Source of the DNA: Candidatus Jorgensenbacteria bacterium RIFCSPLOWO2_12_FULL_42_11
GTDB taxonomy: Bacteria > Patescibacteriota > Minisyncoccia > UBA6257 > MFKM01
NCBI GenBank assembly: GCA_001779575.1
Contig: MFKM01000030.1
Coordinates: 1 to 30,924, forward strand
DNA: 30,924 nucleotides
Direction of reading: 5' to 3'
The notes beneath the pieces were generated by a model. The model was given only the letters and a program-made list of their open reading frames with translations, did no database searches and was not told the origin of the DNA. The translations under genes and the position numbers were made by a program. This document shows positions 1 to 30,924 of this stretch, one piece after another; position 1 is the first letter of the stretch; every line of letters begins with the position of its first letter.

Positions 1-62
1 CGATGTATCTCTTTAAGTTTTCCCGTTTGACAGATTTGTTTTTGTTGGGAATTTTGTCTTAA

Positions 63-97
63 CTAAATCCCGCCCCTTTTGAAGGGACGGGATTTGG
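63..97. terminator. GC-rich hairpin, possible intrinsic terminator or REP-like element
   Basis: AAATCCCG (65-72) pairs with CGGGATTT (88-95) and CCCTT (74-78) with AAGGG (82-86); followed by GGTTT. The upstream gene is not visible. Confidence 0.45.
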
Positions 98-148
98 TTT
101 AATAATCAAAACAATCTTTTATAATTAATATATTAAATTTTTTAAAAC

Positions 149-1870
149 ATGCTTTCTCTTCCCGTTTCAAAATTAAAGAAACTTATAATTGACGAAGGCC
201 TAATCAAGCCCGAGGAATTTGACCGATTAATTTTAGAAGCCGAAAGCAAAAAACAAAACTTGATAGACCTTCTGATTTCGCAGGGTTTTGTCACCAAGGA
301 TTATTTCTATGATATTCTGACGAAATCTTTAAAAGTAGAAAGGGTTTATTTAAGGAATCAAAAAATTGACGAGGAAGTTTTAAATCTTTTGCCTCGGGAT
401 TTGGCTCAATCTCGGCGGGCTCTGGTTTTCCGGCGGGAGCCGGACGGCGCTTTAGATATCGCTTTTGAAGACCCCACTAATTTGAACAACCTGGATTTTC
501 TCCAGCGCCGCTTAGGAGTAAAAATTAATCCTTTTCTGGCTACCGATGACGACCTGGAATGGGGTTTTTCCGCTTACGAAGCCCGTTTGGCCCAGGATTT
601 TAAAAAAATAATTGAAGAAAGCGTTGAGGCTTCTTTGAATTCTCGGCTGGAAGGAGACGAAAGATTGGTTGAAGCGGCCGCTGAACTGCCAATCGTGGCT
701 ATCGTTGACAATCTTTTGAATTATGCCGTTTCTCTTCGGGCTTCGGATATTCATTTGGAAATTACCGAAGAAAATGTTTTAGCCCGTTTTCGCATTGACG
801 GCATTCTTCACGAAATTATTAAAATTCGCAAAGAAGCCCAGCCGGCGATTATCGCCCGCATTAAACTTTTATCCGGTTTGAGAATTGACGAACATTCAAG
901 ACCCCAGGACGGTCGTTTTCGTTTTCAAAGCGGCCAGCAATTTATTGACATTCGGGTGTCCGTGATGCCGACTTTTCACGGCGAAAAAGCGGAGATGCGG
1001 TTATTAACCGCTTCCCAGAAACCTCTTTCTTCCAACGAATTGGGACTATTGGAAGACCATGCCAAGACCTTGGAAGATAATGCCAGAAAGACGTTTGGAA
1101 TGCTTTTGGTTTGCGGTCCAACCGGCAGCGGCAAGACCACCACTCTTTATTCAATTTTGAACAAGTTGAATCGGCCGGAAGTGAACATTGTCACCATTGA
1201 AGACCCGATTGAATATAATATGCGCAACGTTAATCAGGTTCAGGTTAATCCGGCCGCCGATATTACTTTTGCCAATGGTTTGCGGGCAATTTTGCGGCAA
1301 GACCCCAATGTTATCATGGTAGGGGAAGTCCGCGATAATGAAACGGCGGAAATAGCGATTCACTCGGCTCTTACCGGCCACCTGGTCTTAACCAGTCTTC
1401 ACACCAATGATGCCGCGACAGCCATCCCCCGACTGGTGGATATGAAAATTCCCCCGTTTTTGGTGGCGGCTGTTTTAAACTTGGTCGCGGCCCAGCGTTT
1501 AGTGCGCAATATCCATCGGGACTGCGTTGAGTCTTACGTTCCGGAAAAAGAAATTCTGGAAATTATTCGCAAAGAATTGGCTGAAATCGGCCTGGACGCC
1601 AAAGACATTCATCTTCCCAAAATTTTTTATCGCGGCAAGGGTTGCCAATCTTGTAATTTTACCGGTTATTTCGGAAGGTCGGTTATTTTTGAATTATTGG
1701 AAGTGAATAGCGAGATTAGAAAATTAATTGTCAGTCCGGAATTTTCTCTGGACGCTCTTAAAAAATTAGCCAATCAGCAAGGAATGATTACGATGTTTGA
1801 AGACGGATTAAGAAAAATTGAGCGGGGGGTTACGACTATTGAAGAAGTACTTCGCGTAATTCGTGAGTAG
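149..1870 (+). CDS. pilB: Type IV pilus / type II secretion assembly ATPase (PilB/GspE family)
   Basis: 573 aa; N-terminal MshEN/T2SSE_N-like region, RASDIHLE, RPQDGR, Walker A GPTGSGKTTT, TIEDPIEY Asp box, Walker B LRQDPNVIMVGEVRD, His box LTSLHTND; adjacent to pilC and pilins. Confidence 0.92.
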   Translation: MLSLPVSKLKKLIIDEGLIKPEEFDRLILEAESKKQNLIDLLISQGFVTKDYFYDILTKSLKVERVYLRNQKIDEEVLNLLPRDLAQSRRALVFRREPDGALDIAFEDPTNLNNLDFLQRRLGVKINPFLATDDDLEWGFSAYEARLAQDFKKIIEESVEASLNSRLEGDERLVEAAAELPIVAIVDNLLNYAVSLRASDIHLEITEENVLARFRIDGILHEIIKIRKEAQPAIIARIKLLSGLRIDEHSRPQDGRFRFQSGQQFIDIRVSVMPTFHGEKAEMRLLTASQKPLSSNELGLLEDHAKTLEDNARKTFGMLLVCGPTGSGKTTTLYSILNKLNRPEVNIVTIEDPIEYNMRNVNQVQVNPAADITFANGLRAILRQDPNVIMVGEVRDNETAEIAIHSALTGHLVLTSLHTNDAATAIPRLVDMKIPPFLVAAVLNLVAAQRLVRNIHRDCVESYVPEKEILEIIRKELAEIGLDAKDIHLPKIFYRGKGCQSCNFTGYFGRSVIFELLEVNSEIRKLIVSPEFSLDALKKLANQQGMITMFEDGLRKIERGVTTIEEVLRVIRE

Positions 1871-1888
1871 ATTCACGAATTACGCGAA
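1851..1888. repeat. Perfect 16-bp inverted repeat with the pilB stop codon in its 6-nt loop
   Basis: TTCGCGTAATTCGTGA (1851-1866), loop GTAGAT, TCACGAATTACGCGAA (1873-1888). Confidence 0.9.
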
Positions 1889-1976
1889 TTTAGAATTAAG
1901 AATGCAAAATTAAGAATTTATTGAAAATTATTATTAAAAGCGTTAATTCTGAATTCTAAATTCTGAATTTTTAATT
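1886..1976. repeat. Degenerate 7-bp-period repeats arranged as an inverted pair
   Basis: GAATTTA GAATTAA GAATGCA AAATTAA GAATTTA (1886-1920) opposite TAATTCT GAATTCT AAATTCT GAATTTT (1944-1971). Confidence 0.8.
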
Positions 1977-1993
1977 AACGTATAAACACGTTT

Positions 1994-3208
1994 ATGAGAT
2001 TTCACTACACAGCCAGCGAACCTGCCGGCAAAATCATTGAAAACGAAATTGAAGCCCAGGGAATAGCCGAAGTTTTGGAATTTCTGACCAGCCGAGGTTT
2101 AAAGCCGGTTAATATTAAAATTATTAAAGGAATTAAAGCGGTTAGCGGCCAGGGTATTTTTGGGGCGTCAATCACCGAAAATGATAAAATTTTTTTGACG
2201 AGATATCTGGGCTTGATGCTTAAAGTAGGCACCGATCTTTTCCAGGCGCTTGATGTTTTGATGACTGATTTTGACAAGCCGATCATCAAAGCGTTTTTAA
2301 GCGAAGTCCGTTCTAATTTGGAAAAAGGCCAGCCGTTTTATCTTTCTTTTGCCCGGTATCCGAAATTTTTTAATCCGGTTTTTGTCAATTTGATAAAAGC
2401 GGGGGAAGTTTCCGGCAATCTGGATAAAATCTTGGAAGATTTAAGCGTTACTTTGGAAAAACAGCAGGAAATCAAAAGCCGCATTCAAGGGGTTTTGATT
2501 TACCCGATTTTTCTTTTGGTGGCTTCGTTTTCAATCCTGTTTTTTCTGGTTACCTTCGCTCTTCCGAAAATTGCCGGCGTTTTTCAAGGCAGCGGCTTTA
2601 AAGCGCCTTTGTTCTCAAGAATTGTTTTTGCCGTGGGGGCGTTTTTCGGAAAATACGCCTTACTTCTCGCCGCTGTTTTGATTTTTGGAGCGTTTGCCGT
2701 TTTTTATTTTTACAAAACCTCGCTTGTTTTTAGACGCTTTCTCTTCAGTTTGATAAACCGCTTGCCCGTTATTCGCGGTGTGATTGCCGAATTGGCTTTG
2801 CAACGTTTTGCTTCAACCCTCGCTTCTTTAATAAAGGCCGGTTTGTCGTTTACCAAGGGGATAGAAATTACCGCTCAAGCCGTGGGCAACGAAGAATTGA
2901 AGGCGGCCCTGTTGAGAGTTTCTCAAGAGGGAATGGCCGCTAAAGGGTTGAAAGTGAGCGAAGCCTTTAGAAGAGAACCGATTTTCCCCAGGGTAGTGGT
3001 CAATCTTATTTCTATTTCCGAAAAATCCGGCCATATTGAAAATGTTTTGATAACTCTTAGCGGCTTTTACGAAAAAGAAGCCGACGCGGCCATAAAATTT
3101 ATGGTTACCTTGCTTGAGCCGGCCCTTCTGATGATCATGGGAGTTATCGTGGGCGTCATCGCTTTGGCCATCATTGTTCCGATTTATCAGTTGACCGGCA
3201 ACTTCTGA
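1994..3208 (+). CDS. pilC: Type IV pilus / T2SS inner-membrane platform protein (PilC/GspF family)
   Basis: 404 aa; two T2SSF-like domains (LIKAGEVSGNLDKIL; ISISEKSGHIE), hydrophobic TM segments, C-terminal LEPALL...IIVPIY; follows pilB. Confidence 0.92.
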   Translation: MRFHYTASEPAGKIIENEIEAQGIAEVLEFLTSRGLKPVNIKIIKGIKAVSGQGIFGASITENDKIFLTRYLGLMLKVGTDLFQALDVLMTDFDKPIIKAFLSEVRSNLEKGQPFYLSFARYPKFFNPVFVNLIKAGEVSGNLDKILEDLSVTLEKQQEIKSRIQGVLIYPIFLLVASFSILFFLVTFALPKIAGVFQGSGFKAPLFSRIVFAVGAFFGKYALLLAAVLIFGAFAVFYFYKTSLVFRRFLFSLINRLPVIRGVIAELALQRFASTLASLIKAGLSFTKGIEITAQAVGNEELKAALLRVSQEGMAAKGLKVSEAFRREPIFPRVVVNLISISEKSGHIENVLITLSGFYEKEADAAIKFMVTLLEPALLMIMGVIVGVIALAIIVPIYQLTGNF

Positions 3209-3266
3209 AGGGCTTGGTCTAAAATTTCGAGCCGTCAGGCGATGAAATTTTAGCAACCAAACCTTT
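3208..3266. repeat. Imperfect REP-like hairpin abutting the GIY-YIG cassette
   Basis: TTGGT/ACCAA, CTAAAATTTC (3219-3228)/GAAATTTTAG (3244-3253) and inner GCC-GTCA-GGC. Confidence 0.7.
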
Positions 3267-3563
3267 ACCCCCACACTCAAAAACTACTATGTTTTATTTC
3301 TATATCTTGCAATCAGTTAAAGATAAAGATTTGTATTTCGGATTTTCTTCTGACTTGCGACAAAGAGTAAAAGAACATAATAAAGGTCGCGTTCTTGCAA
3401 CCAATAAACGTAAACCACTGCGATTGGTATACTATGAAGCCTATCTTTCAGAAAAGGACGCCAGGAACAGAGAGCGACAAATTAAACTGCGCGCTCAAGC
3501 ATTTACTTCACTGAAACGTAGAATTAAAGATAGTATTTTACAGTAGTTTTTGAGTGTGGGGGT
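3267..3563 (+). mobile_element. Putative mobile cassette: GIY-YIG gene enclosed by a perfect 22-bp terminal inverted repeat
   Basis: ACCCCCACACTCAAAAACTACT (3267-3288) and its exact reverse complement AGTAGTTTTTGAGTGTGGGGGT (3542-3563). The ATG follows the left arm directly and the TAG lies inside the right arm. Mobility is inferred; no target duplication was seen. Confidence 0.55.
3289..3546 (+). CDS. Small GIY-YIG nuclease family protein (UPF0213-like)
   Basis: 85 aa; FYFYIL...LYFG (GIY-YIG variant), DLRQRVKEHN, KPLRLVYYEAY, ARNRERQIK. Confidence 0.88.
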   Translation: MFYFYILQSVKDKDLYFGFSSDLRQRVKEHNKGRVLATNKRKPLRLVYYEAYLSEKDARNRERQIKLRAQAFTSLKRRIKDSILQ

Positions 3564-3573
3564 GCTCGATTAC

Positions 3574-4107
3574 ATGAATAAATTTTTATCACTTCGTTCA
3601 AAAATTTATATAAAATCGGCAGGGTTTACCTTAATAGAGCTTTTGGTAACGGTTGCCATTTTGGCGGCAGTGGCGGCAATTGGCGGCATTAATTTGTTTG
3701 GCTATTATAATCGTCAAAATTTAGAATTAACCGCCGAAGAAATTACGGTCTTAATCAGAGACGCTCAAAACAGAACTCTCGTTCAGCAAGATGGCAACGC
3801 TGACGGCCAGGGAGACCAGTGGGGCGTTAATTTTGAAAATAGAATTTCGGATTCGGATTTGGCGCGACTTTTTTGTTGCGGTTCAAGCTACGATTTGGGA
3901 ACCGTTGTCAATACTTACAATTTGCGAACGGGTGTTGAATTGACTGATCCCGGCGAAGGCAGTTCCAAGGATATTGTTTTGTCCAGATTAACCGGTTATC
4001 CCGGCGTCCCCGCTTCCATTACCGTTGCTTTAAAAAACAATCCTGCCGCTTTTTTTATTATCACCGTTGGCGCGATTGGACAGGTATCGCGGTCGCCATT
4101 AGAATAA
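3574..4107 (+). CDS. Type IV pilin-like protein with prepilin N-terminal methylation motif
   Basis: Basic leader followed by AG|FTLIELLVTVAIL (Glu at +5) and a hydrophobic helix. ATG 3574 is preferred over the track start TTG 3550, which lies inside the inverted repeat. Confidence 0.88.
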   Translation: MNKFLSLRSKIYIKSAGFTLIELLVTVAILAAVAAIGGINLFGYYNRQNLELTAEEITVLIRDAQNRTLVQQDGNADGQGDQWGVNFENRISDSDLARLFCCGSSYDLGTVVNTYNLRTGVELTDPGEGSSKDIVLSRLTGYPGVPASITVALKNNPAAFFIITVGAIGQVSRSPLE

Positions 4108-4119
4108 ATATCATAAGGC

Positions 4120-4238
4120 ATGAATTACAAAACATCGCGAAATCAGAAATTTAAGTTTCAAGATTCCGGGCAGGCCCAGTAGTGAAAACTCGACTGCTTT
4201 TATAATTAAATTCAAAGGGTTTCACGCTAGAGCGTTAA
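4120..4238 (+). pseudogene. Two pilin signal-peptide relics
   Basis: 4120-4182 reads MNYKTSRNQKFKFQDSGQAQ* (SGQA resembles the GQALVE cleavage motif). 4182-4238 reads (GTG)KTRLLL*LNSKGFTLER* (KGFTL-E motif with stops). Confidence 0.55.
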
Positions 4239-4263
4239 CAAAAAATTGTTTTGAAGCTTCAAC

Positions 4264-4923
4264 ATGAATCAAGGTCATAAAATAAAAGAGAATTTAATAA
4301 GTCGAGTTTCTACTACTGGGCAGGCCTTAGTTGAAATTCTTATCGGATTGGCCGTGGCCGGAACTTTAATAGGCGCGGCGACTACGGCGTTGGTGGCGAT
4401 TTTGCGCTCCGGCTTGGAAACTAAAAATTTTCAAATCGCTTCTTCTTTGGGCCAAGAATTGATGGATAATGTCAAAACGGTGGCCGAAGCCGATTGGCGC
4501 GACATTTACGATTTGAGCAAAGGACAGAACACTCAATATTACGCAATGGCTTCGGGGACAGCGTCTATTATTTTTTCCGGCGTCGCCACATCTACCGTCG
4601 GCAACATTACTTATACCAAATTTTTTTCCGTAGAGAATGTTAAACGCTTAAGTGGAATTATCAGCGTTGATTTCTTGGCCGTTGATGATCCTTCCACCCA
4701 GAAAATTGTCAGCCACGTCCAGTGGCCCAGCGCCGGCCGGACTGCCGAAGCGGTTTTGACGGTTTATTTGAGCCGCTGGCGCAATTCTATTTCCCGCCAG
4801 ACCGATTGGTCGGGAGGAAGCGGTCAAACGGGGCCGGTTTCCGAATTAAATAAAAAATTTGCCTCCTCCACGGGCATTGATTATTCTTCAAGCACGGGTT
4901 CAATTATTATTCAGGGATTTTAA
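4264..4923 (+). CDS. Minor pilin-like protein
   Basis: 219 aa; TG|QALVEILIGLAVAGTLIGAA class III signal motif with Glu at +5. Confidence 0.82.
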   Translation: MNQGHKIKENLISRVSTTGQALVEILIGLAVAGTLIGAATTALVAILRSGLETKNFQIASSLGQELMDNVKTVAEADWRDIYDLSKGQNTQYYAMASGTASIIFSGVATSTVGNITYTKFFSVENVKRLSGIISVDFLAVDDPSTQKIVSHVQWPSAGRTAEAVLTVYLSRWRNSISRQTDWSGGSGQTGPVSELNKKFASSTGIDYSSSTGSIIIQGF

Positions 4924-5114
4924 GTTAAGATTTAAAATTTACCCCTCCATCTATCTTTATGAGGAAATTTTTGTTATGAATAAAAAATTTGTTTTTTTTG
5001 AGTTCAATATTGCGGAAATTTTGCGACAAGCCGGAATTTCGTTTGGAGATTGGAATAATGTTTAGGATAATCCCTTTTTCGTAAAAATTTCGTGTTCCGC
5101 ATTCAAAAATACAT

Positions 5115-5142
5115 TTGACTTCTCAAAACTTAGGATTACAAT
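5115..5142 (+). promoter_or_regulatory. Sigma70-type promoter for grpE-dnaK (near-leaderless)
   Basis: TTGACT (5115-5120), 16-bp spacer, TACAAT (5137-5142); ATG 8 nt downstream. Confidence 0.6.
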
Positions 5143-5150
5143 TTCTTATT

Positions 5151-5672
5151 ATGACCGAAGAAGCGAAAATTCAAGAATCAGAAGAAGAAAAACCGGCGGA
5201 GCTTGACGATTTGTCAAAATGCCAGAAAGAACGGGACGAATATCTTGACGGTTGGCGGCGGGCCAAGGCCGAACTTCTGAATTATAAAAAAGAAGAAAAT
5301 AAAAGATTTGAAATTTTCGCGAAGCTGGCCAACGAAGGATTGATAAGAAATCTTTTGACGGTTTTGAGCAGTTTTGATTTGGGGCTAATGTCTTTGTCTC
5401 CCTACGGGAGATCCCCCGAAGGGGGAGAAAAAGAAGGATTAGACCAGAAAGGGATGTATTTGATTCGCTCTCAACTTAAAGATATTCTTAAATCGCACGG
5501 CTTGGAAGAAATCGCGGTTTCAACGGGAGAGGTTTTTAATCCGGCTACGCAAGAAGCGGTGGCTGAAATCGCGTCGGATCAACCGGCGGGAACTATTATT
5601 GAAGAAGTGGAAAAAGGTTATTTATTAAATGGCCGGACAATCAAGCCGGCGAGGGTAAAAATAGCAAAATAA
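5151..5672 (+). CDS. grpE: Nucleotide exchange factor GrpE
   Basis: YLDGWRRAKAELLNYKK, FNPATQEAV, EEVEKGYLLNGRTIKPARVKI; directly upstream of dnaK. ATG 5151 is chosen over TTG 5115, which is the -35 box. Confidence 0.93.
   Translation: MTEEAKIQESEEEKPAELDDLSKCQKERDEYLDGWRRAKAELLNYKKEENKRFEIFAKLANEGLIRNLLTVLSSFDLGLMSLSPYGRSPEGGEKEGLDQKGMYLIRSQLKDILKSHGLEEIAVSTGEVFNPATQEAVAEIASDQPAGTIIEEVEKGYLLNGRTIKPARVKIAK
5397..5426. repeat. In-frame double-hairpin (30 bp) inside grpE
   Basis: TCTCCC-TAC-GGGAGA followed by TCCCCC-GAA-GGGGGA; exactly 10 codons (SPYGRSPEGG). Confidence 0.8.
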
Positions 5673-5702
5673 ATTTATTATTTACAATAAAAATTAAAAA
5701 TT

Positions 5703-7511
5703 ATGTCTAAAATACTTGGCATTGATTTAGGAACAACTTATTCGGCGATGGCGATTGTTGAAGGAGGAGAGCCGAAAATTATTGAAAACACCGAAGGCAA
5801 CCGGACGACTCCTTCCGTGGTCGCTTCAAGCAAAAACGGAGAAAGATTGGCGGGTTTATTGGCCAAGCGCCAATCAATCACCAATCCCAAAAATACCATT
5901 TTTTCGGTCAAACGTTTAATCGGCCGAAGATTCAGCGATAAGACGGTTCAGTATGACAAGACCTGGCTGTCTTACGAAATCAAAGAAGGAGCTAACGACG
6001 GAGTGGAAATAAAATTAGGCGACCGGTGGTATAAACCCGAGGAAATTTCGGCCATGATTCTTCAAAAACTCAAAGCGGACGCCGAAACTAAATTGGGAGA
6101 AAAAATAGAAGAAGCGGTCATCACCGTTCCGGCTTATTTTGACGATAGCCAGCGCCAGGCCACTAAAAATGCCGGAGAAATTGCCGGTTTCAAAGTGCGA
6201 TTGATTCTGAACGAACCCACGGCCGCGGCTTTGGCTTACGGACTAAACAAGAAAAAAAACGAGCAGATTATCGTTTATGATTTCGGCGGCGGCACTTTTG
6301 ATATTTCCATTTTGGAAGTAAGCGAAGACGTCGTTGAAGTTAAGGGAACCGGCGGCGATACTCATCTGGGAGGCGATGACTTTGACAAGAGAATTATTGA
6401 TTATTTGGTTTCAGATTACAAAAAACAAGAAGGAGTTGATATTTCCAAAGATCCTCTGGCTTTGCAACGTTTGAAGGAAGCGGCCGAGCGAGCCAAGCAC
6501 GAGCTTTCCACGGCTTCCGAAACCGAAATCAATCTGCCTTATGTCACGACCGATGCTTCCGGCCCCAAGCATTTCTTGAAGAAATTAACCCGAGCCAAAC
6601 TGGAAGAATTGGTCGGGGATTTGATTGAGCGTTCCATTAAATTAGTGGACGAAACCCTGAAAGAAGCGGGTTTTAAATCTTCGGATATTGAACAAATTGT
6701 TTTAGTCGGCGGACAAACGAGAATGCCGGCTATTCAGGAAGCGGTTAAAAAGTTCTTCGGAAAAGAACCGCACAAGGAAGTTAACCCCGATGAAGTGGTG
6801 GCGGCCGGAGCGGCGATTCAGGCCGGAATTCTTCAAGGCGAGGTGAGAGATGTTTTGCTTTTGGATGTCAGCCCTTTGAGTTTGAGTTTGGAAACTTTGG
6901 GCGGTATTGCCACGCCGATGATTCCTAAAAATACGACTATTCCGACTGCTAAAACCCAGACTTTTTCAACGGCGGCGGATAATCAGACGACGGTGGAAAT
7001 CGTGGTGCTTCAAGGAGAACGGGAAATGGCCGTCGACAACAAACTTTTGGGCCGTTTTCTGCTTGACGGAATCGCGCCGGCGGCTCGGGGCGTTCCCCAG
7101 GTTGAAGTTACTTTTGACATTGACGCTAACGGCATTTTAAGCGTCTCGGCCAAAGACAAAGCCACCGGCAAAAGCCAGACCATTAAAATTGAAGCGACCA
7201 CTTCCTTGAGTAAAGAAGAAGTGGAACGATTAAAACAGGAAGCCGCTCTTCACGCCGAAGAAGACAAAAAAAAGAAAGAATTGGTAGAAATGAAAAATCA
7301 AGCCGAATCCTCGGTTTATCTGGCGGAGAAAACTCTTAAAGAAAATAGCGATAAAATCGCCCAGGATTTGAAAGATTCCCTGACAGGGAAAATAGAAAAG
7401 TTAAAATCGGTTAAGGAGGGCGACAGCGCCGAAGAAATAAAATCGGCGATTAGCGAACTTTCCCAAGCTGTTCAAGATATCGGCAAAGGAACGCAAGGCA
7501 AGCAGAATTAA
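5703..7511 (+). CDS. dnaK: Chaperone DnaK (Hsp70)
   Basis: 602 aa; [50 protein letters not shown], linker DVLLLDV. Confidence 0.98.
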
Positions 7512-7535
7512 ATTTAATTTAAAGTAAAGCGAATT

Positions 7536-8525
7536 ATGGCTGATTTACTTTCTAAGGAAAAAGAAGACAATCTTTATCAGCCGCTTGTTAAAGTTATTCC
7601 TCTGCTGTCCTTTGAGATCGGGTCCGTTTTTTTGATGAGTTTTTGTTTCCGGCAATTCATAGGCAAGGCCGATTTATCAGCCGGCGGATTGTTTTGGTTT
7701 TTGATTGGTTTTGGTTTGTTCGCGGTTTTTTCTTTTTTAGCCGCTCTTTTTGTCAATGGATTACAGTGGTCGGGTTTAGCGGCCGGTTTGTCCGTGGTTG
7801 CCGCTCTGGCGGTTTTTTACGATTATTTTTCAACAATTTTAGTCGTTTTCGGGATTCTCGCTTTCTTGATTTTTATATGGGGGATAAGCCAGCTGCGTTT
7901 GGAATCGGCCAATTCTTTGAAAATCAGATTTCTCCGTTTGACGAAAATATTTTTGCCCAAGATTGCCTTGGGGACAGCGATCTTGCTTTCTCTTTTTAGC
8001 TATTTTCTGTTTTCTAGCCAAAGCGACTTTCCGGTTTCTTTTAAAAATTTCCAGTTTTTGTTAAAACCGAACGAAAAACTGGTTGGTGTTTTTATTCCGG
8101 ATTTTAGTTTCCAAAAACCATTTCAGACAGCTTTAGCCGGCTTTCTTAAAAAGCAATTAATCGCGAAAGTTCCCAGTTTTGAAAGCTTGTCGGCTTCGGT
8201 CAAAGAAACAATGGCGGAATCGGCTGCCGAAAAGGGATTAACCGACTTGAATAAATTTTTGGGCGTTGAAATTAACGCCCGGGATTCAGCTGATAAGGTT
8301 ATTTACGATTCTTTGGCGATAAAATTCAACCAGCTTGATGAAAGAGCCAAAAAATGGATAATTACGGGGGTGTTCGTTGTTTTGTTTTTAACTATCAGGG
8401 CTTTATTTGTTCCTATAAATTGGTTGTTGTCCATTCTCTTGTTTTTGATTTATTTGTTTTTGTTAGCGCTTAATTTTGCCAGTGTTAAAATGGAATCAAG
8501 AGGCAAAGAAGTATTAACAATATGA
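7536..8525 (+). CDS. Hypothetical polytopic membrane protein
   Basis: 329 aa; about five hydrophobic segments in the N-terminal half, a soluble region and a long C-terminal hydrophobic stretch; its stop overlaps the dnaJ start (ATGA). Confidence 0.75.
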
Positions 8526-9655
8526 AGAAAGATTATTACAAAATTTTAGGGGTTGATCGCGGCGCTTCGGCCGAAGAAATCAAAAAGATTTTTTATAAAT
8601 TAGCCCATCAATGCCATCCCCATAAAGCCGGCAAGGACGAAAAAAAATTCAAGGAATTAAACGAAAAATTCAAGGAAATCAACGAGGCTTACCAGGTTCT
8701 TTCCGACAAAGAAAAAAGAGCGCAATACGATCGTTTCGGCCAGGTTTTTGAGGGAGCGCCGGTTGGCGGCAGCGGAGGCGGAGGGCCTTTCGGGTTCGGC
8801 CAGGGCTTTGACGCGTCAGCCGGCGGGTTCGGTTTTGAGGAAGGAGCGGGCGACTTTGGCGATTTGGGGGATTTTTTTGAAAGTTTTTTTGAAGACATGG
8901 GTATTCGGCAACGTCGGCGAACTTATCGTCATGGTTCGGATATAGAAACAGCGCAAGAAATAAGCTTGGAAGAATCTTTTAGAGGAGTTCGGAAGCATTT
9001 ACAATATAGAACTTTGGTTGCTTGCGATAAATGCCAGGGGTTGGGTTATGACAAAAAAGACGGGAAAAGCGTTTGTTCAACTTGCGCCGGCCGCGGAGAA
9101 ATTAAAGAAAATCGTCAGACTTTTTTCGGCAATTTTTCCCAGAACAGGGCTTGTCCCCAATGTCGCGGTTTTGGCGAAGTTCCCAATAAAGTTTGTTCCG
9201 AATGCAAGGGCTCGGGTCAGCGGCCGGGCTTGAGAGAGGTGGATATTGATATCGCGCCGGGAGTGGCCGACGGCCAAATCATAAAAGTAAAAGGAATGGG
9301 CGAGGCGGGCGAGCAAGGCAGCGAGGCCGGCGACCTTTATATCCGAATCAAAGAAAAACCGCATCCGCTTTTTCGTCGGGAGGGAGACGACCTGTTTTTT
9401 AACCAGGAATTAAAATTAACCGAGGCTTTATTGGGCAAAAAAATCAGAATTAACGATTTAAGCGGAGAATTCTTGGACATTGAATTGCCGGCAGGGTTCA
9501 GCTTCAGAGAAAAATTGAAAATTCACGGCAAGGGAATGCCGCGTTTGCACGGAACGGGCCGGGGCAATCTCTATTTGGAACTTGATTTGAAATCGCCAAA
9601 AAAACTTTCCGAAAAAGCCAGAAAAATTGCCGAAGAATTGGACAAGGAAATATAG
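8522..9655 (+). CDS. dnaJ: Chaperone DnaJ (class A) with HPD changed to HPH
   Basis: J-domain (DYYKILGV...[24 protein letters not shown]), G/F-rich region, four CxxCxGxG repeats, C-terminal GDLY motifs; residues 32-34 read HPH. Confidence 0.95.
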
Positions 9656-10702
9656 ATGGAAATTATTTTTTTAATTGTTATTTTACTGGTTTTGTCCGGA
9701 GGACTGGCGGCGATTTTTATTTTGTTAAGAAATTACTTGCAAAAAAAAAGCGGGGATCAGTCTTTGATTTTGCTTCAGAACCAAATTAACGAAATCAGCC
9801 GGACATTGGATAATAAACTCGGCGAATCAACGCGTTTTATCCAGCGTCAATTCGGGGAAAGCACTAAAATTATCAAAGAAATTACCCGAGAACTAACCAA
9901 GGTTGGCGAGGGACAAAAGCAGGTGGTTGATATCGCCAAACAGTTGGACAATCTTCAGGATATCCTAAAAAATCCGAAACAGCGGGGCATGCTGGGCGAA
10001 TATTTTTTAAAAAATTTGCTGGAAAATGTTTTTTCTCCGGGTCAATTTCAGATGCAATACGAATTTAAAGACGGCTCTGTTGTTGACGCCGTGATTTTTA
10101 CCAGAGACCGGATTATCCCCATTGATTCAAAATTCAGTTTGGAGAATTATAATCGGCTTTTGGGGACCAAAGAAGAAAGCGAACGCCGGCGCCTGGAGGC
10201 CGTTTTTCGGGAAGATTTGAAAAACAGAATTGACGAAACCGCCAAATATATCAAACCGGAAGAAGGCACCCTGGAATTCGCTTTTATGTTCATTCCTTCG
10301 GAGGCGGTTTATTACGATTTATTGATAAATAAAGTGGGATCGGTAGTCGCCCGCGATTTAATAGAATACGCTTTTGTTGATAAAAAAGTGATTATTGTTT
10401 CGCCGACTTCCTTTTTGGCTTACCTGCAAACCGTTTTGCAGGGATTAAAAGCGCTTCAAATCGAAGAATCGGCCAAGGAAATCGGGAAGCGGGTGGAGGA
10501 ATTACGCAGGCATTTAATCACTTATGATGAATATTTCAAAAAAATAGGCGTTCATTTGGGAACCACCGTTAGTATGTACAATAGGGCTCAAAAAGAATTA
10601 GGGAAAATTGACAAGGATGTTTTGAAAATCACCGGCAAAGCCGCGGGGACAAAGCCGTTGAATTTGGAAAGTCCGGAAATTGAAAATGAAAACGGAGAAT
10701 AG
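9656..10702 (+). CDS. rmuC: DNA recombination protein RmuC family
   Basis: N-terminal TM anchor and coiled coil, NPKQRGMLGE, IPIDSKFSL, FAFMFIPSEAVY, VIIVSPTSF. Confidence 0.9.
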   Translation: MEIIFLIVILLVLSGGLAAIFILLRNYLQKKSGDQSLILLQNQINEISRTLDNKLGESTRFIQRQFGESTKIIKEITRELTKVGEGQKQVVDIAKQLDNLQDILKNPKQRGMLGEYFLKNLLENVFSPGQFQMQYEFKDGSVVDAVIFTRDRIIPIDSKFSLENYNRLLGTKEESERRRLEAVFREDLKNRIDETAKYIKPEEGTLEFAFMFIPSEAVYYDLLINKVGSVVARDLIEYAFVDKKVIIVSPTSFLAYLQTVLQGLKALQIEESAKEIGKRVEELRRHLITYDEYFKKIGVHLGTTVSMYNRAQKELGKIDKDVLKITGKAAGTKPLNLESPEIENENGE

Positions 10703-11426
10703 GGCGCGATTTTACCAAAAACTCGGCCGGCCACCGGGGCAATTTTCTTTAACCAGGCGCCGGCAGGACGTTCTTTTTGATAAAAAATGGCTGAAGTTTT
10801 TGAAATTAGCCCGTTTTTTCAGGCAGTTGCCTTTTACAGAATTTGTTTTAGGAGCCGGCTCGTTGGCTTTAGGGAACGCGCGTCGGGATTCTGATTTTGA
10901 CGTTATAGTCGGAATAAAAGCCGGCCGGATTTTTACGGCTCGATTTTTTTGCGTTCTGATGTTTGATTTGCTGGGTCGGCGCCGCCGCAAGTTTTCGCGC
11001 CGGAAGGCGGCCAGTGATAAAATCTGTTTCAACCATTTTATTACGCCGGTCGCTTATCGTTTACGGCCGCCTTACAATATTTATTGGCGGGAACTTTATG
11101 AAAACCTGGTTCCCATTTACGGCCCAAAAGATAAAATTCAGGAATTTTTTAAAGCCAACGATTGGATGGGAAAACGGATCTATTCCGATGACTTGCGTCA
11201 TCAATTTTATCAGCCGGGCTTTGGCGGAATTTTCTGGGAAAAGATTTTAAGCGGCCGTTTCGGCGATTTGACGGAGCGATTGTTGAAACGGATCCAGGTC
11301 AGAAGAATCAAAAAAAATTTGAAAGAAAGTTCGGGCTTTGAGCCGCGGCTCGTTTTCAACGACGAAGAATTGGAATTTCACCCCGATACTTTGAGGATTC
11401 ATAAATTAATTTCTGATGAAAAATAG
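10680..11426 (+). CDS. Hypothetical protein with Pol-beta-like nucleotidyltransferase motif
   Basis: GAGSLALGNARRDSDFDVIV matches the hG[GS]x(n)DxD NTase signature; overlaps both neighbours. The start may be 10680 or 10686. Confidence 0.6.
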   Translation: MKMKTENRARFYQKLGRPPGQFSLTRRRQDVLFDKKWLKFLKLARFFRQLPFTEFVLGAGSLALGNARRDSDFDVIVGIKAGRIFTARFFCVLMFDLLGRRRRKFSRRKAASDKICFNHFITPVAYRLRPPYNIYWRELYENLVPIYGPKDKIQEFFKANDWMGKRIYSDDLRHQFYQPGFGGIFWEKILSGRFGDLTERLLKRIQVRRIKKNLKESSGFEPRLVFNDEELEFHPDTLRIHKLISDEK

Positions 11427-12270
11427 GAATATCGCTCTCGTTGTTGCTCTGTTTTTGAGTTTGGATATTTTTGTTTGGCGGACGATTGCTTTGACCAAGC
11501 CATCGGATAATTTGAATATTTATTTTTTATCCGTTGGCCAGGGCGACAGTGAGTTGGTTATTTTGCCGGGCGGAGTGAAGATTTTGATTGATGCCGGACC
11601 GGATAATAAAGTCATCGGTGAGCTAGATTCAATTTTGCGGCCAACGGAACGCTACATTGATTTAGTGATAGTTTCGCATCCGCAAGCCGACCATTTTAAC
11701 GGTTTTATTGACGTTTTGAAGCATTATCAAGTCGGCGCTTTCATTCATAACGGCCGCGCCGGCGCGGCTCAATCGTGGAAAGAATTGGCGCAAACCGTTA
11801 AAGAAAACAAAATACCGGCTGTTGCTTTGGCGGCCGGCGATAAGATTAATTATCTTGAAAGCAAGCTTGATATTCTTTCGCCGAATGAAAATTTCATCAA
11901 CAGCAAAGAATTGAACGACACGGTTTTGGTGGCGCTTTTGCAAAGCCAAAGCGCCAAAGTTTTGTTTACCGGCGATGTCGGGAAGAAGATTGAAGATTAT
12001 TTAATCAATAAATTAGATTTTAAAGTAGATGTTTTGAAAGTGGCTCATCACGGTTCAAAATATTCTTCGGGCAGGGAATTTTTAGCCGCCATTTTGCCGA
12101 AAATTTCCGTCATTGAAGTCGGAAAAAACAGCTACGGCCATCCCACCGAAGAAGTTTTAAACCGACTAGCCGCGGTCGGCGCCGCGATTTACCGCACCGA
12201 CCGAGACGGAACGATAAAGATGGTTTTTCCAAAAAAATCGTCTGAAATTCAGGTTTTCAAGAAAAAGTGA
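11416..12270 (+). CDS. ComEC/Rec2-type metallo-beta-lactamase-fold hydrolase (stand-alone domain)
   Basis: VGQGDS, LIDAG, SHPQADHFNG, LFTGD, LKVAHHGS, NSYGHP, RTDRDG; N-terminal hydrophobic anchor; no Competence TM domain. Confidence 0.88.
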   Translation: MKNRNIALVVALFLSLDIFVWRTIALTKPSDNLNIYFLSVGQGDSELVILPGGVKILIDAGPDNKVIGELDSILRPTERYIDLVIVSHPQADHFNGFIDVLKHYQVGAFIHNGRAGAAQSWKELAQTVKENKIPAVALAAGDKINYLESKLDILSPNENFINSKELNDTVLVALLQSQSAKVLFTGDVGKKIEDYLINKLDFKVDVLKVAHHGSKYSSGREFLAAILPKISVIEVGKNSYGHPTEEVLNRLAAVGAAIYRTDRDGTIKMVFPKKSSEIQVFKKK

Positions 12271-12276
12271 TATAAT
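12268..12276 (+). promoter_or_regulatory. Extended -10 element, probable aspS promoter
   Basis: TGATATAAT overlapping the upstream stop codon; no good -35 seen. Confidence 0.45.
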
Positions 12277-12302
12277 GCTTTGAATTACGAAATAGCTCTT
12301 TC

Positions 12303-12415
12303 GCGAATAACCAATGAAAAGATTTTTCTGAAACCCAAACGGAAGCGCAGTCCCTCCGCTCGCGAGCGGAGGGACGTGAGCGGGTTGAAGAAAAATCTTT
12401 TCATTGGTTATTCGC
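12303..12415. repeat. Nested palindromic element upstream of aspS
   Basis: Perfect 27-bp inverted repeat GCGAATAACCAATGAAAAGATTTTTCT (12303-12329 / 12389-12415) enclosing the perfect 26-bp palindrome GTCCCTCCGCTCGCGAGCGGAGGGAC (12350-12375). Confidence 0.9.
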
Positions 12416-12465
12416 AACTTAGTTTCGCGATTTATAGCCACTAGCCATTGGTAATTAGAAAATTT

Positions 12466-13749
12466 ATGGAAAGAATATTAATTGACCAAATTCAAGAAAA
12501 TGACGGTAAAAAAGTCTTAATAAAAGGCAGAGTTTTGAATATGAGGAATCTCGGGAATATCGTATTTTTGATAATCCAAGACTACACCGGCGCGATACAG
12601 GTTGTTTTCGATAAAAACACAGAAGCGAAAACCGGCGATGCGGTGGCCATAGAAGGAACGGCCAAGAAAGAAATTAGGTCAAAATACGGTTTTGAAATAC
12701 AGGGTGAAAAATTAGAAATTGTTTCAAATATCACGGAAGATTTGCCTTTTGATTTAGCGAAAAACGATTTAAATCTGAACCTGTCCACTCTTCTTGATTA
12801 CCGAACGCTTTCTTTGAGGCATCCGAAAGTCCAGGCGATATTCAAGCTTTACGACATTCTCTTAAAAGGCTACGAAATCACGATGAGGGAAGAAAAGTTT
12901 ACCGAAATAAAAACTCCCAAGATATTGGGGGCCGCCACCGAGGGCGGAGCAAACTTTTTTAAAGTAAAATATTTTGACAAAGAAGCCGCTTTGGCTCAAA
13001 GTCCGCAATTTTATAAACAAATCATGGTTGGCGTGTTTGAAAGAGTCTTTGAAATAGGGCCGGCTTTCAGGGCTGAACCGCACTTCACCACAAGGCATGT
13101 TAACGAATATATAAGTTTGGACGCGGAAGCGGGTTTTATTAAAGATTTTTATGATGTTGTTGACATACTCAATCGCGTAATAAAGAAAGTGTTTTCAATC
13201 ATAGAAAAAGAAGGAAAACAGTATTTGGATACGCATAATATCAAAATATCGGAAGTGCCGGATCAAATTCCGCGCGTTAAGTTGGCTGAAATAAAAAAGA
13301 TAATTAAAGAAAAATACAATTACAGCATTCCCGAAGCTATCGATATTGACCCCGAAGGGGAAAGATTGGCCGGGAAATACGCGAAAGAGAATTTCAATTC
13401 AGATTTTATTTTTATCACCCATTATCCTTGGTCCGAGAAACCATTTTACACGATGCCGTGCGAAGAGAATCCGGAAGAAACCTGCGGTTTTGATTTATTG
13501 TTTAAGGGGCTGGAGATAGCTACCGGCAGTCAAAGAATACACGCGTACAAACAACTAATTGAAAATATGGAAAAGAAAAAAATCAAACCCAATGGGATGG
13601 AGTTCTATTTGGATATATTTAAATACGCAATGCCCCCGCATGGCGGTTGGGGCATAGGGTCAGAACGCTTAATACAGCAAATTCTAGAGCTCGGCAGCAT
13701 TAAAGAAGCGATATTGTTCCCGCGCGATGTTAAAAGATTGGTGCCTTAA
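12466..13749 (+). CDS. aspS: Aspartate-tRNA(Asp/Asn) ligase, short non-discriminating (archaeal-like) type
   Basis: OB-fold N-terminus, ATEGGANFF, LAQSPQFYKQ, FRAE...RH motif 2, GSQRIH, PPHGGWGIGSERL motif 3, LFPRD; ~427 aa without the bacterial GAD insertion. Confidence 0.9.
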   Translation: MERILIDQIQENDGKKVLIKGRVLNMRNLGNIVFLIIQDYTGAIQVVFDKNTEAKTGDAVAIEGTAKKEIRSKYGFEIQGEKLEIVSNITEDLPFDLAKNDLNLNLSTLLDYRTLSLRHPKVQAIFKLYDILLKGYEITMREEKFTEIKTPKILGAATEGGANFFKVKYFDKEAALAQSPQFYKQIMVGVFERVFEIGPAFRAEPHFTTRHVNEYISLDAEAGFIKDFYDVVDILNRVIKKVFSIIEKEGKQYLDTHNIKISEVPDQIPRVKLAEIKKIIKEKYNYSIPEAIDIDPEGERLAGKYAKENFNSDFIFITHYPWSEKPFYTMPCEENPEETCGFDLLFKGLEIATGSQRIHAYKQLIENMEKKKIKPNGMEFYLDIFKYAMPPHGGWGIGSERLIQQILELGSIKEAILFPRDVKRLVP

Positions 13750-13875
13750 AAAAAGATAGCTGGTATTGATAAAAAGATTTTGCTGTGGTAATGGTGATAA
13801 AAATCGTAATCGCACTTTTAAAATAATAAAATAAAATTATCAAAAACTTCAACCTATTTTGAAAGGAGGTGGGTG

Positions 13876-14256
13876 ATGGATTACTATGAATGGTTAAGCG
13901 GTAAAATCGGGATTTTGGTAAAAGAATTAGAGGAGCAACTTGGCAGAGAATTCAATTATGATTTGGAAGTGGCTTCGGGAGCGGCTAGGCACAGCGAAGC
14001 GATGATGCGGCATGGAACTTGTTATCACGCCCCGAAAGAATACCTGGGGATAGTCAGGGTGGAATTAATAAATAGCGCTTTTGCTCATTACAATAATGAT
14101 TCCATCGAGCTGACTATTAAAAAAATAGCCGTGGATTTTATTAATTCCCCGCATCATGCCTCTTTGAGGCGGCATTCGTCAATCGGTTGCGGTTTGGCAA
14201 TCAGAGAAATAGAAAACGGAATAGTGCTGTTTGCTACGCTAAGATTGAAAGGTTAA
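13876..14256 (+). CDS. Small CAP/SCP-like domain protein
   Basis: ARHSEAM...YH...ELI...SPHH...IGCGLA resembles the CAP-domain pattern; preceded by a strong SD AGGAGGT (13864-13870). An in-frame GTG at 13873 is also possible. Confidence 0.6.
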   Translation: MDYYEWLSGKIGILVKELEEQLGREFNYDLEVASGAARHSEAMMRHGTCYHAPKEYLGIVRVELINSAFAHYNNDSIELTIKKIAVDFINSPHHASLRRHSSIGCGLAIREIENGIVLFATLRLKG

Positions 14257-14272
14257 AAAAAGAAGACAAATA

Positions 14273-14308
14273 AAAGAGCCCTGCTTGATTCGGGCTCTTT
14301 CTATTTTT
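14273..14308 (+). terminator. Intrinsic terminator after the CAP gene (could also serve the opposite strand)
   Basis: AAAGAGCCC-loop-GGGCTCTTT followed by CTATTTTT. Confidence 0.75.
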
Positions 14309-14316
14309 AATTGCGA

Positions 14317-14439
14317 AACCCCGCTTCGGATTGAATCCTGATAAAAATCAGGTGGGTGGACTCAGCTTTAACCCGAAAGCTAAAGTAATTCGTCCCCCCT
14401 TAAAAATGAAATTGTGCAGGATTCAACCTTAGCGAGGCA
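14317..14439 (-). ncRNA. Compact 6S RNA-like (ssrS-like) rod with central bubble
   Basis: Minus-strand fold: CCUCGC/GCGGGG, UUGAAUCCUG/CAGGAUUCAA, 17-nt and 13-nt central bubble, GGG-GGAC/GUCC-CCC, UUAGCUUU/AAAGCUGA; dedicated promoter directly upstream. The family assignment is inferred from shape only. Confidence 0.6.
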
Positions 14440-14444
14440 TTTAC

Positions 14445-14472
14445 ATTATAACAAAATTTGAAATAAATTCAA
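14445..14472 (-). promoter_or_regulatory. Sigma70-type promoter for the 6S-like RNA
   Basis: TTGAAT (14472-14467), 16-bp spacer, TATAAT (14450-14445), overlapping the tatD stop. Confidence 0.6.
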
Positions 14473-15225
14473 GGCGTTGTCGGCGGTTTGTTTCGCTGTT
14501 TTTTCCAAAGAAAGACCGCGGAGACTGGCGATTTTCTGGGCTGTGTAAGTAATATAGGCCGGTTCGTTTCTCTGGCCGCGGCGGGGAACCGGCGCCAAAT
14601 AAGGACAATCCGTTTCAATCAAAATTTTTTCCAACGGCAAATTTTTGATAATTTCGTCGTATTCGGAAGAATAGGTGATAATTCCGGTAAAGCCGATAAA
14701 GAAACCCAATTCCAGATATTGTTTCGCCTGTTGCCGGTTTCCCGAAAAACAATGGATCACCCCGTTTAATTTAGAATTTAGAACATGGAATTTAGAATTT
14801 AGGATTTCTATAAGGTCATCGTGGGCTTCGCGGCAATGAATGATAAGCGGTTTATTTATTTCCCGGGCCAATCTTAAATGTTCCAGAAATAATTTTTTCT
14901 GCCTGATTCTTGATTCGGGATTTTTGACGCGATAGTAGTCCAGACCGGTTTCACCGATAGCCGCCACTTTATCGGAATTTTTAGCCAAGGTTAGATATTT
15001 TTGATAAACAAAATTTTCATCTTCGGCGCTAGTCGGGTGAAGTCCGACAGCCGCCCAAACTCCTTTTTCGTAATTTTCGGCTATGGCAACCGCTTGCTCG
15101 CTGTCAGCGTATCGGGAGCCGACATTAACCAGCCAAAGATTTTTATCAAGGCAATTTTTGATAATTTTCAGATAGTCGTTATCGAAAGCCTTGAAATTAA
15201 GGTGAGCGTGCGAATCAAAAAACAT
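14446..15225 (-). CDS. tatD: TatD family metal-dependent nuclease
   Basis: DSHAHL, GLHP, AIGETGLDY, LIIHCRE, GVIHCFSG, ETDCPYLAP, GQRNEP. Confidence 0.95.
   Translation of the reverse strand: MFFDSHAHLNFKAFDNDYLKIIKNCLDKNLWLVNVGSRYADSEQAVAIAENYEKGVWAAVGLHPTSAEDENFVYQKYLTLAKNSDKVAAIGETGLDYYRVKNPESRIRQKKLFLEHLRLAREINKPLIIHCREAHDDLIEILNSKFHVLNSKLNGVIHCFSGNRQQAKQYLELGFFIGFTGIITYSSEYDEIIKNLPLEKILIETDCPYLAPVPRRGQRNEPAYITYTAQKIASLRGLSLEKTAKQTADNALNLFQILL
14768..14802. repeat. Five 7-bp units inside tatD
   Basis: AATTTAG AATTTAG AACATGG AATTTAG AATTTAG; translates on the minus strand within ILNSKFHVLNSKLNG. Confidence 0.85.
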
Positions 15226-15233
15226 ATTTCTTA

Positions 15234-15275
15234 TTTACTATTGTAATTCCACGATCGTGGAATTACAATAGTAAA
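15234..15275. repeat. Perfect 42-bp palindrome upstream of tatD
   Basis: TTTACTATTGTAATTCCACGA|TCGTGGAATTACAATAGTAAA with no loop; contains TTGTAA-17bp-TACAAT on both strands. Confidence 0.92.
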
Positions 15276-15288
15276 AGCAGAAACAAAT

Positions 15289-15316
15289 AAAAACCTTCGT
15301 AAAAACGAAGGTTTTT
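15289..15316. terminator. Bidirectional intrinsic terminator downstream of tRNA-Pro(TGG)
   Basis: AAAAACCTTCGT-AAAA-ACGAAGGTTTTT. Confidence 0.8.
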
Positions 15317-15348
15317 GCAATTTTGTCTGGTTATTTTAAAGAGCGAAG

Positions 15349-15425
15349 TCAGGATGGAAGGATTTGAACCTTCATCTTCTCGGTCCCAAACCGAGTGCTT
15401 TGCCTTGGTTTTAAGCTACACCCTG
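15349..15425 (-). tRNA. tRNA-Pro (TGG), CCA not encoded
   Basis: Acceptor CAGGGTG/CATCCTG, D arm GCTT/AAGC, anticodon arm CTCGG-TTTGGGA-CCGAG, T arm GAAGG-TTCAAAT-CCTTC, discriminator A. Confidence 0.92.
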
Positions 15426-15450
15426 GTTAATTATTGAAATAAGCCGGTTT

Positions 15451-16407
15451 TCACTTAACCCGATTTTGTAAAGGATACAATTCTTTGTCAATCGTTCTTT
15501 CAAAGCACGTTTCCCCGGCATTGTATTGCCAGTTTTGATTATAGCCGCCGTCTATTGGCTTGGGCGCGGTTGGCGCTTGGTTTTCGGAATCGCCGCTATC
15601 CAGGCCAAACACGGCGCAGAGCTCAAACGATTCAAAGCCCTTGACGGTATAGGCGTATGGTTTGCCGGTGAGGGGGTCGGTTGGCGTTTTGTAGCCGCTG
15701 ATGCTGTTTTCCAAAGCCGAAAGATTTTCGGGCAGAACTCTTTTGTTGAACCAATAATTGACGATTTCCGATTGGATATTTTGCAAATTATTTATTCTTT
15801 GCTGGTCAAACCGCCTGACTCTTTCCCGGGCGGGAGAGCCGATAATAAAAAATCCGGTTATGACGGTAATCGCCACCAAGCCGGAAATAATCCAAACAAA
15901 ACACCGGAGTTTCTTGCTGGCGGAAGGAAATTCTCTTCTTGAATCCCAAAGATAATAACCAAAAATCAAACCAGCCAGAAAAAGCGCGGCCAGAGATTTT
16001 AAAATAAAGCGGATGGTGATTTCGCCTCCCAGAAAACTCCGGATGATGCCTATCAAGTCGCCGATTATAATAAGACCCGCTATAAAGAGAGTGAAATAAA
16101 TAAGCCATTTTCTTATTTTCATATTTCTTGTCTCCGGCTCTCTTTTATAATTTTTGTCCAAAAACCAGGAAATCCAGATTAAAGCGGGGAAAACGATAAT
16201 GATGAAAGAAATTGAAAATCTTATTAAATCTTGGTAATGAGAAGTTTGATAATAGCCGAATTGGGGAAGTTTGTCCGGCGCCAAAATGTTTATGTATTGA
16301 AAAATAAGGGTGAGGAAATTGGCCGCGCTTGAATAAAGCATGATAATGGCGAACAGATGAAGAAAGACGTGTTTGGGAGATACTTTTGTCTGGTTTGGGT
16401 TTTCCAT
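15451..16407 (-). CDS. Membrane protein, DUF5671-like
   Basis: 318 aa; several TM segments with RKWLIYFTLF...GDLI...GGEITIRFILK and a C-terminal soluble region (DPLTGKPYAY...FELCA). The family is recalled from memory, not searched. Confidence 0.6.
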   Translation of the reverse strand: MENPNQTKVSPKHVFLHLFAIIMLYSSAANFLTLIFQYINILAPDKLPQFGYYQTSHYQDLIRFSISFIIIVFPALIWISWFLDKNYKREPETRNMKIRKWLIYFTLFIAGLIIIGDLIGIIRSFLGGEITIRFILKSLAALFLAGLIFGYYLWDSRREFPSASKKLRCFVWIISGLVAITVITGFFIIGSPARERVRRFDQQRINNLQNIQSEIVNYWFNKRVLPENLSALENSISGYKTPTDPLTGKPYAYTVKGFESFELCAVFGLDSGDSENQAPTAPKPIDGGYNQNWQYNAGETCFERTIDKELYPLQNRVK

Positions 16408-16971
16408 TTAAATTTTCCCTATTAAATCTACTCCGGGTTTAAGCGGGTCTTTTCCGGGCGTCCAGTTGGCGGGGCAGACATTGCCTTTGTGGTTGCGGAC
16501 AAATTGGGCCGCTTCAAGTTTGCGCTTTGTTTCCTCAATGCTCCGACCGATGCTATTGTCGTGAATTTCAACGGTTTTGAGAACGCCGTCGGGGTCAATA
16601 ATAAACGTGCCGCGCAACGCCAGGCCTTCCGTTTCAATATAAACGCCAAACAGGCGCGCGATATTGCCGGTCGGATCGGCCAGCATGGGGTATCGCACTT
16701 TGGCAATTGCGGGGGAATTGTCATGCCACGCTTTGTGCGCGAACACCGTATCGGTGCTTATACTCATTATCTCCGCGTCTAATTTTTGAAATTCCGCGTA
16801 ACGCGCCGCCGCGTCTTCCAGCTCCGTCGGGCAAACGAAAGTAAAATCGGCGGGATAAAAAATGAGCGCGATCCATTTCCCGCGATAATCGGAAAGTTTT
16901 ATTTTTTTAATTTCATTGTTCTGGTACGCGTCCAGTTCAAAATCGGGAACTATTGTGTTGATAGCAATCAT
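16408..16971 (-). CDS. ahpC: Typical 2-Cys peroxiredoxin (AhpC)
   Basis: FYPADFTFVCPTE (peroxidatic Cys), ALRGTFIID, VCPANW (resolving Cys). ATG 16971 is preferred over the track start, which overlaps ndh. Confidence 0.95.
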   Translation of the reverse strand: MIAINTIVPDFELDAYQNNEIKKIKLSDYRGKWIALIFYPADFTFVCPTELEDAAARYAEFQKLDAEIMSISTDTVFAHKAWHDNSPAIAKVRYPMLADPTGNIARLFGVYIETEGLALRGTFIIDPDGVLKTVEIHDNSIGRSIEETKRKLEAAQFVRNHKGNVCPANWTPGKDPLKPGVDLIGKI

Positions 16972-16977
16972 ATTCGC

Positions 16978-16986
16978 ATTATACCA
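16978..16986 (-). promoter_or_regulatory. Extended -10 promoter for ahpC (leaderless)
   Basis: TGGTATAAT, 6 nt before the ATG. Confidence 0.6.
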
Positions 16987-16996
16987 CAGCCGGTTT

Positions 16997-18238
16997 TTAT
17001 GGCTGGTCTTTTTGGGGCAGGCAAACCGCGCATGATTCACAGAGTGTTTTGCCGCTTTGAAAAACCAGAATTGCTTTACGCGGCGAAAGAATGGTCAGAA
17101 AAAATCGAAAGTCGGCTAGTTGGCGAAGCCACCACCCGATTTTCCCGTAGAAACGCAACCGGCCGATTATTACCGCCGCCCAGCCGGGCCCCGCCGGTAT
17201 CGCGTAAAACGGCGCGCGGGGCTGGTAAGGCGACAATGGCTTGCCGGCCAGTTTTCTTATCATTGTTTTGGCCGCAAATTTACCGTCGCGAATCGCGGTC
17301 TGCGCCATTCCCGCGTAAAGAGTGGCGGCGGCATCTCCGATGACAAACACGTTTTCGTAATCTTTGGGCTGAAGATATTCATTGACCAAGACACGGCCTT
17401 TTTTATCAATTTCCAATCCGGCAGTTTCGCCATATAAATAGTTTGGTTTCAAGCCGGCAGCCCAAACGACGGTTTTCGTTTTTATTTCCATGTCCTTGAG
17501 ATAAATTCCTTCAACGTCTTCTTTGGTCACTGCTTTGTTGAGAAAGATATCCACTCCTAAATCGCGCAGTCGTTGTTCCACTCGTTTTGACACGTCTTCC
17601 GGCAGAAGAGGCAGGATCCTTGGCGCGGCCTCAATGAGATTGATAGCGATCAGCGACGGGTCAAGGCGGTGGTTTTTCGCCAATTTTTGGCGATAGACCG
17701 CCAGTTCTCCGGCCAGCTCCGCGCCGCTCGCGCCGGCGCCAATTATAATAATACGCGCCGCGCATATTTTTTCCGCGGCATTTATTTTTTCGCAGGAAGC
17801 GAATAATTCATGCAGATGTTTTTTGAGTCGCAAGGCTTCGTTGACGGATTTAAACCCGAACGATAATTCTTGGAGGCCGGGGATGTTAAAATACGCCGTT
17901 TCGTTTCCCAGAGAAAGGACAAGGAAATCAAATGAATAACGCGAGTCGGAACCGCCAACCAATATTTTTTCTTTCAGATTTATTCGCGCGACGGCGTCTT
18001 CAATAATTTCCACGCCGGTGTCGTTAAATATCTCTTTTAGCGGAATGCGTGCCTCAAGCAACGAACGGCCGGTTGCCGCCCGATAGAGCGCGGCGGAATA
18101 TTCAAAATACGGCTTGTCGCTGATTAAAACTATTTTCGCGTTCGGCAATTTTCTTTTCGCTAAATCCAAAGCCGCGCGTATTCCCCCGAATCCGCCGCCG
18201 ACAATGACAATTTTTTTTGACGGTTTTAATGACTCCAT
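16997..18238 (-). CDS. FAD-dependent NADH oxidoreductase, type II NADH dehydrogenase (NDH-2) family
   Basis: IVIVGGGFGG (FAD), FDFLVLSLG, IIIIGAGASGAELAGE (NADH), LIEA, VFVIGD, AQTA; C-terminal CESCAVC. ATG 18238 is preferred over TTG 18274. Confidence 0.85.
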   Translation of the reverse strand: MESLKPSKKIVIVGGGFGGIRAALDLAKRKLPNAKIVLISDKPYFEYSAALYRAATGRSLLEARIPLKEIFNDTGVEIIEDAVARINLKEKILVGGSDSRYSFDFLVLSLGNETAYFNIPGLQELSFGFKSVNEALRLKKHLHELFASCEKINAAEKICAARIIIIGAGASGAELAGELAVYRQKLAKNHRLDPSLIAINLIEAAPRILPLLPEDVSKRVEQRLRDLGVDIFLNKAVTKEDVEGIYLKDMEIKTKTVVWAAGLKPNYLYGETAGLEIDKKGRVLVNEYLQPKDYENVFVIGDAAATLYAGMAQTAIRDGKFAAKTMIRKLAGKPLSPYQPRAPFYAIPAGPGWAAVIIGRLRFYGKIGWWLRQLADFRFFLTILSPRKAILVFQSGKTLCESCAVCLPQKDQP

Positions 18239-18309
18239 CGCATTTATTGTATCAATAAAATAAAAAAATCCCAATCAAAATTAAGATTTTTAATGGCGAA
18301 GGTCGTATT

Positions 18310-18383
18310 TGGTCGGGCTGCCGGGAATTGAACCCGGTCTACATGCACCCCATGCATGCGTACTGCCGGTATACTACAGCCCG
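18310..18383 (-). tRNA. tRNA-Pro (GGG) with encoded CCA
   Basis: Acceptor CGGGCTG/CAGCCCG, anticodon arm CATGC-ATGGGGT-GCATG, T arm CCGGG-TTCAATT-CCCGG, 3' ACCA. Confidence 0.95.
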
Positions 18384-18397
18384 AAGCCCTGTTTGTT

Positions 18398-18583
18398 TTA
18401 GGCCTTGGATTTGGTCAGGGTTTTGATACAGCGGACGCAAGCTTTTACTCTTTTGCCGGCAAGCAGACGAGTCCATTGCAAATTAGGATATTTTTTCGTC
18501 TTTTCGGTGGGATTGTATTTCCCGCGCAGTTTTTTCCGGCTCCTTCCCATTATTGATATTTTTTCGCAAAAATAACATTTCAT
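18398..18583 (-). CDS. rpmB: 50S ribosomal protein L28 (zinc-binding type)
   Basis: 61 aa, basic; CYFC...KYPNLQW...KACVRCIK matches the L28 CxxC...PNLQ...CxxC pattern. Confidence 0.82.
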   Translation of the reverse strand: MKCYFCEKISIMGRSRKKLRGKYNPTEKTKKYPNLQWTRLLAGKRVKACVRCIKTLTKSKA

Positions 18584-18590
18584 AATACTC

Positions 18591-18614
18591 TTTATATTAA
18601 AAGGTTGTTATAAT
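18591..18614. promoter_or_regulatory. Back-to-back -10 elements for leaderless rpmB and the M50 protease gene
   Basis: Minus strand: TATAAA (18596-18591), 7 nt before the rpmB ATG. Plus strand: TGTTATAAT (18606-18614), 7 nt before ATG 18622. Confidence 0.55.
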
Positions 18615-18621
18615 AAAATCA

Positions 18622-19257
18622 ATGCCCGATATTTCCATCAAAATTTTTCAGCTGATTGTCTTGTACTCGTCAATCGTGATCCATGAAGTTTCGCATGGAA
18701 TGGCCGCTTATAAGTTAGGGGACCCGACGGCCAAATTGGCCGGTCGGTTAAGCTTTAATCCCTTAAAGCACATTGACCCGTTTGGCACGGTTATTCTGCC
18801 TTTGCTTCTGGTTTTTTCCCAAAGCCCTTTTATCATTTGCTACGCCAAACCGGTTCCTTTCAACCCCAATAATTTTCGGGATGTTAAAAAAGGAACGATC
18901 CTGACGGGATTGGCCGGACCATTGTCAAACATTGTTTTGGCGATTATTTTCGGGTTGTTGATAAGATTATTGAGTTTTTTCGGGTTGTTGTCTTTTGACC
19001 TTTTATCGCTTTTGTCTGTAATTGTTTTTTTAAACATTTTACTGGCTCTTTTTAACCTGGCTCCTTTTCCTCCTTTTGACGGTCATCATCTGGTTTTTTC
19101 TCTTTTGCCGGGGGAATTGCGCGGGCTTAAAGTTTTTTTGTCCGAGAATTCCTGGATTTTGATGCTGGTTTGGATTTTTATTATTTTTCCGTCTTTACTG
19201 GTTCCCTTAGTTTATCAGTTTTCAAGGATTATTATAGGCGGCTCGATTGGGCTTTAG
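18622..19257 (+). CDS. Site-2 protease family (M50) intramembrane zinc metalloprotease
   Basis: HEVSH, NPLKHIDPFG, YAKPVP, LAGPLSN, FNLAPFPPFDG. Confidence 0.9.
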   Translation: MPDISIKIFQLIVLYSSIVIHEVSHGMAAYKLGDPTAKLAGRLSFNPLKHIDPFGTVILPLLLVFSQSPFIICYAKPVPFNPNNFRDVKKGTILTGLAGPLSNIVLAIIFGLLIRLLSFFGLLSFDLLSLLSVIVFLNILLALFNLAPFPPFDGHHLVFSLLPGELRGLKVFLSENSWILMLVWIFIIFPSLLVPLVYQFSRIIIGGSIGL

Positions 19258-19272
19258 GCGGGTTTTGGAAGA

Positions 19273-20721
19273 ATGAAAACGGCTGGAGAAAATGAGATTA
19301 AATTAGCTTTAATTACCTTACAGAATGAAGGCGACCGCCAACCGCCCTTTGGCCTTCTTTATCTGGCCACTTATTTAGAGAAAAAAATTGGATTCCGAAA
19401 CACCAAAATTATAGATAAAAACTTTGAAGATGTCATGGCCGGGGTTAGGGAATATAACCCGGATTTAGCGGGAATTAGCGCTATGACTATTCACTACGAA
19501 GAAGCGAGCGAACGCGCCAAGGCTATAAAGAAAATTTTTCAGATTCCCGTCATCATAGGCGGGGTCCATGTTTCTTTGTTGCCGAATTCTTTAAGAACTT
19601 GTTTTGATATTGGCGTTATCGGAGAAGGCGAAGAAACATTCAAGGAGCTCATTTCGTTATATCAAGAAAAGAAGGAATTTAATCGGGCGGATTTAAGAAA
19701 AATCAAGGGAATCGCTTTTTGGGATGAAAATGGAAAAATAGAAATAACCGCCAGAAGGGAATTTATAAAAAACCTGGATGAAATCCCCCCGCTGGATTAT
19801 AAATACGCGGACAAAAGATACTTTGAGCCCAAACCGATTATTGGAGTCGGAAAACTGGCCAGACGGGGCTGGATCCTAACTTCTCGCGGCTGTCCCTTTC
19901 GTTGCCGTTTTTGCGCCACTTCCGATTTTTGGGGAAGCGGTTTAACCAGGTTTCATTCGCCTCAATACATCGTGTCGCATATTAAATATCTTAAGGAAAA
20001 TTTTAAAATTCAGCATTTGTTATTTTGCGACGACCTTTTTACTCTGGATAGAAATCGTCTAAAGGAAATCGCCAGGCTTTGCGAGAAAGAGAATTTATTG
20101 GACGGCCTGACCACCACGGCCCAGGCGAGGGCCAACACCGTTGACGATGAAATGGGCGAAATTTGCCGCAAGCTCAATATCAAGATTCTTCAATTTGGCT
20201 TTGAAAGCGGTTCTAAAAAAGTTCTCCAGTGGCTAAAAGGGCCGACGGTTAGCCCGGAAATTAATTTGAGGGCCATTGAAATTTCTTCACGCCATAAAAT
20301 AAAGGTTTTCGGCAGTTTGATGATGGGGGTGCCCGGAGAAACCCTTGAGGATATGAAAGAAACTTACGAGTTTATTAAAAAAGCGGTCAAAAAAGGCGCT
20401 TATCTTTTCTTGTTTGTCGCCACTCCTTATCCCGGAGGAGAATTTTGGGAGACCGCCAAAGACCGAAAAAAAGTCAACGAGGAAATGGATTTTGCCCAGC
20501 TATCTCTTTATTCTTGCCATAACCCTCTCTTATTGGATGAAAGAATAGATAAAGAAAAATTCGCGGAATTATTTTTAGAAACAAGAAAATTATTAAGATT
20601 TCAGAAATACAAGATGGTTTGGGAAATCTTATTGAATGACCCGTTGGGAATAATATTGATTATTTTCAGAAACCCTTTCTTTTGGTTTAAAAGAATATCG
20701 CTCTGGCTTGGCAAGCGTTAA
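19273..20721 (+). CDS. Cobalamin-binding radical SAM enzyme (class B-like)
   Basis: N-terminal B12-binding domain (PPFGLLYLA, PDLAGIS, IGGVH, GEGE), SRGCPFRCRFC, FCDD, GFESGS, GVPGET. Confidence 0.88.
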   Translation: MKTAGENEIKLALITLQNEGDRQPPFGLLYLATYLEKKIGFRNTKIIDKNFEDVMAGVREYNPDLAGISAMTIHYEEASERAKAIKKIFQIPVIIGGVHVSLLPNSLRTCFDIGVIGEGEETFKELISLYQEKKEFNRADLRKIKGIAFWDENGKIEITARREFIKNLDEIPPLDYKYADKRYFEPKPIIGVGKLARRGWILTSRGCPFRCRFCATSDFWGSGLTRFHSPQYIVSHIKYLKENFKIQHLLFCDDLFTLDRNRLKEIARLCEKENLLDGLTTTAQARANTVDDEMGEICRKLNIKILQFGFESGSKKVLQWLKGPTVSPEINLRAIEISSRHKIKVFGSLMMGVPGETLEDMKETYEFIKKAVKKGAYLFLFVATPYPGGEFWETAKDRKKVNEEMDFAQLSLYSCHNPLLLDERIDKEKFAELFLETRKLLRFQKYKMVWEILLNDPLGIILIIFRNPFFWFKRISLWLGKR

Positions 20722-20732
20722 AGGCGCGGGGG

Positions 20733-20762
20733 TTGACAATGGCTCTATGTTTTTGGTAGTTT
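20733..20762 (+). promoter_or_regulatory. Promoter of the str operon
   Basis: TTGACA (20733-20738), 18-bp spacer ending TGG, TAGTTT (20757-20762). Confidence 0.6.
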
Positions 20763-20787
20763 TATTGAATATCGTTTTCAAAGATCA

Positions 20788-21201
20788 ATGCCCACCGTCA
20801 ATCAATTAATCAAAAAAGGGAGAGCGAAATCTGTCAGGAAAAAGAAAACCCCGGCCCTGGGGCGTTATTTTAATAACCTGAAAAATCGTCCGACTTTATC
20901 AATCTCGCCTTTTAAGCGGGGAGTTTGCCTGAAGGTTTTCACCACCACCCCCAAAAAACCGAATTCCGCTTTAAGAAAAGTGGCTCGGGTGCGATTGAGC
21001 AACGGCATGGAAGTGACGGCCTATATTCCCGGCGAAGGACACCAGCTTCAGGAACACTCGGTGGTTTTGGTTCGCGGCGGACGGGTTAAGGATTTGCCGG
21101 GCGTGAGATATCATATTGTCCGAGGCATTTTGGACACTACCGGCGTGGAAGGCAGAAAACAGCAACGGTCAAAATATGGGGCGAAAAAACCCAAACAATA
21201 A
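20788..21201 (+). CDS. rpsL: 30S ribosomal protein S12
   Basis: [43 protein letters not shown]. Confidence 0.99.
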
Positions 21202-21230
21202 AGAAAATAGAATAAATTAAATTCTAAGTT

Positions 21231-21704
21231 ATGCGCAAAAAACAAATTTATAAAAATAGAAAATTACGCCAGCCCGACATTAAATACGAAAGTCTGACCG
21301 TCGGCCGGTTTATCAATTATTTAATGATTGAAGGTAAGAAAGCTTTGGCTGAAAAAATATTTTATCAGGCCTTGGAACGCGTTCAAAAAACAACCCAGCA
21401 GGAGCCAATGAAAATTTTTGAAAAAGCCCTGGAAAACGCCAGCCCGCTTTTAGCGGTAGTTTCAAGGAGGGTCGGGGGGGCCAATTACCAGGTGCCAATG
21501 GAAGTGAGGCCGGAAAGAAAATTTTTTCTGGCCGGTCATTGGCTTATTAAAGCGGCCCGGTCGCGGAAAGGAAAAACCATGGCGGAAAATTTGGCGGAAG
21601 AAATTATCGCCGCTTCCAAAAACGAAGGCGCGGCCATCAAAAAGAAACAAGATATGCATCGAATAGCGGAAGCCAACCGAGCTTTCGCGCACTTTGCGAG
21701 ATAG
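21231..21704 (+). CDS. rpsG: 30S ribosomal protein S7
   Basis: GKKALAEKI, RRVGGANYQVP, EANRAFAHF. Confidence 0.98.
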   Translation: MRKKQIYKNRKLRQPDIKYESLTVGRFINYLMIEGKKALAEKIFYQALERVQKTTQQEPMKIFEKALENASPLLAVVSRRVGGANYQVPMEVRPERKFFLAGHWLIKAARSRKGKTMAENLAEEIIAASKNEGAAIKKKQDMHRIAEANRAFAHFAR

Positions 21705-21705
21705 T

Positions 21706-21788
21706 TATGAAGGTATAGGGGACAGCGTATAGGGTATGGTCATAAAAGTCGTACCCTAAACACTAAACCCTATGCCCTAAATCCTATG
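21706..21788. repeat. 7-bp-period hairpin between rpsG and fusA
   Basis: G-rich arm GTATAGG GGACAGC GTATAGG GTATGGT opposite C-rich arm CCCTAAA CACTAAA CCCTATG CCCTAAA TCCTATG, which ends in the fusA ATG. Confidence 0.75.
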
Positions 21789-23915
21789 CCAAGACAATAC
21801 CCTTTAGAAAAATATCGCGATATCGGCATCATTGCTCACATTGATGCCGGCAAGACGACCGTTTCCGAACGGATTCTTTTTTACACCGGAATTTCCCACA
21901 AAATCGGCGAGGTTCACACTGGCGATACCGTTATGGACTGGATGGAGCAGGAACGGGAAAGAGGAATTACGATAACGGCGGCGGCCACCACTTGTTATTG
22001 GACGCCAACTTATTTGGGCGCGCAAGTTAGCGCGAACAACAACTCTAATAAACGCGAAAACGAATACAGAGTTAACATTATTGACACTCCCGGCCACATT
22101 GATTTTACCGTTGAAGTTCAGCGCTCGCTTAGGGTGCTTGACGGCGGGGTGGTGGTTTTTGACGGAGTGGCCGGCGTGGAGCCGCAGTCGGAAACGGTTT
22201 GGCGTCAGGCGGACAAATACAAAGTCCCGCGGATTTGTTTTGTCAATAAACTTGACCGAATGGGGGCGGATTTTGAAAAAGTGTTGCAATCTATCAGGGA
22301 TCGTTTGCATCCGAAACCGGCAGTGCTCCAGTGGCCCATTGGTTTGGAAGAAAAATTTGAAGGAATTATTGATTTATTGAAACAGCAGGCTTTTTATTTT
22401 GAAGGCGAACATGGCGAGCAAATAATTCCTAAAGAAATCCCGGCTGATTTTAAAAAATTAGCCGAGGAAAAAAGAAGAAAACTGGTGGAATTAATCGCCG
22501 AAACCGACGATAATTTATTACATCGTTATTTAGAAGGACAAGAAATCGGTTTTGAGGATTTAAAAAAGGCCTTAAGACAAGCTTGCTTGAAAGGAGAATT
22601 GATTCCGGTGCTTTGCGGAAGCGCCCTGAAAAATAAAGGCGTTCAGCTTCTTTTGGACGCGGTTGTTGATTATTTGCCTTCGCCGCTTGATTTGCCGGAT
22701 GTGAAAGGATTCAATCCGGAAAATCAGAAAGAAGAAATAAGAGCGCCAAAAGACGATCAGCCTTTCGCGGCCCTGGCTTTTAAAATCGCGGCCGATCCTT
22801 TTGTCGGTTCTTTGACTTATTTTCGGGTTTATTCCGGAATTTTGAAAAAAGGGAGCTATCTCCTTAACGCCAATAAAAATTCCCAGGAAAGAATCGGCCG
22901 GATTTTAAGGATGCACGCCAATCATCGGGAAGAATTAGAGGAAATTTGCGCCGGCGATCTTGGCGCTTTCGTGGGTTTAAAAAATACGACTACCGGAGAC
23001 ACGCTTTGCGATCCAAGCCAGCCGGTTATTTTAGAAAAGATTGTTTTCCCGGAGCCGGTAATTTCTATCCGGATTGAGCCGAAAACCAAAGCGGACCAGG
23101 AGAAAATGTCTTTGGCTTTGCATCGGCTCCAGGAGGAAGACCCGACTTTCAAAGTAGTGGGCGACCCTGATACCGGCGAGACCATTATCTGGGGAATGGG
23201 CGAGCTTCATTTGGAAATTATCGTTGACCGGATGAAACGGGAATTCGGCGTTGAAGGCAATGTCGGTCGGCCCCAGGTGGCTTACAAAGAAACGGTAGTG
23301 GGAACAGCTGAAGCCGAGGGCCGATACATTCGCCAATCCGGCGGCCGGGGCCAGTACGGTCATGTTTGGTTAAAAGTAGAACCTTTGGAGCGAGGCAAGG
23401 GTTTTGAATTTGTTAACGCTATCAGAGGAGGCACTATTCCTTCGGAATTTATTCCGGCCGTGGAAAAAGGAGTTAAGGAAGCGATGGACAAAGGAGTTTT
23501 GGCCGGTTATCCTTTCGTTGACACTCAGGTTTCTCTTTATGACGGCTCTTTTCACGAGGTTGATTCTTCGGAAGCGGCTTTTAAAATCGCCGGTTCTATC
23601 GCTTTTCAGGAGGCCGCTAAAAGAGCCAAAACAATTTTATTAGAGCCGATGATGAAAGTTCAGGTAATTACCCCGCCGGATTTTTTGGGTGAAGTAAACG
23701 GCGACCTTAACGCCCGCCGGGGCAAAATTGAGGCCTTGACGGAAAGAATTGGGATTAATGTCATTGATGTCAAAGTTCCCTTGGCGGAAATGTTTGGCTA
23801 CGCCACTAATATAAGGTCAATGACCCAGGGCCGCGGCAGTTTCACGATGGAATTCAATAGTTACGAAGAAGTGCCCAATAATATTACCCAGCAGATTGCC
23901 GAGGGGAAGAAGTAG
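21786..23915 (+). CDS. fusA: Elongation factor G
   Basis: [56 protein letters not shown]-like motif. Confidence 0.99.
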
Positions 23916-23920
23916 AAGGG

Positions 23921-23949
23921 TTGACATAAAAAAAATTTCACTATAAACT
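23921..23949 (+). promoter_or_regulatory. Internal promoter for tuf and the S10 operon
   Basis: TTGACA, 17-bp spacer, TAAACT. Confidence 0.65.
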
Positions 23950-24006
23950 AACCTGGTCGGTTATTATTAAAAACAGAAAATTAAAAACAGAAACTAAAAA
24001 AATAAT

Positions 24007-25206
24007 ATGGCGGAAAAAACAAAATTTATTAGAACGAAACCCCACGTTAATGTCGGAACCATTGGCCACATTGACCACGGCAAAACGACTTTAACGGCGG
24101 CTATCATGCACGTTTTGCAATTAAAAGGTCTTATTCAAAAAGCGGAAACAATTGACCAGATTGACAACGCGCCCGAAGAAAAAGCCCGGGGCATTACCAT
24201 TGCCATTCACCATTCGGAATACGAAACCGAAAAAAGACATTACGCTCACATTGATTGTCCGGGACACGCTGACTATATTAAAAACATGATTACCGGTTCC
24301 GCCCAGATGGACGGAGCGATTTTAGCGGTTTCAGCGGCTGACGGCCCGATGCCTCAAACCCGAGAACATATTCTTTTGGCCCGTCAGGTCGGCGTTCCGA
24401 CGATGGTGGTTTTTTTGAACAAAGTTGACCAAGTAGACGACAAAGAATTGATTGATTTGGTGGAATCGGAGGTTCGGGAACTTTTGAAGAAATATGAATT
24501 TCCGGGTGATGAAATTCCGATTATTCGCGGTTCGGCTCTTAAGGCCTTGGAGGCCAAATCCATTGACGATGAATGGTGTAAGCCGATTTTGGAATTAGCC
24601 AAGGCGCTTGACGAATATATTCCCGACCCGGTCAGAGAAACAGATAAGCCTTTCCTTATGCCGATTGAAGATATTTTCAGCATTGAAGGACGGGGGACGG
24701 TTGTGACCGGCAGAATTGAACGGGGAGTGGTTAAGGTGAACGAAGAGGTTGAATTAGTTGGCTTGAAGCCGACCAGCAAGGTGACGGTAACCGGCATTGA
24801 AATGTTTAATAAAATTTTAGACGAAGGGCAGGCCGGTGAAAATGTCGGTATTTTGCTCCGCGGTTTGAAAAAAGAAGACGTGGAGCGCGGTCAGGTCATC
24901 GCTAAAATTGGCAGCGTAACGCCGCATACTGAATTTGAAGCCAGTGTTTATATTTTAAGCAAAGAGGAGGGCGGGCGGCATACGCCGTTTTTCACCGGTT
25001 ACAAGCCCCAATTTTATATCCGGACTTGCGATATTACCGGCGAAGCGACCTTGCCGGCGGGAATTGAGATGGTCATGCCCGGCGATACCGTTAGCCCGAT
25101 CATTAAACTTATCGCTCCGGTAGCCTTGGAAGAGAAACAGCGTTTCGCTATCCGCGAAGGAGGCAAGACGGTGGGCGCCGGCGCTATAACCAAAATAACA
25201 AAGTAA
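24007..25206 (+). CDS. tuf: Elongation factor Tu
   Basis: [42 protein letters not shown]. Confidence 0.99.
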
Positions 25207-25230
25207 GAATTTTTTCTAAGTAGAATAAGC

Positions 25231-25254
25231 CTTGCCTGCCTGCCGGCAGGCAAG
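25231..25254. repeat. Short REP-like palindrome
   Basis: CTTGCCTGCCTGCCGGCAGGCAAG with perfect core TGCCTGCCGGCAGGCA. Confidence 0.8.
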
Positions 25255-25270
25255 TTGAAAATTAAGACAC

Positions 25271-25609
25271 ATGGCAAAAAAAGTTTCCGACAAAAAAGAA
25301 GACAAGGAAAAATTGAGGTTGAAAATTAAGTCTTACGATCACAAGCTGATTGACAATTCTTGTCGGCAGATTATTGAAGTGGTTGAGCGTCAGGGAGGAG
25401 AATTGGTCGGTCCGGTTCCTTTACCTACCGAATTCCGCCGTTATACCGTTAATCGTTCAACTTTTGTCCATAAGAACGCGCGGGAACAATTTGAAATGCG
25501 CGTTCATAAACGCCTGATTGACATCGTTAACCCCAATCAGAAAATCATTGATTCCTTGACTAATCTCAATTTGCCGGCGGGGGTTGATGTTGAAATAAAA
25601 ATGATGTAA
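25271..25609 (+). CDS. rpsJ: 30S ribosomal protein S10
   Basis: LRLKIKSYDH, GPVPLPT, FVHKNAREQFEMRVHKRLIDI, LPAGVDVEI. Confidence 0.98.
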   Translation: MAKKVSDKKEDKEKLRLKIKSYDHKLIDNSCRQIIEVVERQGGELVGPVPLPTEFRRYTVNRSTFVHKNAREQFEMRVHKRLIDIVNPNQKIIDSLTNLNLPAGVDVEIKMM

Positions 25610-25650
25610 AATGCGGCAAAGAAATAAAGGATTTAGCCAAAGAATAATTT

Positions 25651-25685
25651 AAACTGCCAAGGCTAAACCTGGGCAGTTTTGATTT
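25651..25685 (+). terminator. Terminator-like hairpin between rpsJ and rplC
   Basis: AAACTGCC-A-AGG-CTAAA-CCT-G-GGCAGTTT followed by TGATTT. Confidence 0.6.
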
Positions 25686-25708
25686 GCGACAAATAATAAA
25701 ATAATTTT

Positions 25709-26155
25709 ATGGAATTAATTTCCGGTCAAAAATTGAAAATGAGCCAGATTTTTAAAGATGGGAAAGTTATCGCGGTTACCCCGGTCAAGGTTGCCGATAT
25801 TTCTGTTTTTAACGAAGGCGAGCTGGTGAAAATAACCGGAGTGACAAGAGGCATCGGATTTCAGGGCGGGGTCAAACGTTGGGGTTTTCACGGCGGTCCG
25901 AAAAGCCACGGCCAGAAACATCGTTTGCGGGCGCCCGGTTCAATCGGGTCAACCGCGCCTCAACGAGTATTGAAAGGAAGAAAAATGGCTGGCCATACCG
26001 GCGCTCGCCAAAAAACCGTCAGAAATCTTAAAGTGGTTGCCTTGGATAAAGAAAACGCTATTTTAATGCTGAAAGGAGCCGTCCCGGGCTATAAAAACAC
26101 TAAAATTTTAATTTCCCTTCCTTTGAAAAAGGCCCCGGAAGGAATTAAATCATAA
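25709..26155 (+). CDS. rplC: 50S ribosomal protein L3, internally shortened (148 aa)
   Basis: GQKLKMSQIF, GIGFQGGVKRWGF, HGQKH-RAPGSIG, GRKMAGH, LKGAVPG; position between rpsJ and rplD. Confidence 0.93.
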   Translation: MELISGQKLKMSQIFKDGKVIAVTPVKVADISVFNEGELVKITGVTRGIGFQGGVKRWGFHGGPKSHGQKHRLRAPGSIGSTAPQRVLKGRKMAGHTGARQKTVRNLKVVALDKENAILMLKGAVPGYKNTKILISLPLKKAPEGIKS

Positions 26156-26158
26156 TTT

Positions 26159-26788
26159 ATGAAGGTAGATTTATTCAATCAAAAAAACGAAAAAACCGGA
26201 ACGCTGGACTTGCCAGACGCCGTTTTTGGCGTTGAATGGAATCCGGATTTGGTTCATCAGGCGTTGACGGTTCAAGTAGCCAATCGAAGGAAGGTTTTGG
26301 CCAACACCAAAGACCGGAGCGAAGTCAGCGGCGGCGGTCGGAAACCGTGGCGGCAAAAAGGCACCGGCCGGGCAAGACACGGCTCCACCCGTTCGCCTTT
26401 ATGGAGAGGCGGCGGCATTACTTTCGGTCCGATTAAAGAAAGAAATTTTTCCAGAAAGATTAATAAAAAAATGAAACAATTAGCGATTTTGGGAATTATT
26501 TCAAAAAAACTCGGCGAGCAGGAAATAAAAATCATTGACACTCTTGAATTGAAAGACCGCAAAACCAAAAATTTAGCCAACTTGGCGAAAAATTTTATTT
26601 CGTCAAAAGAAAGTCTTTTATTAATTCCGGCTAAAGAAAATAAAAATATTTATTCGGCGGCCCGCAATCTGGCGAAAGTCGGCGCGTTAAGCCCGGAGTC
26701 GCTTAACGTTTACGATTTATTGAAATATCAAAAAGTTCTTTTGGATCAAGGAGCCGTTGAATCAATAGTCAAACATTACAAAATATGA
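26159..26788 (+). CDS. rplD: 50S ribosomal protein L4
   Basis: [36 protein letters not shown]. Confidence 0.98.
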   Translation: [209 protein letters not shown]

Positions 26789-27024
26789 CCCAGTACTACA
26801 ACTCCGATGGTATTCTTCTAAGACAATACGTTATCAGATAGAAAGATGAAGTTTGTTTTATTGGTAAGGTCTGGGAGTTTTAATAAAACGACAGAAGAAT
26901 ACATTGAGACAAAAATTATTAAACAAGATATTATGAATAATCAGAACAAAAATAATCAAGTCGCATTAAATCTAATCAACTCCAAAATGAGGAATTTTTG
27001 TCTTTCGGAGTTGTAGTGCTGGGT
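26788..27024 (+). mobile_element. Unclassified 237-bp inverted-repeat element / structured RNA, copy 1 (at the rplW start)
   Basis: Arms ACCCAGTACTACAACTCCGA (26788-26807) and TCGGAGTTGTAGTGCTGGGT (27005-27024); flanked by ATG on both sides (26785-26787, 27025-27027); paralogous to 27307-27544. Confidence 0.7.
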
Positions 27025-27300
27025 ATGAAAATGACGATTAAAAAACCGATGATCAGCGAGAAGACGATGGAAATGGGGAAAATCCGCAAATATGTTTTTT
27101 TGGTTGACCGTCAGGCAAACGCTTATGAGGTTAAGAAAGGAATAGAATCCATCTACAAAGTTAACGTGGAATCGGTCAATGTTATAAATCAAAAAGGAAA
27201 AATCAAGAGGTCGGGTCGCGGCGTTAGTCGCCGGCCATCTTCCAAGAAAGCCATTGTGACTATCAAAAAAGGACAGACGATTGATGTTTTGCCAAAATAA
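27025..27300 (+). CDS. rplW: 50S ribosomal protein L23
   Basis: KKPMISEK, YVFLV, ANAYEVKKGIE, VESVN, KKAIVT. ATG 27025 is used; the track start 26998 lies inside the element. Confidence 0.95.
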   Translation: MKMTIKKPMISEKTMEMGKIRKYVFLVDRQANAYEVKKGIESIYKVNVESVNVINQKGKIKRSGRGVSRRPSSKKAIVTIKKGQTIDVLPK

Positions 27301-27306
27301 AATATG

Positions 27307-27544
27307 CCCAGTAACTCAACTCCGATGGTATTCTTCTGTGATAATGCGTTGTAAGATAAAAAGATAAAGCTTATTTTATCGAATATATTCAAAGAACCCA
27401 ACAAAACAAATAGAAGAATACTTCGAAACAAAAATCATTAAACTAAGATATATGAAAAATAAAAAACAAAACAAATCAGTCGAATCAATATCAACCAACT
27501 CCAAGACGAGAGATTTTTGTCTTTCGGAGTTGAGTTAACTGGGT
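27307..27544 (+). mobile_element. Unclassified 238-bp inverted-repeat element / structured RNA, copy 2 (at the rplB start)
   Basis: Arms CCCAGTAACTCAACTCCGA (27307-27325) and TCGGAGTTGAGTTAACTGGGT (27524-27544); flanked by ATG (27304-27306, 27545-27547); alignable with copy 1 along most of its length. Confidence 0.7.
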
Positions 27545-28288
27545 ATGACTACGGTTTTAATTAAAAGATTAAAAAAGGCGGCCGGCAGAAATTCCCAGGG
27601 GAGAATAACGGTTCGTCATCAAGGCGGCGGGCATAAGAAGCTTTACCGCTTGGTTGATTTTAAGCAAAATAAATTTGATATTCTCGGCCGAATTGAATCG
27701 CTGGAATACGATCCTTACCGTAGCGGCTTAATCGCTAAGGTGGTTTACGCTGACGGCGAGCGGCGTTATATTTTAGCTTCCCACGAAATGAAGGTGGGCG
27801 ACGAAATTATCACTTCGGCCGATGCTCCATTAAAACCAGGAAATCGCACTTTGCTGAAACGTATTGCGGTAGGCAGCTTCGTTTATAATATTGAATTGTC
27901 GCCGGGCAAAGGCGGCCAATTGGTTCGTTCCGCGGGCTTAGCCGTTCAGGTTCTGGCCAATGAGGAGGGCTATACTCATCTGAAATTAGCTTCCGGAGAA
28001 GTTAGAAAAGTTTTAGGGAGCGGTTACGCCACTCTTGGCCAGGTTTCCTATCCGGAACACAATTTGGAAGTAATCGGAAAAGCCGGCCGTTCGCGCTGGC
28101 TGGGAATCAGGCCGACTGTTCGCGGTACGGCTATGAATCCCCGCGACCATCCCTACGGCGGCGGTGAAGGTCGTCAGCCCCGAGGCACTCGCCGACCCAA
28201 GACCAAATGGGGCAAGATTACCGGTGGCCGCAGAACCAGAAACAAAAAAAAATGGTCAAGCAAATTAATTCTTGAAAGAAGAGAATAA
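27545..28288 (+). CDS. rplB: 50S ribosomal protein L2 (N-terminally short, 247 aa)
   Basis: GRNSQGRITVRHQGGGHK, EYDPYRS, GKAGRSRW, RPTVRGTAMNP-DHP-GGGEG. Confidence 0.98.
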   Translation: MTTVLIKRLKKAAGRNSQGRITVRHQGGGHKKLYRLVDFKQNKFDILGRIESLEYDPYRSGLIAKVVYADGERRYILASHEMKVGDEIITSADAPLKPGNRTLLKRIAVGSFVYNIELSPGKGGQLVRSAGLAVQVLANEEGYTHLKLASGEVRKVLGSGYATLGQVSYPEHNLEVIGKAGRSRWLGIRPTVRGTAMNPRDHPYGGGEGRQPRGTRRPKTKWGKITGGRRTRNKKKWSSKLILERRE

Positions 28289-28301
28289 TTATTAATATAA
28301 T

Positions 28302-28628
28302 ATGTCAAGAAGCAGTAAAAAAGGCCCATACGTTTATCAAAAGCTTTTGGAAAAAATAGCCAAGTTAAAGCCGGGCGATCCGACGGCAATTAAAACATGG
28401 GCCAGGGATTCCGAAATTTCGCCGGAAATGGTTGGTTATACTTTTGGCGTTCACAACGGCAAAAATTTTATAACGGTCAGGGTATCGGAAGAAATGGTGG
28501 GTCATCGGTTGGGCGAATTTTCGCTGACCCGGAAATTCGTTAAACATGGCGGTAAAATCCAAAAAGAATTGGAGCAGAAAAAAGAAATGGCCCAGCAAGA
28601 ACAACCAAAACCGGCGGCCAAGCAGTAA
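28302..28628 (+). CDS. rpsS: 30S ribosomal protein S19
   Basis: [28 protein letters not shown]. Confidence 0.98.
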
Positions 28629-29171
28629 ATGCAAAATAGCCAAAACATGAAAACCCAAACAGCAAAATTAAGATATTTGAAAATCAGCCCGCGGAAAACC
28701 CGATTGGTGGCTGATTTGATTAAGGGTTTGCCGGTCAATGAAGCGGAGGCTCACCTTTTGATTTTACCCAATCGAGCCAGTAAACCGATTTTGAAATTAT
28801 TGCGGTCGGCCGTGGCTAACGCTAAAAATAATCAAAAAATAAACACCGAACATCTTTTCATAAAAGAAATCCGGGTAGACATAGGACCGCGGCAGAAACG
28901 CTCGCGAACCAGGGCCAGGGGCTCGTCCAGCTTGATTGAAAAGAAAAGTTGCCATATTATTCTAGTTTTAGCGGAATTAGAAAAAGAAATTCCGTTAAAA
29001 TTCAAATTTATTGCCAAGCCGAAAAAAATCAAAAAAGAAAAATTGACAAAAGGAAAGGCTGGAAAAGAAAAACCGGAGGGCTTGAAACCGGCGAAAGAAG
29101 AAAAAAACCAGGAAACAAAGCCCAAGAAATTGAGCGCTTTTAGACGGATTTTTAGAAGAAAAGCAATATAA
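28629..29171 (+). CDS. rplV: 50S ribosomal protein L22 with Lys-rich C-terminal extension
   Basis: ISPRKTRLVADLIKG, KLLRSAVANA, RARG; the start may be 28629 or 28647. Confidence 0.95.
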   Translation: MQNSQNMKTQTAKLRYLKISPRKTRLVADLIKGLPVNEAEAHLLILPNRASKPILKLLRSAVANAKNNQKINTEHLFIKEIRVDIGPRQKRSRTRARGSSSLIEKKSCHIILVLAELEKEIPLKFKFIAKPKKIKKEKLTKGKAGKEKPEGLKPAKEEKNQETKPKKLSAFRRIFRRKAI

Positions 29172-29177
29172 AAAATT

Positions 29178-29861
29178 ATGGCTCGAAAAATCAATCCAAA
29201 TTCTTTCAGGCTGGGTCTAATCAGGAATTGGCAAAACCGTTGGTTTCTGAAGAGAAATTTAAATTACCTTTTAGAAGAGGATTATTTGGTGAGGCAAGAA
29301 ATTTTAAAAAAAATTATCAAGGCCGGAATAGCCGGCATTGAAATTGAACGGACGGGAAATCTTTGTAAAATTTTCATCAAAGCCGCTCGGCCGGGATTAA
29401 TTATCGGTCGGGGAGGCAAAGGCATTGAAGAACTGAAGAAAGCGATTGAAGCTGTCATAACGGTTTTTCGGCGCCGGAAAAAAATTAAGGAAATTCCGGA
29501 ATTGAATCTTGATATTGAAGAATTAAAGCGAACGGAAATTTCGGCCCAAGTGGAAGCCCAAAACGTCGCTTTTGATTTGGAAAGAAGGTTGCGTTTCCGG
29601 AGAGTTTTAAAAATGCATTTGGATGCTATTATGCAGAACAAAATAGCCAGAGGAGCCAAAATACGCTTGACTGGTCGGCTGGATGGAGCGGAAATCGCCC
29701 GGAAAGAATGGTTAGCCAAAGGCCGCATGCCCTTGACCAGTCTTAGGGCTGATATTGATTACGGCGAAGCCACGGCTTTCACGACTTACGGAACTATTGG
29801 CGTCAAAACCTGGATTTATAAAGGAGAAATATTTGACGAGAAAATAAAAAGTAGAATATGA
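29178..29861 (+). CDS. rpsC: 30S ribosomal protein S3
   Basis: KINPNSFRLG, ARPGLIIGRGG, GRLDGAEIAR, LRADIDY, GVKTWIYKGE. Confidence 0.98.
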   Translation: MARKINPNSFRLGLIRNWQNRWFLKRNLNYLLEEDYLVRQEILKKIIKAGIAGIEIERTGNLCKIFIKAARPGLIIGRGGKGIEELKKAIEAVITVFRRRKKIKEIPELNLDIEELKRTEISAQVEAQNVAFDLERRLRFRRVLKMHLDAIMQNKIARGAKIRLTGRLDGAEIARKEWLAKGRMPLTSLRADIDYGEATAFTTYGTIGVKTWIYKGEIFDEKIKSRI

Positions 29862-29901
29862 AATTCCAAATTCTATTTTCCAAATTCTAAATTTTAAAAC
29901 T
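29862..29901. repeat. 7-bp-period spacer before rplP
   Basis: AAATTCC AAATTCT ATTTTCC AAATTCT AAATTTT AAAACT-ATG. Confidence 0.75.
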
Positions 29902-30315
29902 ATGTTTGAACCAAAAAAAGTAAAACATCGAAAATGGCACAAAGGCCGTTCGCGGAAGAGATTGACGGAGACCAGAGGCACCAAATTGGCTTTTGGCAGT
30001 TTTGGGATACAGGCCTTAACGCCATATTGGATAACCAGCCGCCAGCTGGAAGCGATCCGCAAAACTATCAGCCATTCCCTGAAAAATCGCGGCCGGATTT
30101 GGATCAGGGTTTTTCCCGACAAGCCGATTACGAAAATGCCGCCGGAAGTTACCCTTGGCGGCGGAAAAGGCGAAGTTGACCATTACGTTTTTCCTGTCAA
30201 GCCCGGCCGGATTATGTTTGAGGTGGATGGCGTGGAAGCGGCCGTTGCCCAGCACGCTTTAAAGATGGGGAGTCGAAAACTGCCGTTAAGGTCAAGAATT
30301 ATCAGTAAGGAGTAG
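29902..30315 (+). CDS. rplP: 50S ribosomal protein L16
   Basis: PKKVKHRKWHKGR, IWIRVFPDKPIT, GGGKG, KPGRIMFE. Confidence 0.98.
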   Translation: MFEPKKVKHRKWHKGRSRKRLTETRGTKLAFGSFGIQALTPYWITSRQLEAIRKTISHSLKNRGRIWIRVFPDKPITKMPPEVTLGGGKGEVDHYVFPVKPGRIMFEVDGVEAAVAQHALKMGSRKLPLRSRIISKE

Positions 30316-30351
30316 CCCCGAATAGACCTGTATAAATCAGCGAATATTATT

Positions 30352-30555
30352 ATGAAAAAAAAGAATTTTCAAGAAATTAAAAACAAGCCCGTCGCCGAGC
30401 TTCAAAAGGAATTGGTTGGATATCGGGAACGTTTTAGGGTTTTGAAATTTGACTTAGCCGCCGGCAAGGTTAAGAATATAAGAGAAATCAAAGAAGTTAA
30501 AAAGACGATTGCCCAAATTTTAACGATTATAAATAATAAAGAAAGTAGAAAGTAG
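30352..30555 (+). CDS. rpmC: 50S ribosomal protein L29
   Basis: LKFDLAAG...[16 protein letters not shown]; located between rplP and rpsQ. Confidence 0.93.
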
Positions 30556-30563
30556 GATAAATG

Positions 30564-30598
30564 AAATCCTGGATTCTATTTTCCAGATCCTAAAACTT
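30564..30598. repeat. 7-bp-period spacer before rpsQ, paralogous to 29862-29901
   Basis: AAATCCT GGATTCT ATTTTCC AGATCCT AAAACTT-ATG. Confidence 0.7.
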
Positions 30599-30847
30599 AT
30601 GGCTAGAAAATTAAAAGGAAAAATAATTTCCGATAAAATGACAAAAACGCGGGTGGTGGCCGTGACGAGATTGAAATTGCACCAAAAATACCGGAAATAT
30701 TATAAAATAACCAAAAGATTCAAAGCCCACGACGAAAAAAACGAATACAAAACGGGAGAAGATGTCGTGATTGAAGAATGCCGGCCATTGTCAAAAGAGA
30801 AGCGATGGCGAATTATCAGTAAATTAGCCACTATCCCCAGCGATTAA
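30599..30847 (+). CDS. rpsQ: 30S ribosomal protein S17
   Basis: [31 protein letters not shown]. Confidence 0.97.
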
Positions 30848-30855
30848 CAATCAAT

Positions 30856-30924
30856 ATGATTCAAGAACGAACAATATTAAATGTAGCTGATAATTCCGGA
30901 GCAAAAATCATCCGATGTTTCAGG
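30856..30924 (+). CDS. rplN: 50S ribosomal protein L14 (5' part, cut by the window end)
   Basis: MIQERTILNVADNSGAKIIRCFR, following rpsQ. Confidence 0.93.
   Translation, partial: MIQERTILNVADNSGAKIIRCFR

Follow-up and report, generated by a model that had tools for sequence, protein, structure and literature searches.

The housekeeping DnaK and DnaJ encoded in the window (the whole stretch of 30,924 nt analysed here, contig MFKM01000030.1 of Candidatus Jorgensenbacteria bacterium RIFCSPLOWO2_12_FULL_42_11) carry matched substitutions at the point where the two proteins make their central polar contact: Arg167 of DnaK is replaced by Leu, and the HPD tripeptide of DnaJ by HPH. The paired change arose independently at least twice. 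Judged by the constraint on the sequences, it probably marks a working GrpE-DnaK-DnaJ system in which this contact has been replaced by compensatory co-evolution. The Asp of HPD and Arg167 of DnaK are treated as near-invariant and as essential in every Hsp70 system tested. In canonical DnaK, Arg167 ion-pairs with Asp393 in the linker and Asp481 in SBD-beta and thereby holds the ATP state closed; when Asp35 of HPD takes hold of Arg167 (and Gln378), the interface is released and ATP is hydrolysed. How the D35-R167 contact triggers hydrolysis is still debated, and a simulation paper from 2026 reportedly computed allosteric pathways that bypass it. The operon features that bear on the change are as follows.

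5115..5672, forward strand: grpE, first gene of the operon, nucleotide exchange factor (Pfam PF01025, E = 5e-32).
5703..7511, forward strand: dnaK, 602 aa (PF00012, 814 bits).
6201..6203, forward strand: dnaK codon 167, TTG (Leu), aligned with Arg167 of E. coli DnaK, the "gate" arginine that Asp35 of DnaJ touches.
7536..8525, forward strand: open reading frame for a polytopic membrane protein of 329 aa, lying between dnaK and dnaJ.
8522..9655, forward strand: dnaJ, 377 aa, class A architecture (PF00226, PF00684, PF01556).
8615..8623, forward strand: dnaJ codons 32-34, CAT CCC CAT (His32-Pro33-His34), replacing the HPD tripeptide.
8645..8665, forward strand: 21-nt tandem duplication in dnaJ, encoding KFKELNE, directly 5' of KFKEINE (8666-8686).

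The window DnaK has the full Hsp70 architecture of NBD, VLLLD linker, SBD-beta and lid (PF00012, positions 1-595 of 599); its operon context with grpE and dnaJ and its status as the only copy found in the genome are those of a housekeeping DnaK, from which it departs in carrying Leu167. In DnaJ, the J-domain fold was recognized by PF00226 (85 bits, cut-off 27.8) and modelled by AF2 as four helices (pLDDT 86), the zinc-finger and C-terminal domains were matched by PF00684 (50 bits) and PF01556 (130 bits), and a G/F stretch (seen in the translation) and four CxxCxGxG repeats are present; the HPD tripeptide that belongs to a class A DnaJ reads HPH. The membrane protein reading frame gave no Pfam match, and it shares 4 nt (ATGA) with the start of dnaJ. 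Similar reading frames of 303-340 aa occupy the same place in two HPH loci (L092, L094) and in an HPD locus of the same order (L099); it is an operon member, therefore, with no tie to HPH.

Both substitutions were confirmed as real. The window DnaK was aligned with E. coli DnaK structures (2KHO, 5NRO and 4B9Q) using phmmer, giving an E-value of 4e-208 and an alignment spanning E. coli residues 1-598, in which residues 1-183 align gap-free and Leu167 stands at E. coli Arg167. The HPH of DnaJ (residues 32-34) aligns with E. coli H33-P34-D35. Logan contigs from four further runs, belonging to at least three other studies and covering both sites, were used as independent assemblies; they contained no alternative base at 6201-6203 or 8615-8623, and nearby differences were synonymous except for 8613 G>A (Cys31Tyr). 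The sequence-only reading had assigned both codons in this way and had considered a sequencing error unlikely, and the alignments and the agreement between assemblies from several studies bear it out on each point. Arg166 was considered as a shifted Arg167 and rejected: the ancestral context in the order is KVRRI, with Arg166 already in place. The same reading had noted that the helix also diverges from consensus; these other differences are not linked to HPH, since the helix II residues Ile23 and Cys31 are private to the species and Phe24 and Tyr25 are found in many HPD relatives. Asn at the position of E. coli D481 was likewise rejected as a third matched change, being the usual state throughout Patescibacteria and in the majority of the other phyla sampled.

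All five species of the genus carry the pair of Leu167 and HPH as a fixed state, and metagenome protein clusters with the same states number at least about 25 for DnaJ and at least about 33 for DnaK. A second, larger lineage (Nealsonbacteria-like, clade 2) carries Met, Leu or Ile at 167, together with HPH or, in two cases (L265 and L215), HPN. Coupling was tabulated over 98 genomes or contigs with both residues read, drawn from surveys that were word-seeded or capped. Leu, Met or Ile167 stood with HPH in 12 and Met167 with HPN in two; Arg167 stood with HPD in 81, and Lys167 and Asn167 with HPD in one each, the one further Arg167 row having an alignment gap at the DnaJ motif. Asp was thus absent in 14/14 cases with a hydrophobic residue at 167, and HPD was kept in 83/83 readable motifs beside Arg, Lys or Asn. 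Neither a hydrophobic 167 with HPD nor HPH or HPN with Arg167 (81 readable) occurred among the 98. The co-occurrence proposed from the single operon therefore extends to every member of two lineages; the hydrophobic form is never separate, and the two changes are not independent among the relatives read. In the alignments, position 167 was the sole outgroup-invariant DnaK position altered in all HPH clades, and position 34 the sole invariant J-domain position so altered. The Asn167 case, metagenome contig L186, retains HPD, and its hrcA-grpE-dnaK-dnaJ operon is canonical; loss of Arg167 is therefore not always accompanied by loss of Asp35. A metagenome scan for non-Arg codons at 167 returned, among the matches listed, mostly distant Hsp70 paralogues of 25-45% identity, with D, Q, K, A, S, N or E at the equivalent position; no class A DnaJ adjoins them, and they carry no information on the housekeeping pair.

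Independent origin was assessed on a DnaK tree built with the columns around 167 removed. Clade 2 was sister to two contigs with Arg167 and HPD (100/99) and fell outside the order clade of the window (96/94). A single clade of all non-Arg DnaKs was rejected by the AU test (p = 1e-5), as was a single HPH clade on the DnaJ tree (p = 2e-4). The paired change arose at least twice, and two origins are a small number of evolutionary replicates. Clades 1a and 1b may or may not share one origin (AU p = 0.076).

No description of the paired change was found in the literature searched (HPH J-domains; J-domain HPD in Patescibacteria). It is best read, by analogy, as a natural counterpart of a laboratory pair in E. 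coli, in which DnaK R167H suppresses DnaJ D35N (Suh 1998, as related in PMC5519331 and PMC7289447) and D35N restores function, in vivo as well as in vitro, to DnaK R167A, which otherwise has none (PMC13012618). In structure 5NRO, D35 hydrogen-bonds both R167 and Q378 (PMC8215388). The same two positions are involved, with the J-domain Asp and the DnaK Arg lost; the laboratory pair works only with both changed, and the natural residues too were changed together and never singly in the hydrophobic form (14/14 without Asp35; HPH or HPN in 0/81 with Arg167). The two HPN loci even have the Asn of D35N. The natural pair differs in being fixed and recurrent, in affecting housekeeping genes of which no further copies were found, in having mostly His at 35 and an aliphatic residue (Leu, Met or Ile) rather than His or Ala at 167, and, in clade 1, in the added duplication of helix III. 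With the canonical system of 5NRO it shares the operon, the domain architectures and the other catalytic and allosteric residues, including the VLLLD linker, P419, D477 and the basic face of helix II, but the polar contact regarded as universal and essential is missing on both sides. The HPE J-proteins DjlB and DjlC, which serve HscC, are also natural variants of the third HPD residue with a dedicated Hsp70 partner; in them, however, Glu is a conservative substitute for Asp that preserves the charge, and they are specialized paralogues beside a canonical DnaK and DnaJ, whereas the present change affects the sole housekeeping pair and removes the charge. A third residue other than Asp is also seen in HPD-less J-like proteins, such as Pam16/Tim16 and DNAJB13, and in private Hsp70 modules whose J-like domains are degenerate, but such proteins are accessory, often non-stimulating and widely degenerate in the motif, in contrast to the intact His-Pro, the full class A DnaJ and the lack of any canonical J-protein found alongside it here.

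The arginine gate is gone, with Leu167 in the window lineage and Met, Leu or Ile in the second. Under the co-evolution reading, an Asp at 35 would then be partnerless and face the retained acidic Asp393; its place has been taken by His or Asn. Docking of the J-domain in the canonical place and stimulation of hydrolysis would be kept, with His34 predicted to pack on the aliphatic residue 167 and perhaps to hydrogen-bond Gln378 or Asp393 directly, residues numbered 373 and 388 in the window DnaK. Because each single change would be deleterious alone, as in E. coli, the pair would have crossed a fitness valley, for which two single-base changes suffice (GAY to CAY; CGN to CTN or AGR to ATR). The predicted co-fold of DnaK and DnaJ passed weakly, with an ipSAE of 0.57 against 0.02 for the best control, a result that resemblance to 5NRO may explain; 58/80 solved complexes and 2/110 mismatched pairs reached the mark, and passes at 0.60 or below comprised 7/80 solved complexes and both passing mismatches. 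The runs shared at least 92% of contacts, and partner pLDDT was at least 79. A further step, that His or Asn engages Asp393 and/or Gln378 and packs on the aliphatic 167 as a distinct trigger, evolved at least twice and orthogonal to HPD/Arg167, is put forward tentatively, as a possibility with somewhat less than even weight. Biochemical orthogonality to canonical HPD/Arg167 partners would be plausible by comparison with the E. coli suppressor, which is allele-specific.

The pair could instead have lost J-triggering altogether: Leu167 would remove the clamp and give a high, unregulated basal ATPase, DnaK would neither need nor answer a J-domain, DnaJ would be kept as a substrate-binding holdase that delivers clients, and the Asp of HPD would be free to change. 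In E. coli DnaK or yeast Ssq1, changes at R167 or at the residues it pairs with do raise basal ATPase and render J-stimulation ineffective (PMC7289447), and the genomes are very small, with reduced proteomes. Such a loss predicts relaxation of the HPD loop and of the basic face of helix II, yet H32, P33, K21 and the F50/K51/E52 region are conserved; H32, P33 and H34 are invariant in 31/31 aligned HPH clusters from two origins, and the two further loci have Asn at position 34. Both genes are under strong purifying selection in the HPH lineages, with dN/dS of 0.05-0.10 for dnaK and 0.08-0.12 for dnaJ, and the value for the J-domain, 0.02-0.07, speaks against a dispensable trigger. Also retained are the residues of the linker, the SBD-beta loop and the NBD through which the J-signal passes. 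No HPH-clade DnaK departs at P143, D148, R151, K155, N170, T173, V218, L391, L392, D393, N415, P419, D477 or D479, and Q378, E217, L390 and K414 vary in single sequences; the window DnaK keeps P143, D148, R151, K155, N170, T173, E217, V218, Q378, L390-D393, K414, N415, P419 and D477, the remainder of the J-responsive network being intact. Loss of triggering is accordingly considered unlikely.

The sequence-only reading had proposed a rewired, possibly orthogonal pair that might be insulated from host chaperones. That the two changes are matched is strongly supported, on the co-occurrence and the two origins; insulation is not supported. Patescibacteria are often episymbionts, and the pair may, like the allele-specific suppressor of E. 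coli, be a poor match for canonical partners. Against this, a search for additional copies returned one J-domain protein in each of the genomes checked (G000-G004 and G458), and in the window genome (G000) a single PF00226 match and a single full-length Hsp70 match, the dnaK of the window; with one J-domain protein and one Hsp70, the cell contains no other system to which the pair could be orthogonal. Host chaperones reside in a different cytoplasm, and HPD and Arg167 persist in dozens of sister lineages whose genomes are similarly small. Selection for insulation is thus very improbable.

Among 401 Patescibacteria genomes, 351 matched the DnaK pattern, and a second base other than G at codon 167 was found only in the window genome; among the DnaJ matches listed, 88/88 non-HPH clusters had HPD. 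A chance meeting of two unlinked neutral substitutions in these lineages, or an error of assembly or sequencing, would draw on the single-base step behind each change and on the fixation of mildly deleterious changes in small populations, and are scarcely credible against a residue 167 unchanged in the roughly 350 other genomes sampled from the whole phylum, those 88 clusters, the same pairing arising at least twice, concordant independent assemblies from several studies, and states shared by five species and tens of protein clusters.

Nature thus offers sole-copy housekeeping DnaK/DnaJ pairs that lack both residues, in two lineages whose close relatives retain both. Such matched pairs make it possible to ask directly if the salt bridge as such is required or only the absence of an unpaired arginine gate, and the classic laboratory suppressor genotype appears as a solution reachable by evolution. 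They may provide naturally orthogonal Hsp70/J-protein pairs for engineering, and census studies that discard non-HPD J-domains miss variants that sequence constraint suggests are functional.

The heptad duplication at 8645..8665 lengthens helix III of the J-domain by about two turns (residues 40-61 in the AF2 model, pLDDT 86) and is common to all clade 1 HPH DnaJs in the alignments. It was ruled out as a requirement linked to HPH: at this site two HPD DnaJs (P0030, P0111) bear an insert of 7 residues that is unrelated to it, and because clade 2 is without the heptad, the duplication marks clade 1 and not HPH.

The grpE-dnaK-dnaJ operon of the window was read as follows.

Features of the chaperone operon
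5115-5672, grpE, operon member
5703-7511, dnaK, operon member
6201-6203, DnaK codon 167 (E. coli numbering), TTG, Leu
7536-8525, + strand, ORF for a 329-aa polytopic membrane protein between dnaK and dnaJ, no Pfam match
8522-9655, dnaJ, operon member
8615-8623, DnaJ codons 32-34, CAT CCC CAT, HPH at E. coli H33-P34-D35
Directly after dnaJ, rmuC

The DnaJ HPH and DnaK Leu167 codons were borne out: contigs covering both codons, assembled from four further public runs that belong to at least three other studies, had the same bases with no alternative at either, and the nearest differences were synonymous or Cys31Tyr. Leu167 was assigned to the E. coli Arg167 position because residues 1-183 of the window DnaK aligned gap-free with E. 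coli DnaK structures (phmmer). Cys31 (8612-8614, +), directly before HPH, was private to this species; relatives had Tyr, His or Phe at this position, with TAC (Tyr) in a related strain (run X10). The stop of the membrane ORF overlapped the dnaJ start (ATGA), and ORFs of 303-340 aa occupied the same site in the related HPH loci L092 and L094 and the HPD locus L099; within this order, the encoded protein is a possible membrane partner of the chaperones, expressed along with their operon. The ORF at 4264-4923 (+) had a hydrophobic segment at its N-terminus of the kind usual in type IV pilin-like or pseudopilin proteins, and T2SS E and F genes lay upstream of grpE in L094.

The window's assembly (529 kb, 87% complete, Patescibacteria, Paceibacterota-type MAGs) was searched for further J-proteins and Hsp70s and contained one J-domain and one true Hsp70. 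Two other weak PF00012 matches were rejected as Hsp70s, being open frames of ~335 aa covering the profile only partly. The genus's other four species each had exactly one J-domain as well, as did G458, the genome of a Nealsonbacteria-like lineage (clade 2). The altered pair is therefore a housekeeping system and not a set of accessory paralogues.

Residue 167 was tabulated against the DnaJ motif, HPN denoting Asn in place of the HPD aspartate.

Pairing in 98 contigs or genomes where both genes were readable
Arg167, HPD, 81 cases
Lys167, HPD, 1 case (L253)
Asn167, HPD, 1 case (L186)
Leu, Met or Ile 167, HPH, 12 cases
Met167, HPN, 2 cases (L265, L215)
Arg167, alignment gap at the motif, 1 case (L042)

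Among these 98, a hydrophobic residue 167 never occurred with Asp35, nor HPH or HPN with Arg167, so that the two changes co-occurred across relatives. L097, L098 and L099, the loci with HPD most closely related to the respective HPH clades, all had Arg167, and among 44 species related to G458, 42 had Arg with HPD, one had Lys with HPD, and G458 alone had Met with HPH. In L253 (G492:C16:2300-7200), from a relative of the Nealsonbacteria genome, Lys167 (KVRKVINEP) stood beside HPD; this conservative change at the 'invariant' arginine is a useful control, with charge and Asp both kept. Lys167 was also seen in two more clusters (P0288 and P0290). A single metagenome contig, L186, encoded DnaK with Asn167 (LDVLNIINEP; 773-2569, -) and DnaJ with HPD (3-692, -) in a canonical operon (lepA...hrcA-grpE-dnaK-dnaJ). 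It shows that a polar replacement at 167 can coexist with Asp, and was, charge-keeping Lys167 aside, the only case read outside the HPH clades in which Arg and Asp were not both strictly conserved.

HPH and Leu167 were found in 5/5 species of the genus (78-83% DnaJ and 88-94% DnaK identity between congeners and the window), and HPD and Arg167 (context KVRRI) in 25/25 DnaJ and 25/25 DnaK from other families sampled in the order. In 401 genomes drawn evenly across the phylum, 351 matched the DnaK pattern around residue 167, and only the window's genome had a second base other than G at codon 167, which excludes Arg. A word-seeded J-domain search of 5.8 billion proteins listed 120 clusters, 88 with HPD and 32 with HPH, the latter falling into clades 1a (at least 19 clusters, window included; HPHKAGKD), 1b (at least 6; HPHKAGKD) and 2 (at least 7, one named Nealsonbacteria; HPHKGGDE). 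The equivalent DnaK search around the window gave at least 33 Leu167 clusters; among the matches listed for a clade 2 DnaK query, which included the public MAGs Nealsonbacteria RBG_13_37_56 and RIFCSPHIGHO2_01_FULL_38_55, residue 167 was Met in 58, Leu in 7, Ile in 2, Lys in 2 and Arg in 51.

Trees were used to count origins. In a DnaK tree from a careful search, with the columns around residue 167 left out, clade 2 grouped as sister with two Arg167/HPD contigs (100/99) and fell outside the clade of the window's order (96/94). Forcing all non-Arg DnaKs to be monophyletic cost 94 log-likelihood units (p-AU 1e-5), and forcing a single HPH clade on the DnaJ tree cost 278 (p-AU 2e-4). Clades 1a and 1b stood apart on both trees; since their union was not rejected (p=0.076) and both carried a 21-nt tandem duplication, the sequences point to two independent origins of the paired change, with a third possible. 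Codon usage fitted single-base steps, GAY to CAY in DnaJ and, in DnaK, CGN to CTN (clade 1) or AGR to ATG or ATA (clade 2).

The duplication (dnaJ 8645-8686, +; aaattcaaggaattaaacgaa then aaattcaaggaaatcaacgag) placed KFKELNE (8645-8665) directly before KFKEINE (8666-8686), doubling the KFKExNE heptad that starts helix III; it was present in all clade 1 HPH DnaJs and absent from clade 2. The predicted J-domain model (pLDDT 86) kept the four-helix fold, in which this duplication lengthens helix III (residues 40-61) by about two turns compared with relatives. Helix III holds the equivalents of E. coli F47 and K48, which touch the DnaK linker and D477, so the doubled heptad offers two candidate copies of that contact. 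Co-folding of DnaK 1-505, ATP and the J-domain gave 0.57 against 0.02 for the best control (contact agreement between runs at least 92%, partner pLDDT at least 79) and was rated weak support. Of the solved complexes 58/80 reached the mark, as did 2/110 mismatched pairs, and passes at or below 0.60 comprised 7 of those 80 and both passing mismatches; as a like complex is already solved, the pass may reflect likeness to 5NRO.

The main rival, that J-triggering was simply lost, is disfavoured, since it sits poorly with how strictly the HP[H/N] loop and the signalling residues are conserved. DnaK 167 was the only position both invariant in 32 other Patescibacteria and altered in every HPH clade, and position 34 the only invariant J-domain position altered in all of them. 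Every HPH-clade DnaK examined kept P143, D148, R151, K155, N170, T173, V218, L391, L392, D393, N415, P419, D477 and D479; Q378, E217, L390 and K414 differed in single sequences only. The D481 difference was ruled out as part of the change because Asn occurs there throughout the phylum. Within HPH lineages, dN/dS was 0.05-0.10 for dnaK, 0.08-0.12 for dnaJ and 0.02-0.07 for the J-domain, and H32, P33 and H34 were invariant in 31/31 aligned HPH clusters, which indicates, at the level of sequence, a maintained and working contact rather than a decaying one.

[quoted passage not shown] R167 is ion-paired with D393 and D481, the J-domain Asp competes for it, and substitutions of R167 increase basal ATPase and weaken stimulation (PMC7289447). 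D35N is suppressed by R167H in the work of Suh 1998, as cited in PMC5519331 and PMC7289447, and D35N rescues the otherwise non-functional R167A in vivo and in vitro (PMC13012618). By analogy, the natural genotypes appear to reproduce this compensated laboratory state, arginine gate and aspartate key both being absent. Docking of the J-domain on the linker and SBD-beta surface would be retained; with Arg167 gone, Asp at position 34 would be repelled by Asp393, which His or Asn would avoid, and either may directly touch Gln378 or Asp393. The sequence-only reading had seen matched changes at the DnaJ-DnaK contact, and pairing in the 98 cases and the two origins support it; its suggested insulation from host chaperones was not supported.

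The closest known case is the E. coli laboratory suppressor pair. The HPE proteins DjlB/DjlC (with HscC) and the HPD-less J-like proteins are accessory systems, whereas the HPH/Leu167 pair is housekeeping. In the literature searched, neither a class A DnaJ that naturally bears HPH or HPN nor a housekeeping DnaK that has naturally lost Arg167 was found described; the largest J-protein census dropped every sequence without HPD and those from unclassified organisms (PMC10410713). Hsp70 researchers should find such a natural paired change highly interesting.

The metagenome scan (L100-L219) also listed large Hsp70 paralogue families that share 25-45% identity with DnaK and carry Asp, Gln, Lys, Ala, Ser, Asn, Glu, His or Tyr in place of Arg167. 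Among the matches listed, a recurrent type at this position was AGLNVLDIINEPTAA, and only L185 had a DnaJ-like J-domain, with HPD kept, beside such a paralogue. The VR[A/Q/N]ILNEP group (L157, L191 and L205) was ~50% identical to DnaK and may represent orthologous DnaKs of another lineage.

Follow-up and report, generated by a model that had tools for sequence, protein, structure and literature searches.

The two long spacers in the S10 operon of Candidatus Jorgensenbacteria bacterium RIFCSPLOWO2_12_FULL_42_11 are shown, by comparison with related loci, to be inserted elements of a non-autonomous, MITE-like kind, derived from a mobile element of ~315 bp. They lie in a stretch of 30,924 nucleotides (contig MFKM01000030.1 of assembly GCA_001779575.1; hereafter, the window). 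An earlier reading of this DNA from its letters alone (hereafter, the sequence-only reading) had described two paralogous structured spacers with the same three-way junction, which is borne out here with the limits refined to 26789-27023 and 27307-27543. We consider it very probable that the locus as a whole is best explained by MITE-like insertions at start codons, with a putative single-stranded substrate for mobilisation and putative termination-reinitiation of host translation. The element family appears to be undescribed, and we found no published description of such an element in the literature on GIY-YIG enzymes, MITEs, CPR/Patescibacteria and UPF0213. The earlier suggestion of an undescribed system thus holds for the family; it does not hold for the kind of element, which is in spirit the IS or MITE that the same reading had named as counting against novelty. 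The features of the locus are as follows.

26159-26788, + strand: rplD, ribosomal protein L4 (Pfam Ribosomal_L4, E 7.5e-66)
26784-26788, + strand: element 1 target-site duplication TATGA, left copy (recurs at 27024-27028)
26789-27023, + strand: element 1, non-autonomous copy, 235 nt (evidence: fold, pairing, empty allele)
26789-26807 with 27005-27023: element 1 P1
26810-26819 with 26893-26902: element 1 P2
26909-26917 with 26993-27001: element 1 P3
26933-27016, + strand: element 1 small ORF, conserved, 27 codons, no Pfam family
27024-27028, + strand: element 1 duplication TATGA, right copy, holding the rplW start codon (27025-27027)
27025-27300, + strand: rplW, ribosomal protein L23 (Pfam Ribosomal_L23, E 2.1e-26)
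27303-27306, + strand: element 2 target-site duplication TATG, left copy
27307-27543, + strand: element 2, non-autonomous copy, 237 nt (evidence: fold, pairing, ends)
27307-27325 with 27524-27543: element 2 P1
27328-27337 with 27412-27421: element 2 P2
27428-27436 with 27512-27520: element 2 P3
27452-27538, + strand: element 2 small ORF, conserved, 28 codons
27544-27547, + strand: element 2 duplication TATG, right copy, holding the rplB start codon (27545-27547)
27545-28288, + strand: rplB, ribosomal protein L2 (Pfam Ribosomal_L2_N and Ribosomal_L2_C)

Elements 1 and 2 are 77% identical. The rplD stop codon TGA (26786-26788) lies inside the left-hand TATGA, a word that is single-copy in congeners and in a ~95%-identical strain. 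The small ORF of element 1 stops at a TAG within the right inverted repeat, 8 nt 5' of the rplW ATG, and that of element 2 at a TAA that the bulged A in its right inverted repeat creates, 6 nt 5' of the rplB ATG.

The genes for L4, L23 and L2 are contiguous in four congeners (G001-G004), in agreement with the earlier remark that they normally almost touch; both junctions are uninterrupted there and hold a single (T)ATG(A). A 450-nt contig of the ~95%-identical strain (run X10) lacks exactly 26784-27023, yet reads into element 2. The family has nine copies (eight long and one short) on six contigs of this 529-kb genome, 72-79% alike; being 21-28% diverged, they may be old relics. Besides the S10 pair, seven copies lie on five other contigs, where the genes beside them are unrelated, and the S10 copies resemble each other no more than they resemble these. 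Contrary to what the sequence-only reading had implied, the pair is therefore not specific to the S10 operon, given nine dispersed copies, empty sites and a parent element that encodes a nuclease (described below). A cis-regulatory or protein-binding RNA dedicated to the S10 operon, locally duplicated and selected for its fold, would account for a stable, conserved structure found twice in one operon with RNA-binding products, but it is extremely improbable given the copies elsewhere, the S10 operons without the element in four congeners (and without element 1 in the ~95% strain), the target duplications, the nuclease-coding parent and the lack of any special closeness between the S10 copies, where a leader would be confined to the operon and conserved in relatives.

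Inverted ends with arms of 19-20 nt, which correspond to P1, are present in all 44 distinct elements, and direct repeats of 3-5 bp (usually 4) flank the element at 46 of 46 sites. The duplicated word is [T/A/C]ATG at 42 of these; the remaining four carry CAGG, CAGG, CAAG and CGTA, each matching on both flanks. At 40 of the 42 [T/A/C]ATG sites, an ORF of 50 aa or more starts at the right copy, without exception in one orientation, where a crude count puts the expected share at gene starts at ~17%; survivorship or a bias in the target word could be a partial cause of this preference. A Shine-Dalgarno-like motif precedes only 6 of the 42. The elements thus have several of the features that define a MITE: terminal inverted repeats, a target duplication with empty sites, dispersed gene-less copies (whose only ORF is that of 27-28 codons, without a Pfam match) and a coding parent with the same ends. 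We also considered the duplicated word as a part of the element, in the style of IS605, and rejected this, as the non-ATG flanks likewise match on both sides and the empty allele is single-copy.

The coding parent is known from six distinct elements of 313-318 nt, in one congener and in metagenomes, with identical ends and a single ORF for a GIY-YIG nuclease (E 1.3e-17). The protein has 87-88 aa, with PF01541 spanning residues 4-73 of 88, and the solved structures nearest to the 88-aa form are UPF0213 proteins and SLX1. Long gene-less copies align to the first ~140 nt and the last ~35 nt of the parent, which folds to the same junction. P2 in the parent pairs the region of the nuclease start codon with the codons of the E-H motif, and P3 is formed by the G-K-N codons and the 3' tail; as both stems are made of nuclease codons (with the 3' tail), the fold was inherited from the coding parent. 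In P2, 16 gene-less copies have A-U, the six parents without exception have G-C, as does a decayed parent, and a single intermediate has G.U.

The cognate nuclease was not found in the window's own genome (an 87%-complete assembly), where none of the three GIY-YIG genes has these ends; the nearest, at 3289-3543 of the window, is 51% identical and has different ends. Homologous nuclease genes occur in 90 of 121 genomes of this order, at up to 10 per genome, and 20 of 25 sampled from other genomes are enclosed by inverted repeats of their own, at 265-306 bp.

Elements 1 and 2 form an identical P1+P2+P3 three-way junction (z = -6.4 and -7.4, RNA folding against dinucleotide shuffles), and the P2 coordinates first proposed for both copies match those found here. 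Differences in P1 between the two are compensatory and P3 exchanges U-A for C-G, which confirms what had been noticed at the outset. Over 18 distinct copies, 99.2% of stem cells are paired and seven pairs have changed on both sides (four in P1, one in P2 and two in P3), a result reached by 0 of 500 shuffles, with slid registers pairing at 36-53%. P2 and P3 are mostly invariant in this set, so covariation within the family comes mainly from P1. P2 is also kept in the nuclease genes of seven other genera (54-67% aa identity), where four pairs have changed on both sides; in one case a change of an L/F codon is paired with a change of GAG/GAA, and in another M-R codons are paired with A-H codons. 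The stem is 81% paired in these relatives versus 34-52% in slid registers, and the cell count was reached by none of 500 shuffles. P2 is absent in nuclease clades having other end types. P3 is not conserved in other nuclease families (-0.6 to -11 kcal/mol versus -18.9 here) and is therefore family-specific.

As far as an alignment can tell, this covariation shows selection on a single-stranded fold, of RNA or of single-stranded DNA, between which covariation does not distinguish. The earlier claim of selection on RNA structure accordingly stands as to the conserved fold and the compensatory changes beyond the ends, and it does not extend to an RNA device. One-sided stem changes, read on the sense strand, comprise ~10 G.U versus 3 A.C, which weakly favours that strand. 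Folding energies of whole elements are better for the antisense strand in 16 of 18 long copies and for the sense strand in all six coding copies; the antisense strand is U-rich, and we set the comparison aside as uninformative on RNA-level selection.

The elements have no relevant match in Rfam at the gathering score or at E up to 10, in line with the initial failure to assign them to a known riboswitch, r-leader or intron. Only two tRNAs reach the gathering score in the whole window, and the best match in 26700-27650 is 'drum' (15.7 bits versus a gathering score of 43); no covariance model places the elements among riboswitches, r-protein leaders, ribozymes or introns. An intron-like or self-cleaving RNA that leaves the transcript, with the duplicated bases as its splice or cleavage borders, would explain why P1 joins both borders and why the element sits precisely between two copies of one short word. 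We hold this to be very improbable: ribozyme and intron families are unmatched even at that permissive threshold, inspection of the junction strands reveals no known catalytic core, the empty-site allele is present as DNA, and a nuclease-coding parent with inverted ends suits DNA mobility.

Four-base duplications and inverted ends are also typical of DDE transposition and, to our knowledge, GIY-YIG enzymes do not join or integrate DNA. The elements might accordingly be ordinary MITEs moved by a conventional (e.g. DDE) transposase, with the GIY-YIG gene as a passenger and the internal stems as by-products of decayed coding sequence. This is improbable, as all six distinct coding forms hold the nuclease as their only gene within 313-318 bp, most sampled homologues are likewise enclosed by their own repeats, and a search of the 400 genomes of the order and of the genome and metagenome collections turned up nothing longer that is bounded by these ends. 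The internal stem P2, moreover, covaries in coding relatives against amino-acid change and is thus not a by-product.

Of 18 long copies, 15 have the small ORF intact, with an ATG or GTG start; its codon-position entropies are 0.49/0.63/0.86, and its stop sits 6-9 nt 5' of the rebuilt ATG. Short relatives retain a 5-codon ORF with the same frame and the same stop in 14 of 17 cases, and most of their P2 is replaced by another hairpin at the same place. Neither element 1 nor element 2 has a terminator-like site, and a promoter/terminator scan of the elements gave nothing above shuffles. The sequencing runs in which this strain was detected are of DNA (X1-X9), and none of RNA was among them.

The fold might matter only in RNA, with DNA mobility needing the ends alone: P1 and P2 of the parent would hide the nuclease start from read-through transcripts, and gene-less copies would insulate the host start. 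The model for this is the fold-back inhibition of IS10/IS50, in which an RNA helix in incoming transcripts hides the transposase start codon. P2 likewise covers the nuclease AUG, and does so in every coding relative that has P2; small ORFs end directly before the host ATG, and G.U on the sense strand predominates among the one-sided changes, although G.T is the most tolerated mismatch in single-stranded DNA too. Here, unlike in IS10/IS50, no promoter belonging to the element is apparent, the host ATG is in frame with the nuclease in five of six coding copies, and the helix is present in gene-less copies as well. These copies have no nuclease to regulate and nevertheless hold both P2 arms almost invariant, and the replacement hairpin of the abundant short relatives fits a structural requirement in cis. 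An RNA-only role has a real, though rather small, chance of being correct.

MITE-like insertion with a folded single strand as substrate has partial parallels elsewhere. The Correia/NEMIS elements of Neisseria are bacterial MITEs that are co-transcribed with genes and fold into a long hairpin; they resemble the present elements in being short and gene-less, with terminal inverted repeats, a short target duplication and many copies beside genes. Known MITEs derive, however, from transposase-encoding IS, whereas the sole coding relative here is a GIY-YIG nuclease, and the start-codon target, the fixed orientation and the internal stems from coding sequence are further differences from Correia/NEMIS. 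IS200/IS605 and PATE/REP elements move by single-strand 'peel and paste' with a Y1 (HUH) transposase, without target duplication or terminal inverted repeats. Shared with them are very small size, putative recognition of folded single-stranded ends, probably one active strand, oriented insertion beside a short specific word, and gene-less derivatives that keep only the folded parts; the present family differs in its regular duplications (CGTA, CAGG and CAAG included), in ends that pair together in place of subterminal hairpins, and in its GIY-YIG enzyme.

A published parallel on the enzyme side is the Ssn nucleases, single-domain GIY-YIG proteins of ~90-100 aa with inverted repeats on both sides, an architecture that the authors call identical to that of insertion sequences (Chenal et al. 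2025, PMC11893778). They cut single-stranded DNA at a hairpin by sequence and structure, their NTS/SRM repeats are spread genome-wide, and the role proposed is in transformation, not transposition (PMC11893778). The 88-aa nuclease conforms to the ~100-aa single-domain form, but the published SRM pattern is found in none of the 44 elements, nor is it enriched across this genome (1 match versus 0-2 in shuffles). The ends pair mutually here, whereas each Ssn repeat is a hairpin, and neither target duplication nor start-codon targeting is described for Ssn (PMC11893778). Small insertions with a GIY-YIG gene as sole ORF are also known from rRNA genes of the same bacterial radiation, the CPR; they are not intron-like and were judged non-homing by their authors, and they differ in location, with inverted repeats and start codons unmentioned (PMC11270868).

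Insertion duplicates four (sometimes three or five) bases, nearly always [T/A/C]ATG at a gene start. On its left side the duplication leaves the stop of the upstream gene, or the former start context, in place; on its right side it provides the start codon of the downstream gene, which explains how the essential S10 operon can contain two copies. Gene-less copies have retained the P1, P2 and P3 segments of the parent while the remainder decayed. Because a non-autonomous element usually keeps what is needed in cis, the family nuclease, presumably provided in trans, may recognise one strand in its folded form, probably the sense one, and cut at the base of P1. Ribosomes on the polycistronic mRNA would be able to reach rplW and rplB by termination-reinitiation, owing to the compact fold together with the small ORF. 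The fold, judged from comparative data, is probably a single-stranded mobilisation substrate and/or a means of keeping host translation running.

A bolder proposal, which we advance tentatively and regard as doubtful, is that the junction is the form in which an autonomous DNA transposon operates, the smallest seen so far at ~315 bp and with a single gene, that of the 88-aa GIY-YIG nuclease. Its folded single strand would be recognised by P1 plus P2 and would integrate at start codons; it would borrow host start signals for the nuclease and return ribosomes to the host gene by an mRNA fold and a relay ORF.

If the nuclease does mobilise the elements, they would form a prokaryotic transposon class that is independent of all known transposases, well below every insertion sequence in size, and common in this order. 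The conserved pairing of the start region with catalytic-motif codons clearly exemplifies a coding sequence under constraint from nucleic-acid structure. In the annotation of CPR genomes, the inserts give rise to long spacers and upstream ORFs that are false, and they alter N-termini. Insertion that targets start codons and rebuilds them would illustrate a way for selfish DNA to spread in very small genomes dense with genes, the most conserved operon included, with the host surviving.

The S10-type ribosomal protein operon that Pfam identifies in the window is interrupted by two spacers, lying among its ORFs as follows:

26159-26788, L4 (rplD) ORF (Pfam)
26789-27023, element 1, the rplD/rplW spacer
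27025-27300, L23 (rplW) ORF (Pfam)
27307-27543, element 2, the rplW/rplB spacer
27545-28288, L2 (rplB) ORF (Pfam)

The spacers (235 and 237 nt) are 77% identical in alignment and are both predicted to form a three-way junction, whether folded as RNA or as DNA, in which stem P1 unites the two termini (RNA folding z = -6.4 for element 1 and -7.4 for element 2; DNA folding z = -5.7). The sequence-only reading had described this shared fold and could assign it to no known riboswitch, r-leader, intron, or IS. That observation is confirmed, since the spacers are present, the junction folds at strong z, the stem coordinates proved exact, and the Rfam scan was empty both at the gathering score and at E up to 10. 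Its interpretation held only in part: instead of a device specific to the S10 operon we find dispersed insertion, and each spacer is very probably a GIY-YIG inverted-repeat element in non-autonomous form, inserted at a start codon.

BLAST against the window's own genome (529 kb, 87% complete) recovered eight full copies, 72-79% alike, and a ninth relative of 137 nt with the same ends. The eight are dispersed over six contigs and the S10 junctions of congeners are empty, so the proposed S10-specific paralogous pair was not borne out, and the operon is a double hit, with two elements in one operon. The left end of every genome copy reads CCCAG..AACTCCGA, the right end is its complement, and a short direct repeat flanks each copy (TATG or TATGA in seven, CGTA in one). 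In four same-genus genomes (G001-G004), L4, L23, and L2 are contiguous and the junctions carry a single copy of the word duplicated in the window. Among public groundwater run contigs placed on the region, a 450-nt contig (record 12, run X10; ~95% identical) omits exactly 26784-27023, i.e. element 1 plus one TATGA, and runs on into element 2; element 1 is therefore a presence/absence polymorphism among close strains, the rplD/rplW junction being either filled or empty. Before insertion this junction was the common ATGA stop/start overlap, and target duplication kept a stop for rplD on the left and supplied the rplW start on the right.

A coding relative is found in congener G004. Besides a single 237-nt copy and at least 15 short elements (~139 nt) whose ends are identical, this genome carries a 317-nt element that shares those ends and encloses an intact 88-codon ORF. 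The product is a GIY-YIG domain (PF01541, E 1.3e-17); among solved structures it comes closest to the UPF0213 proteins BH0048 and EF2693, and to SLX1. A 19-nt pattern scan of metagenome and genome collections gave 44 distinct elements in total:

Coding elements, n = 6, 313-318 nt, 87-88 aa
Long gene-less type, n = 18, 228-245 nt
Elements of 174-179 nt, n = 3
Short elements, n = 17

The long gene-less type aligns to the coding element over its initial ~140 nt (the N-terminal half of the gene, now decayed) and its last ~35 nt. The coding element is predicted to fold into the same three-way junction, with the V-F-F codons right after the nuclease ATG as the 5' arm of P2, the (L)E-E-H codons as its 3' arm, the G-K-N codons as the 5' arm of P3, and the 3' arm of P3 beyond the stop codon. 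The window copies are an intermediate-length derivative that keeps the entire junction of its parent.

The 44 elements occupy 46 distinct sites, 42 of which are flanked by a duplicated [T/A/C]ATG; at 40 of these 42 the ORF that begins with the right-hand ATG is at least 50 aa long or runs off the contig, and orientation relative to the downstream gene is invariable. The other four sites show CAGG (twice), CAAG, and CGTA, in each case the same word left and right, which shows a true duplication, not a word carried by the element. By a crude count in the window's genome, ~350 such words lie at gene starts and ~1,700 in non-coding DNA, so that only ~17% would be expected at starts if insertion were random and disruptive copies were then lost. 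In five of the six coding copies the reading frame of the host ATG continues across the left end and into the nuclease, with six residues added ahead of its own Met, so that the start signals of the host gene may serve for making the nuclease.

On contig C64 of G004, two identical 139-nt short elements stand in tandem (L041:1461-1599 and 1604-1742) and share one TATG, the second apparently inserted at the start codon rebuilt by the first. At 5 of the 46 sites the downstream gene starts ATGCCC or ATGCCT, the bases of a host ATG plus the element left end (right flanks of L044:750-1066, L108:3899-4143, L041:1604-1742, L049:6304-6456, and L139:815-1058); they could stem from earlier copies whose footprint is an N-terminal Met-Pro, or from chance. 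Two 174-nt deletion derivatives with ends as in the S10 elements (L109:2584-2757 and L132:1514-1687) have CAGG flanks in a GGCAGG context, as at a pilin-leader site in the window, and CAGG may be a second preferred target word. That site (4175-4320) belongs to a second gene-less family, of 146 nt with ends CCCAGTAGTGAAAACTCGACT and further copies in the same genome (C2:5597-5741 and C7:4957-5102). It lies within the leader codons of a pilin-like gene between duplicated CAGG words (4171-4174 and 4321-4324); the former ORF from ATG 4120 now terminates in the left end, and ATG 4264 inside the element reads in frame past the right end into the gene (4264-4923), giving a new N-terminus.

In the 18 long copies, 99.2% of cells are paired and seven pairs have both partners altered (P1, four; P2, one; P3, two); none of 500 shuffles equalled this, and slid registers pair 36-53%. 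P2 and P3 are mostly invariant within the family and so, alone, little informative. The coding relatives are the stronger evidence. One P2 pair, A-U in 16 of the gene-less copies, is G-C in the six parents without exception and in one freshly decayed parent, and G.U in one intermediate. In 8 of 21 nuclease homologues the start-codon region has its single best pairing partner in the E-H codon region (-13 to -20 kcal/mol); the homologues with ends resembling those of the S10 elements are among these 8. Aligning 11 nuclease genes with this pairing, from eight genera, revealed four pairs altered on both sides, in 13 cells (0/500 shuffles equal; 81% pairing vs 34-52% in slid registers). Where a codon on one arm changes between Leu and Phe, the opposite arm compensates with a synonymous GAG/GAA change, and in one genome M-R codons pair with A-H codons. 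Such compensation across the genetic code marks P2 as a conserved nucleic-acid helix that constrains protein sequence; it appears to be an old covarying helix within the nuclease gene, the fold being under selection and older than the gene-less copies. P3 is specific to the S10-element family.

Covariation cannot discriminate RNA from DNA folding, and whole-element folding energies give no help on strand or on RNA versus DNA. One-sided stem changes (~10 G.U vs 3 A.C on the sense strand; one-sided binomial about 0.05) hint that the sense strand folds, as mRNA or top-strand DNA. A gene-less element is expected to retain what movement needs in cis, and exactly the P1, P2, and P3 arms are retained; the abundant short relatives keep P1 and carry at the P2 position a different hairpin, length-variable and covarying. 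Together with the related single-domain GIY-YIG enzymes (Ssn), which cleave single-stranded DNA at hairpins via sequence and structure (PMC11893778), this favours a folded single-stranded DNA substrate. An RNA role is suggested by the predicted burial of the nuclease AUG in P2, like the fold-back control of transposase translation, and by a small ORF conserved in gene-less copies. A DNA-substrate role seems the likeliest single function, possibly with an RNA role alongside.

Of 121 genomes of the order, 90 have homologues of the 88-aa nuclease, with as many as 10 in a single genome of 0.5-0.9 Mb. Among 25 homologues examined, 20 sit between inverted repeats of their own, forming 265-306-bp elements. 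The order-wide sample (L159-L188) includes at least four end types (CCCxG..ACAACTTCGA, ATCCCGTTAGAG, ACCCTGTTAAAT, and ACCCCGTTAGATA), and in several elements the last bases plus flank recreate ATG. The window itself holds a 297-bp cassette (3267-3563) with perfect 22-nt inverted repeats around a lone 85-aa GIY-YIG ORF (3289-3546; PF01541, E 1.1e-13) that shares 51% identity with the nuclease cognate to the S10 elements; the cassette ends are unrelated, and its predicted fold likewise pairs the start-codon region with K-E-H codons. Two other repeats lie in the window: a 34-nt inverted repeat (12303-12415; 94% complementary) around a GC-rich palindrome, 3' of a -10-like TATAAT, unrelated to the S10 elements and with nothing in Rfam at gathering score, and a perfect 21+21-nt palindrome without spacer (15234-15275), ~75 nt from a tRNA gene (15349-15425).

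Among known systems, the published Ssn/SRM system (PMC11893778), whose authors liken its repeat-gene-repeat arrangement to an insertion sequence, does not fit these elements by its SRM pattern, the one defining feature compared (0/44 matches). The S10 elements differ from derivatives of IS200/IS605 by their duplications and by ends that pair. In CPR rRNA genes, insertions with GIY-YIG alone have been noted that are neither introns nor homing elements, in a paper silent on inverted repeats and start codons (PMC11270868). The S10 elements show all the sequence-level features of a MITE and would work like one, with putative mobilisation in trans. Our literature coverage, which is incomplete, yielded no account of target duplication or start-codon targeting by a GIY-YIG element with inverted repeats.

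Finally, 15 of the 18 long copies carry an ORF of 27-28 codons that opens with ATG or GTG in one shared alignment column. Its TAA or TAG stop falls within the right end, 5-7 nt short of the element edge; the stops of the window copies precede the rplW ATG by 8 nt (element 1) and the rplB ATG by 6 nt (element 2). Entropy climbs by codon position (0.49, 0.63, 0.86), suggesting a modest coding signal, and the TAA arises from the single bulged A by which the right end exceeds the left in length. Of 17 short relatives, 14 have a five-codon ORF that shares the frame and stop of the longer one; the putative stop-in-the-end relay ORF is common to two derivative classes. The CGTA-flanked copy, the only one in the window's genome off a start codon, has lost both frame and stop. 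A terminator scan found no terminator-like site within either element, consistent with read-through transcription of the operon. The small-ORF pattern fits translational coupling by termination-reinitiation, which would stand in for the ATGA overlap destroyed by insertion.

Follow-up and report, generated by a model that had tools for sequence, protein, structure and literature searches.

Inserts on the start codons of rplW and rplB as probable relics of a tiny GIY-YIG nuclease element of Patescibacteria

The nearest described system is Ssn, in which the gene of a single-domain GIY-YIG nuclease is bracketed by hairpin-forming repeats (NTS-ssnA-NTS), a layout that its authors liken to an insertion sequence; the family is defined by CDD cd10448 together with SRM/NTS repeats, and its enzymes cut single-stranded DNA beside the repeat (Chenal et al. 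2025, PMC11893778). The element described here resembles Ssn in architecture; its protein is nearest to UPF0213 and SLX1 by sequence. Many gene-less repeat copies per genome are found in both systems, whereas the Ssn paper mentions neither target duplication, start-codon insertion, a borrowed start codon nor Patescibacteria (PMC11893778).

Other families resemble the element in part. Correia elements (NEMIS) of Neisseria, which are bacterial MITEs, are likewise short and non-coding; their copies have terminal inverted repeats bordered by a target duplication, and they are transcribed together with adjacent genes and form a long hairpin in the mRNA. They are of DDE-type origin, duplicate TA and have no tie to start codons; in contrast, the parent of the present element encodes a GIY-YIG nuclease only, and 68 of 72 copies lie in sense orientation on a start codon. 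IS200/IS605 elements and REP/RAYT systems, to which PMC11893778 also refers, share with it hairpin ends, a short asymmetric target of 4-5 nt, a fixed orientation and gene-less hairpin derivatives, but they use an HUH tyrosine transposase, make no target duplication and have subterminal hairpins instead of one terminal inverted repeat. GIY-YIG homing endonuclease genes, free-standing or intron-borne (I-TevI and the seg and mob genes of T4), belong to the same superfamily and are likewise selfish (PMC2988022). Like the present element, these genes occur in or between essential genes and rely on signals of the host for their expression. In homing endonucleases DNA binding is assigned to a domain of its own; their genes lack inverted repeats, cause no target duplication and spread solely to the cognate empty allele, whereas the present element is found on about 50 different genes. 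We found no published account of a start-codon element in which inverted repeats enclose a GIY-YIG gene.

Here we describe two inserts, el1 and el2, among the ribosomal-protein genes of Candidatus Jorgensenbacteria bacterium RIFCSPLOWO2_12_FULL_42_11, in a window of 30,924 nt (the whole stretch of contig MFKM01000030.1 that was analysed). Both are almost certainly decayed, non-autonomous copies of a minute selfish element that inhabits the DNA of Patescibacteria. This identity, combined with the coupling that we infer for expression of the host genes, is the best explanation overall, and we assign it a probability of roughly 80%.

Two inserts among the ribosomal-protein genes

The features of the locus are listed in Table 1. 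The stop codon of rplD (TGA, 26786-26788) overlaps the left ATG of el1 (26785-26787), and the left ATG of el2 (27304-27306) is found 3 nt downstream of the rplW stop (27298-27300). The P1 arms of both inserts end 1 nt short of the real ATG, and the N-terminus of rplW agrees with those of same-genus orthologues at empty sites. The two inserts are 72-77% identical to each other; el2 is 92% identical to one copy in the same-genus genome G004, and el1 is homologous along its length to intact elements of 313-317 nt.

Table 1. Features of the rplD-rplW-rplB region, in window coordinates
Feature	Position	Strand	Basis
rplD (L4)	26159..26788	+	Pfam PF00573, E 7.5e-66; sequence
TATGA, left copy of the el1 5-bp target duplication	26784..26788	+	sequence; related-strain contig junction
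uORF1, 18 codons, opened by left ATG, reads MTQYYNSDGILLRQYVIR	26785..26841	+	sequence
el1, decayed GIY-YIG element, long form, 235 nt	26789..27023	+	homology to el2 and intact elements
el1 P1 arms	26789-26805 / 27007-27023	+	sequence
el1 56-codon ORF	26846..27016	+	sequence; its last 26 codons are the conserved sORF
Internal CAACTCCA of el1	26977..26984	+	sequence; copy of inner 5' arm
TATGA, right copy of the el1 duplication	27024..27028	+	sequence; related-strain junction
rplW (L23)	27025..27300	+	Pfam PF00276, E 2.1e-26
TATG, left copy of the el2 4-bp duplication	27303..27306	+	sequence; empty sites
uORF2, 16 codons, reads MPSNSTPMVFFCDNAL	27304..27354	+	sequence; comparison with intact relatives
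el2, decayed GIY-YIG element, 237 nt	27307..27543	+	homology; fold
el2 P1 arms	27307-27323 / 27526-27543	+	sequence
el2 P2 arms	27327-27337 / 27411-27420	+	fold
el2 P3 arms	27427-27435 / 27512-27520	+	fold
el2 sORF, 28 codons (MKNKKQNK...DFCLSELS)	27452..27538	+	sequence; comparison of long forms
Internal CAACTCCA of el2	27496..27503	+	sequence
TATG, right copy of the el2 duplication	27544..27547	+	sequence
rplB (L2)	27545..28288	+	Pfam PF00181 and PF03947

Empty sites were identified at both positions. At rplD/rplW three same-genus genomes (G001, G002 and G004) read ...tATGA(A/G)AATGA..., with a single ATG, and a fourth (G003) has a spacer of about 35 nt instead of the ATGA overlap; at rplW/rplB all four read ccaaaaTA(A/G)-n-ATG. 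A related strain, with flanks roughly 95% identical, is represented by contigs from two runs that retain el2 and skip exactly 26784-27023, that is, 240 nt, joining 26783 to 27024 with a 5-nt microhomology. The original prediction held that both inserts occupy a start codon whose ATG they duplicate, and that relatives would have single-ATG empty sites; both statements proved correct, the duplications being TATGA and TATG and the empty sites being present in the same-genus genomes and in the related strain, and the positions it gave for the uORFs, P1 and the internal CAACTCCA were all reproduced. A stand-alone structured RNA gene or a ribosomal leader was rejected, since the inserts are absent from same-genus genomes. 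In searches against Rfam 15 no family reached the gathering threshold anywhere in the window, and 26700-27620 had no match at E<=1.

The calculated RNA folds have energies of -71.4 kcal/mol (z -5.65) for el1 and -65.8 kcal/mol (z -6.39) for el2, and comparison of the copies indicates that P1 and P2 are maintained with compensatory changes. P3 is counted with P1 and P2 in the conserved fold; the three helices might be maintained because the DNA needs them for mobilisation, and not for a function of the RNA.

The parent element and its restriction to start codons

The intact form of the element is 313-317 nt long and its sole gene, enclosed by terminal inverted repeats of 17-20 bp, encodes a 94-aa single-domain GIY-YIG nuclease. 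An intact ORF between the same terminal repeats was found at four loci (L183, L201, L007 and L173), at each of which it starts at the left duplicated ATG, and the protein P0001 (L183:733-1017), encoded between these same repeats, matches Pfam GIY-YIG (PF01541) with an E value of 1.2e-17 and 64 bits, the cutoff being 22.6 bits. Among solved structures, UPF0213 proteins and SLX1 come closest, and by its sequence the nuclease appears to be of the Slx1/UPF0213 type. The left repeat itself codes for MPSNST, and many of the 158 nuclease homologues found start with MPSN...; three of them (P0053, P0065 and P0097) have no internal Met and therefore the flanking ATG must be their start. Homologues are present in 222 of the 301 genomes searched within the order. 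Diverged intact relatives, located on ileS, infB, a lexA-like gene and others, keep the same arrangement, namely an ATG, the repeat leading into an ORF whose stop lies in the second repeat, and the (N)ATG of the host gene. Among intact relatives as a whole, the nuclease stop is 0-33 nt upstream of the host ATG.

Several observations connect el1 and el2 to this parent. The el2 sequence aligns end to end with the four intact loci at about 62% identity with a deletion of about 80 nt, L156:1584-1818 is an intermediate form, and a left end of about 22 nt and a right end of about 19 nt are common to the forms of 133-160, 235-258 and 313-317 nt. As in MITEs, the terminal inverted repeats of the copies recur in a longer, coding element, and the insertions have a target duplication and exact empty sites. 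In this assembly, which is 87% complete, we detected no intact gene for the cognate nuclease. A 22-mer scan of viral contigs gave zero matches; in a scan of genome contigs with a degenerate 16-base pattern, the matches listed were chance ones in unrelated phyla. The inserts might instead be ordinary MITEs of a DDE-transposase insertion sequence, with the GIY-YIG ORF as cargo and not as the mobilising enzyme, given that several IS families typically combine terminal inverted repeats with a duplication of 4-5 bp and that GIY-YIG enzymes hydrolyse DNA, strand transfer by them not being known. However, in the 72 copies with distinct flanks and 30 diverged loci the repeats never enclose anything other than the ORF of about 94 aa, all elements being at most 330 nt long, and the repeats co-diverge with the nuclease across families, which makes such an origin highly improbable.

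This genome holds nine copies, eight of which have (N)ATG on both sides. Altogether 72 copies with distinct flanks were collected from this genome, one same-genus genome and 53 metagenome contigs, and 68 of these lie on an NATG that opens a long ORF, so the association with ATG extends to the other copies as anticipated. Every one of the 68 is oriented in the sense direction, and for 61 the restored frame contains no further start codon upstream. About 60 copies have a target duplication of 4 bp, NATG, in which the fourth base N agrees on both sides, cases of AATG, CATG and GATG included; in six copies it is a TATGA of 5 bp, and sometimes it is 3 bp long. One tandem copy (L013) contains a repeat-NATG-repeat junction. 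The host genes are unrelated (about 50 different genes, among them those for L23, L2, S8, RbfA, SecG and membrane proteins). Start codons make up only 525 of the approximately 11,450 ATGs in the genome and essentially no copies are found on internal codons; placement on start codons far exceeds chance.

Local DNA sequence fails to explain this restriction. The site profile contains only a T at -1 (74% vs 44%) and AT-richness, and a matrix of +-21 nt that captures 80% of the sites passes 253 starts together with 213 intergenic and 367 intragenic non-start ATGs; with so many non-start ATGs accepted, local sequence was rejected as a sufficient reason for start-codon choice. An ATG target combined with loss of intragenic insertions was also found insufficient, since 1317 intergenic non-start ATGs, none of them occupied, stand against 525 starts.

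Short reading frames and translation of the host genes

Since the nuclease ORF of the intact relatives starts at the left ATG, the uORFs opened by this codon in el1 and el2 are its truncated N-terminus. Where uORF2 is read, intact relatives have MPSNSTPMVFFYTYVLL..., whereas uORF1 is out of the nuclease frame because the el1 duplication is 5 bp long; with 5 bp duplicated in el1 and 4 bp in el2, the two uORFs are in different frames. Only the first 11 or so nuclease residues are kept in frame in el1 and el2. Across decayed copies, uORF length ranges from 3 to 49 codons in two frames, as expected of a decaying gene, and the peptide is indeed not the conserved feature, as had been proposed. The left ATG, by comparison, is kept in all 21 long forms located on a start codon.

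A different frame is found towards the right end. Long forms of about 236 nt contain a sORF of 26-28 codons that ends 6-8 nt before the host ATG. It is free of premature stops in 20 of 22 long forms despite 7-26 substitutions in 60 variable nt and strictly intact in 15 vs 5.9 expected under random substitution, statistics that overstate independence because the copies are related by descent; complete ORF relays are present in 14 of 21 long forms vs 6.3 in shuffles. As judged from these comparisons, the ORF that appears to carry evidence of selection is the downstream sORF region, not the uORF. In el1 the relay is complete: the 56-codon ORF begins 4 nt past the uORF1 stop and terminates with a TAG within the right arm, 8 nt upstream of the rplW ATG. 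In el2 a gap of 97 nt separates the uORF2 stop from the sORF start, and only the last leg is present, the sORF ending with a TAA within the right arm, 6 nt upstream of the rplB ATG.

The short forms (133-147 nt, about 139) behave differently, with complete relays in 6 of 43 vs 19.5 in shuffles, and the short-ORF relay was rejected as a general rule on account of this value below the shuffle expectation. Their 5-codon mini-ORF, MSELS, has its ATG in 27 of 34 copies, and this ATG is conserved less than the interior average, with no excess conservation among the 34 short-form copies. Relay coupling therefore cannot be the general answer. The short forms are the most numerous form of the element.

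No Shine-Dalgarno signal is visible upstream of genes in this genome, and for this reason the stable P1 beside both ATGs must be opened for initiation. We propose that the element integrates into NATG and duplicates it, almost always at a gene start and in the orientation of the gene, such that the left ATG copy retains the host initiation context and serves as the nuclease start codon and the right copy remains the start codon of the host gene; P1 is the pair of terminal repeats, and the uORFs are relics of the nuclease frame. Ribosomes would initiate either at the left ATG or at an ATG further inside, within the unpaired A-rich interior, and translate across the element; P1 would be melted on the way, and termination a few nucleotides ahead of the host ATG would be followed by re-initiation at that codon. 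A stop a few nucleotides before the next start is also a property of known termination-reinitiation coupling, from which the present case would differ in that the coupling ORF is supplied by the relic of a mobile element. We give even odds that coupling by translation through the element is the main route of host-gene expression. A more tentative idea, which we regard as possible and on balance somewhat improbable, is that the conserved P1-P3 fold and the open sORF form a portable initiation or coupling module kept by selection, start codons being found either by sensing of translation starts or through long-lived occupied sites whose residents are replaced by family members.

The original prediction assigned a control function to the uORF: ribosomes from the upstream gene would translate it, open P1 and license or regulate the real ATG, with the internal CAACTCCA as an alternative switch partner. 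Translation from the left ATG through P1 fits the intact relatives, in which a single ORF extends from the left ATG as far as a stop within or close to the right arm; the left ATG borders on the 5' arm in all copies, and any ribosome that starts there must melt P1, the same ATG is never lost from long forms on start codons, and P1 is predicted to be strong enough to block both ATGs. The internal mimic is likewise real in this subfamily, being present in most long forms with variants that still pair via G-U, and that of el1 can pair with GGAGTTG of the 3' arm. A designed control device, however, is at odds with the free variation of uORF length and frame and with the fact that the same ORF in intact relatives is a plain nuclease gene, of which the uORF is a frameshifted or truncated N-terminus. 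Across 28 diverged relatives the mimic does not surpass shuffles (mean z -0.6; 5/28 at p<0.05), and as a conserved switch it was rejected on these grounds. Nothing indicates regulation: neither a signal nor a ligand-like feature was detected, Rfam gave no match, and the elements precede unrelated genes, which argues against a dedicated regulator. We therefore consider a control device unlikely.

Expression could also follow cleavage of the transcript. Correia elements in Neisseria form a transcript duplex that is processed by RNase III, and an RNase III-type cut of the 17-20-bp P1 duplex would free an mRNA with a very short unstructured leader that is translated independently. The P1 duplex is long, almost perfect and terminates 1 nt short of the ATG, genes that have no Shine-Dalgarno signal might need no more than a short leader, and such processing would also serve the short forms, which have no relays, but it leaves the open sORF of the long forms unexplained; we rate it as slightly less probable even than the control device.

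The least credible proposal, also part of the original prediction, is that ribosomes carrying initiator tRNA leave the left AUG and reach the right one, identical to it, by hopping or shunting over the closed stem. As is known from T4 gene 60 bypassing and caulimovirus shunting, matched codons flank a stable stem between take-off and landing, here one that sets the two AUGs side by side, and copies whose duplication is 5 bp long meet a stop 3 codons past the left ATG (MTQ-stop). In el1 and el2 the stops come only after 18 and 16 codons. Intact elements, in conflict with this proposal, need ordinary elongation from the left ATG to make the nuclease; hopping would make intragenic insertions tolerable, yet internal codons are essentially unoccupied; and the T4 gene 60 bypass uses a nascent-peptide signal, which is impossible at an initiation codon. 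We found no support for it.

Implications for the element and its hosts

The parent, with about 315 nt and one 94-aa protein, would be among the smallest self-contained mobile elements known, and landing on start codons while seizing the host initiation site for its own gene is a strategy that we did not find described. With 68 of 72 copies on start codons, how a nuclease that consists of its domain only chooses a target becomes a concrete, testable question, and hosts without a Shine-Dalgarno signal offer a natural test case for start-codon choice behind a stable structure. In the genome studied here, strongly folded RNA of 235-237 nt lies between two essential genes of the S10 operon and their former initiation context, and the products of these genes must still be made. 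If the fold and sORF are indeed a module kept by selection, the synthesis of essential proteins (L23, L2, S8, RbfA and SecG) would pass through the remains of a selfish element.

The two operon inserts and their parent element

The S10-type operon of the window (tuf, rpsJ, rplC, rplD, rplW, rplB, rpsS and onward; L4, L23 and L2 by Pfam) carries two inserts, el1 and el2, which are 72-77% identical to each other, varying with the alignment. Both begin with CCCAGTA and end with CTGGG, their 17-18-nt ends form the inverted repeats whose pairing is called P1, and both are flanked on each side by TATG(A). At el1 the left ATG and the rplD stop overlap as ATGA; at el2 the left ATG comes 3 nt past the rplW stop. 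Translation of rplW and rplB begins at the respective right ATG. The original prediction gave the short ORFs opened by the left ATGs (uORF1 and uORF2) with their coordinates and peptides, as well as two CAACTCCA words, and all of these match the sequence exactly. In the same operon, the ORF for ribosomal protein L3 encodes only 148 aa, and its ends look intact. This protein has about 210 aa in most bacteria.

Features of the window and their coordinates
Feature	Position	Location
el1	26789-27023	between rplD and rplW
el2	27307-27543	between rplW and rplB
L3 ORF	25709-26155	
Gene-less element, 146 nt	4175-4320	inside prepilin gene
CAGG duplication of the gene-less element	4171-4174 / 4321-4324	
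GIY-YIG gene, 85 aa	3289-3546	upstream of pilin gene
Perfect 22-bp inverted repeat around the GIY-YIG gene	3267-3288 / 3542-3563	
GIY-YIG gene with its repeats	3267-3563	

Insertion at a start codon with duplication of the ATG, as had been proposed, is borne out by these flanks and by single-ATG empty sites, which were found in same-genus genomes and in contigs of a related strain. At rplD/rplW, three of four same-genus genomes (G001, G002 and G004) have a single ATGA overlap and the fourth (G003) has a spacer of about 35 nt in its place; at rplW/rplB, all four have a single ATG soon past the rplW stop. Contigs of a related strain from two groundwater runs of another study, with flanks roughly 95% identical, join 26783 to 27024, skipping 240 nt at a microhomology of 5 nt, and continue into el2. 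Because they skip el1 yet keep el2, el1 is polymorphic among close relatives.

Copies of the element fall into three size classes of 133-160, 235-258 and 313-317 nt. The four largest (L183, L201, L007 and L173) contain a single intact ORF of 94-95 codons that starts at the left duplicated ATG, reads the left repeat as MPSNSTP and continues with MVFFYTYVLLSL, encoding a GIY-YIG nuclease domain (Pfam, E 1.2e-17) whose nearest solved structures by sequence are the UPF0213 proteins EF2693 and BH0048, plus SLX1. End to end, el2 aligns with these intact elements (about 62% identity) apart from a single deletion of about 80 nt, and L156:1584-1818 is intermediate between them. Judged from these alignments, uORF2 (MPSNSTPMVFFCDNAL) corresponds to the truncated N-terminus of the nuclease, and uORF1 to this stretch in a frame shifted by one base, the consequence of the 5-bp duplication at el1. 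Homologues occur in 222 of the 301 genomes of the order that were searched, and no intact cognate nuclease gene was found in this assembly. Many of 158 homologues start with MPSN and several have no internal methionine, so that the flanking host-derived ATG must be their start codon. An identical layout with other repeat sequences recurs in diverged intact relatives on ileS, infB, a lexA-like gene and about 20 more genes; there the nuclease stop usually lies within the right repeat.

Two further elements lie elsewhere in the window. The gene-less element, of a related subfamily, has CCCAGTAGTGAAAACTCGACT at one end and the inverted complement at the other, resembling the repeats of an intact GIY-YIG element in L239. 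Since insert and duplication add up to 150 nt, the prepilin reading frame is preserved; the former leader now meets stops at 4180, and an internal ATG at 4264 opens a new in-frame leader ending in Gly (from the terminal GGG of the element) right before the mature end QALVEIL, so the pilin seems to have traded its leader peptide for an element-encoded one. The 85-aa GIY-YIG gene (Pfam, E 1.1e-13) exactly fills its inverted repeat, with its own ATG directly past the left arm, and this element does not sit on a start codon. A similar element in another genome (L241) has ACCC...GGGT ends and the same right flank, gctcg.

Occupancy of start codons

Nine copies are present in the 529-kb assembly, eight of them bounded by (N)ATG left and right, with an ORF opening at the right ATG; the hosts are rplW, rplB, rpsH, rbfA, secG and the genes of a holin-like membrane protein and two large membrane/surface proteins. 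At least 18 further copies occur in G004, and the exact 22-nt left end is present in 53 metagenome contigs. When copies with identical flanks were dropped, 72 remained from these three sources, in about 50 different genes, as orthologous sites count separately. In 68 of them the occupied ATG opens an ORF, which in most cases has no stop within the 133 codons examined; all 68 are in sense orientation relative to the gene, and in 61 the restored site has no earlier start codon between the in-frame stop upstream and the occupied ATG. The base preceding the ATG is identical on the left and right, including cases of A, C and G, so the target duplication measures 4 bp (NATG) and sometimes 3 or 5 bp. 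Of the four copies outside the 68, one has CAAG at its borders, one CATA, and two, in different flanks, CAGG. An own-genome copy missed by the pattern search has CGTA, and most of these non-ATG words are one change away from CATG.

Start codons make up only 525 of about 11,450 ATGs in this genome, a further 1317 being intergenic; the sites share no motif beyond T at -1 and AT-richness, and a matrix of +-21 nt did not separate starts from other ATGs. For these reasons, an NATG target combined with the loss of lethal insertions is insufficient to explain 68 of 68 copies on start codons in sense. Selection clearly filters the surviving insertions, as seen in the copy with CGTA duplication (8196-8423 of contig C19; L018:1491-1718), the only one in the genome off an ATG. 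Its insertion point is among the final codons of RNase Y, in antisense, and on the RNase Y strand the arm of the element turns GCT CGT TAA into GCC CGG TAG, recreating the original Ala-Arg-stop.

Orthologous start codons are occupied across species whose flanking genes are 71-88% identical (for example L024/L171, L026/L157 and L156/L162). Some of these sites hold different size forms, and element identity (90-95%) is often above that of the flanks, which suggests either old, persistent occupancy with residents being replaced or recurrent hits. Two short forms of 139 nt are arranged head to tail at L013:1461-1742 with TATG alone between them; this repeat-TATG-repeat junction is nearly palindromic and may serve as a model of a junction recognised by the nuclease.

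RNA fold and translation of the host genes

The predicted folds of el1 (-71.4 kcal/mol, z -5.7) and el2 (-65.8 kcal/mol, z -6.4) are far more stable than those of shuffles and share three helices: P1, formed by the terminal repeats; P2, in which Val-Phe-Phe codons past the internal Met pair with Glu-Glu-(His/Tyr) codons; and P3, in which GACAAAAATC pairs with GATTTTTGTC. Among 22 long forms, the helix blocks are 90-100% conserved, against 40-80% in other columns, and between intact and long forms there are compensatory changes from G-C to A-U in P2 and at two such pairs in P3. This conservation fits RNA structure and DNA-level needs (ssDNA hairpins, nuclease binding) alike, and co-variation in P1 is also expected if the two ends co-evolve with one enzyme. 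One-sided changes give G-U more often than A-C (13 versus 5), a weak hint of RNA-level constraint.

No Shine-Dalgarno enrichment was visible upstream of 381 long ORFs or 58 insertion-site genes, these regions being merely AT-rich; across the genome, G stays level at 13-19% in front of genes, and it is 0-10% at -12 to -7 of the insertion sites. Initiation presumably needs an unpaired AU-rich region, and as P1 begins 1-2 nt past the left ATG and ends 1 nt short of the right one, it has to be opened. In intact relatives, a single ORF opened by the left ATG stops 0-33 nt short of the host ATG, which is the geometry of termination-reinitiation coupling. Long forms, el1 and el2 among them, have a downstream ORF (sORF) of 26-28 codons ending 6-8 nt before the host ATG. 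Although its 60 variable nt have taken 7-26 substitutions, 20 of 22 copies are free of premature stops, and 15 are strictly intact, versus 5.9 expected under random substitutions; unlike the sORF, the uORF decays freely. Of 21 long forms, 14 have a complete relay of ORFs from the left to the host ATG, versus 6.3 in shuffles. The el1 relay is complete (uORF1, 4 nt, a 56-codon ORF, 8 nt, rplW); that of el2 is not, because 97 nt part uORF2 from the sORF.

We postulate that the host genes of both inserts are translated by ribosomes reading through the element, which appears to be the best single mechanism for el1 and el2. It is not a family-wide rule, since short forms show fewer complete relays than shuffles do (6 of 43 versus 19.5); the start of their 5-codon mini-ORF is conserved no better than its surroundings. 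Cleavage of P1 by a double-strand RNase, after which the host gene is translated, and co-transcriptional initiation are live alternatives. The original prediction is partly supported: it keeps translation through P1, alongside insertion and ATG duplication, and loses the uORF as a purpose-built switch. Nothing points to regulation. Its other route, hopping or shunting of ribosomes from AUG to AUG, is unlikely: an intact element depends on normal translation starting at its left ATG, and insertions at internal codons are essentially unseen.

Homing endonuclease genes include members of the GIY-YIG superfamily and thus share the enzyme superfamily, but the repeats, duplication and many target genes of the present element are not theirs. 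MITEs such as Correia elements likewise place a hairpin in mRNA. The nearest published system found, by comparison of layout, is the Ssn family, whose small GIY-YIG nucleases act on single strands and have hairpin repeats of their own on either side, a layout that its authors likened to an insertion sequence (PMC11893778); that paper describes neither target duplication nor start-codon insertion, both of which the present element has. The inserts are a new instance of a kind of mobile element that appears to be unpublished so far, and the ways in which start codons are found and essential genes get translated behind a relic are among its most interesting points.
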